A DNA stretch of 64,000 bases from Saccostrea echinata. Taxonomy: Eukaryota. The translations under genes were made by a program, and so were the position numbers. This document shows positions 1-64,000 of the stretch, piece after piece. Location: the NCBI RefSeq assembly GCF_033153115.1, contig NW_026889751.1, positions 2,666,001 to 2,730,000 on the forward strand, written 5' to 3'. Under the pieces are notes generated by a model. The model worked only from the letters and a program-made list of their open reading frames with translations. It searched no databases and was not told the origin of the DNA. Each line of letters starts with the position of its first letter. The first letter of the stretch is position 1.

Positions 1-852
1 GTTATTATTGTTACATGTTATTGCATTAAGACAATATAATGCCATACCTTATGCAACAAAAAGTACAACACAATCAAATGACAATGCAGAGTTTATATTC
101 TGTAACCGATACATAATAGTGAATTGAGTTGTACAACTTTTACGATATACTCAATGATGTAGTATATAAGCATATATTAGTCCGATTACAAGCTTGAGAC
201 TTGTTGTAAATTTTATCAAAAATATATATTTCTAAAAAAAAAATATTAATCTTAATAATGATTCGATATTGTTAATATATGGATAGATATTTAAATGTTT
301 TGGAAAATAAATTGTACATTAGGCACCTTCTTTTTTTCATCACTGCATTCAAAAATATAACGAAATTCATTACTTATTTCCTATTTGTTTCGAATTCTGC
401 TGGAAAATGTCCTGAAATCTGTAGCTTTCTATGATGTGATATTCCTTCGTATTCATTTGCCTTGTTGGTCTTTCTTCTAAAGTTCGACACCTGCACTCTT
501 CATTTAGCCGGACAAACTGTTCTCTGGACATCAACTAAGGTTCTATCTTTCGTATCAAACATAAACTATCACAATGTTCTACGACGTTTAGACCCATCAT
601 ACCTCAAAATTGATAACTAATGATATCCTTTAATATTTACATTTACTAATGTTCGAGATAAATTACAAATAAGGAAATCACTTTTATATCTTCATGAAGC
701 CATTTGCTCATCACGTGACAGAACTACCTTCTCGCTGTATGTGGCTTAGTAATATACTGGGCAAAGCTTGCAGATATTGAATTTAAATAACGTAAATATC
801 TCTTTTTTTGTGAATCAAGGATAAGAATGAGATAAAATGTGAATATAAAAAA

Positions 853-997
853 TAACTGTCTGGATTTTTGGTTTTATGATGATGATCAAACAGTTTGCTC
901 ACGTGATAAATTTATGCATAAACGCCTTCGACGTTTATGCAAATATCACGAGAGCAAACTGTTCGTTCAAATCATAAAACCAAGATCTAGACACTTA
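853..997. mobile_element. palindromic MITE (~145 bp hairpin)
   Basis: Arms tgtctggatttttggttttatgat..aacagtttgctcacgtgata and tatcacgagagcaaactgtt..atcataaaaccaagatctagaca flank the centre gcataaacg-ccttcga-cgtttatgc. Confidence 0.6.
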
Positions 998-1247
998 ATT
1001 AAAGGATCACATTTTTAAAGAATTCATAACTCAAAAGACGATTAATATGCTAAGTTTGCACAAAAAGAACAAGTAGTTCTTCATTTAGTGTTGTCCAGGT
1101 TAGCCAAGATGCTAATTCTTTTTTCTCAAAAGAACCTCCCAAAAGTGCCCCTCGTTAATCAAGAGAATAGACCCAAGAAATTCAACATTTGTAAAGGCTC
1201 ATTTACTTTTTGCCGACACCGGGGCCTTTGTGTGCTGGCCGGGGGTT

Positions 1248-1280
1248 TATAAAGCAGGGAGTTGTGAGCCCCAGTCAGTC
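1248..1280 (+). promoter_or_regulatory. core promoter of collagen gene 1 (TATA box + initiator)
   Basis: TATAAA at 1248-1253; Inr-like TCAGTC at 1275-1280 with its A ~29 nt after the TATA; ATG at 1309. Confidence 0.65.
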
Positions 1281-1308
1281 TCAGACTCAGCTGTGAACTT
1301 TAATCATC

Positions 1309-1468
1309 ATGCGTACTTGTGTGCTGCTGTGCGTTTTGGGGTGGGCTGCCGTGTACGGCAAACCCAATAGCGACTGTACAACAGAGCTAGGCAAACTCAG
1401 GACCGAGTTGGAATCCATGAAGGAGATACTCAGCAACCTTCAGAGTGAGATCGTGGAGGTCGAGCACA
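1309..1468 (+). CDS. short-chain collagen gene 1, coding exon 1 (signal peptide + coiled-coil-like propeptide)
   Basis: MRTCVLLCVLGWAAVYG-KPNSDCTTELGKLRTELESMKEILSNLQSEIVEVEH; donor a|gtgagt, phase 1; missed by the ORF track. Confidence 0.85.
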
Positions 1469-2603
1469 GTGAGTTGTTTTCTATTTAAATATGTTCACTT
1501 TTATAAAAATGAAATCAATGCCAGGTTAGCTGGTAACATTACACGAAGAAAAAAGTAGCTTATTCATAATAAGTACGTGAATTACTTAAGTAGACGTAAC
1601 TTTTAGTATGAAAAGAGAAAATAATTGCAATCATTTGCAATTTTGAATAAAGAGCTATATGCGGTATATGCATATTTTTGGCCGCACAGAAATCAAATTT
1701 CGAAAATTTCTTGCAATGTGCTAAATTGTATATTGTCTGAAAAATCTTAATGAACAAAAAATATTATAGATTTGAAGTAGGATATTGGCAATTTTTATTT
1801 CAATGACGTCACAAACTATTTGAATTTTTGTCATTTTTCCAAAAGAGGACAAAATAGACAAAATTTGTTCAATTTTTAATATATAATTTATAGAGCGCAT
1901 CCCTGCTCCATAACAATATTCACAAATTTCATTGATATTATCATTCTACACAATATATCAAAACATTGAGTTGGAGCTGAGTTGCGCTCTGTGACTTTTA
2001 CTCAAAATATCGATGTAAATGTACCTTTTTCTCTATAAATCATGGGAACTTTAGATTTACGTCATTTTTCTGAAGTTATACCTAACATATGACGTCATGG
2101 CTGATGAAAATATTTAATGCTTTGAAGTTTGCATATATTCCCCTGTTTTCGAACATAATTATATGTTTCTCAATCAAAGTTTGGTTTTGGGGGCAAATAT
2201 TGGTCATTCCCGAATATAGTCCTTTGACAGAATCACTGTATGTTATTGTTTTTATTTATTCATTCATTTATTTATTGGTCTATTTAAACAAATAGCTTTG
2301 ACTTTGTAAATTATTTATAAAAGAAACTAAAGATGCGACTCCCGTCCCCTTTTTTACACACATTACATATACTAGTATTCAAACTATACAGAAAATGTTT
2401 TATTCTGATTTGATTAGTATATAAATATATAATCTGTTCTTGCATATCAGATGAAAGCAGGTTTTGCTCCGTTTGCATTGTTATCAATTTAAAGATTTCT
2501 AGAAAGCATTTCAATACTAGTAAATGCATGGTCACATTTTTAAATATTTATTCTGAATTAAAATGAAATAAAATGCTAATGTCATTCCTTTACATTTTTA
2601 CAG

Positions 2604-2678
2604 CAGCTCCACACAGCAGAGGAAAACGAGCTGGTTCCTACTTCTTAAGAGGACCTGTTGGACCTATGGGCGCCCCAG
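2604..2678 (+). CDS. collagen gene 1 exon 2 (furin site RGKR, start of Gly-X-Y)
   Basis: tttttacag| (T)APHSRGKRAGSYFLRGPVGPMGAP g|gtaaag; 75 nt, phase 1-1. Confidence 0.85.
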
Positions 2679-2824
2679 GTAAAGAAACAAAATTATCTAG
2701 ATAGTTTTTATATAGTTGTAGTACTTAAATCCAAAGAAGATACAAGAAAATTTTAAAACAAGAAAAAGGGATTCAAAATTTTGGTACATAAAAAACAGAC
2801 TCGGAACAATATTTATAAATCTAA

Positions 2825-3199
<375 letters not shown>

Positions 3200-3415
3200 T
3201 GAAAGAAAGAGAGAGAAGAAAGGGATTTGAGTTTTAAATTGCTGAGGTGCTAAAAATCAGGAGCTAAAAATCAAACTATATAGATAGATAATAAAAGAAT
3301 AAAACTACTTTTTTAAAGAAATATTGGAAAGTTCATGTTAAGAAGTGGTATCACATATAGTATTTCTCGATAAATTATATCGCTTATAAATTGTATGTTT
3401 CTTTATAATTTACAG

Positions 3416-3729
3416 GAGACGTTGGATATCCAGGAATGCCAGGTGAGCCCGGACCACAAGGTCCTGCAGGTGAGCCCGGACCACAAGGACCAGATGGACC
3501 AATGGGACCACGTGGACCTCAAGGATACCAAGGCTCTCAAGGTGCACCAGGAGTTCCAGGAGAGAAGGGAGAACGCGGACCCCAGGGAGCCACAGGGCGA
3601 CCAGGCTTGCCCGGGCCTGCACAATTTGCTGCGGCAGCTGCAGTAAAGGACACGTCTTATTATGCACAAGCCGCATCTAGGGCATACGCACAAGCACAAG
3701 CACAGGCCCGAAGAAATTACAAGGGATAA
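3416..3729 (+). CDS. collagen gene 1 exon 4 (23 triplets + Ala-rich tail)
   Basis: tttacag|ga gac; GXY then [35 protein letters not shown]; AATAAA at 3903. Confidence 0.92.
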
Positions 3730-4407
3730 ATAGCGTTAGAATATGAAAATTCCAAATTAGCTTTATAAAAAATTCCATCCATGCTTGTTATTTTTTGGCA
3801 TTTAATTTATTAGTTTAATTAGATGTGCTTGGGCTAGCCCGGTCTGTGGGTTATGTGAGCTATGATTGTGGCGAGGTACCAAAAAAGTGTGAGAAAAAGT
3901 TAAATAAAAAACATTAAAAACATTATTTGTTATATTTATTTTATTTATTTAATCACCAATAGAGTGATAGAATGGTTAGTACATGTACCAGCAATTGAAC
4001 AAACTTTCAAACTTCAACAAGAGATTGATTGGCTGAAAAACTACTTAATCGGTGATCTTTTTATGAAATAAGACAATCATTTTCAGAGGTATGCACATGT
4101 GTTGTTAGACATAGATGTCACTGATATTTGCTAGTACTCAACAAATTCTTTTTTTTTTCATGGACCCAAATCGTTTGGAAGCTCGAACGAAATAACAAGT
4201 CTGAAGAGAACAGTTCTGGATTATTCTTGTTCTAAGAAATACCTCTAAAGTAAATGTTGAACTCAAGATAACAGACATATTTTTATTTTTTTTTTGCTGA
4301 GTATCTCAATTTATTTAAACTTGGTTCCGATTAAAGAAAATTTGACTTATCTACTATTGGCATTTGAATCAATCTTTTCTCTGATTTGAATGTGAAATAT
4401 TAGATTG

Positions 4408-4621
4408 ATTGATTGATTTATTACTGTTTGACGCAGAGTCGGCAATATTTCAGCCATATTTCGGCAGAGAATCTGTATGATCGGTTTTGAGAAGTGTTAA
4501 TTTCTCTTGCGGCCCCCAGTGAGCCTGCTCTTTTTTCGAAAACCAGAGAAACGATCTTTTGCGTGCCAAGGGGGTTGCAATCCTTGACACAGGGCACCAT
4601 TTGATGTCCCATCTGACGGAC
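4408..4621 (-). mobile_element. SINE 3' fragment
   Basis: (ttga)n tail followed by a GC-richer body (ggcaatatttcagccatat...gggcaccatttgatgtcccatctgacggac); family not assigned. Confidence 0.4.
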
Positions 4622-5566
4622 TTAAAAGTTAAAAATCTGTAGAGTTAAAATATACATTGTTCAAAATCTTTACAACAAGTTTTAAACATCTCTTAATTTC
4701 ACTATAATAATCAGTTTCACGTAAATAATCTAAGATTGTTTAAACAATAATATTTCTAAATTATTCTTGCATCGTTTGAACATTATTAAAAAGACCTCTT
4801 TGATTATGTGAAAAAATCAGAACACTCTAAGAGAATATGACTTACAGTTAACGGACAGTCACATGATATACATTCTGGTTGAATTTCATGGTTAAGCAAG
4901 TACGCATGGGTAATTTTTGAATGGCCAATACGTATTCTTGAAATAATAACTTCATCCTGACGTTTTAGACCGAAGTCGGACGTTTTGTTAACTCTATTTT
5001 CTATAGCATAAACTTTATTTGTATCACAGAAATCCCAGTAAATTTGCCAAATTTGGTCTACAAGGAAGCCTTTTTCCCTGCAGCTTATGAAGATGGCAAT
5101 GTTTTAAAACAGTCTTAGCGCCTGGGTCTTAGTCGTTAGTTCTTTAGTAAAACGGGACTGGATCTAGTTGCTCATTTAATTTAATCTGTACATATAATGC
5201 ATTTAAACTATTTCTAGGGATCAACTGCTTCGAAACCTCTGTGGAAAACAAACGGAAAGTGCACTTAGAAGCAAGTGCACACATGCCTGCATTTATGAGA
5301 TATAAAGAAAATAAAATTATATTCAAACATTACAAAACCAAAAGATTTAGTGTGCCTTTTTCTTTTCTTTTTTTTTTTTTTTAAATATTTTTAAAAATTT
5401 ACATAATCGAATGATTTCTTTTAGATACACTAGAAAAATAATAGAAGCTTAAACAAAAAAAAAATCCAAACCGAAATAATGACATCGAGGGTACAAAAAA
5501 ATTCAAGACATTTCATTGCATTTCAAGACATTTTATTTCATTAACGACTTAATATTTTTACAAGTT

Positions 5567-6569
5567 CGAGGGTCGTCCATAAAGTTTGTGGACAATGACG
5601 TTTTTGTCAAACTGAGTGGTCCTAGATATACTTATTATATACCAAAATATGTGTTACGAAAATCCAAGTCGGTTTGGTTTTGATTGTTTGAACTTATATT
5701 TTTTCGTAAAAATCGCTGTCTTTAAAGGTCGCAGATTGTGCGCAAGGCCCAGGGTTTAAAATGTCATAAACTTTGAAATAAAGTTTTCTTATTAAAATTA
5801 TTTTCTTCATAAAACAAGCCAAAACTTATAAAAATTAAATGTGTCTCAAATAAAGCGGCAAAGAAAAAATCAAAAGAAATATGATTCAAAAATTGACAGA
5901 AAAAGCGACGTCGGCCATCCAACCGCAGCCGCGGCAACATCTAATCATAAGATGGTTGAAACGACGTACAAGACTAATTATTCAAACCATTGGAATATAT
6001 TTAGTTCATTAATTTGAAATTGGTATATACATTTTTTCAACGGTGTGTACAATTTTAGAAACACTACAAGAAGTGGAAAACTACTGATATTTGATGAAAA
6101 TATGATATCCCCATTCATGGTGTTATTATAAATCTAGCACGATGTCTGACTGGACTGTGCAGCCTGTACAAAGTGTTTATTCTGACGACGCTCGTAAATT
6201 ATCGAATATTGTTTTGAATTTTAAAAATTTACTCAATAATGGTCTATATGTAAATATTATCGCACACACTCAGCAGTGTGGCATAATTAAGAAAAATAGC
6301 GTGTGTCCACGAATATTGATAAAAATTCAAAATCCATATATTTGACGTTGTCATGAAACTAGTTTAAAGTCAGACTGGGCCGTACGGCTTCCATATACAA
6401 TTTATTTACACCTATAACTTTCGTAAAACAGTGTGTATTGTTTTAATTTTTTTTACATTGTACACACTAATTCATGGTCTATATCAAAATAAAATCGTAT
6501 ACCTTTAACAGTGTAATAATTAGTAGGAAAATTATAGCATTTGTATACGAACTTTACGGACAACCCTCA
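5567..6569. mobile_element. non-autonomous Tc1/mariner-like element
   Basis: TIRs cgagggtcgtccataaagtt / aactttacggacaaccctca; mariner-type CGAGGG end; no intact ORF. Confidence 0.6.
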
Positions 6570-7179
6570 TAAGTCTTTCTCACCTTCGATTTATGCACTG
6601 TCGCAAAACACTACTTTTTGACATACTGGGGTTCGTTTTGAGTACTTTATTGTATTTTCGTCAAGGAGTGTGTTAAATCAAAGACTACATTACATGAGCC
6701 TGGCAGAGTTTAAGCTAAACCCAATCCTGATCTGAGAGAGAGAGAGAGAGAGATTAATTACTCTTCCTATTACGTTTAATTATTTATATTTTTGGGGGTG
6801 GGTGGGGGTGGGGGCTAATTCGAGATAAAGAAGGATTCCTTCGTCAGTGTTATGAAAGGCTGCTGCAAACTTTGAATTCTGATAAAGCCATTATAGTTTT
6901 ATCATATTTTCTATATTAAAACAATTTTTGATATTTAAATCCCAGAAAATCCATTTGCAACACATAACTTGGACATAAAGTTGCCTATTGATACAATCCT
7001 AATATATCAGAAGATAAGATCTATTTTTTGATTTTTTTTTTCATTTTATTGATTGATTACAAATATACCAACTTTCAACAATGATAAAAATTAACGGTCT
7101 TTGATACTATGAGCATTGACACAAACAATTTGCTTGAATGCATTCTTTATCATTTTTTTCTTTCAAGGCATTCATCTTG

Positions 7180-7180
<1 letters not shown>

Positions 7181-7259
<79 letters not shown>
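7181..7259. repeat. (TA)n microsatellite
   Basis: Pure TA run; similar runs at 8335-8385 and 31038-31106. Confidence 0.95.
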
Positions 7260-7261
<2 letters not shown>

Positions 7262-8055
7262 TTTCTGATATTTTGTTTCATTAAATTAAATCCTGCAATA
7301 TGCATGACTTAACTGACTTTCCTGATACTTAGTATATCAATTTTAGAATTTTTAAGAAGACGCTAGTTTTACGAGATGATTGTTGCTGGAAACATTTGAA
7401 AGGACTGATTTGTTTATCAGTAATGAGGAAAATACACATGTACCATTAAAATAATTATGCAAATAGAAATGTTTTATGGTGCCCGTAAGCAGCTTGATTT
7501 GCTGCAAGTACCTTTTAGATATTACAAGTACTACATGTACCATCATCATTATAAACAACTAGTATTTAAATTAATTGGCAGTACTTTTCCAGCGTAGTGG
7601 GACTTATTATTTTCATTTACCTCCACATTCTCTCATCTGTCACTCGAAATTGATAAAATTTAGGTAATGGATATATTCTAAATTAAACTATCTTAATAGT
7701 CCTAACAATGAATGTTGAACAGGTTTTTTTTTAATTTCGGTAAGGTATCTAGTACTCCGGTGACCACTTTGTGGCTGAGATGTTTCTACTCACGTATCTC
7801 TTGAATCAGACTCCATGATTCCATGGGAAAAACTATACAAGAATCTTGCACTTTAAGTTGGGATCTCTCAAAGTGTAATTTGTAATATAAGGATGATTAA
7901 GCAATTGACCAAAAAGTCAGAACCAGATAACTATTCAATTGACTTCAAAGCAAATAGGCAGATGTTGAATTAGAAATAATTTTATTGCTATTTACCGATT
8001 ATTTATGTTCTCTAGGCTCTGTAGCTTCCTTCACATCTTTGTTGTCCTCGGCACC

Positions 8056-8230
8056 ATGAAAACTTACATTACCTTCCTGGTCCTCGGTACTGTTTCCGTA
8101 TTAGCTGATATTCAGTATGAAATTAAAAAACTTTCGGACGATATGGAATTAGTTAAATCTGAAATTTTAGCGCTGCAGGAAAAAATACGTTTAATGGTGA
8201 TCCAAGAGGAAGACTTACATGAAATTGCCC
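8056..8230 (+). CDS. short-chain collagen gene 2, coding exon 1 (signal peptide + coiled-coil-like propeptide)
   Basis: gcaccATG; MKTYITFLVLGTVSVLA-DIQYEIKKLSDDMELVKSEILALQEKIRLMVIQEEDLHEIA c|gtaagt; acceptor ttctctag at 8015 suggests an upstream 5'UTR exon. Confidence 0.85.
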
Positions 8231-8329
8231 GTAAGTAAATACAACAATTGTTATTTCATTTTCCATACTACATGGAATCTAGGCAGATATAATGTCCACA
8301 GAGAAATGCTTTTTTTTTTTTTAGACCGA

Positions 8330-8388
<59 letters not shown>

Positions 8389-8516
8389 CAAGATTATAGG
8401 AATTTCGAGAGGGAAAACACTAGTACACAAATCGCAAAGTGTCATATATTGTCATAATAATGCAGAGTAATGTCTTTGTAAGCTTTAATCCTATATAGTT
8501 TACTTGTACCTTTCAG

Positions 8517-8585
8517 CTGATCATGACCGCCATAAGAGATATGTAGTCGTTCAGTTTGCCCCAAGAGGCCCTCATGGACAGCCAG
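8517..8585 (+). CDS. collagen gene 2 exon 2 (furin site RHKR)
   Basis: ctttcag| (P)DHDRHKRYVVVQFAPRGPHGQP g|gtaagt; 69 nt, phase 1-1; same layout as gene 1 exon 2. Confidence 0.85.
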
Positions 8586-9179
8586 GTAAGTTTGTTTTTC
8601 CTTTATTTTCTTCGAAGAGGTGACAACATAGTCCATGATATTAGGTTTTATACCAAGTAAATTCTGTATGATAAGTCCGTGCTCGAATGACGCCATCATA
8701 TTTAGTAATTTTTACAATGGATTAAAAATATAAAAAGATAATAATTAAAGAATAATAGAATTATTGTAGATTTTGTTTTATCAATTTTTCATTAGAAACA
8801 TGTCTAAAAAGGTTTTGATTTCAACTACATTTACATTACAAAAAGTTTTTATACATGAATGTACACATGTACATTGTAGCATTTACATGTAATGTTCATA
8901 CATTTTATAATATGTTTTTTCTCTTGAAAAATAATATGTTGTTTTTAAAAGGAAACAAATGGCGTAACAAGTGTTTTCTGAAGAAATATCTTTCAACAAG
9001 CATTGTGAGCATAGGGGCTTGTTTTCCAGATTGTAAAAAAAAAACTTTTTAAAAAAATGAATTTACTTTTAATTAAATACACTTAAAAAGTTGTTTCAAT
9101 AAACATGATAAACATTCTGACACTTTCAGACAAGAAATACCATGTTTAAAAAAATTCGCGTCTCGTTTGATCTGATGAT

Positions 9180-9441
9180 CCGTCTGCTCTAAAGTCGCGG
9201 CGTAAGGAGTTGATCCTTACGTTGCGGGTTCGTGGAGACCGGTCCTTCGGATGAGACCGTATAAACCGAGGTCCCGTGTCGCAGTAGGTGCTGGCATGAA
9301 AAAGATCCCTCACTGCTCAATGGCCGTAAGTGCCGAGTATAGGACAAAATTTGCAGCTCTCCACCGGCAAGTGGTGGCGTCTCCATATGAGTGAAAAATT
9401 CTCGAGACGGACGTTAAACAACATACAAAAAACAAACAAAC
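9180..9441 (+). mobile_element. tRNA-derived V-domain SINE, 5'-truncated
   Basis: Near-identical to the reverse complement of 46588-46887; V-type core ttcggatgagaccgtataaaccgaggtcc; (aaac)n tail. Confidence 0.8.
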
Positions 9442-11517
9442 ATAAGCAATACTAGTCTCCTACCGGCAAGTATAATCTGGTTCCTCTAAAAAGTAATTCC
9501 GTCAAAAATAATAGAAGTGGAGCAAAATGCAAACGATCTAGCATCAAGGTAAACTCACATACCAAAAGCAGCTCAATATCTAAAAGTGTTTAGAAAAAAA
9601 GTGTGGAAAAGCAAATGGGAAATCTGGCCCCCCTTAGAAATTTTAAAAAAGGCAATAATTCCGTCAAAAATTATCGAAGCGGAACGAAATGCAAACTTTA
9701 TTTGTAATTCATCAAGATACACTCACATACCAAAACTCAGCTCAATATTTCCAAGCGTTTAGAAAAGGTTGCGGAAAATCAATTGGGACAGACTGACAGA
9801 AAGTCTGACCGCATATGACCAGAACTGTCAAATTTTGTTATAACACTTTTGCCTTCATTTATTTAAGTATACTCTCCCTCCGATTTTCTGTTTTGTCAAT
9901 TAATAAATAAGTGACACTTATTGTGAATTTCAAACCTAATGTCTGATAAATAAATGCATGAAAGTTTGAACGTTAATTTGCTTGAATATTGTATTGAGAA
10001 CGGCTAGCTATTGACTTTGGTAAAAATAGTGTGACGAAAAAAGGTGATATGCACGTGTTTAGGCGATTCAGAAAAGTTACTACATTGTTGTCAGAAAATA
10101 TCTGTGTAAAATCCTTGTCCAGGCTATATTTTCCATCCCATTGGCCCAGTTGGGCTCATACTTCACCCATAGAGTCTCCTTATCTAGAGGGTGTGCAGTG
10201 ACCTTCAACCAATTTTTTAGACGATAGGTCAAGGTCAGAAAACCTTTTTTGTGTAAAATTCTTGTTTGGAGCATATTTTCTCTCACAATGGTCCTACCGG
10301 GCTTAAACCTTTAGAGTGCTCGTGGATAGAGGCTATGCAATGACCTTGAAGCAAAGATCAAATGTCTAGGTCGAGAAACATCTCTGTGTAATATCCTTGT
10401 TCTGAGCCTATTTTTTCTTCCTCTGGCCCAGTTGGGCTTATACTTCACCCATACAGTGCTAATGGGTAGAGGGTGTGCAGTGACTTTGAACTAATTTTCT
10501 AGACGAAAGGTCAAATTCAGAAAATCCTTTCTTGGACATTTTTCTTTTATTGGCCCCAGCTGAATCAAACTTTCACTCAAAGAGTGTCCAAGGATAAAGG
10601 GTCTTTTATCCTAATGTCCTTTGTTAAAAGCGGGGCCCTTTAAGATGGTCGCCATCTCAACATGCCTAATATATATGCTATAATCAGAATGAATTACATG
10701 TATATTGTCTGTTAGTATAAGAATAATCGAATTCAATTTGAAACTAGAATACAAACGGTGTATTAAACAATACAGATGCAACTACAATGTAAATAACATG
10801 TTAATCATAGAACTGCCAAAAAGATATTCTGTATACATATTATAGATTTTTCATTTTCAAAACAAGGTATGTAAAGCCCTGTTTCTGTTAACATTTATGA
10901 CCAATTGTTACGTGACTCAACTCCAAAAGTTTCATCTAAAATTTCAATTTTTTTCTTTTACTTTGTACATTCACCTTGAATTGAATTTTTATCTTTAACT
11001 ATTTCAACCTTATAATATGTTAAAATATTGAATGTTTTGGCCTGCTTTTTAGAAATCTTTGTATTACCTCCGCTTTAGGTTTCTGTGCTGCTAACATATG
11101 AAATGCGCAAGCATTCGTCAACTCTCTCTCTCTCTATAAGCATGTTTTGGAATCAGGTTTAAGTAATCTACTTATTTAAAAAAGAATACTAATAACATAA
11201 AAGTTAATTCAAAACGATCAAAAGTGTCCATGTACTTTTAAAGTTTGAGAATCCATCAGTTTCAAATAATTTAATTAGAGATCCTTGAAGGTGATGCTTG
11301 AGGACAAAATCTCCCCCACCCCCACCCTTCTTCGTATCCCTGGAGTTGTGACAAATATGTCTCTTTTTTATTTAAAATATTATTTAAGTATTCCAATTAA
11401 ACAAAATTAAAACAAATATTTAATTATAAATCTAGATAGTCTGGGAATTCACAAATTAATTAGTACTTTTTCCCCTTTTCGTTCCTAGTTTTAACTTCAT
11501 ATGAATGTACTTTTTAG

Positions 11518-11769
11518 GTGAAAGAGGTGGCCGAGGAGACGATGGCGAACCTGGCTTGCCTGGCCCGGCTGGTAAAGATGGTGACAAAGGGCCCATGGGA
11601 GAGCGAGGATTCCCTGGACCTAGGGGATATCATGGATCAAAAGGACCAAGAGGACCAAAAGGCGAAAGTGGCGCTAAAGGAAAGCAGGGAGCACAGGGAT
11701 CTCAGGGTATTCACGGACCGATGGGAAGCAAAGGGGACAGGGGAAATCAAGGACCACCCGGGCCACCAG
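11518..11769 (+). CDS. collagen gene 2 exon 3 (28 Gly-X-Y triplets)
   Basis: tttttag|gt gaa aga ... cca cca g|gtgagc; 252 nt. Confidence 0.92.
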
Positions 11770-12595
11770 GTGAGCTACACAAGTTAGTTGAATGTTGTAA
11801 AGAACATGATTGGATATAAATGGTGGGTAATACCGGTACCTTTAGATTGGATTGCATAGATTCAATTTTCAATTATTAATAGGTATGACATTAAAACTTT
11901 TGTGAGGAAAATTCTTTCAACAGAAAATTTTTTTAAATAAAAAAAAATAATAAATTTGCGATTTCCATGGGGATTGAACCCAGACGATAAAGTGGCCCAA
12001 GGGCCACAATACTTACTTGAATCACTTTGGCTCGGCATATTTTTGCTAAACTTGATTTCCCTCTTTAATTTCATAAATATTTTGACATATATTTTGATAT
12101 GTTGTGGATCAAAATCTAGACCTAGAGGAGTTACCACTTATGTAAATCAAGGATTGAGATGTTTCAATATCAACACGGTCCTGCTGTTTTAAAGAAGACT
12201 TTTTTCCCTGTATATTCCTGTGTTCCTGTGCATTATGTAAAAATATTTGGATCTTTGATTTCGGCAAGACTCTAACCCCAGGGCTCAAATTTTTTTTAAA
12301 AAACCCACTCTTTACATCTTAGTTATATTTTGCTTATTACTTTGCTTTAATATAAATATTAATAATCATGGTTTTACTATTCGTGAGAATTTTCCCTATA
12401 TATTCCTTTGTAAAATTTTGGTTTCCTTTTGTGGTCCCGCCCTAGCCCAGGGTACATGATTTGAACAAACTTGAATCTACACTATACCTGAGAAGTTTTT
12501 TCAAAGATGCATTTTCATTTTCACTCATTCTTAATCATCTCTCTCGAAGAAGGGTGTTTCCCTTTATTTGAATAAACTTGAATCCACTTCACCTA

Positions 12596-12819
12596 AGGCG
12601 AATCCCTTTCATACAACATCTTACGACTATGAACAAAATCTGAAAAACTCTGCAATTTCGTTGTTTAAATAAATATGTCTATTTTTTTAAAAAGAATTAT
12701 TCACAATGTATTCTAATGGAATAGAAATATAAATTTTTTTGATCCACTAAGCTTTGATACTTTTCTGAGAAATTGGAAAATTTTGTCTTAGTCGTAAGAT
12801 ATTTTGTGAAAGGATCCTA
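12596..12819. mobile_element. MITE with TIRs
   Basis: cctttcatacaacatcttacgacta / tagtcgtaagatattttgtgaaagg inverted pair, inserted at the end of a decayed satellite-bearing repeat. Confidence 0.5.
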
Positions 12820-13792
12820 AGAAATTCAAACACATGTAGGCAAGATGTGCACATGTGTCGTAAAGTGTATTTTTTGGCTATTGTGGACCCTTACTACATA
12901 TTTTTGCTAACAATTTTTTTTTTATTTTTACGCAAACTATAAAGACATACAAAACAAAAAAACCTAGCAAATACCCACTTATTTGGAAAATTTGTGCTTT
13001 ATGTGGAAATAGCCATTTTAGCTGTCTTTGGAGTAGGAACATGTTTATTTATAGCCGAATATTACTTCAATACTTAACGAGATTGTAGCAAATTGAGGGG
13101 GATTTTACATGGAGCATAGTTTCGTTAATGTGAACTGATTTATCAAAGAAAGTTTTATGATTGAATTTTTTTTCTCACATCGTTATTCGTCATTCCATTT
13201 TTCTCTACTTATTCATCCAATTTCTTTTGAATCTTCTGAGTGGAGGTAAACACAAAATTTAAATCCAACTTACAAAATGATAATATGAGGAAACATGCAA
13301 GAAGGGTAAGAACTGAAGACATCTCATATTTTTTTTAAATTACGAAGTTCTTAAAGGCAATCGGGATCATTGTAGCAAAACAAGAGACCTCGAGCAACAT
13401 TTACAGTGTATGTAAATTATTTTACTGAGGTAATTTTGTGACGAGTCGGTAAAAAACACAAAGAAGAAAACTCTCGAATGAGACTGTATCTCTAATGATT
13501 TAAATTTTTAATAGATGAGAGGATCTATACATTATACGGAAAATTGAAAAACATTACATTTTATCCCATATGTGTGTGCAACAACTGCAATTAATATTTC
13601 AAAGAACTTACTAACATAATTTTATTCACACAAATGATTCTTGACGATATTTTTTTCATTATTCGGTTCAATCTCAATGTCAATCTGCACATTAAATGTT
13701 GCTTCTCCTGCTGTCACCATTCCTCCAGGTAATTTTCTTTAGTAACAAAAAATTGAACAAATTTGTAACATGCTGAAATGATACTCTTGCAG

Positions 13793-14139
13793 GCATCCCT
13801 GGGTTTCCCGGATTTCCCGGATTAACGGGATACGTTGGAATGCCAGGTGTAATTGGAGAACCTGGGCCCATAGGAGATCAAGGTGACACTGGAGAGACCG
13901 GAATCCCGGGACGTATGGGAGAGAAGGGAAAGCCTGGCGACACTGGTCCCCCTGGTAACGAAGGATGGTCTGGATCTCGAGGAGACTACGGAATAATGGG
14001 AGAACAAGGGAATCCTGGGTACCCTGGAATGCCGGGTGACGCTGGACCACAAGGCCCTCGAGGTCCCCAAGGCGTAACTCATGCAGAGTACCTCAGAGCA
14101 TTTGCTGAAGCACAAGCCAGATTGCGCAGTCGTGGTTAA
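13793..14139 (+). CDS. collagen gene 2 exon 4 (32 triplets + Ala-rich tail)
   Basis: cttgcag|gc atc cct; GXY then HAEYLRAFAEAQARLRSRG*; AATAAA near 14425. Confidence 0.92.
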
Positions 14140-16195
14140 TGAAAAAGATCAACAACCTATCTATTTATTTCTTAGTGTTAATAACATCGATTGAATGTTT
14201 GTTTATCTGGTGACTGTGTTGCGTGTTTAACTTTACATGTTAAGTATGAACAGCAAGCTTTAGGGCAATTACTTTTAGAACATATCCAAACATGTTTGTC
14301 GCGTTTATGTTGTGTTTTAAAGCCACTGCGAACTCGGAAGAGTCCGTTATGTGACATTAGGTGCAAGATATTAAACAAATATTTTGTATAAGTACCGGTG
14401 ATTTCTATACGTTTTACACTTTACAATAAATATATGTTTTAGAAAATTGATTTTGATTTATATCATTAGTGAAAAAAGTAACAATGGTCCATTGTTTAGC
14501 ATAAACTGCAAGAGCACATACAACAAAACACCACCAGGAAGACTACATCTTAACCTTGCATTTCCTTTTATTAACTCTCTAAAGAACAATGTATGGTAAC
14601 GGCCGAATCTGGCCCCTTATTTGATGTGAAAATCTTAGCACAGTTAAAATTGTGATAATTACTTAAAATGATGCTTGTTTTAAAACCAGCACTAATTTTG
14701 ATTCAAAGCTTACTCGGAGACCATAAGAAGGCGCAGAAGTAGGACATTTTCCCGAATTTCTTCAATTCTGGTGGAATTTCGTCAAATTTGAGATCGTTTC
14801 ACTTCGGGAAACATAGAGCACAAGCTTGCATATCTGAGATTTTTATACATAAGATACATCTGATACTAGTACATGTATATTAAATATCTAAAGAAGATGG
14901 GCGTGTTTGGCGTGTGATCTGCAGGAATAAGGCGTACGATTAATTTATAGTTTAAATGTCTACGATTTGGTCGGCTGACCACAGCTGGACACACTTTACA
15001 AAGTTACGCACATGGGAAAATGTTACATTTAGTTTGAAATACTTTGTCAAATTTAATATTTAAGTCTGCTTATCTTAATAATTACTACATGTAAAACTTA
15101 GTAACGCTTCACATAAATAATAAACACCTATAGGGTATAGTTAAATGCAATTACATGCATTAAAGTATCAGTAGGTTGGAAGAATTGCTTTCGCTTTCGG
15201 TGCAAAATAACCAGAATTTATGTATTTGAAAATAAATCAGTATATAAAATTAAATTGACGAAAGAATTGATTGTTTGTACTAAAAAAATATTAACACTCC
15301 ATGCGAGGATCGAGCCAAAAATATTTCTTTTTCATTGCATTGGACGGGTAACGCATACTACTGAGCTATAACCGCTCCACACACTTTATGGTTTTTAAAG
15401 CGACAATGAAGCAACGCATTTACACATTGGATTTTTTGGGGGGGAAGAAGTTCATTTTTTTTATTGTCTCTGGGTCTTCTCTCCATTTTTTACAAATGAT
15501 TGTTAGTTTCTTTGAATTAAAATGCACACAAATAACGTTTCAAAATCATGGAGAGATGACCAAAAAGCAAATTTTCAGAAAAACGTGTTTGAAAAAGTAA
15601 CATTTTGTACCAAGTTACTCATCTAACCAATTTTCAAGATCTTTTTTCAGCAAATCAAAATACAATATCGGGAAAATATTTCCCTTTCCTATTTCACAGG
15701 AACCCGATACATCAAAAGAATGCTAAAATTTCATGTGACAGACCAATGAAATTTTCACTTTTCAAGTGGCCCAGATTCCTGCCAAATGCCAATCAAAAGC
15801 GCCCTCGTTCTTTGGTATATAGGCAAGCTTGTGCTCTCCGTTTTCTGAAACAAAATGTGCTGTAAAATCGATAAAAATTTGCATAAAAATGAGAAAATTC
15901 GGAAATTGACATATTTTCTGACCTTTCTGCGACCTCTGTGTATTCATTACCTTAGTGCCAGTACTCATTTTGTGGCAGGCGTGACAACAGGTTTTTATTG
16001 ATAAACTGTTGCATCATTCTAAAAGACACCCCAAACCAGGGGCCAAAAAAGGGTCTTAGCCTATCTTTTCCTTTCATCACTCTAAAACAAAATCCATTAA
16101 TTTATGCCACTGTTGGATGATCTGCCAAATACCAAGATAACCAAAACAAAGCCTTTTCATTTCTTTTCTTTAATTCTCAATACAAAATTTGTACA

Positions 16196-16494
16196 TCATT
16201 TTCTGCCTTTTCGTTTTGCTTTAAATTTGGGTTTCTTGGTTATCTCTCCTGACCTTTTAACCTTCTTATTATCTGGCCTGTTTTTCTGCTTTATTTTTCC
16301 ACCTTTGGATTTTCCTTTCACTTTCCATGACTCATCAGGTTTTGATCCCCGAGAAAATTTGATATTTTTTCCTTTCATACTGTCTTTAATGTTAGATTTG
16401 TCACCATTGCTCACAACATTTGGTTTCTTTTTCTTGTGAGGAACTGGTGACTTTGAAACAACCTTTCTCTTCCTCCTGGTACTTTGAAACAGAT
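16196..16494 (-). CDS. PPAN: PPAN exon 10 (Lys-rich C-terminus, stop)
   Basis: ttccag|AT CTG TTT CAA ... KKPKFKAKRKGRK*; frame continuous with exon 9. Confidence 0.8.
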
Positions 16495-17815
16495 CTGGAA
16501 TATAGAGTTTTCATGTTTAGATACAAGGCCATTACGTTGTCACTGGTGTTCAAAATAAGGTATCTAAGACAATATTGAAACAAGTATGTTTGATTAAGCA
16601 TATATTTCAATTGTCAATGAAAAACAAGCTCCAGAGACCAAGTAAAAAAATCTTAAAAGTCTGTTTCTGTGCTTCAGATTCTCACTGATAATTACAAATA
16701 TTCTCACGACATTCCCAAAGGGAAGGGTCATTGGGATGAAATGTAAAAGAATGTATTTTGAGCTTGACTTTGATTCTTGACATATATCTTTACCCATGGG
16801 CACTCTTTAGATGAGGTAAGAGCCAAACAGGCCCACAGAGAAGAAAAATTCTCATAACAAGAATTTTTGTCAACAGCATTCCGGTACATGAATAATCTTG
16901 ACCTTGTATGTGTACTTATAAAATTGGTTCAAGGTCAATGCATACCCATTACCATTGAGCAATCTATGGGTAAAATATGAGTCAGATTGGGCTAAGGGGA
17001 GAAATATAAGCCTCAGACAAGGATTTACAGGGACTTTTTTACCTTTACCTTGGATCTTGAATTAGCTAGCTTGAATTCTCCTCTCTTTACCCATGGGCAA
17101 TATATGGATGAAGTTTTAGCAAAGATTGGGTTAAGAGGACAAAAAAAAAAAGATTCGTACAAAGATTTAAAACACAGATGTTTTTTGACCTTGACTTTGG
17201 ATTAAGAAAATGGTCAGGGCAGCTGAATATTCTCTATCCATGGCATTTCATACGTGAAGTTTGAGCTTAACTTGGCCAAGGGGAAAGAAAACATGCTCCA
17301 GAGAAATGATGTGGGATAGATGGACAGATTGATCACTATAAGGCATCTGCAGAGTGTGTACCTAATTACTGTAAATGTATTATATTTAGCGTGTACAATA
17401 TTTGGCAGAAATTGATTTTTGAACAAGTTAGCGTAGATTTGATTAAGTGGATTTCTAAATGTCCTTATTTATGTATACATATGCAAGAAATTTAGCATTA
17501 TACTTGAATTAGCCGAAGTTTCTTTCTGCCAAAGGCACTAAAAAGAATACACAGCCAAATGAAATATGTTTACAGTATAACAGATTTACAAGTATCATCC
17601 AATATCATCCCTTAATTCATATATACTCCACCCCATTTGGTAAAGTATATAGTTTTTTTTTCTACATGTAAATTTGGAGTACACCTATCTAGGAAAACAT
17701 CCGCATGGAATATTTTCTAGACAGATGAATATTACCAATTTCAAGTTTAAAAAAAAAAAACTAATGAAAAAATTTCAGAAGAATGTTAAAATAATAATTT
17801 AAGTGAATATTAAAC

Positions 17816-17899
17816 CTGGATCAGGGGCTTCCCCTACTTCCTGTTGATAGTATGCTGCATCATCATCATCTTCATCATTTGCATTATCATCATCTGCAT
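17816..17899 (-). CDS. PPAN: PPAN exon 9 (acidic tract, YYQQEVGEAPDP)
   Basis: ADDDNANDEDDDDAAYYQQEVGEAPDP matches the PPAN C-terminal VGEAP motif; AG/GT boundaries, phase 1-1. Confidence 0.85.
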
Positions 17900-17970
17900 C
17901 TGGAAAACAAATACTTTTGTGCAATATAATATCAAAATGAATAAATCTATAATACATATTAAATAAAACA

Positions 17971-18357
17971 TTTTTATGCCCCCGGATCGAAAGATCCCGG
18001 GGGTATATTGTTTTTGTCCTGTCTGTCTGTTTGTCTGTTTATCTGTTTGTCTGTTTGTCCGTTTGTCTGTTTGTCTGTCTGTCTGTTGTCAACTTTAATC
18101 TTGCCCATAACTTTTGATTGGTTGGAGCTATGACTTTCATATTTCACATGTGTATTCGTTGTGACAAGGCCTTTCTTTGGGTACCATCATATTTGACCTT
18201 TTGACCTTGACCTTGGAGTTTGACCCACTTTTGCAAAATTTTATGAGACTTTAACCTTGGCCATAACTTCTGAACAGTTGGAGCTTGGGGTTTCAAACTT
18301 CACATGTGTATTCCTTGTGACAAGGCCTTTCTTTGGATACCAACAACTTTGACCTTT

Positions 18358-18388
<31 letters not shown>

Positions 18389-19172
18389 GAAAAACTTTAA
18401 CCTTGGCCATAACTTTTGAACAATTGGTGTTTAGGGTTTCAAACCTCACATGTGTATTCCTTGTGACAAGACCTACCTCTGGATATCAACCACTTTGACC
18501 CTTTGACCTTGACCTAGGAGTTTGACCTACTTTTGAAAAACTTTAACCTTGGCCATAAATTTTGAATGGTTGGAGCTAGGGCTTTCATACTTCACATATG
18601 TAATCCTTGCGACAAGACCTTCCTTTTGATACCAACCATCACTTTGACCTTTTGACCTTGACCTAGGAGTTTGACCTACTTTTGAAAAACTTTAACCTTG
18701 GCCATAACTTTTGAATGGTTGATGCTAGGGCTTTCATACTTCACATATGTAATCCTTGCGACAAGACTTTCTTTGGATACCAACCACTTTGACCCTTTGA
18801 CCTTGACCTAGGAGTTTGACCTACTTTTGAAAAACTTTAACCTTGGCCATAACTTTTGAATGGTTGGTGCTAGGGCTTTCATACTTCACATATGTAATCC
18901 TTATGACAAGATCTTCCTTTGGATACCAACCACTTTGACCTTGCCCTTGACGTTTGACTTTTATTTGAAAAACTTTAACCTTTGGCATAACTTTTGAACA
19001 GTTGTATCTAGGTCTTTCAAATTTCACAGGTGTATTCCTCGAGACAAGACCTTTCTTTGGGTATCAACATTTTTTATCTTTTGGTCTGGATTTTGACTTG
19101 CATTTGAAGAAACTTAACCTTAGCCATAAGCTGCCATACGGGGGCATCAGTGTTTCACAAACACATCTTGTT
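17971..19172 (+). mobile_element. non-autonomous Helentron-like (HINE/DINE-type) element with internal ~145-bp tandem repeats
   Basis: 5' hairpin cccggatcgaaagatcccggg, (tctg/tttg) microsatellite, ~7 units ctttaaccttggccataacttttgaa..., 3' end tgtttcacaaacacatcttgtt; short inverted relative at 40231-40542. Confidence 0.75.
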
Positions 19173-19310
19173 TTTTCTTCTTTTTGAAATATGCTTATAA
19201 TTTCTACCATTTTTAAGTTGATTTTTCATTTTCAAACCAGAAGTCTCTAATGAGACTGTAGCTCTACTGGTTTTTACTTAAAACCCTCCCTACACTGCAC
19301 ACTAAAGTAC

Positions 19311-20424
19311 GGTGGCTGGTATAGGACATGGTATGAGAATTTTTTTTTTTTAATTTGTGGCCACGAAATAAAAATTCATGGGAACAAAATAAAATTCGTG
19401 GGAACAAAATAACATTCGTGGGAACAAAATAAATTTTGTGGCCACAAATTTTATTTCGTGGCCAAGAAATAAAAATTTGTGACCACGAAATAAAATTTGT
19501 GGCCATGAAATAAAAATTCGTGGCCATGAAATAAGAATTAATGGCCATGAAATAAAATTCGTGGCCACGAAATAAAAATTGGTTCCCACAAAATAAAAAT
19601 TGGTTCTCACGAAATAAAATTCATTCCCATGAATTTAAATTTGTTCCCACGAAATAAAAATTCATTCCCACAAAATGAAAGTTGCATAAGTATGTGGCGC
19701 AGTTATATTGTAATTCAGTAATACTTTATCCTTCGAGGAAGCTGGTTTAGTGTATTTGAACTATTTAAAGATGCTTATAAATTACTTTTTTTTTACTCGT
19801 AATGACACACAATCAGATTTTAGAGAGTCTAACAAAACACGTATATAGTATCAGTGGTCGACATATAAGAAGGATTTTAAGAAACCTTGGTTTCACTACA
19901 GATCTGCAGCCTCCAAAACAAATTCTACCTTGAATTAAATTATAGCATTTACTGATCGGAAAAGTTAGTTTGCATAAATAAAAGTAAAAACTCGTGTGCA
20001 GTAAGCACACTCAGTTGCAGAGAGTGTGTCATTTTAAATCAACATACTTTGAAGAAATATCAAAAATTGTTTTGTGAGACACAAAGTACAGTTTCTGTTT
20101 ACCAGACATATAATCTTTAGACCTATTAAATGATGTAATATATAGACTTATTAAATACAACAGTTAATGACAACTTAGATATGTACAGTAAGATAGTAAT
20201 ATACATCTCTATCTGATAATGGTTAAAAATACAAGTATTATTCAACCTCAGATGAAAATGTTGTACAGTCATTCATCTCATATTATAAGCAAAGAAATTA
20301 AATTTATTTCCTGGGATCTAATTCTATTTCATGAGAACGAATTTAATTTCATGGGAATGAATTTTATTTCGTGGCCACAAATTTAATAAAAAAAAAAAAT
20401 TTCATACCATGTCCTATAGCAGCT
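19311..20424. mobile_element. TIR element with ~21-bp subterminal repeats
   Basis: gctggtataggacatggtatga..aatttgtggccacgaaata is mirrored by tatttcgtggccacaaattt..tcataccatgtcctatagcagc; ~16 units of ttcgtggccacgaaataaaa at 19350-19680. Confidence 0.7.
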
Positions 20425-22877
20425 AAAGAGTTCTGATTCTGTGGTATTTTGCTGCAGCTAGAGTGATTTACCCTTAGATCCGAACTCAAATAAATTGAAA
20501 TCTTCAGTGTATTACTCAATTTGTGATCAATTCTAGCATTCTGAACATTTGTCTTTGAACTTTTTTCCTTGGGATAAGTGCCATGAACCATAAATTGAAA
20601 ATTCAATAGATAAGCTTAATATTAACACATTTATACAGTATTTCTCAGTGTCAAAAAACATTTTGCACTGGTGTATAGAGGGTCCTTAACAAAGGAAGAG
20701 AAAAGTAGCACTTGAAGCTATGATGATAACAATAGAAATGATGATCCTTGGTTTAGTCTCTTTTTTGCAAGTTTAATTGAAGTTCGACAAAAACTGTAGT
20801 AGGAGTAACCTTTTGAAAGAATTTCAAAGAAATTTCTATTTTTTAGTAACCATGGCAACATTTGTTAAAACCAAAAATGGTTATACAGGATTATGTATCT
20901 TAGTGAAATCTACTCTGATAAATAGAATTATTTGTCTTAGTGTTATAGAATTATTTGTCTTAGTGTTATCTGTGTACCTAGTTATATTCAAATCTGATTA
21001 AAACTGTAGTACAAGTAGCATTGTGAAAGAATTTCACAGAAATTTCTATTTTTTGTAAACTATGACAACACTGTTCATTAAAATATATAAAAAAAAATAA
21101 AAAGATATGTATCTTAGTGTAGTCTACTTGTGTGCCAAGTTAATTATATATTGAAATTAGACCATAACTGTGGGAGGAGTAGCATTTTGAAAAATTGCTT
21201 ACAGACAGACAGACAGGAGGGCAACAACAACCTTACTATCACATAAGCTCTTCTGGTTTCTGACCAGTAAAGCTAAAAATCATTGTGAAAAACTGAAATG
21301 CTAAAAGTATTCATAAATGTATGTACAAAAAAATTAAATACAAAAGATTTTTTATTATAAGTTTGCTTGCCTCTGCCTTTCTTGTAAAAAGACAAAAAGG
21401 ACATGTATTAACTAAAGAATCCTGTTTTCAAAGCAACTTTCTCAGCTTTCTCAGGCCCCAGTACAGACTGATAACAAGAAGAAATTGTTGTGGTTCATTA
21501 ATTACAACATGAGGTGATTGTCCTAATTACCAAATACTGCACCAGATGTTCCATTTAAAATGCTTACATACAACATATCAAAGCTTCCAAGACTAATCTT
21601 ACAGTTCTCAACATTTAATTGTGGTATCTGATTCCTGCTTAAAGTATGTGAATTGATTTAACTCTCAATTAAACAATGTCATACTTGTACTTACACAAAT
21701 GGCAATAGATTTTACCTTCCAGCATTTTTCATTTGTCAAAAGCACAAAAATGTTTCAAATTTCATTCTAATATCTGACAAAAGTTACAGAAAAACAGAAT
21801 TTTCATTATTTTTAGCTCAATAATGGACACTTTAACAGAAAGAAACACACACTTAATCTTCAATGCATATATATACAATTGTTTACAGAATCTCAACCCA
21901 ATATCTCAAAATTACAAAATTTCACAGAAAAATAACATAATTAAAATTTTTTTACTGTTAGAGGTGTAATAATAAAGTCTATAAAAATTTTTGTAGACTT
22001 ATCACTTTATCTGGAATATCTTAAAATGTTCTAGTTAAGGTAAAGCAAAATTAAAAAAAAAAAACTTTCATGGCTAAAACAATGGTTATTAAATGGCTGC
22101 TTAACTGCAATTGGTTAACAAATGTTAGGCTTTTAACTCATTATAAGAGATTACCAAGATTTCTTGCAGAGATATATAATTTTGTTGATTTGAGTTGGGT
22201 GCACAATGAGCATCTTCATTCACACTGCCATTGATTTTGAATTAAATTTGCTGCTTTTCCCAACTTCATTATTCATAACACTCAGGTATAGCTTAATTAT
22301 TAGAATCCTAAATTGATAAAACAAATTCTCAAAACTTTTTAAATCACCCACAATATTTAAGAGAATTGACAAACCTCTTCTAAACTAAATACAGGGGAAT
22401 CATTACTCTGTACAAGTAAAAACTGACTCTTCAAAGATGATAATAGTTGGAATATCTAACTGATGTGAATTTATCTAGAATTCAAAACACTCTTTAGCAA
22501 ATGTAGCAAAACTTTAAAAGCCAATCTGAAATTTACACCAATTAGATTAAATGATGGTTGAAGTTCTTGTCAATGGGGCATAAAAATTGGCTTTGCAAGG
22601 CTTATCTGATAGCCTAGTGAAAAAAATAGTTCAATAGAATTCTTTTTAGGTCATTTCATTCAGTTTTAAGGTCAAGTGATGTGCTTCATCTCAATCAAAT
22701 GTTGTGTACTACATCTGAAACAAGAAACAAGCATACATGTACACATGCTCATGTGAATTCACTGTTTTTCCCGAACAAGGATCAATTTGTATACAGGGCT
22801 TGCTCAGTGTGCTTACATATACTCATTGTCAAATTTTAGCCCTGTGGATCTCAAAAAAAAAAAAAACAAAACAAAAA

Positions 22878-23941
22878 AACAAGAGGCCCATGGGCAACAA
22901 AGCTCACCTGAGTAACTTTAGCCTTGCTCTTCTTCACCAGATTTTCCCCCTTGAAATACTTATTGTGACCCAAACCTACTCCCGGGGGTCATGATTTGAA
23001 CAATTTAGAATCTACAATAACTTAGGAAGCTTCCACGTAAGTTTCAGCTTTTCTGGTACAGTGGTTCTTGAGAAAAAGATTTTTAAAGAGTTTTCCTATA
23101 TATTTCAATCTGAAACTTTGATTCCCTATTGTAGCCCCACCTTAACCCCCGGGGGCCATGATTTGGACAATTTGGAATCTACACTACTCAAGGATGCTTT
23201 AACATAGATGTCAGCTTTTCTGGTCAGGTGGTTCTTGAGAAGATTTTTAAAGATTTTTCATATATATTTCAATGTAAAACTTTGATTCCCTAATGTGGCC
23301 CCATCCTACCCCCAGGGGTCATGCTTTGAACAATTTAGAATCTACACTACCCAAGGATGCTTTCATATAGGTTTCAGCTTTTCTGATCCAGTGGTTCTTG
23401 AGAAGATTTTTAAAGATTTTTCATATATATATTTCAATGGAAAACTGATTTCCTAATGTGGCCCCCAACCTACCCCTGGAGGTCACGATTTGAACAATTT
23501 AGAATTTACACTAATCAAGGATGCTTACACATAAGTTTCAGCTATTCTGGTACAGTGTTCTTGAGAAGATTTTTAAAGATTTTTCATATATATTTCAATG
23601 TAAAACTTTGATTCCCTAATGTGGCCCCCACCCTACCCCCGGGGGTCATGATTTGAACAATTTAGAATCTATACTACCCAATGATGTTTTCACATAGATT
23701 TCAGCTTTTCTGGCCCAGTGGTTCTTGAGAAGAAGATTTTCTAAAGACCCCACTCTATTTTTGTCTTTTCTTAATTATCTCCCCTTGTAAGGGGACTTGG
23801 CCTTTCATTTTTACAAAAAAAATCTCCACTTCACCCAAGGATGCTTTGTACCAATTTTGGTTAAAATTGGCCCACTGGTTCTTAAGAAGAAGTTGAAAAT
23901 GTGAAAAGTTTACAGATGGACAGATGGATGGTCGACAGACA

Positions 23942-23992
<51 letters not shown>
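22878..23992 (-). mobile_element. Helentron-like element carrying ~165-bp satellite units
   Basis: Ends aacaagaggcccatggg..gctcacctgag and gctcacttgagctttcagctcaggtgagctaaaa (subTIR + hairpin); gaca/gatg microsatellite; 5 units gggtcatgatttgaacaatttagaatctacac. Confidence 0.8.
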
Positions 23993-23993
<1 letters not shown>

Positions 23994-24125
23994 CTATTCA
24001 TTTCTCTACAGACAGACACCTTACTATTGCTTAAGCTCACTTTGTCTCTGACCATTAGAGCTAAAAATATGAAAAGGCAGCCTTGTCTCTTCAGATGCAA
24101 AAGCTACTGCCCAGCTAAACTTTAA

Positions 24126-25530
24126 AACAAGAGGCCCAAGGGCCTTGATTCACTCTTCTGATAAATTGTACAACCTATCACTTCTATATGATGCATCTAA
24201 GTATCCTGTATATTAAGATAAAGCCTTGAAATTCCAAAAGAAGGTTGTCATGACTTACATTTTGGTTAAAACACTCTGAGAACCCAAGATGAATCAACTG
24301 ACAAAGTGTGTTGATTCGAAGCCCCTTATTATCTTAAATATTCAGATATAGCCAGGAGATTATGAGATTCCAAACTTTTTGGTAAACAACAGACCTAAGA
24401 TGCATCGACTGACAAACTCTGACGATTCTAACTGACAAACTTTGATGATTCTAAACCAATTAGTACCCGAAATATTTAATTATAGCCATATAAATTCAAA
24501 GTGACCTACATTTTAGTTGACCTTCTCTAGGGACCCAAAATACATCAACTGACAAAGTTTGATGATTCTAAGCCAAATAGTACCAAAAATATTTAAATGT
24601 AGCCATAAAATTTAAAATGTAGGTCATGGTGACCTACTTTTCAGTTGACGCTTTTTTGACGTCCCAAGATGCATCAACTTACAAAGTTTTATCATCATAG
24701 GCCTTAAAATGGCCAAAATATGCCTCTAAAATGCTTTGAAATCGAATGCCTGCAAAGTTCAAAAAGTAGGTCACTGTGTCCTACATTTTTTATAAATTTG
24801 TTTTAAGGCCCCAAAATGCATCATCTTACAATATTTAATGATTCTTAAGCTCTCAGTATTTGAATTAATGACCTTAAATGTTTTGAAAAAGATCAGCCAT
24901 AAAATTCAAAAAGTAGGTCATGACCTACTTTTTAGTTGGCGTACTCCAAGGACCCAAGATGCAACAACTGACAAAGTATGATGACCAAAGGCCTTAAATT
25001 GTTCAAAATATGCCTCTAAATCAACTTGAAAAAGAATGGCTGCAAAATTTTCAAAGTAGGTCACCATGACCTACTTTTGAGTCAACATGATATGACGTCC
25101 TAAGATGCATCAAATGACAAGATTTGATGATCCTAGTTCTTATAGTAAGCAAAATATCAAAGTTTTAATAAAATGTAATTTTTGGTCAACTTTGAAGTGA
25201 TCTTGAGACCACGCCCTTTGCCCAAGGGTGATGCCTTGAACAATTTTTAATCTTCAACATATCCTCATTCTTTTGTGTAAGTTTGGTGATAATCTGCCCA
25301 GTGGTTCTTGAGAAGAAGATTTTTTAGCAACCTGTACTTTTGGTTTTATTTATCTAATTATCTCCCCTTGCTTAAGGGTCACAACCCTGGTTTTTGTATA
25401 TAAACAGGAGCCCTTGGGCCAAGGATACATTGTGACAAATTTGACAACAATTGGCCAAGGGGTTCTTGAGTTATAGCCCATATTCTAAAAAGTTTACGCA
25501 CACCGCATAAATGGCCATAGATTAGCTCCT
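24126..25530 (-). mobile_element. Helentron-like element, shorter relative of 37858-40230
   Basis: Same termini and same aaagtaggtca..tgacctacttt palindromic units, but fewer of them. Confidence 0.75.
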
Positions 25531-25719
25531 AGCTAATAATTGAATAGTTGCTCAAATTTCAAGGTCATGAAGTAAAACATAGGTAATCAGAGATTACAGA
25601 GCTCACCTCAACAAATGTTGTCTTTAAGTAAGATAATGTCCCACACTAAACTAATAATTTAGTAGTGTGCATCCCTAGATGCAACATTTATGCAATTTTG
25701 GTCTGATATGGCTTGCTGC

Positions 25720-27022
25720 TTGGGAACTTATCTAAAAAATTAAAACTAGTCACTCATCCAGAAACTGCAAGTCAAATCCAGCATCTGAAGCAAGTTTGAG
25801 AGTGTTCGTCCCTTGATGCATATTCCATGCAAGTTTGGTTCAGATAGGCCTTATAGTTACTTCGAAATGAGATCTGCTCCAAAAACTTCAACCTGGTCAC
25901 TCATCCGGAAAATGTAGGTCAGATCCAGCATCTGAAGCAAGTCCAGTGGTATGCATCCTTAGATGTATCATCCATGCAAGTTTGGTCAATATAGGGCTTA
26001 TAGTTACTTGGAAATGAGATCTGCTCCAAAAACCTCAACCTGGTCAATCATCTGGAAAATGTAGGTCAGATCCAGCATCTGAAGCAAGTCCAGTGGTGTG
26101 CATCCTTAGATGTATCACCCATGCAAGTTTGGTCAATATAGGGCTTATAGTTACTTGGAAATGAGATCTGCTCCAAAAACTTTAACCTGGTCACTCAACC
26201 AGAAAATGTAGGTCAGATCCAGCATCTGAAGCAAGTCCAGTGGTGTGCATCCTTAGACGTATCATCCATGCAAGTTTGGTCAATATAGGGCTTATAGTTA
26301 CTTGGAAATGAGATCTGCTCCAAAAACTTTAACCTGGTCACTCAACCAGAAAATGTAGGTCAGATCCAGCATCTGAAGCAAGTCCAGTGGTGTGCATCCT
26401 TAGACGTATCATCCATGCAAGTTTGGTCAATATAAGGCTTATAATTACTTAGAAATAAGATCTGCTCCAAAAACTTTAACCTGGTCCCTCATCTGGAAAA
26501 AATATAGGTCATATCCAGCATCTGAAGAAAGTCCAATGGTGTGCATCCTTAGGTGTATCATCCATGCAAGTTTGGTCAATATAGGGCTTTTAGTTACTTG
26601 GAAATGAGATCTGCTCCAGAAACTTTAACCTGGTCACTCATCCGGAAAATATAGGTCAGATCAAGCATCCGAAGCAAGTTCAGTAGTGTGCATCCTTAGA
26701 CATATCATCCATGCAAGTTTGGTCAATATAGGGCCTATAGTTACTTGGAAATGAGACCTGCTCCAAAAACTTTAACCTGCACCAAAAACCTTAACCTGCT
26801 CCAAAAACATTAACCTGGTCATTCTTTAGCTGAAATTGCAGCATCTGAAACCTTGACTGGTACATGTATAATGAAACACACTAGAAGCATCCTCCATGCA
26901 TCTCTGATTGATATAGGGCATAGAAGTACTTGAAAAGAAAACTGCTCCAAAAACTTTAACCTGGGACACCGACGCTCAGAGTATTACATAAGCTCCCCCA
27001 ACTTCGTTGAGGTGAGCTAAAA
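25720..27022 (-). repeat. 147-bp tandem array inside a Helentron-like element
   Basis: gatctgctcc(a) recurs at 25871, 26018, 26165, 26312, 26459, 26608, 26755; terminal hairpin ...gaggtgagctaaaa at ~27020. Confidence 0.85.
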
Positions 27023-27876
27023 ATGATATTACTCCTTGAACAGTGTTGTCATGAATAATGTACATGTAAAATATGAAAGCCTTATTTTTTCTTAAGGTTT
27101 AAGTTTTTGTGACAAACATGAGATTTAATGTCTCCACGTTTTTGCAATAGCGGGGGACAAATAAGAACATTTGCAAACTAGTAATATTGTATTTTCAGTA
27201 TGGTAACAACCCTGCTCTGGACCCTGAACGCTGGACTCAGGGGACATAAATTTTTAACTTTTAAAAGTAACCATTTAAAAAAAAAATATATTGAATATTT
27301 CATAAAAACGTCATATATGAAAAGAGGCATAAATCATTTTTCTTTTTCAACTTGGAGAAAATTGAAAATTGAGCTATTTTTCTTTTCAAAACTTGATTAA
27401 AATTGAAATGACTGATCATTTACTTAACACTCTGCACTATTAAAGAGTAAATTGTGTCTCTCCATTGAGATCTTTTAAACCAAGGCTTCATGTCATGGCA
27501 GACATTGCCACGTTAAAGAAACCCTCATACCCTGAGTGCCAAGTAAAGGTCTAAATTTGAAACCCTTCAAACGTTATCTTGCAACATCTCATTTGAGAGA
27601 AAAAATTCTTGCAAGAGATGTTAAATAAAAATTAAGAAAAAAAAACTGCCATAGGCATATTTCTTTCAGTTAAAAAAACAGGCCAACACGGTAACTACGT
27701 GCAATACTGAACCATCTGAACATTTTAAAATCATTCATTTAATGATTCTTCCCTAGTAAATGTTTTAAAAGTGATAAGGGTCTTAGTAACAACGTATCCG
27801 AATGTTATAGCTTACAATAATTATGAGCCCTGGGTATAGTACAGTTGTACCTATAGAGATATTAGACAATCCTTAC

Positions 27877-28019
27877 CTCCCAGCTCTGGCTGCTCTACAT
27901 CTTCCTCCCCTCTTCTTCTCTTCATTCCCTCCAGACACTTCTGTTTGTGTTTCTCAGTCTTAAGTTTCTTCTTTCGGACATTCTCGTCCTGTTGTTTCTT
28001 TCGTAGTTCTTTCAGCTTC
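27877..28019 (-). CDS. PPAN: PPAN exon 8
   Basis: KLKELRKKQQDENVRKKKLKTEKHKQKCLEGMKRRRGEEDVEQPELG; phase 2-1. Confidence 0.88.
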
Positions 28020-28246
28020 CTAAAAAAAACCTATAAATTTAATAACACTTCACAAATAACAGGACTTAAATTCCAATTAAATAATTTAGTGATTTTTACA
28101 ACTTGTATATTGTGTGTGGTGTGTGGGTATGAAGGGGGGGGGGGGGGGGGAGGGGGAGACATTAGTTTATCTAACATTTAAAAATGCTCTCTAAAATGAT
28201 GCTTATGATACTTATATGTAGTCATAACCATTAAAAAGCAAGCTAC

Positions 28247-28390
28247 CTCTTTGAATCTCTCAGAGCTTTTAGATCCTTGAGGTCTTTGTCAGTTTTGATG
28301 ACTAGTTCATGAAACATGACCTCCCCCTGACATACACCATCCTCTATCTTCAGCAGCTGTAACGTCATACGGGGACCAATTTCTGTCAAC
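28247..28390 (-). CDS. PPAN: PPAN exon 7 (Brix sigma70-like motif)
   Basis: (R)LTEIGPRMTLQLLKIEDGVCQGEVMFHE carries the diagnostic Brix EIGPR motif. Confidence 0.95.
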
Positions 28391-29046
28391 CTTTCAATAA
28401 ACAAAACAATTTAACTACAAACTTTCACAGAATTATAATGGTACAAGTTGATTATATTTTCTCAACATAAGGCAAAATGTATTCATCTTAAACATGTACA
28501 CAGCACTTTCTGTAAGGAATATTTACTACATGAGACATTACTCTCTAATATGATTTAAATACTAGTACATGTATTTATTGAAGTTGCACTCTAAAAAAAT
28601 AACAGGAAGACTTTGAGCAAATGCTCACTAGTAATACCCCCACTCTGATGTGAATATACACTCTCATGAATCCCACCTAATGGCATGCCTCAACAGTGTG
28701 CTAAAATTTCAAGCATCTGCGATTAGTAGTTGCTGAGAAAACTGCGGCGAAACTTTGTTACGGACAGACACACAGACAGACATATACACACAAGGGTAAA
28801 ACAGTATACCCTCCTCTTCTTCAGTGTGGGGGTATAAAAATTAAGTGGCAATTATTTTTGCAAATTTCTTAAATACAGAATTGAAACTGAACATTAATAT
28901 GCTAAATATAGCTATTTTTCATGTTTTTGAGTACTACTAAACACAAGGGTACAATTTTCTGAAAAATTTTCTGATTGCAAAATTCACATCAACTACTCCT
29001 CAACAGCATTTCCACATTTTTTAACATTTTAAATCCTGCATAAGAA

Positions 29047-29121
29047 AGATCATTCAGAGTGTGTAACATGTCTCTTCATTTATTTCAGAGCCATGGAAGT
29101 AAGGTTTCATCACTATGATCT
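29047..29121 (-). ncRNA. box C/D snoRNA copy A (dual guide, 28S rRNA H43/H44)
   Basis: AGATCAT-A-GTGATGA(C)..ACTTCCATGGCT-CTGA(D')..ATGAAGA(C')..TGTTACACACT-CTGA(D)-ATGATCT; sense within PPAN intron 6. Confidence 0.9.
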
Positions 29122-29597
29122 GGAAAATACTGTATACAGTTTTATTAGTCCCCTACAGGTGAAACCTTTTCTTTCTGTCATTTTGGTTCTTTTTTTCTTC
29201 TATACTCTAGCAGATATTGAGCTGGATTATTGGTATGCGAGTCTACCTTGACAAGTTACAGCTTATGTTTGTATTTCATTCCTCTTTGATGAGATGGATT
29301 TAATGGCTTTTAAGTTTTAAGGGAAACCAGGTTACACTTGCTGGTACTGGTAGGAGAGTAGAATCGCTTATGCAATACTCTCAGAATGCTTTTTTCCATG
29401 AGCAAATTTATATTTTAACTAAAATTATGACATTCAAAACTTAATCAAAAAATCTAAAAAAAAAAAAATTAATGGTGAATAAATAATGAGAAAACTTAAA
29501 AATAATAACAAAACAGATCACAATTCCAAAATTTTCCCTTTGGAAATATATTTGTTTCCATGAATCAATTTTCTATTTCTCTCTGATTATATCAGAA

Positions 29598-29667
29598 GTC
29601 ACTCAGAGTGTGTAACGTGATTCTTCATTTCATCAGAGCCATGGAAGTAAGCTTTCATCACAGTGAC
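29598..29667 (-). ncRNA. box C/D snoRNA copy B
   Basis: GTCACT-GTGATGA..ACTTCCATGGCT-CTGA..ATGAAGA..GTTACACACT-CTGA-GTGAC. Confidence 0.9.
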
Positions 29668-29882
29668 AAGCTATCCTATATAATAAATATTATTTACAGT
29701 GTTTTATGTCTAATTTGTCTTTAAAAAAAAACTTTTTAACATATTTGTCTGAACTTTTTATTTCCCTTTTTCTATTCCCTCTGAACTCTTTCAAACATTA
29801 ATTTCCTTTCTTAAAATGATGTCTGCAATATTACAGTGAACTAGTTCAATAAGTACAAACTTCCATGGACACATACATGCAC

Positions 29883-30315
29883 TAGATAGAACATTCCATT
29901 ATTCAAATGATACTGTCCTATGGACTTGGTTTAATGACAGAATTTGTTCCATATGTTGGCAATGTAGCAAAATAAACAAGAGCAGATAATTCTGAGCTTC
30001 ACAAATACTATGAACAATCCAGAGTTCTGAATGTCATGGTGTATAATTTGAAGCAAGAAAAGACCACTGAGAAAATGTGTTGATTTCTTTCTTTATGTGG
30101 ATTATTTTTTTAGGGTGGAAGACTTGTACAAGCTCAAAAAAATTTTGATTAATTTGATGTTCTTTTGTTTGTTTTTTTTTTTTTCAGTGCAACTTCTTTT
30201 GTATTCCTCAAAATTGTGCCACAGAGGTTTCATTCCAATTTGCTACACTGCAACTATATGGAATGTATTCTAAATGTGGTGAGGGCTTTTCCCGAAACCC
30301 AGCTTATTCTAACTA
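29883..30315. mobile_element. non-autonomous DNA transposon (TAG...CTA ends), same family as 41472-41900
   Basis: Collinear similarity to 41472-41900 over ~430 bp. Confidence 0.7.
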
Positions 30316-30415
30316 GGCACATACTAGAATTTGGTGGTATGATGATTCATTAAATGTTTAAAGACAAAAAGCCAGAACTGATTTCATAAAACAGCAATTA
30401 ATTTCAAATGAAAGA

Positions 30416-30492
30416 CAGATCATTCAGTGTGTGTAACATGGTTCTTCATTTTATTCAGAGCCATGGAAGTATGTTTTCATCACCATGATCTG
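30416..30492 (-). ncRNA. box C/D snoRNA copy C
   Basis: CAGATCAT-G-GTGATGA..ACTTCCATGGCT-CTGA..ATGAAGA..TGTTACACACA-CTGA-ATGATCTG. Confidence 0.9.
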
Positions 30493-30848
30493 GGATATTT
30501 GTCCAACTATACAAGCAAAGGGAAGTAAAAATGTACACTAACACTATTTCATGTTTTTTCACTTATAATACCAGACCGACTACAAAATAAGAACCTCTTA
30601 AAATGTCATTTTGTATTTATACACATTTGATATTGTCCATGAGACTTTGTCTGAAGAGATATGCCCCACTATTGCCATGTATCTGTGTGTACCTGTATGT
30701 CCACAGATATTGCCACTGAATCCTTCTATTTGTGATTAGTTTACAGGCTAAATTTGTGACATGCATAATTTTAAAAAAAAATATGTGTATATTGATAATG
30801 TTTATTTTCTCTTATTATTTGATGGCTTTAAAAGGTACATGTAGTTTA

Positions 30849-30922
30849 GGTCACTCAGTGTGTGTAACAAGGTTCTACATTTTATTTCAGAGCCATGGAA
30901 GTATGTTTTCATCATAGTGACC
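30849..30922 (-). ncRNA. box C/D snoRNA copy D
   Basis: GGTCACT-ATGATGA..ACTTCCATGGCT-CTGA..ATGTAGA..TTGTTACACACA-CTGA-GTGACC. Confidence 0.88.
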
Positions 30923-31035
30923 AAAGTCATGTATTAGTTCTTTTTCAATCAGCTCTGCTGTAAATATTTACATGTACTAGTATCAGTGATACTAATTATT
31001 ATTAGTAATTATTAGTCAGTGAGAAATACTCAAGA

Positions 31036-31108
<73 letters not shown>

Positions 31109-31109
<1 letters not shown>

Positions 31110-32100
31110 CTGTGACAAAGCTCATTCAGAGTGTGTAACAAGTTTCTTAACATGTAAATATATTTATTTTGCTGTGACAAAGCTCATTCAGAGTGTGTAA
31201 CAAGTTTCTTCACATGTAAATATATTTATTTTGCTGTGACAAAGCTCATTCAGAGTGTGTAACAAGTTTCTTCACATGTAAATATATTTATTTTGCTGTG
31301 ACAAAGCTCATTCAGAGTGTGTAACAAGTTTCTTCACATGTAAATATATTTATTTTGCTGTGACAAAGCTCATTCAGAGTGTGTAACAAGTTTCTTCACA
31401 TGTAAATATATTTATTTTGCTGTGACAAAGCTCATTCAGAGTGTGTAACAAGTTTCTTAACATGTAAATATATTTATTTTGCTGTGACAAAGCTCATTCA
31501 GAGTGTGTAACAAGTTTCTTCACATGTAAATATATTTATTTTGCTGTGACAAAGCTCATTCAGAGTGTGTAACAAGTTTCTTCACATGTAAATATATTTA
31601 TTTTGCTGTGACAAAGCTCATTCAGAGTGTGTAACAAGTTTCTTAACATGTAAATATATTTATTTTGCTGTGACAAAGCTCATTCAGAGTGTGTAACAAG
31701 TTTCTTCACATGTAAATATATTTATTTTGCTGTGACAAAGCTCATTCAGAGTGTGTAACAAGTTTCTTCACATGTAAATATATTTATTTTGCTGTGACAA
31801 AGCTCATTCAGAGTGTGTAACAAGTTTCTTAACATGTAAATATCTTTATTTTGCTGTGACAAAGCTCATTCAGAGTGTGTAACAAGTTTCTTCACATGTA
31901 AATATATTTATTTTGCTGTGACAAAGCTCATTCAGAGTGTGTAACAAGTTTCTTCACATGTAAATATCTTTATTTTGCTGTGACAAAGCTCATTCAGAGT
32001 GTGTAACAAGTTTCTTCACATGTAAATATATTTATTTTGCTGTGACAAAGCTCATTCAGAGTGTGTAACAAGTTTCTTCACATGTAAATATCTTTATTTT
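31109..32100 (-). repeat. 16 x 62-bp minisatellite made of the 3' half of the snoRNA
   Basis: Unit gctgtgacaaagctcattcagagtgtgtaacaagtttcttcacatgtaaatatatttatttt; 992/62 = 16; runs directly into snoRNA copy E. Confidence 0.95.
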
Positions 32101-32104
32101 GCTG

Positions 32105-32191
32105 TGACAAAGCTCATTCAGAGTGTGTAACAAGTTTTCTTCACAAGTCTCAGAGCCATGGAAGTAAGCTTTCATCATAATGACTCTGTCA
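32105..32191 (-). ncRNA. box C/D snoRNA copy E
   Basis: TGACAGAGTCATT-ATGATGA..ACTTCCATGGCT-CTGA..GTGAAGA..TTGTTACACACT-CTGA-ATGAGCTTTGTCA. Confidence 0.88.
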
Positions 32192-32268
32192 CTGATATCA
32201 TTTTCATCATAATGACTCTGTCACTGATATCATTTTCATCATAATGACTCTGTCACTGATATCATTTT
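32171..32268 (-). repeat. 3 x 32-bp repeat of the snoRNA 5' end (stem + C box)
   Basis: ttcatcataatgactctgtcactgatatcatt at 32171, 32203 and 32235. Confidence 0.9.
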
Positions 32269-32297
32269 CCTTGAGGAACTTCTCAGTTCTACTTTAC

Positions 32298-32920
32298 CAG
32301 GGATTTTTTTAGGGTCTCTCTGGGGCCGAAATTCGGCCCCATTCCCAATGCTGAAAAGTGCATGTTTTTCCCAAAATTAGACCTAAAAATTCCCAATATA
32401 AAAAAAGTATTTAAAAGTTGTAAATTATTAAAATAAAATAAGACAAAAAAGGTGTTTATGTTATGTTCTCTATGTGCGATGTACGAGCCATCCGAGGAGT
32501 TTCAAGAAGTTATTCGAAATACTACAGATGTTTGCATGCATACTTTTTAAAGCGGGATCGATGTTTAAATATTAAAGTCGGGATCGTTATTTAATAAATA
32601 AACGTGCATCATGTCAGTCTCTCCAGTTTGACGGTAATTTTCAGGCTGGGTTGAATCACTTTTATTCTTATAAATTGGTCAAACAATACCGATTAACCAC
32701 TCATCTGGAACAAACAGCTGCTATTATTTCATATCACTAAAGCTTGTTTAAGCCAGCTTCATACTAAAAAAAAATAAGAAAAATGATTAAATATTTGACT
32801 TTTGCCTGTTTCTTCCTATTTATTTCTATGAAGATATTTTTCCTAATTTCAACCAAATATCACTATTTTTCCCAATCTTGACTGTCCCGGCCCCTGGAAT
32901 CAAAGGGTAAAAAATCCTTG
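32298..32920. mobile_element. MITE (CAGGG...CCTTG ends)
   Basis: cagggattttt / aaaaatccttg ends; ttcccaa subterminal motifs. Confidence 0.45.
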
Positions 32921-33780
32921 TTTACTGCATTCACATTGGTAAATGTACCCTGACACACCTAAGAAAACTTGCATCATTGATGTTTATCTATGAAACTCTA
33001 AACAGCCTTGATGTTGACCCTTTTCAAGACTTCAAGTATGGTCCTCTCTATGTATTCTAGATGCTGCCCACACTGGGGTTGTATCACTAGATATTTTACC
33101 TGATGGCACTTTAAGCAGCCTTGATGTTGCCTCTACTTCAGACCTTTATCGTTTATCACTAGTTATTAAATGATCAGAAACACTGATGTTCTCTGATTGG
33201 TCTAGACTGTCTTTCCTGAGGTGTACCTCAGAAAGAGTTCACCTCAAAATGAAGTTCCGAGACATTTATTCCAGTTTTCTCTCTTCACCAACCATAGATT
33301 TTTTATCGAACAATCAAATTGCATGTTTTAGAGCATGTGTTGTTGTGAATGGTAGTATTGAAGAGACTAAAATCTTTATTGTTTTATAATTTTGTTCCTT
33401 TTTTTAAACAGTTCTTAAACTATGTTGAAATATAATTATGATATGTTGTTACACATTATATTTTGAGTGTTAACATATTTTAGAGACAATCAATGTTGCA
33501 AAATCCCTTAGTATTTGATAAAAGGATTATTAACTTTAGATTTCAGTCTTCTCAAGACCATACGGTCATGGTCAGGTTTGTATAGTCACAAAAAGACCTC
33601 ATCAATAGTCAATAACTGTATAAAGTTATATCAGATGGCACGACACTCTTTGAATCACTGATGTCACCCCTACCTCAGGATTGTGTCACTAGATGTTGAT
33701 GTTGTCCCTACCTCACTAGATGTTAACCTTATGGCACTTTTAGCAGCTTTGACGTTGCCCCTACCTCACTAGATATTTAC

Positions 33781-33894
33781 CTGATGGCACTTTTAGCAGC
33801 TTTGATGTTGCCCCTACTTCTGATGTCTTGGGGTAAGACCACTTCATTATGCTCTCCATCCAGTTCTGCTTCACTCTCTGAGAGGTTACCTCCC
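33781..33894 (-). CDS. PPAN: PPAN exon 6
   Basis: GGNLSESEAELDGEHNEVVLPQDIRSRGNIKAAKSAIR contains the conserved SESE and LPQ..RGN..SAIRL motifs. Confidence 0.93.
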
Positions 33895-34015
33895 CTATAA
33901 ATTCAAATACACAATGTACATGTATTTAAGAACATATTTCCTGTCTATGTATTTTAAGATTTTTTTTTTTAAAAATACTTCAGTAATACTTTTTTTTAGT
34001 ACTTGATAGCCAAAA

Positions 34016-34392
34016 TGTGGTAGTGTGTGATACTAGCTTGGGCTAGTGGGTTAATGGGTTAACCCTTTAGCTCAATTTGTAGAGCACTGGACCGGCATGC
34101 CAGAGGTCCCGGATTCATTCTGAAGTGGAGGCACATACATGTATGCATCTCTGTTATATTGAGTGCCCACATTGGGACCCAAGTATTTTCTGGCGGATGA
34201 AAGTGACTGCACCGAGAACTTCGCCCCACAGGCACTAGCACTCCAAGGGAAATGTGGACACCTCTTTCTCTGGCAAGGGGGACAATGTGGTAGTGTGTGA
34301 TACTGGGCTTCCAACTAGCATGGGCTTCTGGGTTTACTTTAGCTCAATCAGTAGAGCACTAAACTGACATGCCAGTAGTTCCAGGTTCAATT
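34016..34392 (+). mobile_element. TRIM with tRNA-like sequence inside its LTRs (Helenus-like), 3' LTR truncated
   Basis: Direct repeats TGTGGTAGTGTGTGATACT at 34016 and 34286, each containing tagctcaa..gtagagcac..g(g/a)ttca; degenerate PBS at ~34160-34180; PPT aagggggacaa just before the second LTR. Confidence 0.65.
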
Positions 34393-34451
34393 GAATGTAT
34401 AGATCACGTAAAAATATATATAAGTACTCTTTCTACTTACTACTTACTTAC

Positions 34452-34559
34452 TTGGTTATAAAATCACAGACATCATTGTAACGACTAAGGTCTGGAACTT
34501 CTGCTTTAATTAACTTCTTAACACCTTTACTGAGCCCCACTGGTACAACCTTCACATTA
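34452..34559 (-). CDS. PPAN: PPAN exon 5
   Basis: NVKVVPVGLSKGVKKLIKAEVPDLSRYNDVCDFITK; phase 2-2. Confidence 0.93.
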
Positions 34560-35011
34560 CTGAAATAGTAAATTGATAAATAGAAACTGAGATCCCCAAC
34601 ATTCTTTAAAAGCATATATATATTCCTTTTCAACTCATTCAAGCAATTTTAAAGTATTAAGCAGATAGAAGATATTTTTAACTTTACCACTTGTTTAAGA
34701 GTACAATGTACTACCTTTAAGACATCTATGAACTTGTTTTAGTTACTATGTACTTGTTTATGTAAATGTATCTTTAACGCACTGTCAATATAGTCAAAAT
34801 TAGCATGTTCTTAAAATTTCCACTTTTACAGTAGGTCCTTTCGAACTGAGCTAAATGCAGTGTGACAGACAGACAGACAGAAAAACAGCAGGTTGGAAGA
34901 CAGACATGACAAACACTATATGCTTTGGCCATATTCATGGCTGGACATAAAAAGGACAACAAATATACAGTGATGGACTATAAAGAAGAACTGAGTATTT
35001 TATTAACCTAC

Positions 35012-35088
35012 TAGTGTCTGAAGTCAATTGTCTTATCTTCACTGTTGTAATTCAACATCACACATCTCTTTATGTTATTCAAATTTAC
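35012..35088 (-). CDS. PPAN: PPAN exon 4
   Basis: VNLNNIKRCVMLNYNSEDKTIDFRHY (Brix DFRHY motif). Confidence 0.93.
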
Positions 35089-35304
35089 CTGAAACAAATT
35101 AAAATCTGTTATTCAAATTTACCTGAAACAAATTAAAATGCATGTTTTACACCTACAGATCTACTATATTTTCATTATCAATTAATTTACAGACTGAATG
35201 GTATCTATTAATTAAATGTAATAAATATGAAAGATGTTCATGCACATAAATAGAGACAATATGTTTAGTTTTGTGAATAGCTGAAATTAATAGTCCTCTA
35301 AGCA

Positions 35305-35593
35305 CTCATCACAGGATACTCCTACATTGTAAATGATTATTTCATCATAAGATATTCCTATATTGCTAATGTTTATTTCATCATAAGATACTCCTACCTT
35401 GTTAATGTTTATTTCATCACAAGATATTCCTATATTGCTAATGTTTATTTCATCATAAGATACTCCTACCTTGTTAATGTTTATTTAATCACAAGATATT
35501 CCTATATTGCTAATGTTTATTTCATCATAAGATACTCCTACCTTGTTAATGATTATTTCATCATAAGATACTCCTACCTTGTTAATGTTTATT
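35305..35593 (-). repeat. ~8 x 36-bp tandem repeat spanning the PPAN exon 3 donor
   Basis: Unit AACATTAACAAG|GTAGGAGTATCTTATGATGAAATA with two alternating variants. Confidence 0.85.
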
Positions 35594-35901
35594 GAAGGAA
35601 ACATGTTCTGAAACATTGTGGACATCAACTTCAGATGCATTTCCTCCCCACTAAAATTGTTCATCACTAACAATGGGTGGTGATTGAACTGTTTTGGGTC
35701 CACATTTGGCTTTTTCAGGGAAGACACAACATCTTTACACAATGTGTATTCTTTCACTCGGAAAGTTAATGTTGGCCCCCTTGATAATCGACTCACTCGA
35801 AGGTGAACATTTATTTCTGATTTTGTATATATCAAGAAATGTGACACTCCTAAATCTCCAGCTATACTGACAAAGTCTTTCAACACATTCTTCTTTCTGA
35901 C
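35578..35901 (-). CDS. PPAN: PPAN exon 3 (Brix domain core)
   Basis: VRKKNVLKDFVSIAGDLGVSHF..RGPTLTF..PLLVMNNF..MFQNMFPSININK; 324 nt, phase 0-0. Confidence 0.95.
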
Positions 35902-37569
35902 CTACAAAATAATATATAATTAACAACAAAAAAAGGAATTTTAATTGCCACTTAAAGTCATTGAAAGTAACCAATATCTCAAAGAATTTATAAGTACTGT
36001 GAGCAATTACTTTCATCCAATTTTTAATTATATTGTTATACTGGGATAACTTAATAACTTAATAATATATATTGTGATCAGAGAGGATCAAAACAGCATA
36101 ATTATACATCGATTCATAAAATTAAGTATCATTTTTTCAAGAAGCATAGAAGGTACATGTTTGGTTTTATAAAATTAGAGTATTTGCACCCCCCCCCCCC
36201 TTCAAAAAAAAAGAATGGCGGAACTCGTTAAAAATCCCAAAAAGAAGTCAAATTTCCTTAATTTAGATATTATAGAGAAATTAAGATAAATCTTCAATTT
36301 GCTTTAATCTTGATTTTAGATAATAATCAAGACCACCAAAGTTAAAATGCTTGTGGCTAAGAACCAGAAACAAACAATAACTATTAATCATTATATCTGA
36401 TAAGTTTACAAAACTTTTTTAAACTATGGAAATAACTTGCTGTAAGCATAAATTCATTATATATGTGTTCACTGTAACCATATTGTACTGTACAAAAAGT
36501 AATGCTACAATCTACATTTTTTCTTTAAAATCAAAAAAAGAAATAAATACGATGCAATGATACTTTTTTCCCTCACATTTCATAGCCATAAATTGCATAA
36601 GTATATTTTTTAGTTCTCATTTCCTGTTAACATTGTCAGGACAATTATTACATAAATCTCTTCTAACTTTATTTTGGTACCTTAAGTCTGAATAATTATT
36701 CCATAGATATCATCCTAATTAGGTTAAAGTTAACTTTACCACACTACATGTACCACAGTGATTTTTTTTTTTTTTTTTTTTTTGCTTCTTAAACTACCAC
36801 CCCTCCTTTTGAATTGGGAAAAATTAGCGATATTTTTCTCAAATTGAGAAAAATCATTTATATAAATTAGAATGATAAAAAAATTGAATAAAATAACCAA
36901 ACAGGCATGCTTTTGATTGAGGTCTACTTCATATCCGATTTAAAATCATAAAACAATTTATTTTTTTAATTTAAACATAAATATTGAATGGGAACATTAC
37001 TTATATTAGTCACACCTTGTATAATTATTATTTTTTTCTTGAAATTACTTGTTGCCTAATCTAATAAAAATAATAATTTGCCAACATTTGGACACCTTAT
37101 CTAGTAAACTACTAGTGTACAGAACGTTTTTACTGTTTTTGTTTTTCTGATTTTATTGAAATCCCATAGTTTTGTCCTTTTCCTGTTATTAGCCCGACCC
37201 TGTATTCAAACTAAAAATGTTACCAAGGCCCTTCAAGGCTTGTATCTTGAAACTATCTAATGGTTTTGTATATAAGCTAAGTATCTGTTTACATGGATAC
37301 CTCCATTGTTTTACACATTCATCACAAAACCTTTTGTATGTGCATGGGTTTGGAGAATAAATTTGAAGAGAAAAAAATGTATTTACTCTTTGTCAGCAAT
37401 GTTTAAAATTTCACCATTATTTCATTACATCCCCCCCCCACCCGAAAAAAAATCACTGCTACCTGATGTCAGATAATAATTACATAAATATCTTCTAATT
37501 TAAGTTTGGTACCTGTAGTCTAAAGTACCTAATTATTACAAAAATATCTTCCTAACTTTTTCTCAGTAC

Positions 37570-37740
37570 CTGAAGTCGGGATGCTGTATAAGGCTCCATT
37601 ACATGTCGCATGTCCTTGATAAGCTGTAGAATATTTTTACCAACATGACCTCTGTGAAACACAAAGGAATGTGGGGCCTTTCTGTAGTCTTCCTCTTGTC
37701 CCTCGCTTTGCTTAGCTTTCATAGAACGAATAACTTTGCT
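37570..37740 (-). CDS. PPAN: PPAN exon 2
   Basis: SKVIRSMKAKQSEGQEEDYRKAPHSFVFHRGHVGKNILQLIKDMRHVMEPYTASRLQ has the PPAN/Ssf1 PHSFV and D.R.VMEP.TA motifs. Confidence 0.95.
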
Positions 37741-37857
37741 CTATGAAAAAAAAAATATAGAAGTATGCATTTGGAAATTTCCACACAGCAATACTTATTG
37801 ACCAAAAAAAAAAGCACTGCTTATTATTCTTTAACCCTAATAAACAAACTGATAAAA

Positions 37858-40230
37858 AACAAGAGGCCCATGGGCCTTGAATCGCTCTTCTGATAAACTG
37901 TATAACCTATCACTTCTATTTGAAGCCTCAAAGTATCCTGTATATTTACATAAACCCTTGAAATTCCAATTCATACTCTGAGAACCCAAGATGATTCTAA
38001 GCCAATTAGTACCTGAGAGTTGGTCATGGTGACCTACTTATCACTTGTCATTCTCTGAGGACCCATCAACTAAGTTTGATGATTCTAAGCCAATTAATAC
38101 CTAAAATATTTTTTAAAATTATAATCATAAAATTTTATAAGTAGGTCAAAGTGACCTACTTTTCAATTGTTTTACTCCAAGGACCCAAGATGCATCAACT
38201 GACAAAGTTTGATGATTCTAAGCCAATTAGTACCTGTAATATTTAAATAAAGCCATAAATTTTCAAAAGTAGGTCACTGTGACCTACTTTTCAGTTGCTG
38301 TACTCCGAGGACCAAAGATACATCGCCTGACAAAGTTTGATGATTCTAGCCAATAAGTACCCAAAATATTTAATTACAGCCATAAATTTTCAAAAGTAGG
38401 TCACAGTGACCTACTTTTCAGTCAACCTACTCCGAGGACCAAAGTTGCATCAACTGACAAATTTTGACGATTCTAAGCCAAATAATTCCTGAAAATATTA
38501 AATACAGCCATAAAATTTCAAAAGTAGGTCACCGTGACCTACTTTTCAGCTGTTGTACTCCGAGGACCCAAGACGCATCAATTGACAAAGTTTAATGATT
38601 CTAAGCCAATTAGTACTCGAAATATTTGATTAAAGCCATAAATTTTCAAAAGTAGGTCACCGTGACCTACTTTTCAGTTGTTGTACTCAGAGGACCCATG
38701 ACGCCTAAACTGACAAAGTTTTATGATTCTAAGCCAATTAGTACCCAAAATATTTTATTAAAGCCATAAATTTTCTGAAAGTAGGTCACGGTGACCTACT
38801 TTTTAGTCGACCTACTCCGAAGACCCATGATGCATCAACTGACAAAGTTTGATGATTCTAAGCCAATTAGTACCCGAAATATTTAATTAAAGCCATAAAT
38901 TTTCAAAAGTAGGTCACGGTGACCTACTTTTTAGTCGATCTACTCTGAAGACCCAAGATGCATCAACTGACAAAGTTTGATGATTCTAAGCCAATTAGTA
39001 CCCGAAATATTTAATTATCGCCATAAATTTTCAAAAGTAGGTCACTGTGACCTACTTTTTAGTCGACCTACTCCGAAGACCCAAGATGCATCAACTGACA
39101 AAGTTTGATGATTCTAAGTCAATTAGTACCCGAAATATTTAATTAACGCCATAAATTTTCAAAAGTAGGTCACTGTGACCTACTTTTTAGTTGACCTACT
39201 CCGAAAACCCAAGATGCATCAACTGACAAAGTTTTATGATTCTAAGCCAATTAGTACCTGAAATATTTAATTATAGTCATATAAATTGAAAAGTAGGTCA
39301 CGGTGACCTACTTTTCAGTTGACCTTTTTTGAGGACCCAAGATGCATCAACTTACAAAGTTTTATGATCATAGGACTTAAAATGTCCAAATTATGCCTCT
39401 CAAACGCTTTGAAATCGAATGCCTGCAAAGTTCAAAAAGTAGGTCACTGTGACCTACTTTTTAATAAATATGTTTTATGGCCCCAAGATGCATCATCTTA
39501 CAAGATTTAATGATTCTAAGCCTCCCGGTATTCGAATTAATGACCTTAATTGTTTTAAAAAAGATTAGCCATAAAATTCAAAAAGTAGGTCAAGGTGACC
39601 TACTTTTTAGTTGACGTACTTTGAGGACCCAAGATGCATCAACTGACAAAGTTTGATGATCATAGGCCTTAAATTGTTCAAAATATGCCTCTAAATCATT
39701 TTGAAAAAGAATGGCCGCAAAATTTAAAAAGTAGGTCACCGTGACCTACTTTTGAGTCAACATGATATGAGGTCCTTAGATGCACCAACTGACAAGATTT
39801 GATGATCCTAGTCCTTATAGTAAGCAAAATATCAACATTTTAATAAAATGTAATTTTTGGTCAACTTTGAAGTGACCTTGAGACCACGCCCTTTGCCCCA
39901 GGGTAAATCCCCGTGCAAATTTTAATCTACAACATATCCTCATCCTTTTGTGTAAGTTTGGTGATAATCTGCCCAGTGGTTCTTGAGAAGAAGATTTTTT
40001 AGCAACCAGTACTTTTTTTTCTATTTTCCTAATTATCTCCCCTTGTTAAAGGGTCACAACCCCAGTTTTAGTATAAAAGGGAGCCCTTGGGCCAAGGATA
40101 CCCTGTGACAAATTTGACAATAATTGGCCAAGGGGTTCTTGAGTTATGGCCCATATTCTAAAAAGTTTACGCACACCGCACAAATGGCCATAGCATTAGC
40201 TCTTTGAGCCTTTGGCTCAGAAGAGCTAAA
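37858..40230 (-). mobile_element. Helentron-like element with a 128-bp (then 146-bp) palindrome-containing tandem array
   Basis: gtagg recurs every 128 bp from ~38141 to 39293, then every 146 bp to 39731; terminal hairpin gctctttgagcctttggctcagaagagctaaaa. Confidence 0.85.
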
Positions 40231-40542
40231 AACAAGATGTGTTTGTGAAACACTATGCCCCAGATGATAACACAATTCTGGAGTGGGACATAGACTACAG
40301 TGCAATAGTTATGGCCAAAGTTAAAGTTTTTCAAATGTAGGTCAAAGATCACAGTTGAGGTCACATGATCAAAAATTTCTGTACCAATGGAAAGGTCTTG
40401 TCGTAATGAACACTCATGTTAAATATTAATGCCTTACCCTTAACAGCGCAATAGTTATGGGCTAGGTTAAAGTTGACAACAGACAGACAGACTGGACAAA
40501 AACAATATACCCCTGGAATCTTTCGATCCCGGGGCATAAAAA
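40231..40542 (-). mobile_element. short Helentron-like element (family of 17971-19172)
   Basis: Same ends in reverse orientation; abuts the previous element, and another element end starts at 40551. Confidence 0.75.
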
Positions 40543-41471
40543 ATCACTTTAACAAGAGGCCCATGGGCCTTGATGTTCACTTGAGTATGGGGTTGGATAT
40601 ACTTAAGGATAAAACAGTATGATACCATACCAGCATATTTGCAATGATACAGTACTTTTTATGATACCTCTTAATACTTTTTTTAAAGGACAATATGCTT
40701 TAAGCATGTAATTGTAATATAAATAATATGTCTTTATTTTAAACTTATGTTTTCATTGAAATGCTGTAATAAAAGAAACAACAATTTTTAGAAAATGATA
40801 CTCATAGGTAAATATAATCTAAAACACGATATACAATTTGATTGGATTCACAATTATGATTAGTTTGACAAAAAGCTGCTTCTCAAAGTTGGTAAGAGTC
40901 TAAGATCCCTGTTTTTGACAATTATTATTTCCTATAGAAATGAACCACAGTACAAAGTATTTGATGCAGACTGCTGCTGAAACTCCGCAGCGTCGGAGGT
41001 TTAAACAAATAGGGCATTGCTATGAAAAATCAACAACTTTATATTTTGTTGGATTTAAACCTTTTAAAGGTAAGAAACGAAAGTTTTATAGTGATAGGGA
41101 CTAAAAGGATGTCCAAAGCGAAAAGTTGAAGAGGGCAGCTAATTCATTTCGGCCCCTATTGATCGAAACAAGCAGTTGAAGTCCGGGCAAGATTTTCTGA
41201 ATCACTTTGTGTGACACTAGTCTGAGATTCATAGAGTCAGACCAAAATGAATCTCGCTGAGATATTACAAGTCTAAAAGCCTCAGTTTATCAAATAATCA
41301 GGTCCAGCCCAAAGACAATTTCTACCTACGTAGCTATTAATAGCTACCTAGGTATTTAGAAAAACCTACCCAAAGTAGCTATTTTTACCTACTTTTTGTA
41401 TTCTAGCTACCTAGGTATTTAAACCTACACAAAGTAGCTATTTTTACCTACTTTTTGTATTACTTGCCCTA

Positions 41472-41900
41472 TAGATAGAACATTCTATCGTTAAAATGAT
41501 ATTGTCCTATGGACCCGGTTTAACGATAGAATTTGTTCCGTGTATTGGCAATGTTGCAAAATAAACACGGGCAGTAACTCGAATTCTGTGCATTTTCTAT
41601 AAACAATCCAGAGAGTTCCAAATGTCAACATGGCGTTAAATTTTAAGCGAGGAAAAAACGTTGAGAAAATCAGTTGAATTTTTGTATTTATATGGATTAT
41701 TTTTTAGGTTAAAAGGCATATACAATCTCAAAAAGGTTTGTTAAGATTAATTTGGTAGCTATTTTCAGTGCAACTCCTTTTGTATTCTTCAAAATCATTT
41801 TGGAGTGGATCCACTCCGATTTGCTACATTGCATGTATATGGGACCTATTCTAACTGTGGTGAGGGCTTGTCCCGAGACACAGTTAGATTATTCCAACTA
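41472..41900. mobile_element. non-autonomous DNA transposon with 9-bp TSD (AcademH- or MULE-like)
   Basis: tagatagaa...ttccaacta flanked by cttgcccta at 41463-41471 and 41901-41909. Confidence 0.75.
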
Positions 41901-42064
41901 CTTGCCCTATACAAAAAAAAAGCTCAACCCCAGGCAGAATTCATCGATTTACAACCCCTCCTGTATTCAGACTTCAATTAAAAGAAATATGGAGGAAATG
42001 CCTACTGATTAGAGTATAGCATAGAATTTAAATATAATTTTTCTAACAATCCTTTTCTTCTAAA

Positions 42065-42231
42065 CACAGGCCTCTGAATTTCTATCAATAAGCCGTTACA
42101 TGATTGATTAGAGTAATATATATACCCCCTCTATCTATAAAAAATACACGTATATTTATATATAGAGGGTGTATATTTATTACTCTAATCAATCATGTAA
42201 CGGCTTATTGATAGAAATTCAGAGGCCTGTG
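42065..42231. mobile_element. near-perfect palindromic MITE
   Basis: cacaggcctctgaatttctatcaataagccgttacatgattgattagagtaa is exactly mirrored; direct repeat ttctaaa on both flanks. Confidence 0.85.
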
Positions 42232-42362
42232 TTCTAAAGCTCATGGAAAACAGTATCAATGTGAAATTGTGCAAATTTCAACTTTTCCTCCAAGGTTCGA
42301 CTTCCATGAAAGATATAAGATACCAGGAAACTTTTGTATAAAGGATTACAAAACAAAACTAC

Positions 42363-42377
42363 CTTTTTCTTTGTCAT
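42363..42377 (-). CDS. PPAN: PPAN exon 1 (MTKKK)
   Basis: ATG ACA AAG AAA AAG|GTAGTT, phase 0, fits the exon 2 acceptor; very short, so inferred. Confidence 0.6.
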
Positions 42378-43035
42378 TTTAACGAATTATTGTCTCTCGT
42401 GTTTACAATCAAGATTTCATCGGTACAGTACACACGTGCCAAATCCTCTAACGGAAATAAAAGGCGTCGTCAGTGATAGATAGCTCGAACATTAATGAGT
42501 CGCTTTCTCGAGCACATTTTTAAAATGATTACGATATTGTGAGAAACGGTTTTAAATGTTGCTATCAAACATAGTTGCTTATATCATATATTTGCAATCT
42601 AATAACTGTTTCAGTGTGTTTTCAGCTTCCTTCCGTGTAACAATTGCTACAAAAATTTTGTTCGAGAGTTTGTTGAATTTATATATATATTTTTACTGAA
42701 AACCTTCACTGCCTACACTTACAGACGGCTATTACAGAATACTATTACTTTCGACCTTAATATTTGAGTTTGACCTACTTTAAACAAATTTTAACCTTGG
42801 ACATAACTTTTGAAGGGTGGGTGCTAGGACTTTCATATATCACATGTGCATTCATTGTGATAATTTAAGACCATCTATTTGGGGGGAAATACTTTAACCT
42901 TGCCTATAACTTTTGGAAGATTGCTGCTAGGGCTTTCATATTTCTCTTACGCATCCATATGTGACAAGACCTTTACTTTGGTACCTTTTTTTTTTGTCCT
43001 CATGACATGGAGCTTGGAGTTATGGAGTATGATCT

Positions 43036-44470
43036 CAGTGGCGGATTCAGGGGGGTTTGGGGGGGGGGGGTTCGGGAACCGATCAAAAAAAAAATTTTTT
43101 ACAAGACATTTAGTGTCATTTTAACAATATATTGCATAAATGCGACTCTATCCAAGCCCATTGTTTTACACAAAGATGTGAAATATACAGCCTCCATATG
43201 TAACCCCTTTCCGCTTGAGCGCACACAATATACAGGTAATCAACAGTACTGTACAGAGATCATGATAGTCCGTGCAGCTAGTGATGACACATCGTCATAC
43301 ACTAACAACCAAAACTGCACATAGTTATATTACGGGGTTTTTTTTTTTGGGGGGGGGGGGAGGTATTGCTTAAGTAATATAGTTTCGAGAAATTTCTTCT
43401 TTCTTCGATAATGGAATGTTACTTTATTGAACTACATGAATAAACTGTGATTATTATTTAATAGGAAAAAAAATTAATTAATACACCAGGGACGTATACT
43501 AGTTGTTTTATACGTTGTGACCCGTACCAAAAAGCACATTGAAAGTATTCCTTTTGTAGATGGAAGATACAATGCAATTTTAAAAGCAAAAGATCTGCTT
43601 TTTTTTTAAATTACAGTTGAATGATGTTGAATAAAACCCAACTAACCGTTACAACTTTGTATAATGAATTGTGGTAAAACTGATACGTATAAATTAGAAG
43701 TCCTGTCAAAACAAGAATTGGCCACTTTTTTATTGATTGTTTTTCAAGACTTTTTTTTCAAACATTGGGCAGGTAAGTGGGTTAAAAAAAAGAATTAAAG
43801 AGTGCATTTATGTTAGAAATTATAATTACCCCCCCCCCATGAATAAGCAATAATTCCAATTATTTCCCAAATAATTTATATTTATTCTTCAATATGAAAT
43901 ATCATTATTTGTTTATATTGCAAATTATATGAACGTATAGTCAAGTAGTTCAAAAGAGTAATTAGGGTTTCTATACAGAATTCGAATTTTCTAAGTGTTG
44001 GAAAATTGCACACCATGCAGTTGTATTTTGGTAGACAAAGCTTAATATGCGACAATGTGTTGGACGTGCATTTTAAAATGAAGAATTGGATATTATATAG
44101 CAAATGGGGATATTTCTAATTTTATCAGATTTTACATTTAATTTTTTCTTTAGAAAAGTCTCATTTTTCAAGTTAACATGGAAGTTTAAAAAAAAATCCC
44201 AAAATTTTAATTTTTTGTTCAATTTCTTGAAAATTTGGGTATGTCGGTCTTGAAAAACAACTAGAAAAAAGTGGCCAAAAACTAACTAATTCAATCTAAA
44301 ATGCTGGAAAATGCACCATTTCGAGCCATTTTTAAAGAAAATTTCTCGGGGGAGGCCCCCGAACCCCCACCTATGGGAGGGGGACACCCCCTCCCATGCC
44401 CTCCCCCCTCGGCCCTACGGGCCTCAACCCCCCCCCCCCCCACACACATGAACTTCTGGATCCGCCATTG
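43036..44470. mobile_element. hAT-like MITE inserted in a decayed Helentron repeat array
   Basis: TIRs cagtggcggattcag / ctggatccgccattg; degenerate 8-bp flanks tatgatct / gatcatct; G/C-run subtermini. Confidence 0.7.
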
Positions 44471-46587
44471 GATCATCTTTTTGAAAAACATTGAATTTGG
44501 CCAAAATTTCTGAATGGTTGGTTTCGGCTATTGTATTTCACATGTGTATATTATCTTTGTGACAATACCATTCTTTAGGCATCAATGTTTTTGAAGTCTT
44601 GACTTTGACCTTGGAGTTTGACCTACATTAGAAAAAAAAAAACTTTAACTTTGGCATTGGTAAATGATTTTGATCGCGAGTCTGTCTGTTTAGCTGTTTA
44701 TTTTTTACAGCTACTTCATCTATGTCTCACAGTCTCAAAACAACCTATAGTATATTGTATATAGCTGTGTATCCGCGATGTTTCGAATAAATATATTATT
44801 ATTTTAAAGTTTTTACTATGTACAAATGATTAATAATTGGGTTCGCTTAGGTTTCCTACTTAAGAATCACGCTTAAAATGTAAAATCAAAACAATCTTCA
44901 ATACTATCAATGACACTAAAGAACAACTGACTAAAATACACTATATATCCTTTTCCTAGGTCCTATCTGGATAATGATTGGTAACTATAAACAAAAATGA
45001 ACTATATACAAGAGAATCACCTTTAATCAAATCAATGATCAAATCTTCACCCTTATCTCTGTAGCTGCAGGCTGAGTGATTTAACTAACAATTCTGTTGT
45101 TTTCATACACAGTCTGCAACTACCTAAAACACACCTTAAAAAAGTCACTGAGACACCTTTATTATTTCAAGGTCACGAAGACACAATCTAAATTCACTAA
45201 TAGTCACTGAGGAACTAGATCCTTAGCTGAGTGGACTAACTAACAATTCTGTTGTTTCCCGACACAGCCCAAGAACCTAGCCTTAAGAAGTGTTACTCAA
45301 GCAATGAGTAACAGCCAAGTGAACGAAAACTAGAAGGTTGTCTATTTATACCTTTATCCTATGCCTAATTACTACCGATTGGTAAATAATTGGTAAGCTC
45401 TGATTGGGTGTAACGTAAACGTTGATTGGCAATCGATTGGATGATTACAGGCGCCTTTCAACCCACTTTGATTATACTATTTCATTACATTACCCGTGCC
45501 CTCCAAAAAAATGTGCTGTGCGTCCTTGCATAAGTTAACAATAATAGTAATAAGGATTGTCTTTGATGTATTTTACAATCTTCTTAGTTGTTTTAACGTG
45601 TTTGGGAAACTCAGTCTGAACACTGGAATCGCAAGTGCTGGTTCGTTGAGGTGTTTTAGCTTCGAGCGTTCCTTCACCTGATGATTGAGTTTTATCAGCT
45701 TTATTCTCGTCCAAAGAAGATTGAGACTTCTCCACCCACTTTCCAACTTTTCCTAAGACAGTAATTGGAAATATAGGGTCACGAGTGCGTTTCTTTCCTT
45801 GCAATATAGTATTAGTGGGTTGTCGAAACAAACGACCCTGCTGAAGAGATGTAATAGATTCCAATTGCTGAGATGCGTTTTCACCATTAGGATCTTCATG
45901 ACTCTGGGAACTAGTAGAGTTATCCTGTTCTGCGGAGGGTTTGTTAGGTTGGACATCCTCAACAGAAATGTCTGGATCATTATCCCATTAGAAATGTCTG
46001 GATCATTATCCCAGTCACTGCTGTCTGATAGTTCAAGATCAGTAGTCAACGGTTGTTCTGCAAAGTTTGATGGTTGATGCATTGTTTTAATGTCTTCTGA
46101 GATATACGTGCTTTGTAGTTTTAAAAGGACACAAATCACAAATCATTTGAAGACCACAATAATAAAATTATGGTTCTTGAGTTCTTATAACGTTTCTGTT
46201 CGGAAAGGGCACATGGGGCATTTAAGTGAAGATCTTGAAGTAATCTTCGTTTTTGGCATGATCTAAAAAGACTGGAGTATTGACACTCAATTTGAGTACA
46301 CCCCACAAAGGGAAGAAGAAGAAATGGTTTAAATGAAACATACTCCGATGAATATTCGGAGAGCTTTCTCTGTCGTTTGCTACCTGTCTGATAGCAGTCA
46401 TTCTTAATTTTAGTCTCGGTGTCTTCTGTCTTGTAATTGTTAGAATCTGAAATTGCATTGTCTGCAATATCTGTCCGTAAATGCAATTGTTCTGATGCTA
46501 GGATTTGGTCTTTCACTGGCCTTATTCTGTCAGTATGAATGACTTGATTTGCTCCCCTTGTCCACAGTTTATATTATACATGTAAGT

Positions 46588-46887
46588 TTGTTTGTTTGTA
46601 TCTTGTTTAACGTCCCTCTCGAGAATTTTTCACTCATATGGAGACGCCACCACTTGCCGGCGGAAAGCTGCAAATTTTGTCCTATACTCGGCACTTACGG
46701 CCATTGAGCAGTGAGGGATCTTTTTCGTGCCAGCACCTACTGCGACACGGGACCTCGGTTTATAAGCTCTCATCCTAAGGACCGGTCTCCACGTCCCACA
46801 GTGGGATTCGAACCCGCGACGTAAGGATATACTCCTTACGCCGCGACTCTAGAGCAGACACTCTAACCACTGCGCTACCCGGGCGAC
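46588..46887 (-). mobile_element. full-length tRNA-derived V-domain SINE inside the Gypsy element
   Basis: Head GTAGCGCAGTGG (A box)..GGTTCGAATCC (B box); (aaac)n tail; 14-bp TSD ttatacatgtaagt at 46574 and 46888. Confidence 0.9.
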
Positions 46888-46929
46888 TTATACATGTAAG
46901 TAACATTTGAACATTATTCAATAATTTCA

Positions 46930-49900
46930 AATGGTCCTTGCCAATATAATGAGAGCTTGGAAGATGTACCAGTCTTACGTTTCAGAAAGTAAACGTAAAC
47001 TCTATCATCTGGAGTAAATGACTGCCAGTTCAATTTTCTATCATGGTACCACTTCTGTCGTTGTATACTTTCCTTTGTCATTTCCCTGACAACTACACGG
47101 GCTTCTTCTAATTTTTCGTGTAAATCCCAAACTCATCTATTCTGTGGTATTTTTTAATATAAGGATTAAGGTTATAAACAATATCCAGTTTGGTAGCGAC
47201 TTCTCTACCTAATATCATTTTGTTTTGGGTTGCACTAGTTGATTCGTGGACCGCTGCTCTGTATTCCGTCATTACATATGGTGCTCATTGATATATGCTG
47301 ATAGCATGGTAGCTAGTGTTATGTTGAATCTTTCAACCACCCCGTCCGATTGGGGGTGGTACGGGGTGATGCGTTTTTTCTTTATATTCAAAGGCATACA
47401 CATTTCTGTAAAAAGATTGCTTTCAAACTGGACTCCTTGATCAGAGTGAACAGTTCCAGGCACTCCAAAGCCAGCTATGACTTCTTCCACTATCACCTTA
47501 GCTACAGTTGCGGATTACATATTTGCCATATGAAAACTTTCTGTCCATTCAGTAAAGTAATCCGATGCGACTAGTATATATCGGTTACCATTATTAGACA
47601 ATGGAAGTTCGCCTAATATATCTATAGCAAAACGTTCCATTGGTGCACCGTTTTGTAGTTTTTTATGATTTTCGCCTAAGGCATTTTTCACAACCTGCAA
47701 TGTACACAATTTCTACAATCCTGGCTAATAGTATTTGGCTGACAATGTTTTCCTTATCCCAAAATGTGCAGAAGTTCTTTCATCATGGAACTGTCCTAAC
47801 ACTGTACGTCTTTCACTGTATGGGAAAACAGAAACTTTTTCATTTTAATTTCATGTTTTTTTCTTTTGGAAGAGCAATCCATTTTCTAATACCAGAGCAT
47901 CCCACTGAGAACACAGAGATTTTATGAAGTTGCTATGACCAGATATCTGTGACGACTCTGGCTTTACACCTTTTTTTTAACCCATTTTATCATGATCAGG
48001 TGATTTATGTTTTTGTCGTGAGATTCCGCACTACTTATAGTATTAACTATCAGCATTTGCATGTTTATTCCCTGGTCTATGATCAATTGTCATTTGAAAA
48101 TTGCTTACATTCAAACCAATGAGCAAGTTGGCTTTCTGGATTTTTGCTGTTCATTAGCCATTTCAAAGAGCTCTGTTCTGACTAAAAACTATTTGTCATA
48201 CAAGTAGTGTTTGTAATACTTTGTATTGTAGACAACAGCTTACAGCTCCTCTTGTGTCATGCAATATTTACGTTCAGTTTTAAAAAAGGTTCTGCTTCCA
48301 AATGCAATAACCCTTTGTACTCCATTCTGTATCCGTGAAAGAACTGCCCCAATAGCTACGTCACTAGCATCTGTATCCAGAATAAATGAGTGGGTAAAAT
48401 CAGGATGGGCCAAATTGGGTTCGGCGCGGAGATAAGTGCATGACGAAGCGAGTTTAAAGATGCTTGACAATTATCTGTCCATTTGAAATTTGCTACTTTC
48501 TCAGTCAATTTGTGCAGTGACTTTGCCTTTGCTGTGAAGTTATGTATAAAACGTCTGGAGTAGCTGCAAAGACCTAAAAAACTTTTTACCTCTGTCAGAG
48601 GTTTGTAGGCACGCACCAATTTTGTAATGCAGAAATTTTTGAAGGAACAGTGCTTACTCCTTCTTCTGATACATGTCCGAGAAATTCAACATTCTTATGA
48701 AACAGATGACCCTTTCTTGCTTTCAACTTCAGGTTGGCAGATGATAGTCTATCAAATACCCGTGTGAGGTTTTCTAACATGTTGGTAAGCGACGTTCCGA
48801 TAACAATGATGTCATCTAGGTATACCAAATATATTTGCCATTGCAAGCCAATCAGAACAGCTTCCATTAGCCTTTCAAAGTTTGCCGGGGCACTGCAAAG
48901 GCCAAAAGGCATTACATTAAGTCAAGGGTTGAGAACCACTTTGCTCCGTCAAGACTGTCTAACGAGTCGTCGATGCGTGGTAGTGGGTAGGCATCTTTGA
49001 CAGTAGCTGCATTCAAACGCCTGTAGTCCACACAGAAACGCAAATAGCCATCTTCATTTTGGCCAAAACTACTCCTGATGCACATGGGCTATTTGACTGC
49101 TCTATGATGTTTCTATCAAGCATGTCATCTAATTGCTTGTTCATCTCGTCCTGAAAATGATGTGGAATTCTTCCAGGAGGTTTTTTCAGTGGGCGAGCGT
49201 CCTTGGTTCAATCGTGTGTTTGACAAGATCTTTGTCTGACCTCGTAAATATATATGCATACCTGGTCAAGAACCTCCATAATTTAGGTACTTCACCAGCT
49301 TTAAGATGAAGTTCATATCTCTCAAACAGATCCTGCAGATGAGACGGCAGATCTGCGCATGGTTTATCTATAGTAGACACATTGTCGTCAATAAATGTTC
49401 TTGAATACACTGTTTATTGGTCATGGGATAGATTCATCATTCGGACTGGTATTTCTCTAATTTTTTTATATAGCAATCGGATCCAGCTGTCAAAGCTTTT
49501 CCTGATTTGAGAAACTTCTCCGATGGTTCTATCATACCCAAAACTTCTTTCATGTCGTGGGGGTTTTGACGGCATTGAGACTTTACAAAAAGTCACTATT
49601 TCACTTCTGGCAGGAAGAGCGATCATATCTTTTGAGTTAATACTGAAGCATCCAATTTTGCCAAGGAAATAAACTTTGTAAAATTTGTCGTTCACCTTAA
49701 AATACCCGTTAACTACGTCTATTATACAATTATATCTCTTCATAAAGCCAAGTCCAATGACGCCATCAAGAGAAAAATCTGCTACGATGACATCTTGGCT
49801 ATACAAACTATTACCCAAATAAATACAAAGAGAAGTTTTTCCTTTCACAGTCAGGTCTGTCCAACACGCGGAAGAGACAATTTGATCAGTTTTGCACAAA

Positions 49901-50921
49901 ACTGGCATGTTTTTGTATAGCTTCGTAAATTTTACTGGACAGTACTTACAATATTGCTCCAGTGTCAAACAAGCAACTTTGCTTCAAACCCCTGAATGGT
50001 AGCTTTCACGTACAATCCAGCTTCTGGATCGTTCTGGTTTACGCCAACTTGAGCTTTGTAAGACGTGATGCATTGGAATGTACTAGTATTTTGTACAGGA
50101 TATCTCTTTGTATTAGATGAACGTCTTTGCTTTCATGTCATTAACTTCTTTACGAAGTTCTCTTATTTCATCCTTCAGCTCTACCAAGACACTTGTGCTG
50201 ATTGATTCTGAATTGGCCATTTTGTTTCCTTCAGTTTTCTCTGACTGCATTGGTCGTAATTGGGTTTGAGTTTCTAACATTTTACGATTAGATTTAACAA
50301 ATGCTTCCAATTCGACAGCATGTCGAATAGCATCATTGAGATTTGATGGCCTTGCTTGTTTTATTCTCAACCTTATGTCAGAATCCAAGAAAGCATCGAT
50401 AAACTGTTCATTTGCATCTGTTTTTTAAACATCCCGTAGAGCCGTTGGGTATGCCAAATTTGTTAATCTTCGTATGGACTGTTCTAGTTGTTGCAAAGTT
50501 TCCGTTGCTCGTAGTCGCATTTTGATTTGAGTTGCAAATCTCTCCTCTATGGCATTAACAAGCAAGACATATTCATGCTTATGTGTATTAGGCAAATTCG
50601 CCAATACACATTGAGCCTGTCCTCTTTAGGAAACTGCTAAATAAAGACCTTTCTCTTGTTCTGTCCACTTGTTTGACATGGCACACGCAACAAAATGGGA
50701 GTGATAGTCTAACCAGGACCCGTGCCATCAAATGTTGCAGGTTTAATACGAGTCTGTGGGTTCTTCTCCGCTGCTCTTATAATATTAGTGTCCTCATCTG
50801 GTCTACCAAAGCGACGGTAATGTTGACGATGAGTAATGTTTGATTCTGTTGCACTTCCAGAGACTGGTGTTGACATTAAATAGCCAGGTCTTTTGCCTTC
50901 ATCAGGCTGAACTTGTACCAA
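46930..50921 (-). pseudogene. frameshifted Gypsy gag-pol
   Basis: gag IKPATFDG; RT MPFGLCSAPANFERLM..VYLDDII; RNase H FILDTDASDVAIGAVLS; integrase HSDQGVQFES..TPYHPQSDGVVERFN; many stops and frameshifts. Confidence 0.93.
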
Positions 50922-51264
50922 ACAACATTTTATCTTCCCAATAAACTTTTCCTATGGGATGCTTTTTCGGTTTAACATCACCGTGGAAGTCTGTATCTGA
51001 AAATCTCCCTGATGCAAAAGCAGAATATTTTGATTTTGTATCTGATCGAACATCTGGAGTACTACTTTTATGAGCACTTGTATCCTCGTTAGATACTAAA
51101 CTAGTATTGTGAATGATTAAACTGTCATTTTAAAATTTTTGTGACTTTTTCTCTATAAACCTGATTTCTTTGTCAATGTCGTCAACGTCTTATCCATATT
51201 GTACAATATGCCCACAATGAAAATAAACAATAGATCAACAAATTATACAAAATATAAACGTGAT

Positions 51265-51282
51265 ATCCCACCGCTGCCACCA
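51265..51282 (-). other. primer-binding site complementary to the tRNA-Leu 3' end
   Basis: TGGTGGCAGCGGTGGGAT, 4 nt inside the 5' LTR end (..TACA). Confidence 0.85.
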
Positions 51283-51309
51283 AATTTGTAACGTTTTTAC
51301 TATGTACAA

Positions 51310-51537
51310 TGAAATGTATGGAGACAACGAACAGTATTCAAGCTCAAAAGCTCATTAAACAATACACATTTTGAATCAGAGCAAACACGGACCTCTAAAA
51401 CATCAGAGGTGGGATCAGGTGCCATGGAAGAGTGAGCATCCCCTGCCGACCGGTCACACCCGCCATGTGCTCCTTGTCATGATTGGGAAACGCCGACAAT
51501 GCAGTGTGTAAATAAGGGCCTAACAATAAGTATGAAA
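51310..51537. mobile_element. short interspersed insertion present only in the 5' LTR
   Basis: Absent from the other LTR; motif ggtgggatcaggtgccatggaagagtgagcatcccctgccgaccggtcacacccgc; family not assigned. Confidence 0.65.
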
Positions 51538-52959
51538 ATTATTAATTATTGGGTTCGCTTAGGTTTCCTCCCTAGGAATCACGCTCAAAATGTAAAATCA
51601 AAACAAACTTCAATATTATCAATGACACTAAAAGACCAACTGACTGAAATCCACTATATGTGCTTTTTCCTAGGTCCTATCTGGATAATGATTGGTGACT
51701 TAACAAACACGAACTATAACAAGAGAATCACCTTTAATCAAATCAATGGTCAAATCTATATCATTATATCTATAGCTGCAGACTGAGTTGTTTAACTAAC
51801 AATTCTGTTGTTTCCCGACACGGTCTGCAACTACATGTACCTAAAACACACCCTTTTAAAGCCATGATACAATTTAAAGTCGCCAAGACACAATCTTAAG
51901 TCACCAAACACAAGACATTGAGGAACTAAATCCCTGTGCTGTGTGGTCTAACTAACAATTTTGTTGTTTCCCGACACAGCCCAAGGACCTAGGACCTACT
52001 CAAGCAATGAGTAACAACCAAGTAAACAAGAACTAGAAGGGTGTCTGTATTTATATCTTTTATCCTATGCCTAATTACTACGGATTGGTAAATAACTGGT
52101 ATGCTCTGATTGGTTGTAATGTAAACGTTGATTGGCTATATATAAAATGATTCGATTTGATGGTCCCAAGCGCTTTTCAATCCACTTTACATTGTCTCTG
52201 AAATTCTCAGGCTTTTAAAATGTAACTTTATGCATTAATTATGCATTTTTCAATACAAATTACATTATGCATTACATTTTACATTTATATAATTCCTTAT
52301 GTAACGTTCTATCAGTTGAGGGCAAATATACATGTACTTCGAAGCACTGTTTTGAATGCCCTTAATGTTCATCGATACTCTGATAAGAGAGATAACTCTT
52401 AATGACATTAATGACTACAATTCCTTTATAGATTTGTCAAGTTGAAATTTCTTTGTTTAATTTTACCTCGCAAGCTATGGTGTAATTGTTTGTATTTCAC
52501 TTACAAAATGCAGTTCTTTCGGAAAAAACTTAAAAATGTTAAAGTAACATTTTACATGAGTGTGCAGAGGGTTTATGAACCTTAAACCAGTTGTCCTCTC
52601 AAGAAAAGAGATCATTAAACATTATCCATACATGATTGATTATTTTATAATGCTAAATACATGAGTGGATTGGTCAGTAGACACAATATATAAACCTCTC
52701 TTTAGTACAAGGTCATACAGATAAGACATCCAAAAGATAACAAAAACACATTAGAAATATGCTTACTTCATTTCCATATGTAACAGGCAAAACGTTTAAT
52801 TGAAAAATGAATTTCAAAATAGAATTTCCATCCAATGTTTTCTCAAACACCCGTGCCGAATTGTACCCGCCCTTTTCATTGTCTATCATCAAATGTTTTT
52901 GTCTGTAACAAGTAGAAACAATATTTCCAATCTTGCCAGTTAATGTTCCACCGTCTTAA

Positions 52960-55900
52960 GGTTTTGCCAAAGGTCAAGCTCCAAAACTATGTGAGGTATA
53001 CAGTTAAAACTTTTACAGTTTATAAATATATCATTGATTAACGGATAGAAAGTATCACTTAAAAACAAATATTTAAAAAAAATATTTTTTGAGAAAAAAA
53101 AAAATCAAAAAATTTGCATATTTTAAAAAAAATGCACCTGCTTAATTCTGTACTTTTGGTGAAAACCATCATTGCAGAAATAAGATATGTTTATCAATGA
53201 AGGGCAAGTTGGACGTGAATGGTCTCTGAAAGGCTGTTATTGAAAGCATGCCATGTATCAAGACAAGACCCCTATAAAATCCGCCATTTGCAATGTACTT
53301 TCGGTTTCAAATCTTAACATTTGGACAAAATAAACAGGGAAAACAACTTTCCAGAGGCTATCGAAGTCCAACTTGCCCTTCATTGATAAACTTATATTGT
53401 TTATGCAATAATGGCTTTCACCAAAAGTACGGAATTAATTAGGTGTATTTTTTTTTTAAAATATATGCATTTTTTTAAAAGAATTTTTCTCGATAAATAC
53501 TTTCTTTAAGTATTTGTTATCAAGTGTGTGGAAGAGAATTACCGCCAAAAGTCTATTTATCTTGCTTTTATTCTTATTCCGCCTACTTCTTTATTCTTTG
53601 TTATTATTGTAACTATATGTCACTTTATTGTTTTCATATTCGTCTTCATTACATTTTATTTGAACTTTTTTCATTCTTCATTTTGTCCTTACTTCTATGT
53701 TGCTTTATTCTTGTAAATTCGTTCTTTTTTCTTTTAAATTGATACAGTTTCTTTAATAAATTATTATGATCATCTCTATTACAAATGTAGATTCAGTCAC
53801 GCAAACCATGAAGCGCATTCAGCGAAGACGAATACAAGTATTGTGAATTTAATGCGGCATTATAACGCTAGGTGGCAGGGTGTTCGCTGCGTGTGTTGGT
53901 AAAATTAGGTACGCAAACCCGGGCCGGGGTTATTCGTGATTTTTCAATTTTCTGCCTTTATACTTTATCAATCGAACCCAAATTTAATGATGTATGTTAT
54001 AGGTTCAGGTATGTACCCGGTATCGTTCCCCCTGAAGGCTGGCTAGATGGTACAGTAAGACTTCCCCCGGAAGACTAGCTATATAGTGAGACTTCTCCAG
54101 GGGAAGTCTCACTATATAGCCAGTCTTCAGGGGGAAATTCTCACTATATAGTTAGTCTTATCTCCCTCATAGCGAAACTTCCCTCTTTAATTTAGTTTCC
54201 GAATATCTTTTTTTTTATTGTAAAACAATGTTTTTATACTAGTCTAACGTTTTCAGAGTTCGGATAAAAGTTCTCCGTCCTATATGAATGAATGAATAAA
54301 TATATGAATAAATAATTAAAGCATTTTAATAGTGATTTTTAATTATAATTAAAACATCTTAAACATGCATGTAAACATAGGTAAACTGCATGTTTCTACG
54401 GGTAATGACCTCTTTACTGTTAAACTAATTATATCTTTTTTCTTTTGATAAGAATCGTCTCTGAACAATATAATAATCTGCTGTGCACGATAAATTTAAT
54501 GCGCACTTTTATATTGATTCGTTTGAAACTATACATCTTTATTTTTGTTTGATATATAAGATCAGAACCTAATATGCAATATATACATCTTCGATGTAAA
54601 TCAAATCCAAACCAAACACGGTAGGGGAAGTCTCACTATATACCCATTGAACCCCCCCCCCCCGGAGGGGAAGTCTCACTATATAACCAGACTTCCGGGG
54701 GGGACTCACTATGGGGGAAGTCTCACTATATGACACCGGTAGGGGGGGGGGGGGCTGGCCACCAAACATTTTTCTAGCCATAACTTTTTACTACTGAAAA
54801 TGTTCAGTGAAAGTCTGGTTGCTCCCTCCGACTTTTTGTTGCAGTCTAGTCAAATAAGGGCCATGTACGTGGTGATGTATGAGTAAAATTTGGTACTGAA
54901 AGAAGTTGGACCCCCCTCCCCCCAAATAGAATTTTCGAGTTTGACGAAGTTTCCTCTTTCCTTCTTCTTTTTTTTTTTTTTTTTGCTTGTCAATATTTTA
55001 AGGTAAGTGTTTTTTTTTCTCTGGCTGCCCCTTTCAAAAACAATGCTACGTCTCTAGGTTTTATCTGTAATCGCTGTAAAAATTGCCAATATTTATATTC
55101 ATGTATTTATATTTTGAAAATCTCAATATTTTAGATTATTTTTGGTGATTTTTGATTTCCAATTTGCTAATATGGGTATATAGGCAATATCAAGCCGACA
55201 TTTTACGTATTTTTTGCCAAACGAGACATTGACAAAATGATTAGTTTAAACTTTATTTCATTTAAATTATACATCATATGTACACAATAAATAATACACA
55301 CAGGATTCGGAAACAAGTTGTTACAACTTATATTAATCCGTTTCCTTAAATTAACTTTCAACTATAAAAAGAACATTTGCCCTTGTTGACTGACAAGTGT
55401 AATAGGAACAATAACTGAAAAAATAAAGATGAAATGAAAGCAAAAATTTAACAAAAATGAAAAAAAAATAAAAATATAGAGAGAGATATCATAACATGGA
55501 TCAACATTAAAAGTAACTGAGTAATAAACAGTCATACAATGCAAAATTAACAATATCAACAATACGGCCACAAGTAAGATTCAAGTTACAAACCTTTTAG
55601 TAGCAGAAATAAATTGATGTACATGTTTAAAAATGTTTGTATTATAGGAATAATTTCTAGCTGGATCTCCAAATAAGAGAATGTTTAAAGTGACTGGTCC
55701 TAATGGGTCAATAAATTAAATAAAAAACAAAATGATTTTCTGAGTTATTCTGATGTCAAACACTGTGTGCTTACTAGAGATATTTATTTCTTTATTGAAA
55801 AGTGCTATTTCTGTACAAAAAATTAATACAGATTTTCATAAAACCGGAGGAAGTTTCTAGTATGCCCCGGTCTAGCCTGGTTCCGGCCACCCTACCCATG

Positions 55901-57131
55901 ACGTTCCGCACTACTTTGCAGAGCATTATGGGTTGGCCAAAACCAGACTAGCCCCGGTCCCCAGAATCACGCGACTGCGCATGAACAATTATTATCCTAA
56001 AATAAAGAAATGTGAGTTCAGTGGAAGAATATATAGGGGTCCTGAAAAACAACTCAATTTATAAGGGTATACTAGCAATTATCAAAATATTTAATATTTT
56101 TTATATCAATAAAACTGAAATTCAATCATCCAACAAATAACTTGAATAGAGTTATATTTTTCAGGTGATAGAAAATACACAATTATTTCGGAGTTTCCAT
56201 CATTGGTCCGGTTTTAATGACCCAGATTTTCTTAAAACGTGTTATTTAAAGCAACAAAAGCACATTTGAAAGAAGAAATGCTTATGAATAGTTAAAATAT
56301 AATGTTTAACATCAGAATAATTTATAAATTTATTAGCTTTTTGTTAAAACACACACACACACACCCTCACACACATACACACACACACACACACACCTAA
56401 AAATGTCAGTTTGATACTACCTTCCCATTTTACCAACTTGGAAATCAAATATCTTTGATAAAATCTAAAATATTGAGCATTTCGGGGCAATTTTACCGCG
56501 AATACAAATAAACCTATAACTAACATAACTTGAAAATTTGGGTTCGATTGATAAAGTATTAAGGCAGAAAATTGAAAAATCTCGAATAACCTCGGCCCGT
56601 GTTTGCGTACCTAATTTTACCAACACTCGCAGCGAACACCCTGCCACCTAGCGTTATAATGCCGCATTAAATTTACACTACTTGTATTCGTCTTCGTTGA
56701 ATGCGCTTCATGGTTTGCGTGACTGAATTTACATTTGTAATAGAGATGATCATAATTATTTATTAAAGAAACTGTATCAATTTAAAAGAAAGAAGAACGA
56801 ATTTACAAGAATAAAGCAACATAGAAGTAAGGACAAAATGAAGAATGAAAAAAGTTCAAAGTGAAATGTGATAAACATGATAAAGACGAATATGAAAACA
56901 ATGAAGTGACATATAGTTACAATAATAACAAAGAATAAAGAAGTAGGCAGAATAAGAATAAAAGCAAGATAAATAGACTTTTGGCGGTAATTCCCTTCCA
57001 TACAAGTGATACTTTCTTTCTGTTAATCAATGATATATTTATAAACTGTAAAAGTTTTAACTTTATAAACCACATAGTTTTGGAGCTATTGTAAAAATAA
57101 ATTTTTGGACATGTTGACCTTTGGCAAAACC
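52960..57131. mobile_element. TTAA-flanked (Kolobok-like) element with ~700-bp TIRs and nested insertions
   Basis: TTAA-GGTTTTGCCAAAGGTCAA ... TTGACCTTTGGCAAAACC-TTAA; 53525-54005 is mirrored by 56512-57002. Confidence 0.75.
55873..55950. mobile_element. 78-bp miniature element with 9-bp TSD
   Basis: tagcctggtt..aaccagacta flanked by gccccggtc on both sides. Confidence 0.8.
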
Positions 57132-57399
57132 TTAAAATTTTGTCTCTTTACAAAATAGGTTTCAAGGATAAAGGGAATGATAATTACAAATTAAATTTTT
57201 AAACTTTCTTTAAGTGTTTGTTTTTGCACAGAATATATTTTGGACAGTTCATGAAAAAAGTGAATTGCATGACACTATTTCCACACATGTCGACGTCACA
57301 CCTTTGGTTTTCCCTGAAAATGATGAAAAAATAGATTACTAGCATTATTTCTTGACTGAAAATGTAAAATATTTGTTTCCACAGTTGAAATATTTTTTG

Positions 57400-59800
57400 A
57401 AGTTTTAGGAAGTATATGTTTAAATTAAATGGCAATCTTAAATGATTAAAGCGTAGGAAAACTTAGTAAATAGTTCTAGTCTAATACTAGTAGTTGAAGG
57501 GAGAAAACTATTCATGTATGAAGTTGTTCTGGCTTGTGAAATATATGAGTGTCCTGGTTCCAGAATGGAACAGAATTGTATGGTATAAAACACAGCTTAA
57601 GTAAGTCTTGCAAGTACTGAGGAGCTAATCCATGGACTATTTTATCAAATAATACGTTTATGTATTTTTCTTCTAATTTCCAAGGTATCCTATCAAAGCT
57701 CTTCCTTTAGCATTGATGTTGATGAATTTATCATTTGCGCAGCTGCAACTTGAACATCTTCCAAGTAATTTCGCATCTCTGTCTGAACATCAATTATCCC
57801 AAACAATTAATATCTGAGAATTCAAGATGAGAACGGACAAAAGCAAAATAAATTTCAATCAATGACTCCCTCTTAAGGGTACAGTGTATGCTTTAACATT
57901 CTTAAGATATTTCATCAGGTACATGCTTTAACATGAAAATCAAATTAAATATGTGAGTTCTCCACCTACCATTCTGTTGAAATCTTATTCCCAAATGAGT
58001 ATGTGTGTTTCAACATTTTGAATTGTTGGTCCATCTTCACCAAATTTAACATTGGGATGATATATAATTTCCTTGCTAAAATGTAACTTAACTGTTTTAT
58101 TTGGATTGAAATCTACTGCCAAGGCAGCACTGCTTGATTTTTTTTACAGGATTCTTGGTTAATATATTTGTAGAATTAGTCATGCCATCATCAACTATTA
58201 CATAAAGAGACGTCTGCAAAAAGTACGGAAGCCGGTTGGTGCCAGGTAGAAAAAATATTTTATCTGGCTATACCTCAACACATTTTGTTTACGTCATGAG
58301 TGCACAGATTCATCATCAGTCGAAGCAGAAGTTTTCACACACATAGACAATGTGAGTTTGCTACATGTTTCTGCTGTGAGATTTGTTATATTTTCAGATC
58401 ATGATTGAATTAATCGGACTGACGTATATAACTGGTTCCAACTTCCGCCCACCGTCATGGCCGTTCCTATGCGCGTCCACCACATTTAGAGACACATAGT
58501 GGATGCGGCTTTCAGGCTTACCAGTAGGCTCAATTAATGGACTTGCTTGATATATATCTGATTATTTTGTTTGAAACTCAATTATTATGCTGTGAACATC
58601 TGTTCCCAGGGTTCACCGATGGCATTTTAAGGGATGCCATATATGGCTATATATTGATGCCTCGGCTCCCTCATTTTAAGCGGCCATGGCCCATTCAGCC
58701 AAATAAAAACAAATTCAGTCTTATATTTTCTTGTTATATTTACTTGTTGAATTTACTGGGTATACTGACACTCCGATCCCCTTTAACTTTCATCTTTGAT
58801 AGGTTTGAATATACTTTTCCTAAAATGCATATAACCGAAGTTATTGATATTGGCCGACAATAGTTTACACCATTATCGTATTTTTAAAAATGTGAGTAAT
58901 TTGTAATTTTTTTTCCAAATTTCTAAAAGTTGACCAAGTGTAAAGCAAAAATTGAAGAGTTGGTTACTATTTTTTGTTTATAAGTGGAGACAATTATATA
59001 ATCTGGACCTGGAGATTTGGTTAGGCCTATGTTTATTACTTGAAGCTGATCCAATACTTCTTGTTCTGTAATCATAAAGTCATTAAATAAGTAATTTTAT
59101 GGTGGCCCTGGTCCACGTAATGGCACTTCTGGATCATTACATATGGATGATACTCCAGTAATGTCTTCATTTAGCAGGTTAGCGTTATCAACAAAGATTT
59201 TACAATTTTCGCACTTTTCTAGGAGGTATGGATGTAAATATTTGGTTTCAAAGATTGTGCCTATTTCATAAGACCCTAATTCCAGCAATGACGTTGTTTA
59301 CTAAGTGAGGACACTGTTTCCAGTGATAAACGTTTTGAGTCTTTACAGCTTTATGCACATACAATTTATATTTTCTAATATTGTTCATAACTAAACACGG
59401 TTATAGTTTTGGTTGGGATATGTTCTCTGTGCTTGTTTTATGTTTACAAAGTTTGCATTTATTCAATCGGTTGATTCCGCTACGCTCCATACAAACCTCG
59501 GATGTGATTGGTGGAAGAATATGCATCAAATCGATGCATTTCTCAGATGGAATTGCCTTTTAACTCATTTCGTATTTCGCTCAGCATTAGGTTCACCGAA
59601 ATAGTTTTCTCATTCTTTTCACATTCTTTCTTGTATATTGGTTTTGATTACAACCACCTGTTGGTAGGCTTTGAAAGCGGAAACATAGTGTTGAGCGTGC
59701 CACAAAGAAACTTGGATTTCAAAGGAATAATATTTGGAGGAATTTTGAATTGGATCACATGATGGTAGAGCCCCGTTCACGTCCGAGGTTAGTGAGCGAG
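57400..59800 (-). mobile_element. decayed CR1/L2-type LINE, interrupted at ~58226-58786
   Basis: Remnants ITEQEVLDQLQ..KSPGPD, NYCRPISITSVIC, LFAD.SLYV, WAVDFNPNKT, HLGIRFQQNGRWRTHI, FVRSHLEF. Confidence 0.8.
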
Positions 59801-61279
59801 GCACGAGCCACCCGAGGAGCTCCGAGTGTCATTTATGTTTTGAGGGCTGAAGACCACTTCATTCCAATTTGTAGTTTCATTCATCATTAAGATTCTCAAA
59901 TTAGCATTTTTGCAGTATTGTCTTAAAAATACATAATTCTTTATATCGATTTCTACTTTAATTTGGGGAACGGTGATTCCATGGCTACTACTACAACAGA
60001 TTTATCTGTCTTTAATACTGTAGTTACTTTTCAGACAGTTGCAATCTGAATGTAACACATCATGGTACATAAGTTGACTACTTATTACATTAAGATTCAC
60101 ATCTTCGTGTATATATTTTTTATAGCTTCAAATAATGGTGTTATCATGGTTACTTAAAATGAAAAGAAAATGTTATTTATTTCCAAGCCTCATTTTTCTG
60201 AAAGAGATGGTAGATTCTTCAGTAATATTTCAATAAAACTACATACAAAAAATAGACTACATGAAGATAAACAATTCTGTTCACGGCTTTTTATTTCATT
60301 AAGCCGAGAAAAATACCATGGTTACACAAAGATAGTGGAAAATTAAAATCCAAACATCGATTTAGGAAAAAATAGAGCAAGGACCCACTGAACATTTAAA
60401 TGCGCTTCTTGACAGATCCTCCAAATTTTTGGTTAAAAAATTACTTGTGTATCTAGCTTTTTGATTGGTAATAATTAACCGCTTGGGTTCCATCCCCTCA
60501 AACACGCTGCTTATGCATTGTCAATCAAAAAAAATTTTTGGTACAATTTTATACATTGTTATCGATTATAGTAAAACATTGCTCTAATCTGTATCATTTT
60601 CCAATGAGAGTTATACAACTGAAATACGATTGAAGCTAGAGACATTTTCCATTTAACCCCTCACCTTTCCCTCTTCTTTCCACCTTTTTAGTAAGTTCAC
60701 AAATTGAGCTAATGGATGTCTGCATAATTTTAGAATTATATCTCTCAAGTGTTGTTTTTTCTTGGGGGGGGGGGGGGGGGGGAGGTGAATGGGATAAACT
60801 TTGAGGTATTGCATTTTTCATATGGTACACTAGTACTTTAAACAAAAAGTTGTTAATCTAGGTCAAGTTTTCGGGATTCCGATCCATTCCGACGTAATTA
60901 TAACCCTTTCATGGCTGAAAATTCTGTTACTTATGTCATAATATAACCTGAAGAATTGCAATAAAAAGTTATCATCAATGTCAACAATCATACACACAGT
61001 TGGACAAGAAAGATTCGGAGTTAATAACACCAAATGGAGAGGAGAAGGCAAACTAAGCACAAGTAAACCTAACCGGTGACATCAAGGAATTCAGACACTG
61101 AGAGCAGAAATAAATACTGTGACAAAGCAACCTTCAAATGACAGAAGGAATTAGAAAAGCCAGAGAAGAAAGAGGGAAACAGAAAGCAGAGTTTGTTGCC
61201 AATCCATACAAGTTTACAAAAACAGCAGTGGATGGCACGAAGGAAGGCTCTGTGCAAAGCTCAAAGGATGCACTTGATT

Positions 61280-61620
61280 AATTGATTGATTGTATGTTGT
61301 TTTACGTCCCATTCGAGAATTTTTAATTTGATATAGAGACGACAACATATACCGGTGAAGGGCTTCAAATATTGACCTTTACTCGGCACTCAGGGCCATT
61401 GAGCAGTGAGTGATCTTTATCGTACCAACGCCTGCCGCGACACGAGGCCTCGGTTTTTAAGGTCTCATCCGAAGGACCCGCAAATTTCACTTCAAAGTGC
61501 CGAGCGCATGGCGAAGGAACAGTTGCTACCCATTTTTTATCGACTTAGGTCTGTCGCGGCCGAGATTCGAACTCACGACCTCCTGATCACGGAGCGAGCG
61601 CTCTACCGACTGAGCGGTAG
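61280..61620 (-). mobile_element. V-domain SINE, second subfamily
   Basis: Similar core to 46588-46887; head cagtcggtagagcg..gttcgaatc; (tgat)n tail. Confidence 0.8.
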
Positions 61621-62851
61621 AAAGATCATCTAGCAGATACACACAGTGATAAAAGGATATGGAAACACACAGAAAACTGTGGAAGAATAGAGAGTGTCAG
61701 AACCAGTTGTACCGTAGAATATAAAAGAACCATCATGGAAAAAGTAACGGTGATGTAAAAAGCTAAATACATCTGGATGAGAATCAAACGGGATTCTATA
61801 CCAGGTTTATAGAAAGAGGGAGAGAGAGAGAGAAACTAGAGGCCCCAAAACATCTGATCAACCAACATCAGGCAACAACCAGGTAGAGATTATAAAATGA
61901 TAGCTATCATTACAGATACCCATGTTCATGGATATAAAATGCATTGGAAGAGAAAGTATCATGACCAAGAATGGCCTTCAAGTTCAAGAAATCACGATTT
62001 CTGATAATAAAGCAACAAAAGATCACACACCTAATGCAGCTTAAGGTGCAAAGAGAAATCATTTCGTCTATAATTGACAATTCCATCAAGAGCTTAGGAA
62101 AGTGGTTCGATGATTCATTAAGTGAAAGGAACAATATCAGGTAGATTGAACAACAGATGTGTGAGGGAATAAGACGGGTCAAGCAGGGAAGCTTAAGGCA
62201 TAGATATATTAACATGGATACCTGACAAGAATAGCGTGACCACTTATGTTTTACGACATGACTTTGTCAACAGTCGGGAAACTGAAAGATCAATCAATAA
62301 ACAACTTTAAAATGGTTAGGTGTTCCACCAAGTTTTTACATCCCTACGTACAACTGTATAGCAGGAGCACCAAGTTGCAGCAACTATTAAAATCAATATC
62401 ATTGAAGAATTAAAAGTTGAAAAAGCACGGTTTATAATGACTTTGGAAGAATCTAAAGATGAAAATAAGAGGAGTAGAAGTAAGAACAGGACAAGTTTTC
62501 ATCCTCCAAATCAGTTTCAGAAGCCATGAGTAGACAAGGCATGGCAGTAGGAAGGCAAGGTCTTGGAACATATATAGAAAGAAAAGCTGCTGCTAGAAAA
62601 TTGCTGAGACTAAAGAGCGACAATGTATGGTTGAAGGAGAGTTAACAAGCAGAGAAAAAAGCTGACAAATAAAGACATTTAAGTTATGGAGCCAGGGGGC
62701 GTGGTTAATGTAGGAAGTGGGCAACGACCCCTTACATGGACAAAATCCACATTTGCAACTACATTTATAGTTTATGATGTGTTACCAACATCAACAAGAC
62801 TGCATAGTTAAATTTGAACCTGTCAGAAATATCAGATTGCTCCTTGTGTGG

Positions 62852-63028
62852 TAGGCGTCGGAACCGGGGGGGGGGGGGCTGGGGGGAGCCTAGCCCCCCA
62901 CTTTTTTTGCAAAAATAGACATAATATAGGCATTGAAAATTGGGGCTTACCTTTTTTCGCTGGTTTAGCTCCCCCCCCCCCCACACACTTTCAATTAGCC
63001 CCCCCTTTCAATTTGCTTCCGACGCCTA
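62852..63028. mobile_element. hAT-like MITE
   Basis: taggcgtcggaa / ttccgacgccta TIRs; tgtgtgg duplicated on both flanks. Confidence 0.8.
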
Positions 63029-64000
63029 TGTGTGGAAACGCTACAACACATTCTCAGAGGATGGAGCATCGCTCTTTCACATGGTATGTATACTTGGGGA
63101 TACAATCAGAACCTCCGAAAATTAGCAGAAGTAGTGAATAGAAAGAGGAAAAAAGCAAGAATCTTAAGGAACAAGACTCTCAATATCCAGTTCATGAAGG
63201 AAGGGGAATCAAGTGACAAAAGAAAAAATGATGTCAGGAATATTACATAATATACCAAGTTACAGATTGGTAGCTAGAGGTAGATCTAGACAAGAAGATG
63301 CAGTTTCCTGACATTGATCTAATAAACTTAAGACTCTTAATGGTTCTCTGTCGCCAAAGAGTAAAAAGTTTGAGATAATAGAATTGACATTTCAGTAGAA
63401 AGAAATGTGTCAAAGCCAATGAAGGAAAGAGAAAATATAAAGATCTGAAGGCATGGTGCCGAGACAGAGGATAGCAGACATAGAACTTTCCTGTGAGGTT
63501 AATTGGGTGCAGAGGCTTTCATGCACAGTCAGTGTAGAAGTAGTTCTCCCTAATAGGATTCACTGACCCTTTGTACAAGAGTGGCAGTACAGAAAATGAG
63601 CCAAGAGGCAGAGAAGACATTATGTTGAATATGGATGAAGAGAGACAGCGGTAGCTGGAAACCCATCACCATGCATAGTGACTGATCACAACTGTGAACC
63701 CCCCCCCCCCCCCGTTTTGAGAGTTGTACAAAGTTAGGGGTCGAAACACAGGATATGAAATGGTCTCGGATGAGGAGGTGTTAGCAGTTATTTCATCAGT
63801 ATTGTATGTACGTAACCTGAGGAAAGTTTCATATGAAGTATTTATTCCGCATAGTAAACCCTCTCACTGAATCATGATTGGTTTAGATTATTAGTTAGGT
63901 AATCTAATTATAACATTTTGATAATTTATGAGTCGCAATGTAATCATGTGTAGTAGAAATTCCGGGTGAGAATTATTTTCTGTGCACGGAGGAATTTTTA

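Follow-up and report, generated by a model that had tools for sequence, protein, structure and literature searches.

The PPAN gene of Saccostrea echinata, a ribosome-biogenesis gene, carries within one intron five box C/D snoRNA genes. They probably form a single-locus family of functional guides, co-transcribed with PPAN, that directs Am1490 and Um1517 in 28S rRNA. All coordinates refer to the window, the 64,000-nucleotide stretch of DNA that was analysed. The host gene lies on the minus strand and encodes a Brix domain (Pfam); the best named homologue of its protein is "suppressor of SWI4 1 homolog", which is PPAN/SSF1. A search with single-exon protein returned close relatives at 88-90% identity (P0001-P0003) as well as full-length homologues. 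The relevant parts of the gene are as follows.

33783 to 33896, minus strand: PPAN exon 5' of the snoRNA-bearing intron, located by tblastn with P0007/P0014 and by the splice join
28393 to 33782, minus strand: host intron of the Brix/PPAN gene, 5,390 nt, housing all snoRNA copies (spliced RNA contigs)
28241 to 28392, minus strand: PPAN exon 3' of the intron, with the end of the Brix domain (Pfam, tblastn, RNA contigs)

Spliced RNA contigs join 28392 to 33783, and the intron is therefore 28393-33782. The exon on its 3' side is covered by spliced contigs at a depth of 35-130, whose loose ends correspond to 33783-33812 and 27984-28013. PPAN is expressed and its RNA is spliced, and the intron itself is transcribed: low-depth contigs overlie copy 1 (29051-29437 and 29016-29170), copy 3 (30291-30988, 30414-30878 and 30402-30612) and copy 4. 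None overlies copy 2, which is uninformative. The contigs were assembled from ordinary RNA libraries, which are blind to RNA ends and small RNAs. A sequence-only reading of this DNA had placed five elements in the sense direction in PPAN intron 6. The number, the orientation and the host stand, but tblastn exon mapping makes the intron the fifth between detectable coding exons; a sixth place would require a further exon upstream.

We found five full box C/D elements of 74-77 nt, all on the minus strand and sense to Brix/PPAN. Scores are from a covariance model (CM) of the five copies.

29047 to 29122, minus strand: copy 1, 76 nt; C box GTGATGA, D' box CTGA, C' box TGAAGA, D box CTGA; 18-nt D' spacer ending ACTTCCATGGCT and 15-nt D spacer ending GTTACACACT; 101 bits
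29597 to 29670, minus strand: copy 2, 74 nt; boxes and guides as in copy 1; 93.7 bits
30417 to 30492, minus strand: copy 3, 76 nt; stem AGATCAT/ATGATCT; 102.7 bits
30848 to 30923, minus strand: copy 4, 76 nt; C box ATGATGA, C' box TGTAGA, stem GGTCAC/GTGACC; 96.9 bits
32098 to 32200, minus strand, core 32111-32186: copy 5, extended bulged stem; 84 bits

Box order and spacing are canonical in all five copies. Each has a RUGAUGA C box near its 5' end (GTGATGA or ATGATGA), a CUGA near its 3' end, a short terminal stem and internal D' and C' boxes. The D' and D boxes read CTGA throughout, and the C' box reads TGAAGA but TGTAGA in copy 4, degenerate as is usual for C'; the D'-C' loop is short, at 5-7 nt. 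The terminal stem of copy 1, AGATCAT/ATGATCT, is retained in its MFE fold, copy 2 has the compensatory variant GTCAC/GTGAC, and the stem of copy 5 is a bulged one of about 14 bp (GTGACAGAGTCAT / ATGAGCTTTGTCAC). The D guide of copy 4 is CTTGTTACACACA, then CTGA; that of copy 3 ends in ...ACACACA, which leaves guide position 1 unpaired. Judged by their sequence, these elements are box C/D snoRNAs. The family signature is the C box, the D' guide CTTCCATGGC, CTGA, an interval, GTTACACAC and CTGA. The D' guide followed by CTGA and then the D guide gave 5 matches, against 0 in 100 shuffles, and the core ACTTCCATGGC occurs 5 times where 0.02 would be expected.

Comparison of the copies shows what has been kept. 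All copies share a 17-nt block (TACTTCCATGGCTCTGA), GTTACACAC and the D box without change, and the spacers vary. The columns free of variation coincide exactly with the boxes and the two guide cores, and no other unchanged stretch of the snoRNA is as long as the D'-guide block. Pairing reaches 88% of cells in the terminal stem, compared with 26-42% when the partner strand is slid. Two stem pairs are altered on both sides (A-U/G-C and U-A/C-G), although such changes are confined to two stem types and may therefore reflect few events. The copy bodies are 78-89% identical, whereas the 80-nt flanks score 0.41-0.63, no more alike than random 80-mers from the window (0.49 +/- 0.04). Bodies this similar between flanks at the random level are a signature of purifying selection. 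The sequence-only reading had described the four boxes and the stem, invariant guide cores with drifting spacers, compensatory stem changes and selection on the RNA, and each of these points was borne out: by parsing of all five copies, by column comparison, by the two double-sided changes and by the contrast of bodies with flanks.

The family occurs in this intron alone. In the 923-Mb genome, the C box plus D' guide pattern occurs 5 times and the C' plus D guide pattern 17 times, all in the PPAN intron, and a whole-genome search with the five-copy covariance model gave no further locus. Weak CM hits at 57965-58028 of the window and at C9:38011304 were rejected, as inspection revealed no C/D boxes. 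In metagenome and GTDB genome collections, the two-guide pattern had 0 matches. The C box plus D' guide pattern had 156 there; the second guide is missing from all of them and a single bacterial gene accounts for the majority, and we therefore regard them as chance matches.

We then looked for targets in the species' own rDNA (18S-ITS-5.8S-28S), numbering 28S from its Rfam-defined start in G000:C107. The top match of every D' guide is 28S A1490, and that of every D guide is U1517. Both guides pair with the 5' strand and loop of a hairpin: the D' guide with those of H43, in a duplex of 12 bp (11 Watson-Crick pairs and one G.U), and the D guide with those of H44, in one of 10-12 bp that is longest in copy 5 (12 bp). 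Both D and D' are thus preceded by at least 10 nt of rRNA complementarity with a target opposite the fifth nucleotide, a rule that picks the A in GGCC-A-UGG and the second U in AGUG-U-GUAAC. The predicted products are Am1490 and Um1517. A1490, which corresponds to E. coli 1065, is the first base of the H43 loop, and U1517, which corresponds to E. coli 1092, belongs to the pair that closes the H44 hexaloop. The two sites are 27 nt apart; in the Rfam LSU consensus structure one falls in the loop of H43 and the other in the stem-loop of H44. Shuffled guides reach the same Watson-Crick runs at 0.001 (D') and 0.003 (D), and two runs of at least 8 bp within 60 nt were seen in 0/5000. The 28S sequence across H43-H44 that the earlier reading had given is the one in the S. 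echinata genome; its guides match there in both hairpins, and its D+5 prediction chose the same A and U. Elongation factors, uL11 and the P-stalk dock at H43/H44. The same rRNA segment is the stalk-base/Mrt4-binding fragment used in PMC13077063.

These observations suggest a course of events. The five snoRNA genes would be co-transcribed with PPAN, and splicing followed by exonucleolytic trimming would free the copies from the intron. Each released copy would assemble into a fibrillarin snoRNP, in which the D' guide would pair with H43, placing A1490 opposite the fifth nucleotide upstream of D', and the D guide with H44, placing U1517 at the fifth position. We infer the accumulation of mature snoRNA, both methylations and any simultaneous binding to the two sites.

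The closest known RNA comes from plants. Rfam gave no match at gathering thresholds across the whole window, and at E <= 10 it gave only sub-threshold generic C/D matches (SNORD79, SNORD100, SNORD102 and snoR11). The snoR11 alignment is the only one of those printed that runs through a whole guide; the copies score 19.4-22.9 bits against this family (RF00349), whose gathering threshold is 50. Plant snoR11/Z151, which is SnoR22, is a dual guide for Arabidopsis 25S Am1263 and Um1278. It too is a box C/D RNA with both guides aimed at H43/H44 of the GTPase centre, and it too is multi-copy and clustered. Its Rfam-consensus D guide (UUUGUUACACACA followed by CUGA) equals copy 4 in 16/17 letters, is aligned with ours at posterior probability '*' and targets the same H44 uridine: Arabidopsis G1277-U1278-G1279 aligns with the S. 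echinata 28S, and the letters around 1251, 1263 and 1278 are in the same register (9/9). The other guide differs. The D' guide of snoR11 (...UUAGCGGAUUUC) is complementary to the 3' strand of H43 and directs methylation of A1263, 12 nt further downstream than the A predicted in S. echinata, where a guide ending ACTTCCATGGCT targets the first loop base; the spacing of the targets is 15 nt in snoR11 and 27 nt in the PPAN-intron family. snoR11 also belongs to a different kingdom, and its genes lie in a polycistronic cluster instead of an intron of PPAN. A comparison of this kind does not separate homology from convergence, because the guide sequence is dictated by its target.

What is new is accordingly narrower than the sequence-only reading had supposed. 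It had proposed a possibly undescribed modification system, at sites not known from human and yeast Nm maps, and had pointed to Rfam and plant guides as a check. The segment is indeed described in a review as unmodified in human and yeast (PMC8351944), fly and planarian maps have no Nm in H43/H44, and no Rfam family reached threshold. The snoR11 consensus, by contrast, has nearly the same D guide, and Arabidopsis 25S Um1278 is already known to be fully methylated (MethScore about 0.96) under snoRNA guidance, with Am1263 as a second methylated base, in H43; both are guided by SnoR22/SnoR11. Plants are therefore known to use a single snoRNA with guides to both hairpins, and the arrangement is not unprecedented; a dual guide of this kind in an animal, together with the A site, is apparently new. 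Among other dual-guide RNAs, U24, U36 and SnoR44 likewise have two antisense elements with sites a few tens of nucleotides apart, but in different rRNA regions, and the fly and planarian maps place none of them in H43/H44. Human SNORD105 guides an 18S site, and its family model gave no match in our Rfam scans even at E <= 10. SNORD105/105B is nonetheless an intronic box C/D RNA with the same host, PPAN (PMC8649375). A full-text literature search with the guide and target letters turned up no paper on snoRNAs; its sole match was the Mrt4-binding rRNA probe. We found no mollusc snoRNA catalogue.

We considered other ways to explain the locus. One is that only the D guide is catalytic, directing Um1517, with the D' guide serving as extra base-pairing or as a chaperone that opens H43 and leaves A1490 unmethylated. 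The Arabidopsis counterpart of the A site is predicted for SnoR72 yet is unmethylated, so complementarity alone is no guarantee of modification. Neighbouring targets of dual-guide snoRNAs may also bind cooperatively, each aiding the other (Wu et al. 2021), and the degenerate C' box (UGAAGA/UGUAGA) and very short D'-C' spacer fit the same idea. Yet the D' box and its 12-nt duplex are in perfect fifth-position register in 5/5 copies, and the D' block is the longest invariant stretch, as expected of a working guide. We judge a single catalytic guide unlikely. Decaying local duplicates, whether pseudo-snoRNAs or a repeat, that accumulate no RNA and match rRNA as a relic are less probable still. 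Mature RNA is absent from the assembled contigs, which come from ordinary libraries blind to small RNAs, and snoRNA fragments at this locus tend to be amplified in tandem. Against decay, sequence identity between the flanks has fallen to the random level with boxes and guides unchanged in 5/5 copies, the terminal stem covaries, and the genome has no other source of these guides. Least probable of all, and to our minds barely credible, is a main target other than rRNA, such as the PPAN pre-mRNA or another RNA, or a role as a small-RNA source: nothing specific supports it, and two independent guides match neighbouring sites in one rRNA domain far beyond chance.

A broader reading, which we also judge unlikely, is that GTPase-centre methylation is either an old eukaryotic trait or one repeatedly re-invented, and that the snoRNA clamps H43 and H44. 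Yeast, fly and vertebrates would then be without the trait, and this animal lineage would have retained or regained it with a new site in the H43 loop. Transient, simultaneous binding to the 5' strands and loops of both hairpins would set the time at which, in the course of pre-60S assembly, the stalk base folds and uL11 and Mrt4/P0 are loaded. Since the snoRNA is expressed from PPAN, the gene of a pre-60S factor, guide and assembly factor would arise in step. If the favoured reading of functional guides for Am1490 and Um1517 holds, an amplified, selected animal guide for two GTPase-centre riboses would extend a precedent so far confined to plants and would add an A site so far without reported methylation. 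A single locus with two predicted sites offers a clean test case for a tuning effect of GTPase-centre Nm on factor binding or on the assembly of the stalk. PPAN emerges as a recurrent snoRNA host whose cargo is lineage-specific, and the known workings of C/D snoRNAs are unchanged by the finding.

The intron also holds two tandem arrays of snoRNA fragments. Both fall in the span covered by the sequence-only reading, whose text does not mention them.

31096 to 32145, minus strand: tandem array of the 3' half of copy 5, 62 nt x 16.9, 98% identical
32170 to 32269, minus strand: tandem array of the 5' end of copy 5, 32 nt x 3.1, 100% identical

The 62-nt unit consists of a C'-like box, the D guide, the D box, the 3' stem strand and a spacer, without a C box or D' guide, and its CM scores are only 22-30 bits. 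The matches to the C' plus D guide pattern are the 5 full copies and 12 of these units; the remaining units have TTAAGA in place of the C'-like TGAAGA. The 32-nt array is a triplication of the 5' stem strand and C box of copy 5.

Reading of 28800-32500 places the elements on the minus strand, and a gapped pattern combining the two guide cores gave exactly five matches, against 0 expected. All five lie in a single intron of the Brix-domain gene PPAN, and each is a box C/D snoRNA unit.

29047-29122, minus strand, copy 1, gapped two-guide pattern
29597-29670, minus strand, copy 2, gapped two-guide pattern
30417-30492, minus strand, copy 3, gapped two-guide pattern
30848-30923, minus strand, copy 4, gapped two-guide pattern
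32111-32186, minus strand, copy 5, gapped two-guide pattern

Each unit begins with the 5′ strand of the terminal stem and a C box, GUGAUGA or AUGAUGA. A spacer of 18 nt, with ACUUCCAUGGCU at its 3′ end, leads to the D′ box CUGA; a loop of 5-7 nt, the C′ box UGAAGA (UGUAGA in copy 4), a spacer of 15-16 nt with GUUACACAC(U/A) at its 3′ end, the D box CUGA and the 3′ stem strand then follow. The layout is the canonical one for box C/D RNAs. The terminal stem is preserved by MFE folding in 4 of the 5 copies, and copy 5 has an extended stem of about 14 bp. In copies 1, 3 and 4, a short internal stem could also close the D′/C′ motif, by pairing of CCAUGG, a palindrome within the D′ guide, with (C/A)CAUG immediately 5′ to the D guide. 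Since copies 2 and 5 lack this stem, it is probably not selected.

The Rfam eukaryotic LSU model locates four copies of 28S in this assembly; the two target strings occur once each in 28S, 27 nt apart. We then scanned the guides of every copy against the whole 18S-ITS-5.8S-28S unit, taking position 2 upstream of the box as the pairing anchor. In 5/5 copies the best match of the D′ guide is 28S A1490, with 11 Watson-Crick pairs and a G.U at position 1, and that of the D guide is 28S U1517, with 10-12 bp. The next-best rRNA matches reach only 8-9 bp, G.U pairs included. Under Watson-Crick-only scoring, shuffled guides attain such lengths in 0.1% (D′) and 0.3% (D) of trials, and no shuffle pair (0/5000) gave two runs of at least 8 bp within 60 nt. 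In the Rfam LSU consensus structure, the 9-nt loop of H43 begins with A1490, and U1517 belongs to the closing pair of the H44 hexaloop. We take these nucleotides to be E. coli 1065 and 1092, from a gap-free alignment to the E. coli 1051-1108 fragment. The sequence-only reading had named the same two positions and proposed that both guides target the GTPase-associated centre of 28S, and the alignment and the scan agree with it. The same rRNA stretch has served as an Mrt4-binding probe (PMC13077063), and is therefore independently identified as the stalk base.

The units also carry marks of selection on the RNA. Their bodies, about 75 nt long, are 78-89% identical in pairwise comparison, whereas identities of the 80-nt flanks (0.41-0.63, global alignment) are no better than those of random 80-mers from the window (0.49 ± 0.04). 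The duplications are therefore old enough to have scrambled neutral sequence, though the bodies persist. Invariant columns comprise the C box, a 17-nt block of the D′ guide and D′ box, the core of the D guide and the D box; variable ones lie in the spacers and the loop. In the terminal stem, 88% of cells are paired, compared to 26-42% with the partner strand slid. Two of its pairs have changed in both partners, one from A-U to G-C and the other from U-A to C-G, bearing out the compensatory stems GATCAT/ATGATC and GTCAC/GTGAC noticed earlier. There are only two stem types, copies 1 and 3 versus copies 2 and 4; unlike this grouping, spacer and guide-end letters set 3 and 4 against 1, 2 and 5. 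Such mosaic kinship points to gene conversion among the copies or to recurrent compensatory change, and independent compensatory events appear to be few in number.

A covariance model of the five copies found no other convincing match in the window or the genome. Across the 923-Mb assembly, C box + D′ guide + D′ box has 5 exact pattern matches and C′ box + D guide + D box has 17 (the five full copies and 12 array units), all within the PPAN intron; reversed-pattern controls gave 0. If a guide methylates A1490 and U1517, this locus is its source. Pattern scans of metagenomes and prokaryote genomes returned chance matches only. The array units are tandem repeats of parts of copy 5, in two young arrays that flank it:

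31096-32145, minus strand, array of about 17 62-nt units, 98% identical, with the C′-like box, D guide, D box and 3′ stem strand of copy 5
32170-32269, minus strand, array of three 32-nt units, 100% identical, with the 5′ stem strand and C box of copy 5

The 62-nt units have neither C box nor D′ guide, and their covariance-model scores are 22-30 bits; in some, the C′-like TGAAGA is replaced by TTAAGA. Identity of 98-100% points to a very recent expansion or an assembly effect. We read the units as probable products of recent slippage or unequal crossover with no demonstrated function. A half-size RNP is conceivable, at low odds, from a C′-like GUGAAGA and a D box with a flanking 3-bp CAU/AUG stem. 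Directly next to the 62-nt array, at its start, lies an (AT)35 microsatellite (31038-31107).

In Rfam, every family stays below its gathering score. Most of the sub-threshold alignments listed (SNORD79, SNORD100, SNORD98 and others) match in the boxes and, at best, over a small piece of a guide, and the one listed for SNORD102 and copy 5 does not run through a guide. The exception is snoR11 (R11/Z151), at 22.9 bits versus a gathering score of 50, whose consensus D guide UUUGUUACACACA plus CUGA agrees with copy 4 in 16/17 letters. This match is explained by plant snoR22/SnoR11 guiding methylation of the same uridine. A published Nm table lists A1260 and U1275 with snoR22 as guide for both. In Arabidopsis, the same two sites, numbered A1263 and U1278, have MethScores of ~0.96 and guides "SnoR11.1; SnoR22", and SnoR22 is among six snoRNAs with two guides to sites 11-18 nt apart, possibly bound simultaneously (Wu et al., PMC8053127). 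The per-position table of that study reads C1250-A1251-U1252, A1262-A1263-U1264 and G1277-U1278-G1279; by a conserved-sequence count in which 9/9 letters fit, A1251 is our A site and U1278 our U site. For A1251, SnoR72 is predicted as the guide and Nm is scored "No" (Wu et al., PMC8053127). Thus, the U site and the use of one RNA for both hairpins are already established in plants, and the A site has no known methylation there. The Drosophila 28S map has no Nm between Am1347 and Cm1679, which flank the target region, and in a planarian list the interval from Am1266 to Cm1587 is likewise free of further Nm. The human and yeast maps are not known to show Nm in this segment. A review likewise leaves it unmodified in both (PMC8351944). 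Human PPAN hosts SNORD105 (PMC8649375), which shares the host gene but, in Rfam scans, is unrelated in sequence to the five copies. Our literature search found no mollusc snoRNA catalogue.

These units are likely a working C/D snoRNA family, predicted to methylate A1490 and U1517 during pre-60S maturation. Each guide would pair with the 5′ strand and loop of one of the neighboring hairpins H43 and H44, so that the bound guides would necessarily keep both unfolded until release; the 15-nt linker between the target stretches would let both be held simultaneously. The main rival, which has a modest chance of being right, keeps only the D guide catalytic and makes the D′ guide an accessory pairing element. 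That the copies are decay products is very improbable, and a role of the RNAs outside rRNA still more so; both fit poorly with the selection pattern and the target statistics. The elements of the sequence-only reading are real and its sequence-level interpretation is right, but the plant precedent takes away part of its novelty. The PPAN-intron copies form a new family of predicted guides, apparently the first in an animal for the GTPase-associated centre, and seemingly carry one new predicted target site.

The host assignment comes from a Brix domain on minus-strand ORFs around the snoRNA region; in a single-exon protein search, homologues of a 103-aa exon include "suppressor of SWI4 1 homolog" (PPAN/SSF1). 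For transcripts, we used assembled contigs from four public runs that belong to a single study. The stretch 28241-28392 is spanned exactly, at a depth of 35-130, by contigs 0.8-1.5 kb long, which run on into sequence located at 33783-33812 and 27984-28013. Because they join 28241-28392 to distant sequence, the runs represent spliced RNA. This sets the snoRNA intron at 28393-33782, the fifth between detectable coding exons when exons are mapped with two homologues; the sequence-only reading called it intron 6, a difference without consequence here. Intronic contigs lie at low depth (2-5x) over copy 1 and copies 3-4; among the assembled contigs of the four runs, none lies above copy 2. Two low-depth contigs begin at 29051 and 30414, each within 2-3 nt of a snoRNA 3′ end (copy 1 and copy 3, respectively), and extend upstream. 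These starts would fit 3′-trimmed processing intermediates, though contigs cannot establish ends. Elsewhere in the intron, summed RNA-contig depth is very high at 28590-28880 (hundreds to 1,700), with many short contigs 90-95% alike and odd joints; the stretch probably belongs to a dispersed repeat or a fragment of a transposon with expression from other loci. At 35485-35578 (minus strand), the frame stays open just beyond the donor site of the Brix exon, and a short motif, VGVSYDE..., is duplicated. Downstream of PPAN, 25772-26470 (minus strand) holds a repeat of five tandem units of ~147 nt, each with a near-identical 36-42-aa ORF (MTRLKFLEQISFPSNYKPYIDQTCM...).

Follow-up and report, generated by a model that had tools for sequence, protein, structure and literature searches.

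The closest described relatives of the locus reported here are intronic minisatellites (VNTRs), tandemly amplified box C/D snoRNA loci, and snoRNA-bounded intron RNAs. Local tandem amplification of snoRNA genes is seen both in SNORD115/116-type arrays and in the polycistronic clusters of plants and some invertebrates; in both, the repeated unit is a whole snoRNA gene, often together with a host exon. The sno-lncRNAs of the PWS region and RPL13A, for which two snoRNAs in one intron are the prerequisite (PMC4234469), carry protein-binding motifs such as Fox sites in their interior.

Here we describe a locus, in a 64-kb window (the whole stretch of DNA that was analyzed), in which halves of one box C/D snoRNA gene are tandemly repeated at both edges of that gene, within an intron of PPAN. 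The locus is an unusual form of two features that are each known, the minisatellite and the tandemly amplified snoRNA locus. Like intronic VNTRs, it is built of near-identical units, 32 or 62 bp long, that follow one another head to tail and are grouped into higher-order blocks of two or three; it likewise has microhomology at a junction, an adjacent microsatellite, and array-rich surroundings. What sets it apart from VNTRs is that its units are not anonymous: they correspond precisely to the two functional halves, 5′ and 3′, of one conserved gene for a guide RNA, which is affected at both edges. The five complete snoRNA copies at the locus (A to E) form a cluster of the SNORD115/116 or polycistronic kind. 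However, the youngest repeats are partial genes, which, unlike whole-gene units, cannot each form a C/D kink-turn. In the literature on partial-snoRNA amplification, we found no precedent. With sno-lncRNAs, the locus shares the presence of several complete C/D snoRNAs in one intron, as well as RNA contigs that bridge adjacent snoRNAs and end near snoRNA termini, a likeness that is post hoc and comes from low-depth contigs. It differs from them in that the interior is an array of snoRNA halves, in that the host is an invertebrate protein-coding gene for ribosome biogenesis, and in being known from contigs rather than as a stable non-polyadenylated species.

Five complete snoRNA copies lie in one PPAN intron

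Copy E, the gene beside which the arrays lie, has the architecture of a box C/D snoRNA. The C box (ATGATGA) near its 5′ end is followed by a D′ guide, ACTTCCATGGC, with CTGA directly after it, then by a C′-like box (GTGAAGA), and finally by the D guide, TTGTTACACACT, with a second CTGA near the 3′ end. The ends are joined by a 14-bp bulged external (terminal) stem, present in both the minimum free energy and the centroid structure. Five occurrences of the D′ guide word were counted in the window (0.08 expected). In an alignment of the five loci, both guides and the C, D′, and D boxes do not vary. Since these boxes and guides are invariant though overall column identity is only 75% (flanks included), copy E was under constraint until recently. 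Searching the 923-Mb genome with BLAST and with a two-guide pattern returned exactly five full copies, all in one PPAN intron (Table 1). The initial annotation had overlooked that all five share this intron.

At gathering thresholds, Rfam gave no match anywhere in the window. At E ≤ 10, the 24–40 kb region gave weak matches to SNORD79, SNORD100, and SNORD102 (20.7–25.5 bits, E-values 0.7–9), far below the gathering scores of the matched C/D families (47–58 bits). The PPAN-intron snoRNAs have generic C/D box architecture in common with these families, but their guides differ. Judged by these scores, the matches reflect that generic architecture only, and the snoRNA belongs to no curated family. 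Metagenome contigs scanned with the two-guide pattern gave no match.

As RNA data, we used Logan contigs (k = 31) of four runs (X1, X3, X5, and X6), which come from three studies under two organism labels and include cDNA. PPAN had already been named as the host, and both the Brix-domain exons on the minus strand and spliced cDNA contigs bear this out: spliced PPAN contigs are present in all four runs, with position 34451 joined to 33893 across a GT..AG intron. After the exon ending at 33781, the loose end of a cDNA contig reads LTEIGPRMT and maps to 28359–28388. As cDNA contigs join the flanking exons and the splice sites are present in the sequence, all five snoRNA copies lie in a single GT..AG intron that runs from 33780 down to 28391.

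In animals, the usual rule is one snoRNA per intron. Five C/D paralogues in one 5.39-kb intron of a protein-coding host depart from this rule. With five snoRNAs in one intron, processing must therefore involve endonucleolytic cuts, or snoRNA-bounded RNAs result.

Dispersed repeats also occur in the intron. One copy of a high-copy repeat lies ~30 nt upstream, in transcript sense, of the 32-bp units described below; the full element is ~740 bp, and ~125 bp of its interior are missing here. The repeat has at least 692 candidate copies on many contigs, 91–93% identical, and the copy in the intron accounts for the divergent RNA contigs found at 32300–32915. A transcribed dispersed element at 28700–28850 has very high depth in all RNA runs (mean word depth 319–2975).

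The PPAN exons themselves show further tandem duplication. The last ~35 nt of a PPAN exon and its GT donor are duplicated in the intron as a 53-bp × 2.3 repeat (33696–33817, minus strand), and a further copy of the exon end lies ~650 nt downstream, at ~33090–33140 on the minus strand, with an intact-looking donor, CATCAG|GTAAAA. These duplicated exon ends may be possible decoy or alternative 5′ splice sites. At 35306–35593 (minus strand), a 36/72-bp tandem repeat (eight or four copies) overlaps the 3′ end of a Brix-domain exon, and the open frame runs on through repeated NKVGVSYDEI-type peptides past the likely donor site. There is also a synonymous polymorphism at 28363 in a PPAN exon, with ACG (Thr) in the genome and X5 and ACA in X1, X3, and X6.

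Table 1. Coordinates in the window of the PPAN exons, host intron, snoRNA copies, and repeats
Feature	Position	Strand	Basis
PPAN exon upstream of the host intron, ends ...KSAI R	33781..33893	-	cDNA contigs, sequence
PPAN intron, GT..AG, 5,390 nt, with five snoRNA copies, both arrays, and a dispersed repeat	28391..33780	-	spliced contigs, splice sites
High-copy dispersed repeat, one copy	32300..32915	.	contigs, genome search
Three 32-bp units, 5′ external-stem arm and C box	32170..32269	-	repeat finder, register script
Box C/D snoRNA copy E with 14-bp bulged external stem	32104..32192 (core ~32111-32185)	-	alignment, fold
16 extra 62-bp units	31109..32084	-	repeat finder, register script; head-to-tail junction in cDNA contigs
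(AT)35 microsatellite	31038..31107	.	repeat finder, sequence reading
snoRNA paralogue D	30848..30923	-	alignment, genome search
snoRNA paralogue C	30417..30491	-	alignment, genome search
snoRNA paralogue B	~29598..29667 (ends estimated from the alignment)	-	alignment, genome search
snoRNA paralogue A	29047..29121	-	alignment, genome search
PPAN exon downstream of the host intron, LTEIGPRMTLQLL...	28243..28390	-	cDNA contigs, loose-end mapping, splice sites

Both guides are complementary to LSU rDNA

The two guides are exactly complementary to the LSU rDNA of the same genome, over 11 and 12–13 nt. The combined two-guide pattern gave 56 rDNA matches, spaced like rDNA units, while the reversed control gave none, in agreement with the anti-28S guide proposed at the outset. 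The target locus was identified as LSU_rRNA_eukarya (2162 bits). Copy E thus carries, directly upstream of D or D′, the stretch of at least 10 nt complementary to rRNA that marks a guide. The target nucleotide is set by the fifth-nucleotide rule, which points to two predicted target sites, A in GCC[A]UGGAAGU and U in GAGUG[U]GUAACAA. Alignment to a fragment of E. coli rRNA (1051–1108) would place these sites in H42–H44, in the GTPase-associated region. The literature on snoRNAs that target the GTPase-associated center yielded nothing on sites in H42–H44.

Halves of copy E are repeated at both of its edges

Tandem Repeats Finder reported a 62-bp period repeated 16.9 times at 31096–32145 (98% matches, no indels, score 2028), a 32-bp period repeated 3.1 times (100% matches), and the AT microsatellite. 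Both arrays are minisatellites in the sense of head-to-tail units of ~10–100 bp with high identity. When both strands were read, the snoRNAs and the arrays proved to be on the same transcript strand, the minus strand. With the units placed in register on this strand by script, the motif formed by the guide and D box occurs 17 times at a spacing of exactly 62 bp; the guide word as such occurs 18 times in the window (0.09 expected). Unit 0 is the 3′ half of copy E, and units 1–16 are extra, so the 16 additional D-box/guide halves that had been described 3′ of copy E are all present.

All 62-bp units have the same layout. A C′-like box, mostly GTGAAGA and GTTAAGA in extra units 5, 8, 11, and 16 (a variant already noticed in some units), is followed by the 12-nt anti-LSU guide, box D (CTGA), the 3′ arm of the stem (ATGAGCTTTGTCAC), and an AT-rich spacer. 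The last unit is truncated by the microsatellite, which directly adjoins it. On the other side of copy E, three perfect 32-bp units start at 32265, 32233, and 32201, and all of them carry a C box (ATGATGA) together with the 5′ arm (GTGACAGAGTCAT). Of the three, the last is copy E's own 5′ end, which leaves the two extra 32-bp units that had been annotated. These units are bounded on both sides by GAAA, a microhomology of the slippage type. The stem arms are identical in all units, 5′ (3/3) and 3′ (17/17), and the units are halves of a C/D snoRNA that looks bona fide.

With BLAST, neither the 62-bp unit nor the array had a second site in the 923-Mb genome. The description of the array as a minisatellite seeded by a functional non-coding RNA gene holds. 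Because the 62-bp unit is restricted to this locus genome-wide, we rejected a dispersed satellite or a transposon as its source.

RNA contigs recover the junction between units

Each of the four runs contains a 92-nt contig that matches the 62-bp array with 0–1 differences. This is the length expected when a k = 31 assembler meets a closed 62-bp cycle (92 = 62 + 30), and the contigs contain the head-to-tail junction between units. Because four runs, drawn from three studies, all have this junction, the tandem arrangement cannot be put down to an assembly artefact. Moreover, as cDNA is among the runs, the array is transcribed, at a minimum in the form of pre-mRNA or intron RNA. Thus, the earlier claim that the array is real stands for the tandem arrangement, while copy number is outside what the contigs show: with k = 31 the array is collapsed, and presence in four runs gives no count of units among individuals.

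The array contigs have depths of 13.5, 13.6, 4.7, and 2.4 in X1, X3, X5, and X6, respectively. In X1 and X3, neighboring single-copy intron contigs have depths of 3.4–5.4, making the array 2.5–4-fold higher; PPAN exon depths are 15–243. These values fit a multi-copy sequence at intron-level abundance, and no copy number follows from them, as contig depth is one mean per contig, is distorted by bubbles at the two variant sites, and is available only for the single-copy stretches covered well enough to assemble. In X5 and X6, the array contig is the only near-perfect match to the window in the intron between 29.5 and 32.3 kb. The 28.9–31.9 kb snoRNA stretch gave no contigs in these two runs besides a high-depth repeat near 29.3–29.5 kb and small traces in X6.

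Variation among units and the origin of the arrays

Across the 17 units there are just two variable sites. At one, AAAGATATT stands in place of AAATATATT in units 0, 2, and 4; the other is the replacement of GTGAAGA by GTTAAGA. In addition, the run that follows the C′-like box differs by a single A between copy E and every extra unit. Because the variants alternate (0, 2, 4) or recur with a period of three (5, 8, 11), we infer a very recent origin with growth by blocks of two and three units. The recent expansion proposed from unit identity is thus supported by higher-order structure as well.

The surroundings are rich in similar events. Approximately 16 minisatellite arrays cover ~11% of the 64-kb window, and five local tandem duplications lie within ~4.5 kb of PPAN, some of them overlapping exon ends. 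Most of the tandem-repeat content comes from large arrays with periods of 128–163 bp, at 18091–19083, 22964–23733, 25734–26817, and 38072–39832, which are apparently satellites internal to transposons.

On balance, we favor the reading that the feature is a young minisatellite, probably neutral or mildly deleterious, in which the proximal C/D pair of copy E is still used and the surplus halves are discarded. No constraint is seen on the extra units. A kink-turn needs the G of its box for the sheared G·A pairs, and this G is lost in the 4 of 16 extra units with GTTAAGA, so one of the only two mutations destroys it. The region is prone to tandem duplication, and the five full copies with invariant boxes and guides amount to redundancy.

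Under the minisatellite reading, replication slippage or unequal exchange would have produced a pair of local minisatellites, one at each edge of copy E, itself a member of a redundant set of five snoRNA genes. The first step may have been the duplication of a 62-bp segment that begins at the C′ box of copy E, takes in the guide, D box, and 3′ arm, and extends into the AT-rich flank; this segment may then have grown by blocks of one, two, and three units to 17 D boxes. Separately, the GAAA-bounded 32-bp segment with the 5′ stem arm and C box would have been triplicated. The whole array would be transcribed within the 5.4-kb PPAN intron, where the proximal C and D boxes of copy E most likely still form a normal snoRNP of ~75 nt. 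The surplus D-box halves would fold as local hairpins without a C-box partner (at most three exist) and would be removed with the intron or the spacer between snoRNAs. Any loss in the yield of copy E would be buffered by paralogues A–D, which carry the same two guides.

Some observations sit less easily with accident. Under a naive uniform model, a hand calculation from array density gives a chance of ~1% that two arrays abut the same 75-nt gene, so that a common cause or selection may lie behind the two arrays. The amplified segments are exactly the two arms of copy E's unusually long 14-bp stem, which would favor long-range pairing if free arms meet. The excess depth of the array is explained by copy collapse, but some stabilization would explain it too.

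Other readings of the array RNA

Of the alternatives to a minisatellite whose surplus halves are discarded, the one that survives best is that array RNA persists in a snoRNA-bounded intron product, either a sno-lncRNA or a polycistronic precursor, a reading that we treat as tentative and consider doubtful. Five snoRNPs would form on one intron, and exonuclease trimming would halt at copy E on the 5′ side and at copy D or A on the 3′ side. The products, E...D of ~1.3 kb or E...A of ~3.1 kb, would include the E–D spacer, which is almost entirely made up of the 16 guide/D-box units, and these units could bind core proteins or pre-rRNA as a decoy. The 5,390-nt spliced intron holds five snoRNAs where at least two are needed for a sno-lncRNA (PMC4234469). 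In X1, contigs of unique sequence cover 8 of 10 200-bp bins from copy A to the array, compared with none of the 4–5 unique bins in the rest of the intron (p ~0.01, calculated by hand and post hoc). One X1 contig (29051–29437), which reaches 316 nt upstream of copy A, has its end at 29051, 3 nt beyond the D box of A; an X3 contig (30437–30916) stops just short of the outer end of copy C on one side and of copy D on the other, and another X1 contig (30291–30988) bridges these two copies. This pattern suggests snoRNA-bounded precursors or stable products.

However, these contigs are of low depth (3–5×), come from runs whose library type is not given, and have ends set by drop-outs in coverage. 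Given ten snoRNA ends near which a contig could stop, a single such agreement carries no significance. Flanking sequence is absent from the array contig, which thus shows no join to copy E or D in RNA, and the long species may be short-lived intermediates of processing. A role as a decoy is wholly unsupported. It strikes us as very improbable that the array is kept in a stable intron RNA capped by E at the 5′ end and by D or A at the 3′ end, and that its 16 guide/D-box modules, which alternate with C′-like boxes in a D′-loop-C′-like order, attract core proteins of the snoRNP or base-pair with pre-LSU rRNA at its H44 strand.

The initial annotation had instead proposed that any of the three C boxes could pair with any of the 17 D boxes, giving a ladder of extended snoRNAs in steps of +62 nt with many anti-28S guides. 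Taken with the 32-bp units, such a ladder of snoRNPs would have steps of +32 and +62 nt and several anti-LSU guides, and it might serve as a source of multi-guide snoRNAs, as a snoRNP sponge, or as an allele of variable dosage. We consider this unlikely. On paper, the pairings are of equal energy, since the arms are identical; the stem of copy E is long and stable (14 bp with a bulge, −15.6 kcal/mol for the centroid of the stem alone), and a nested arrangement of C3:D1, C2:D2, and C1:D3 is topologically possible. In a construct of three C and four D units, the ensemble was degenerate, with no defined centroid, and no more stable than shuffled sequences (z = −0.98). Free choice among all 17 D boxes does not follow, as a transcript with three C arms and 17 D arms can form at most three C/D kink-turns. 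Furthermore, each 62-bp unit folds as a local hairpin (−11.4 kcal/mol) in which its guide, D box, and 3′ arm are buried, and folding during transcription favors the proximal pair and these unit-internal hairpins. The extra units are not C/D snoRNAs, having a C′-like box and no C box of their own, and they are incomplete as guide modules, since the D′ guide is absent too; four of them have also lost the kink-turn G. The same guides are supplied by paralogues A–D. The ladder and sponge ideas are thus somewhat disfavored, and a snoRNA-bounded precursor or sno-lncRNA is the better-grounded route to lasting array RNA.

It is hardly credible that the array, or even just the length it has, was created by the assembly, for although the k = 31 contigs collapse the array, the junction between units recurs in independent runs, the variants are in an ordered pattern rather than noise, the ~1.05-kb array is well inside long-read length, and the contigs behave as for multi-copy sequence, both in their excess depth over single-copy intron in X1 and X3 and in being the sole near-perfect match at 29.5–32.3 kb in X5 and X6.

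Discussion

The array beside copy E is a clean case, found in nature, of a minisatellite seeded by a functional non-coding RNA gene, and the locus illustrates that redundancy among paralogues can let one gene copy tolerate gross rearrangement. Five snoRNAs in one intron of a protein-coding host are, in themselves, a useful point for annotation. If the array RNAs are stable, the locus would be a natural experiment on how C/D snoRNPs choose among competing C and D boxes, and it would bear on snoRNA-capped intron RNAs outside mammals and on differences between individuals in guide dosage at a functional center of the ribosome. Were the array indeed retained in a stable snoRNA-capped RNA, with modules that recruit core proteins or pair with pre-rRNA, it would be a naturally evolved, copy-number-variable, multivalent decoy or chaperone for the GTPase-associated region, encoded in a ribosome-assembly gene.
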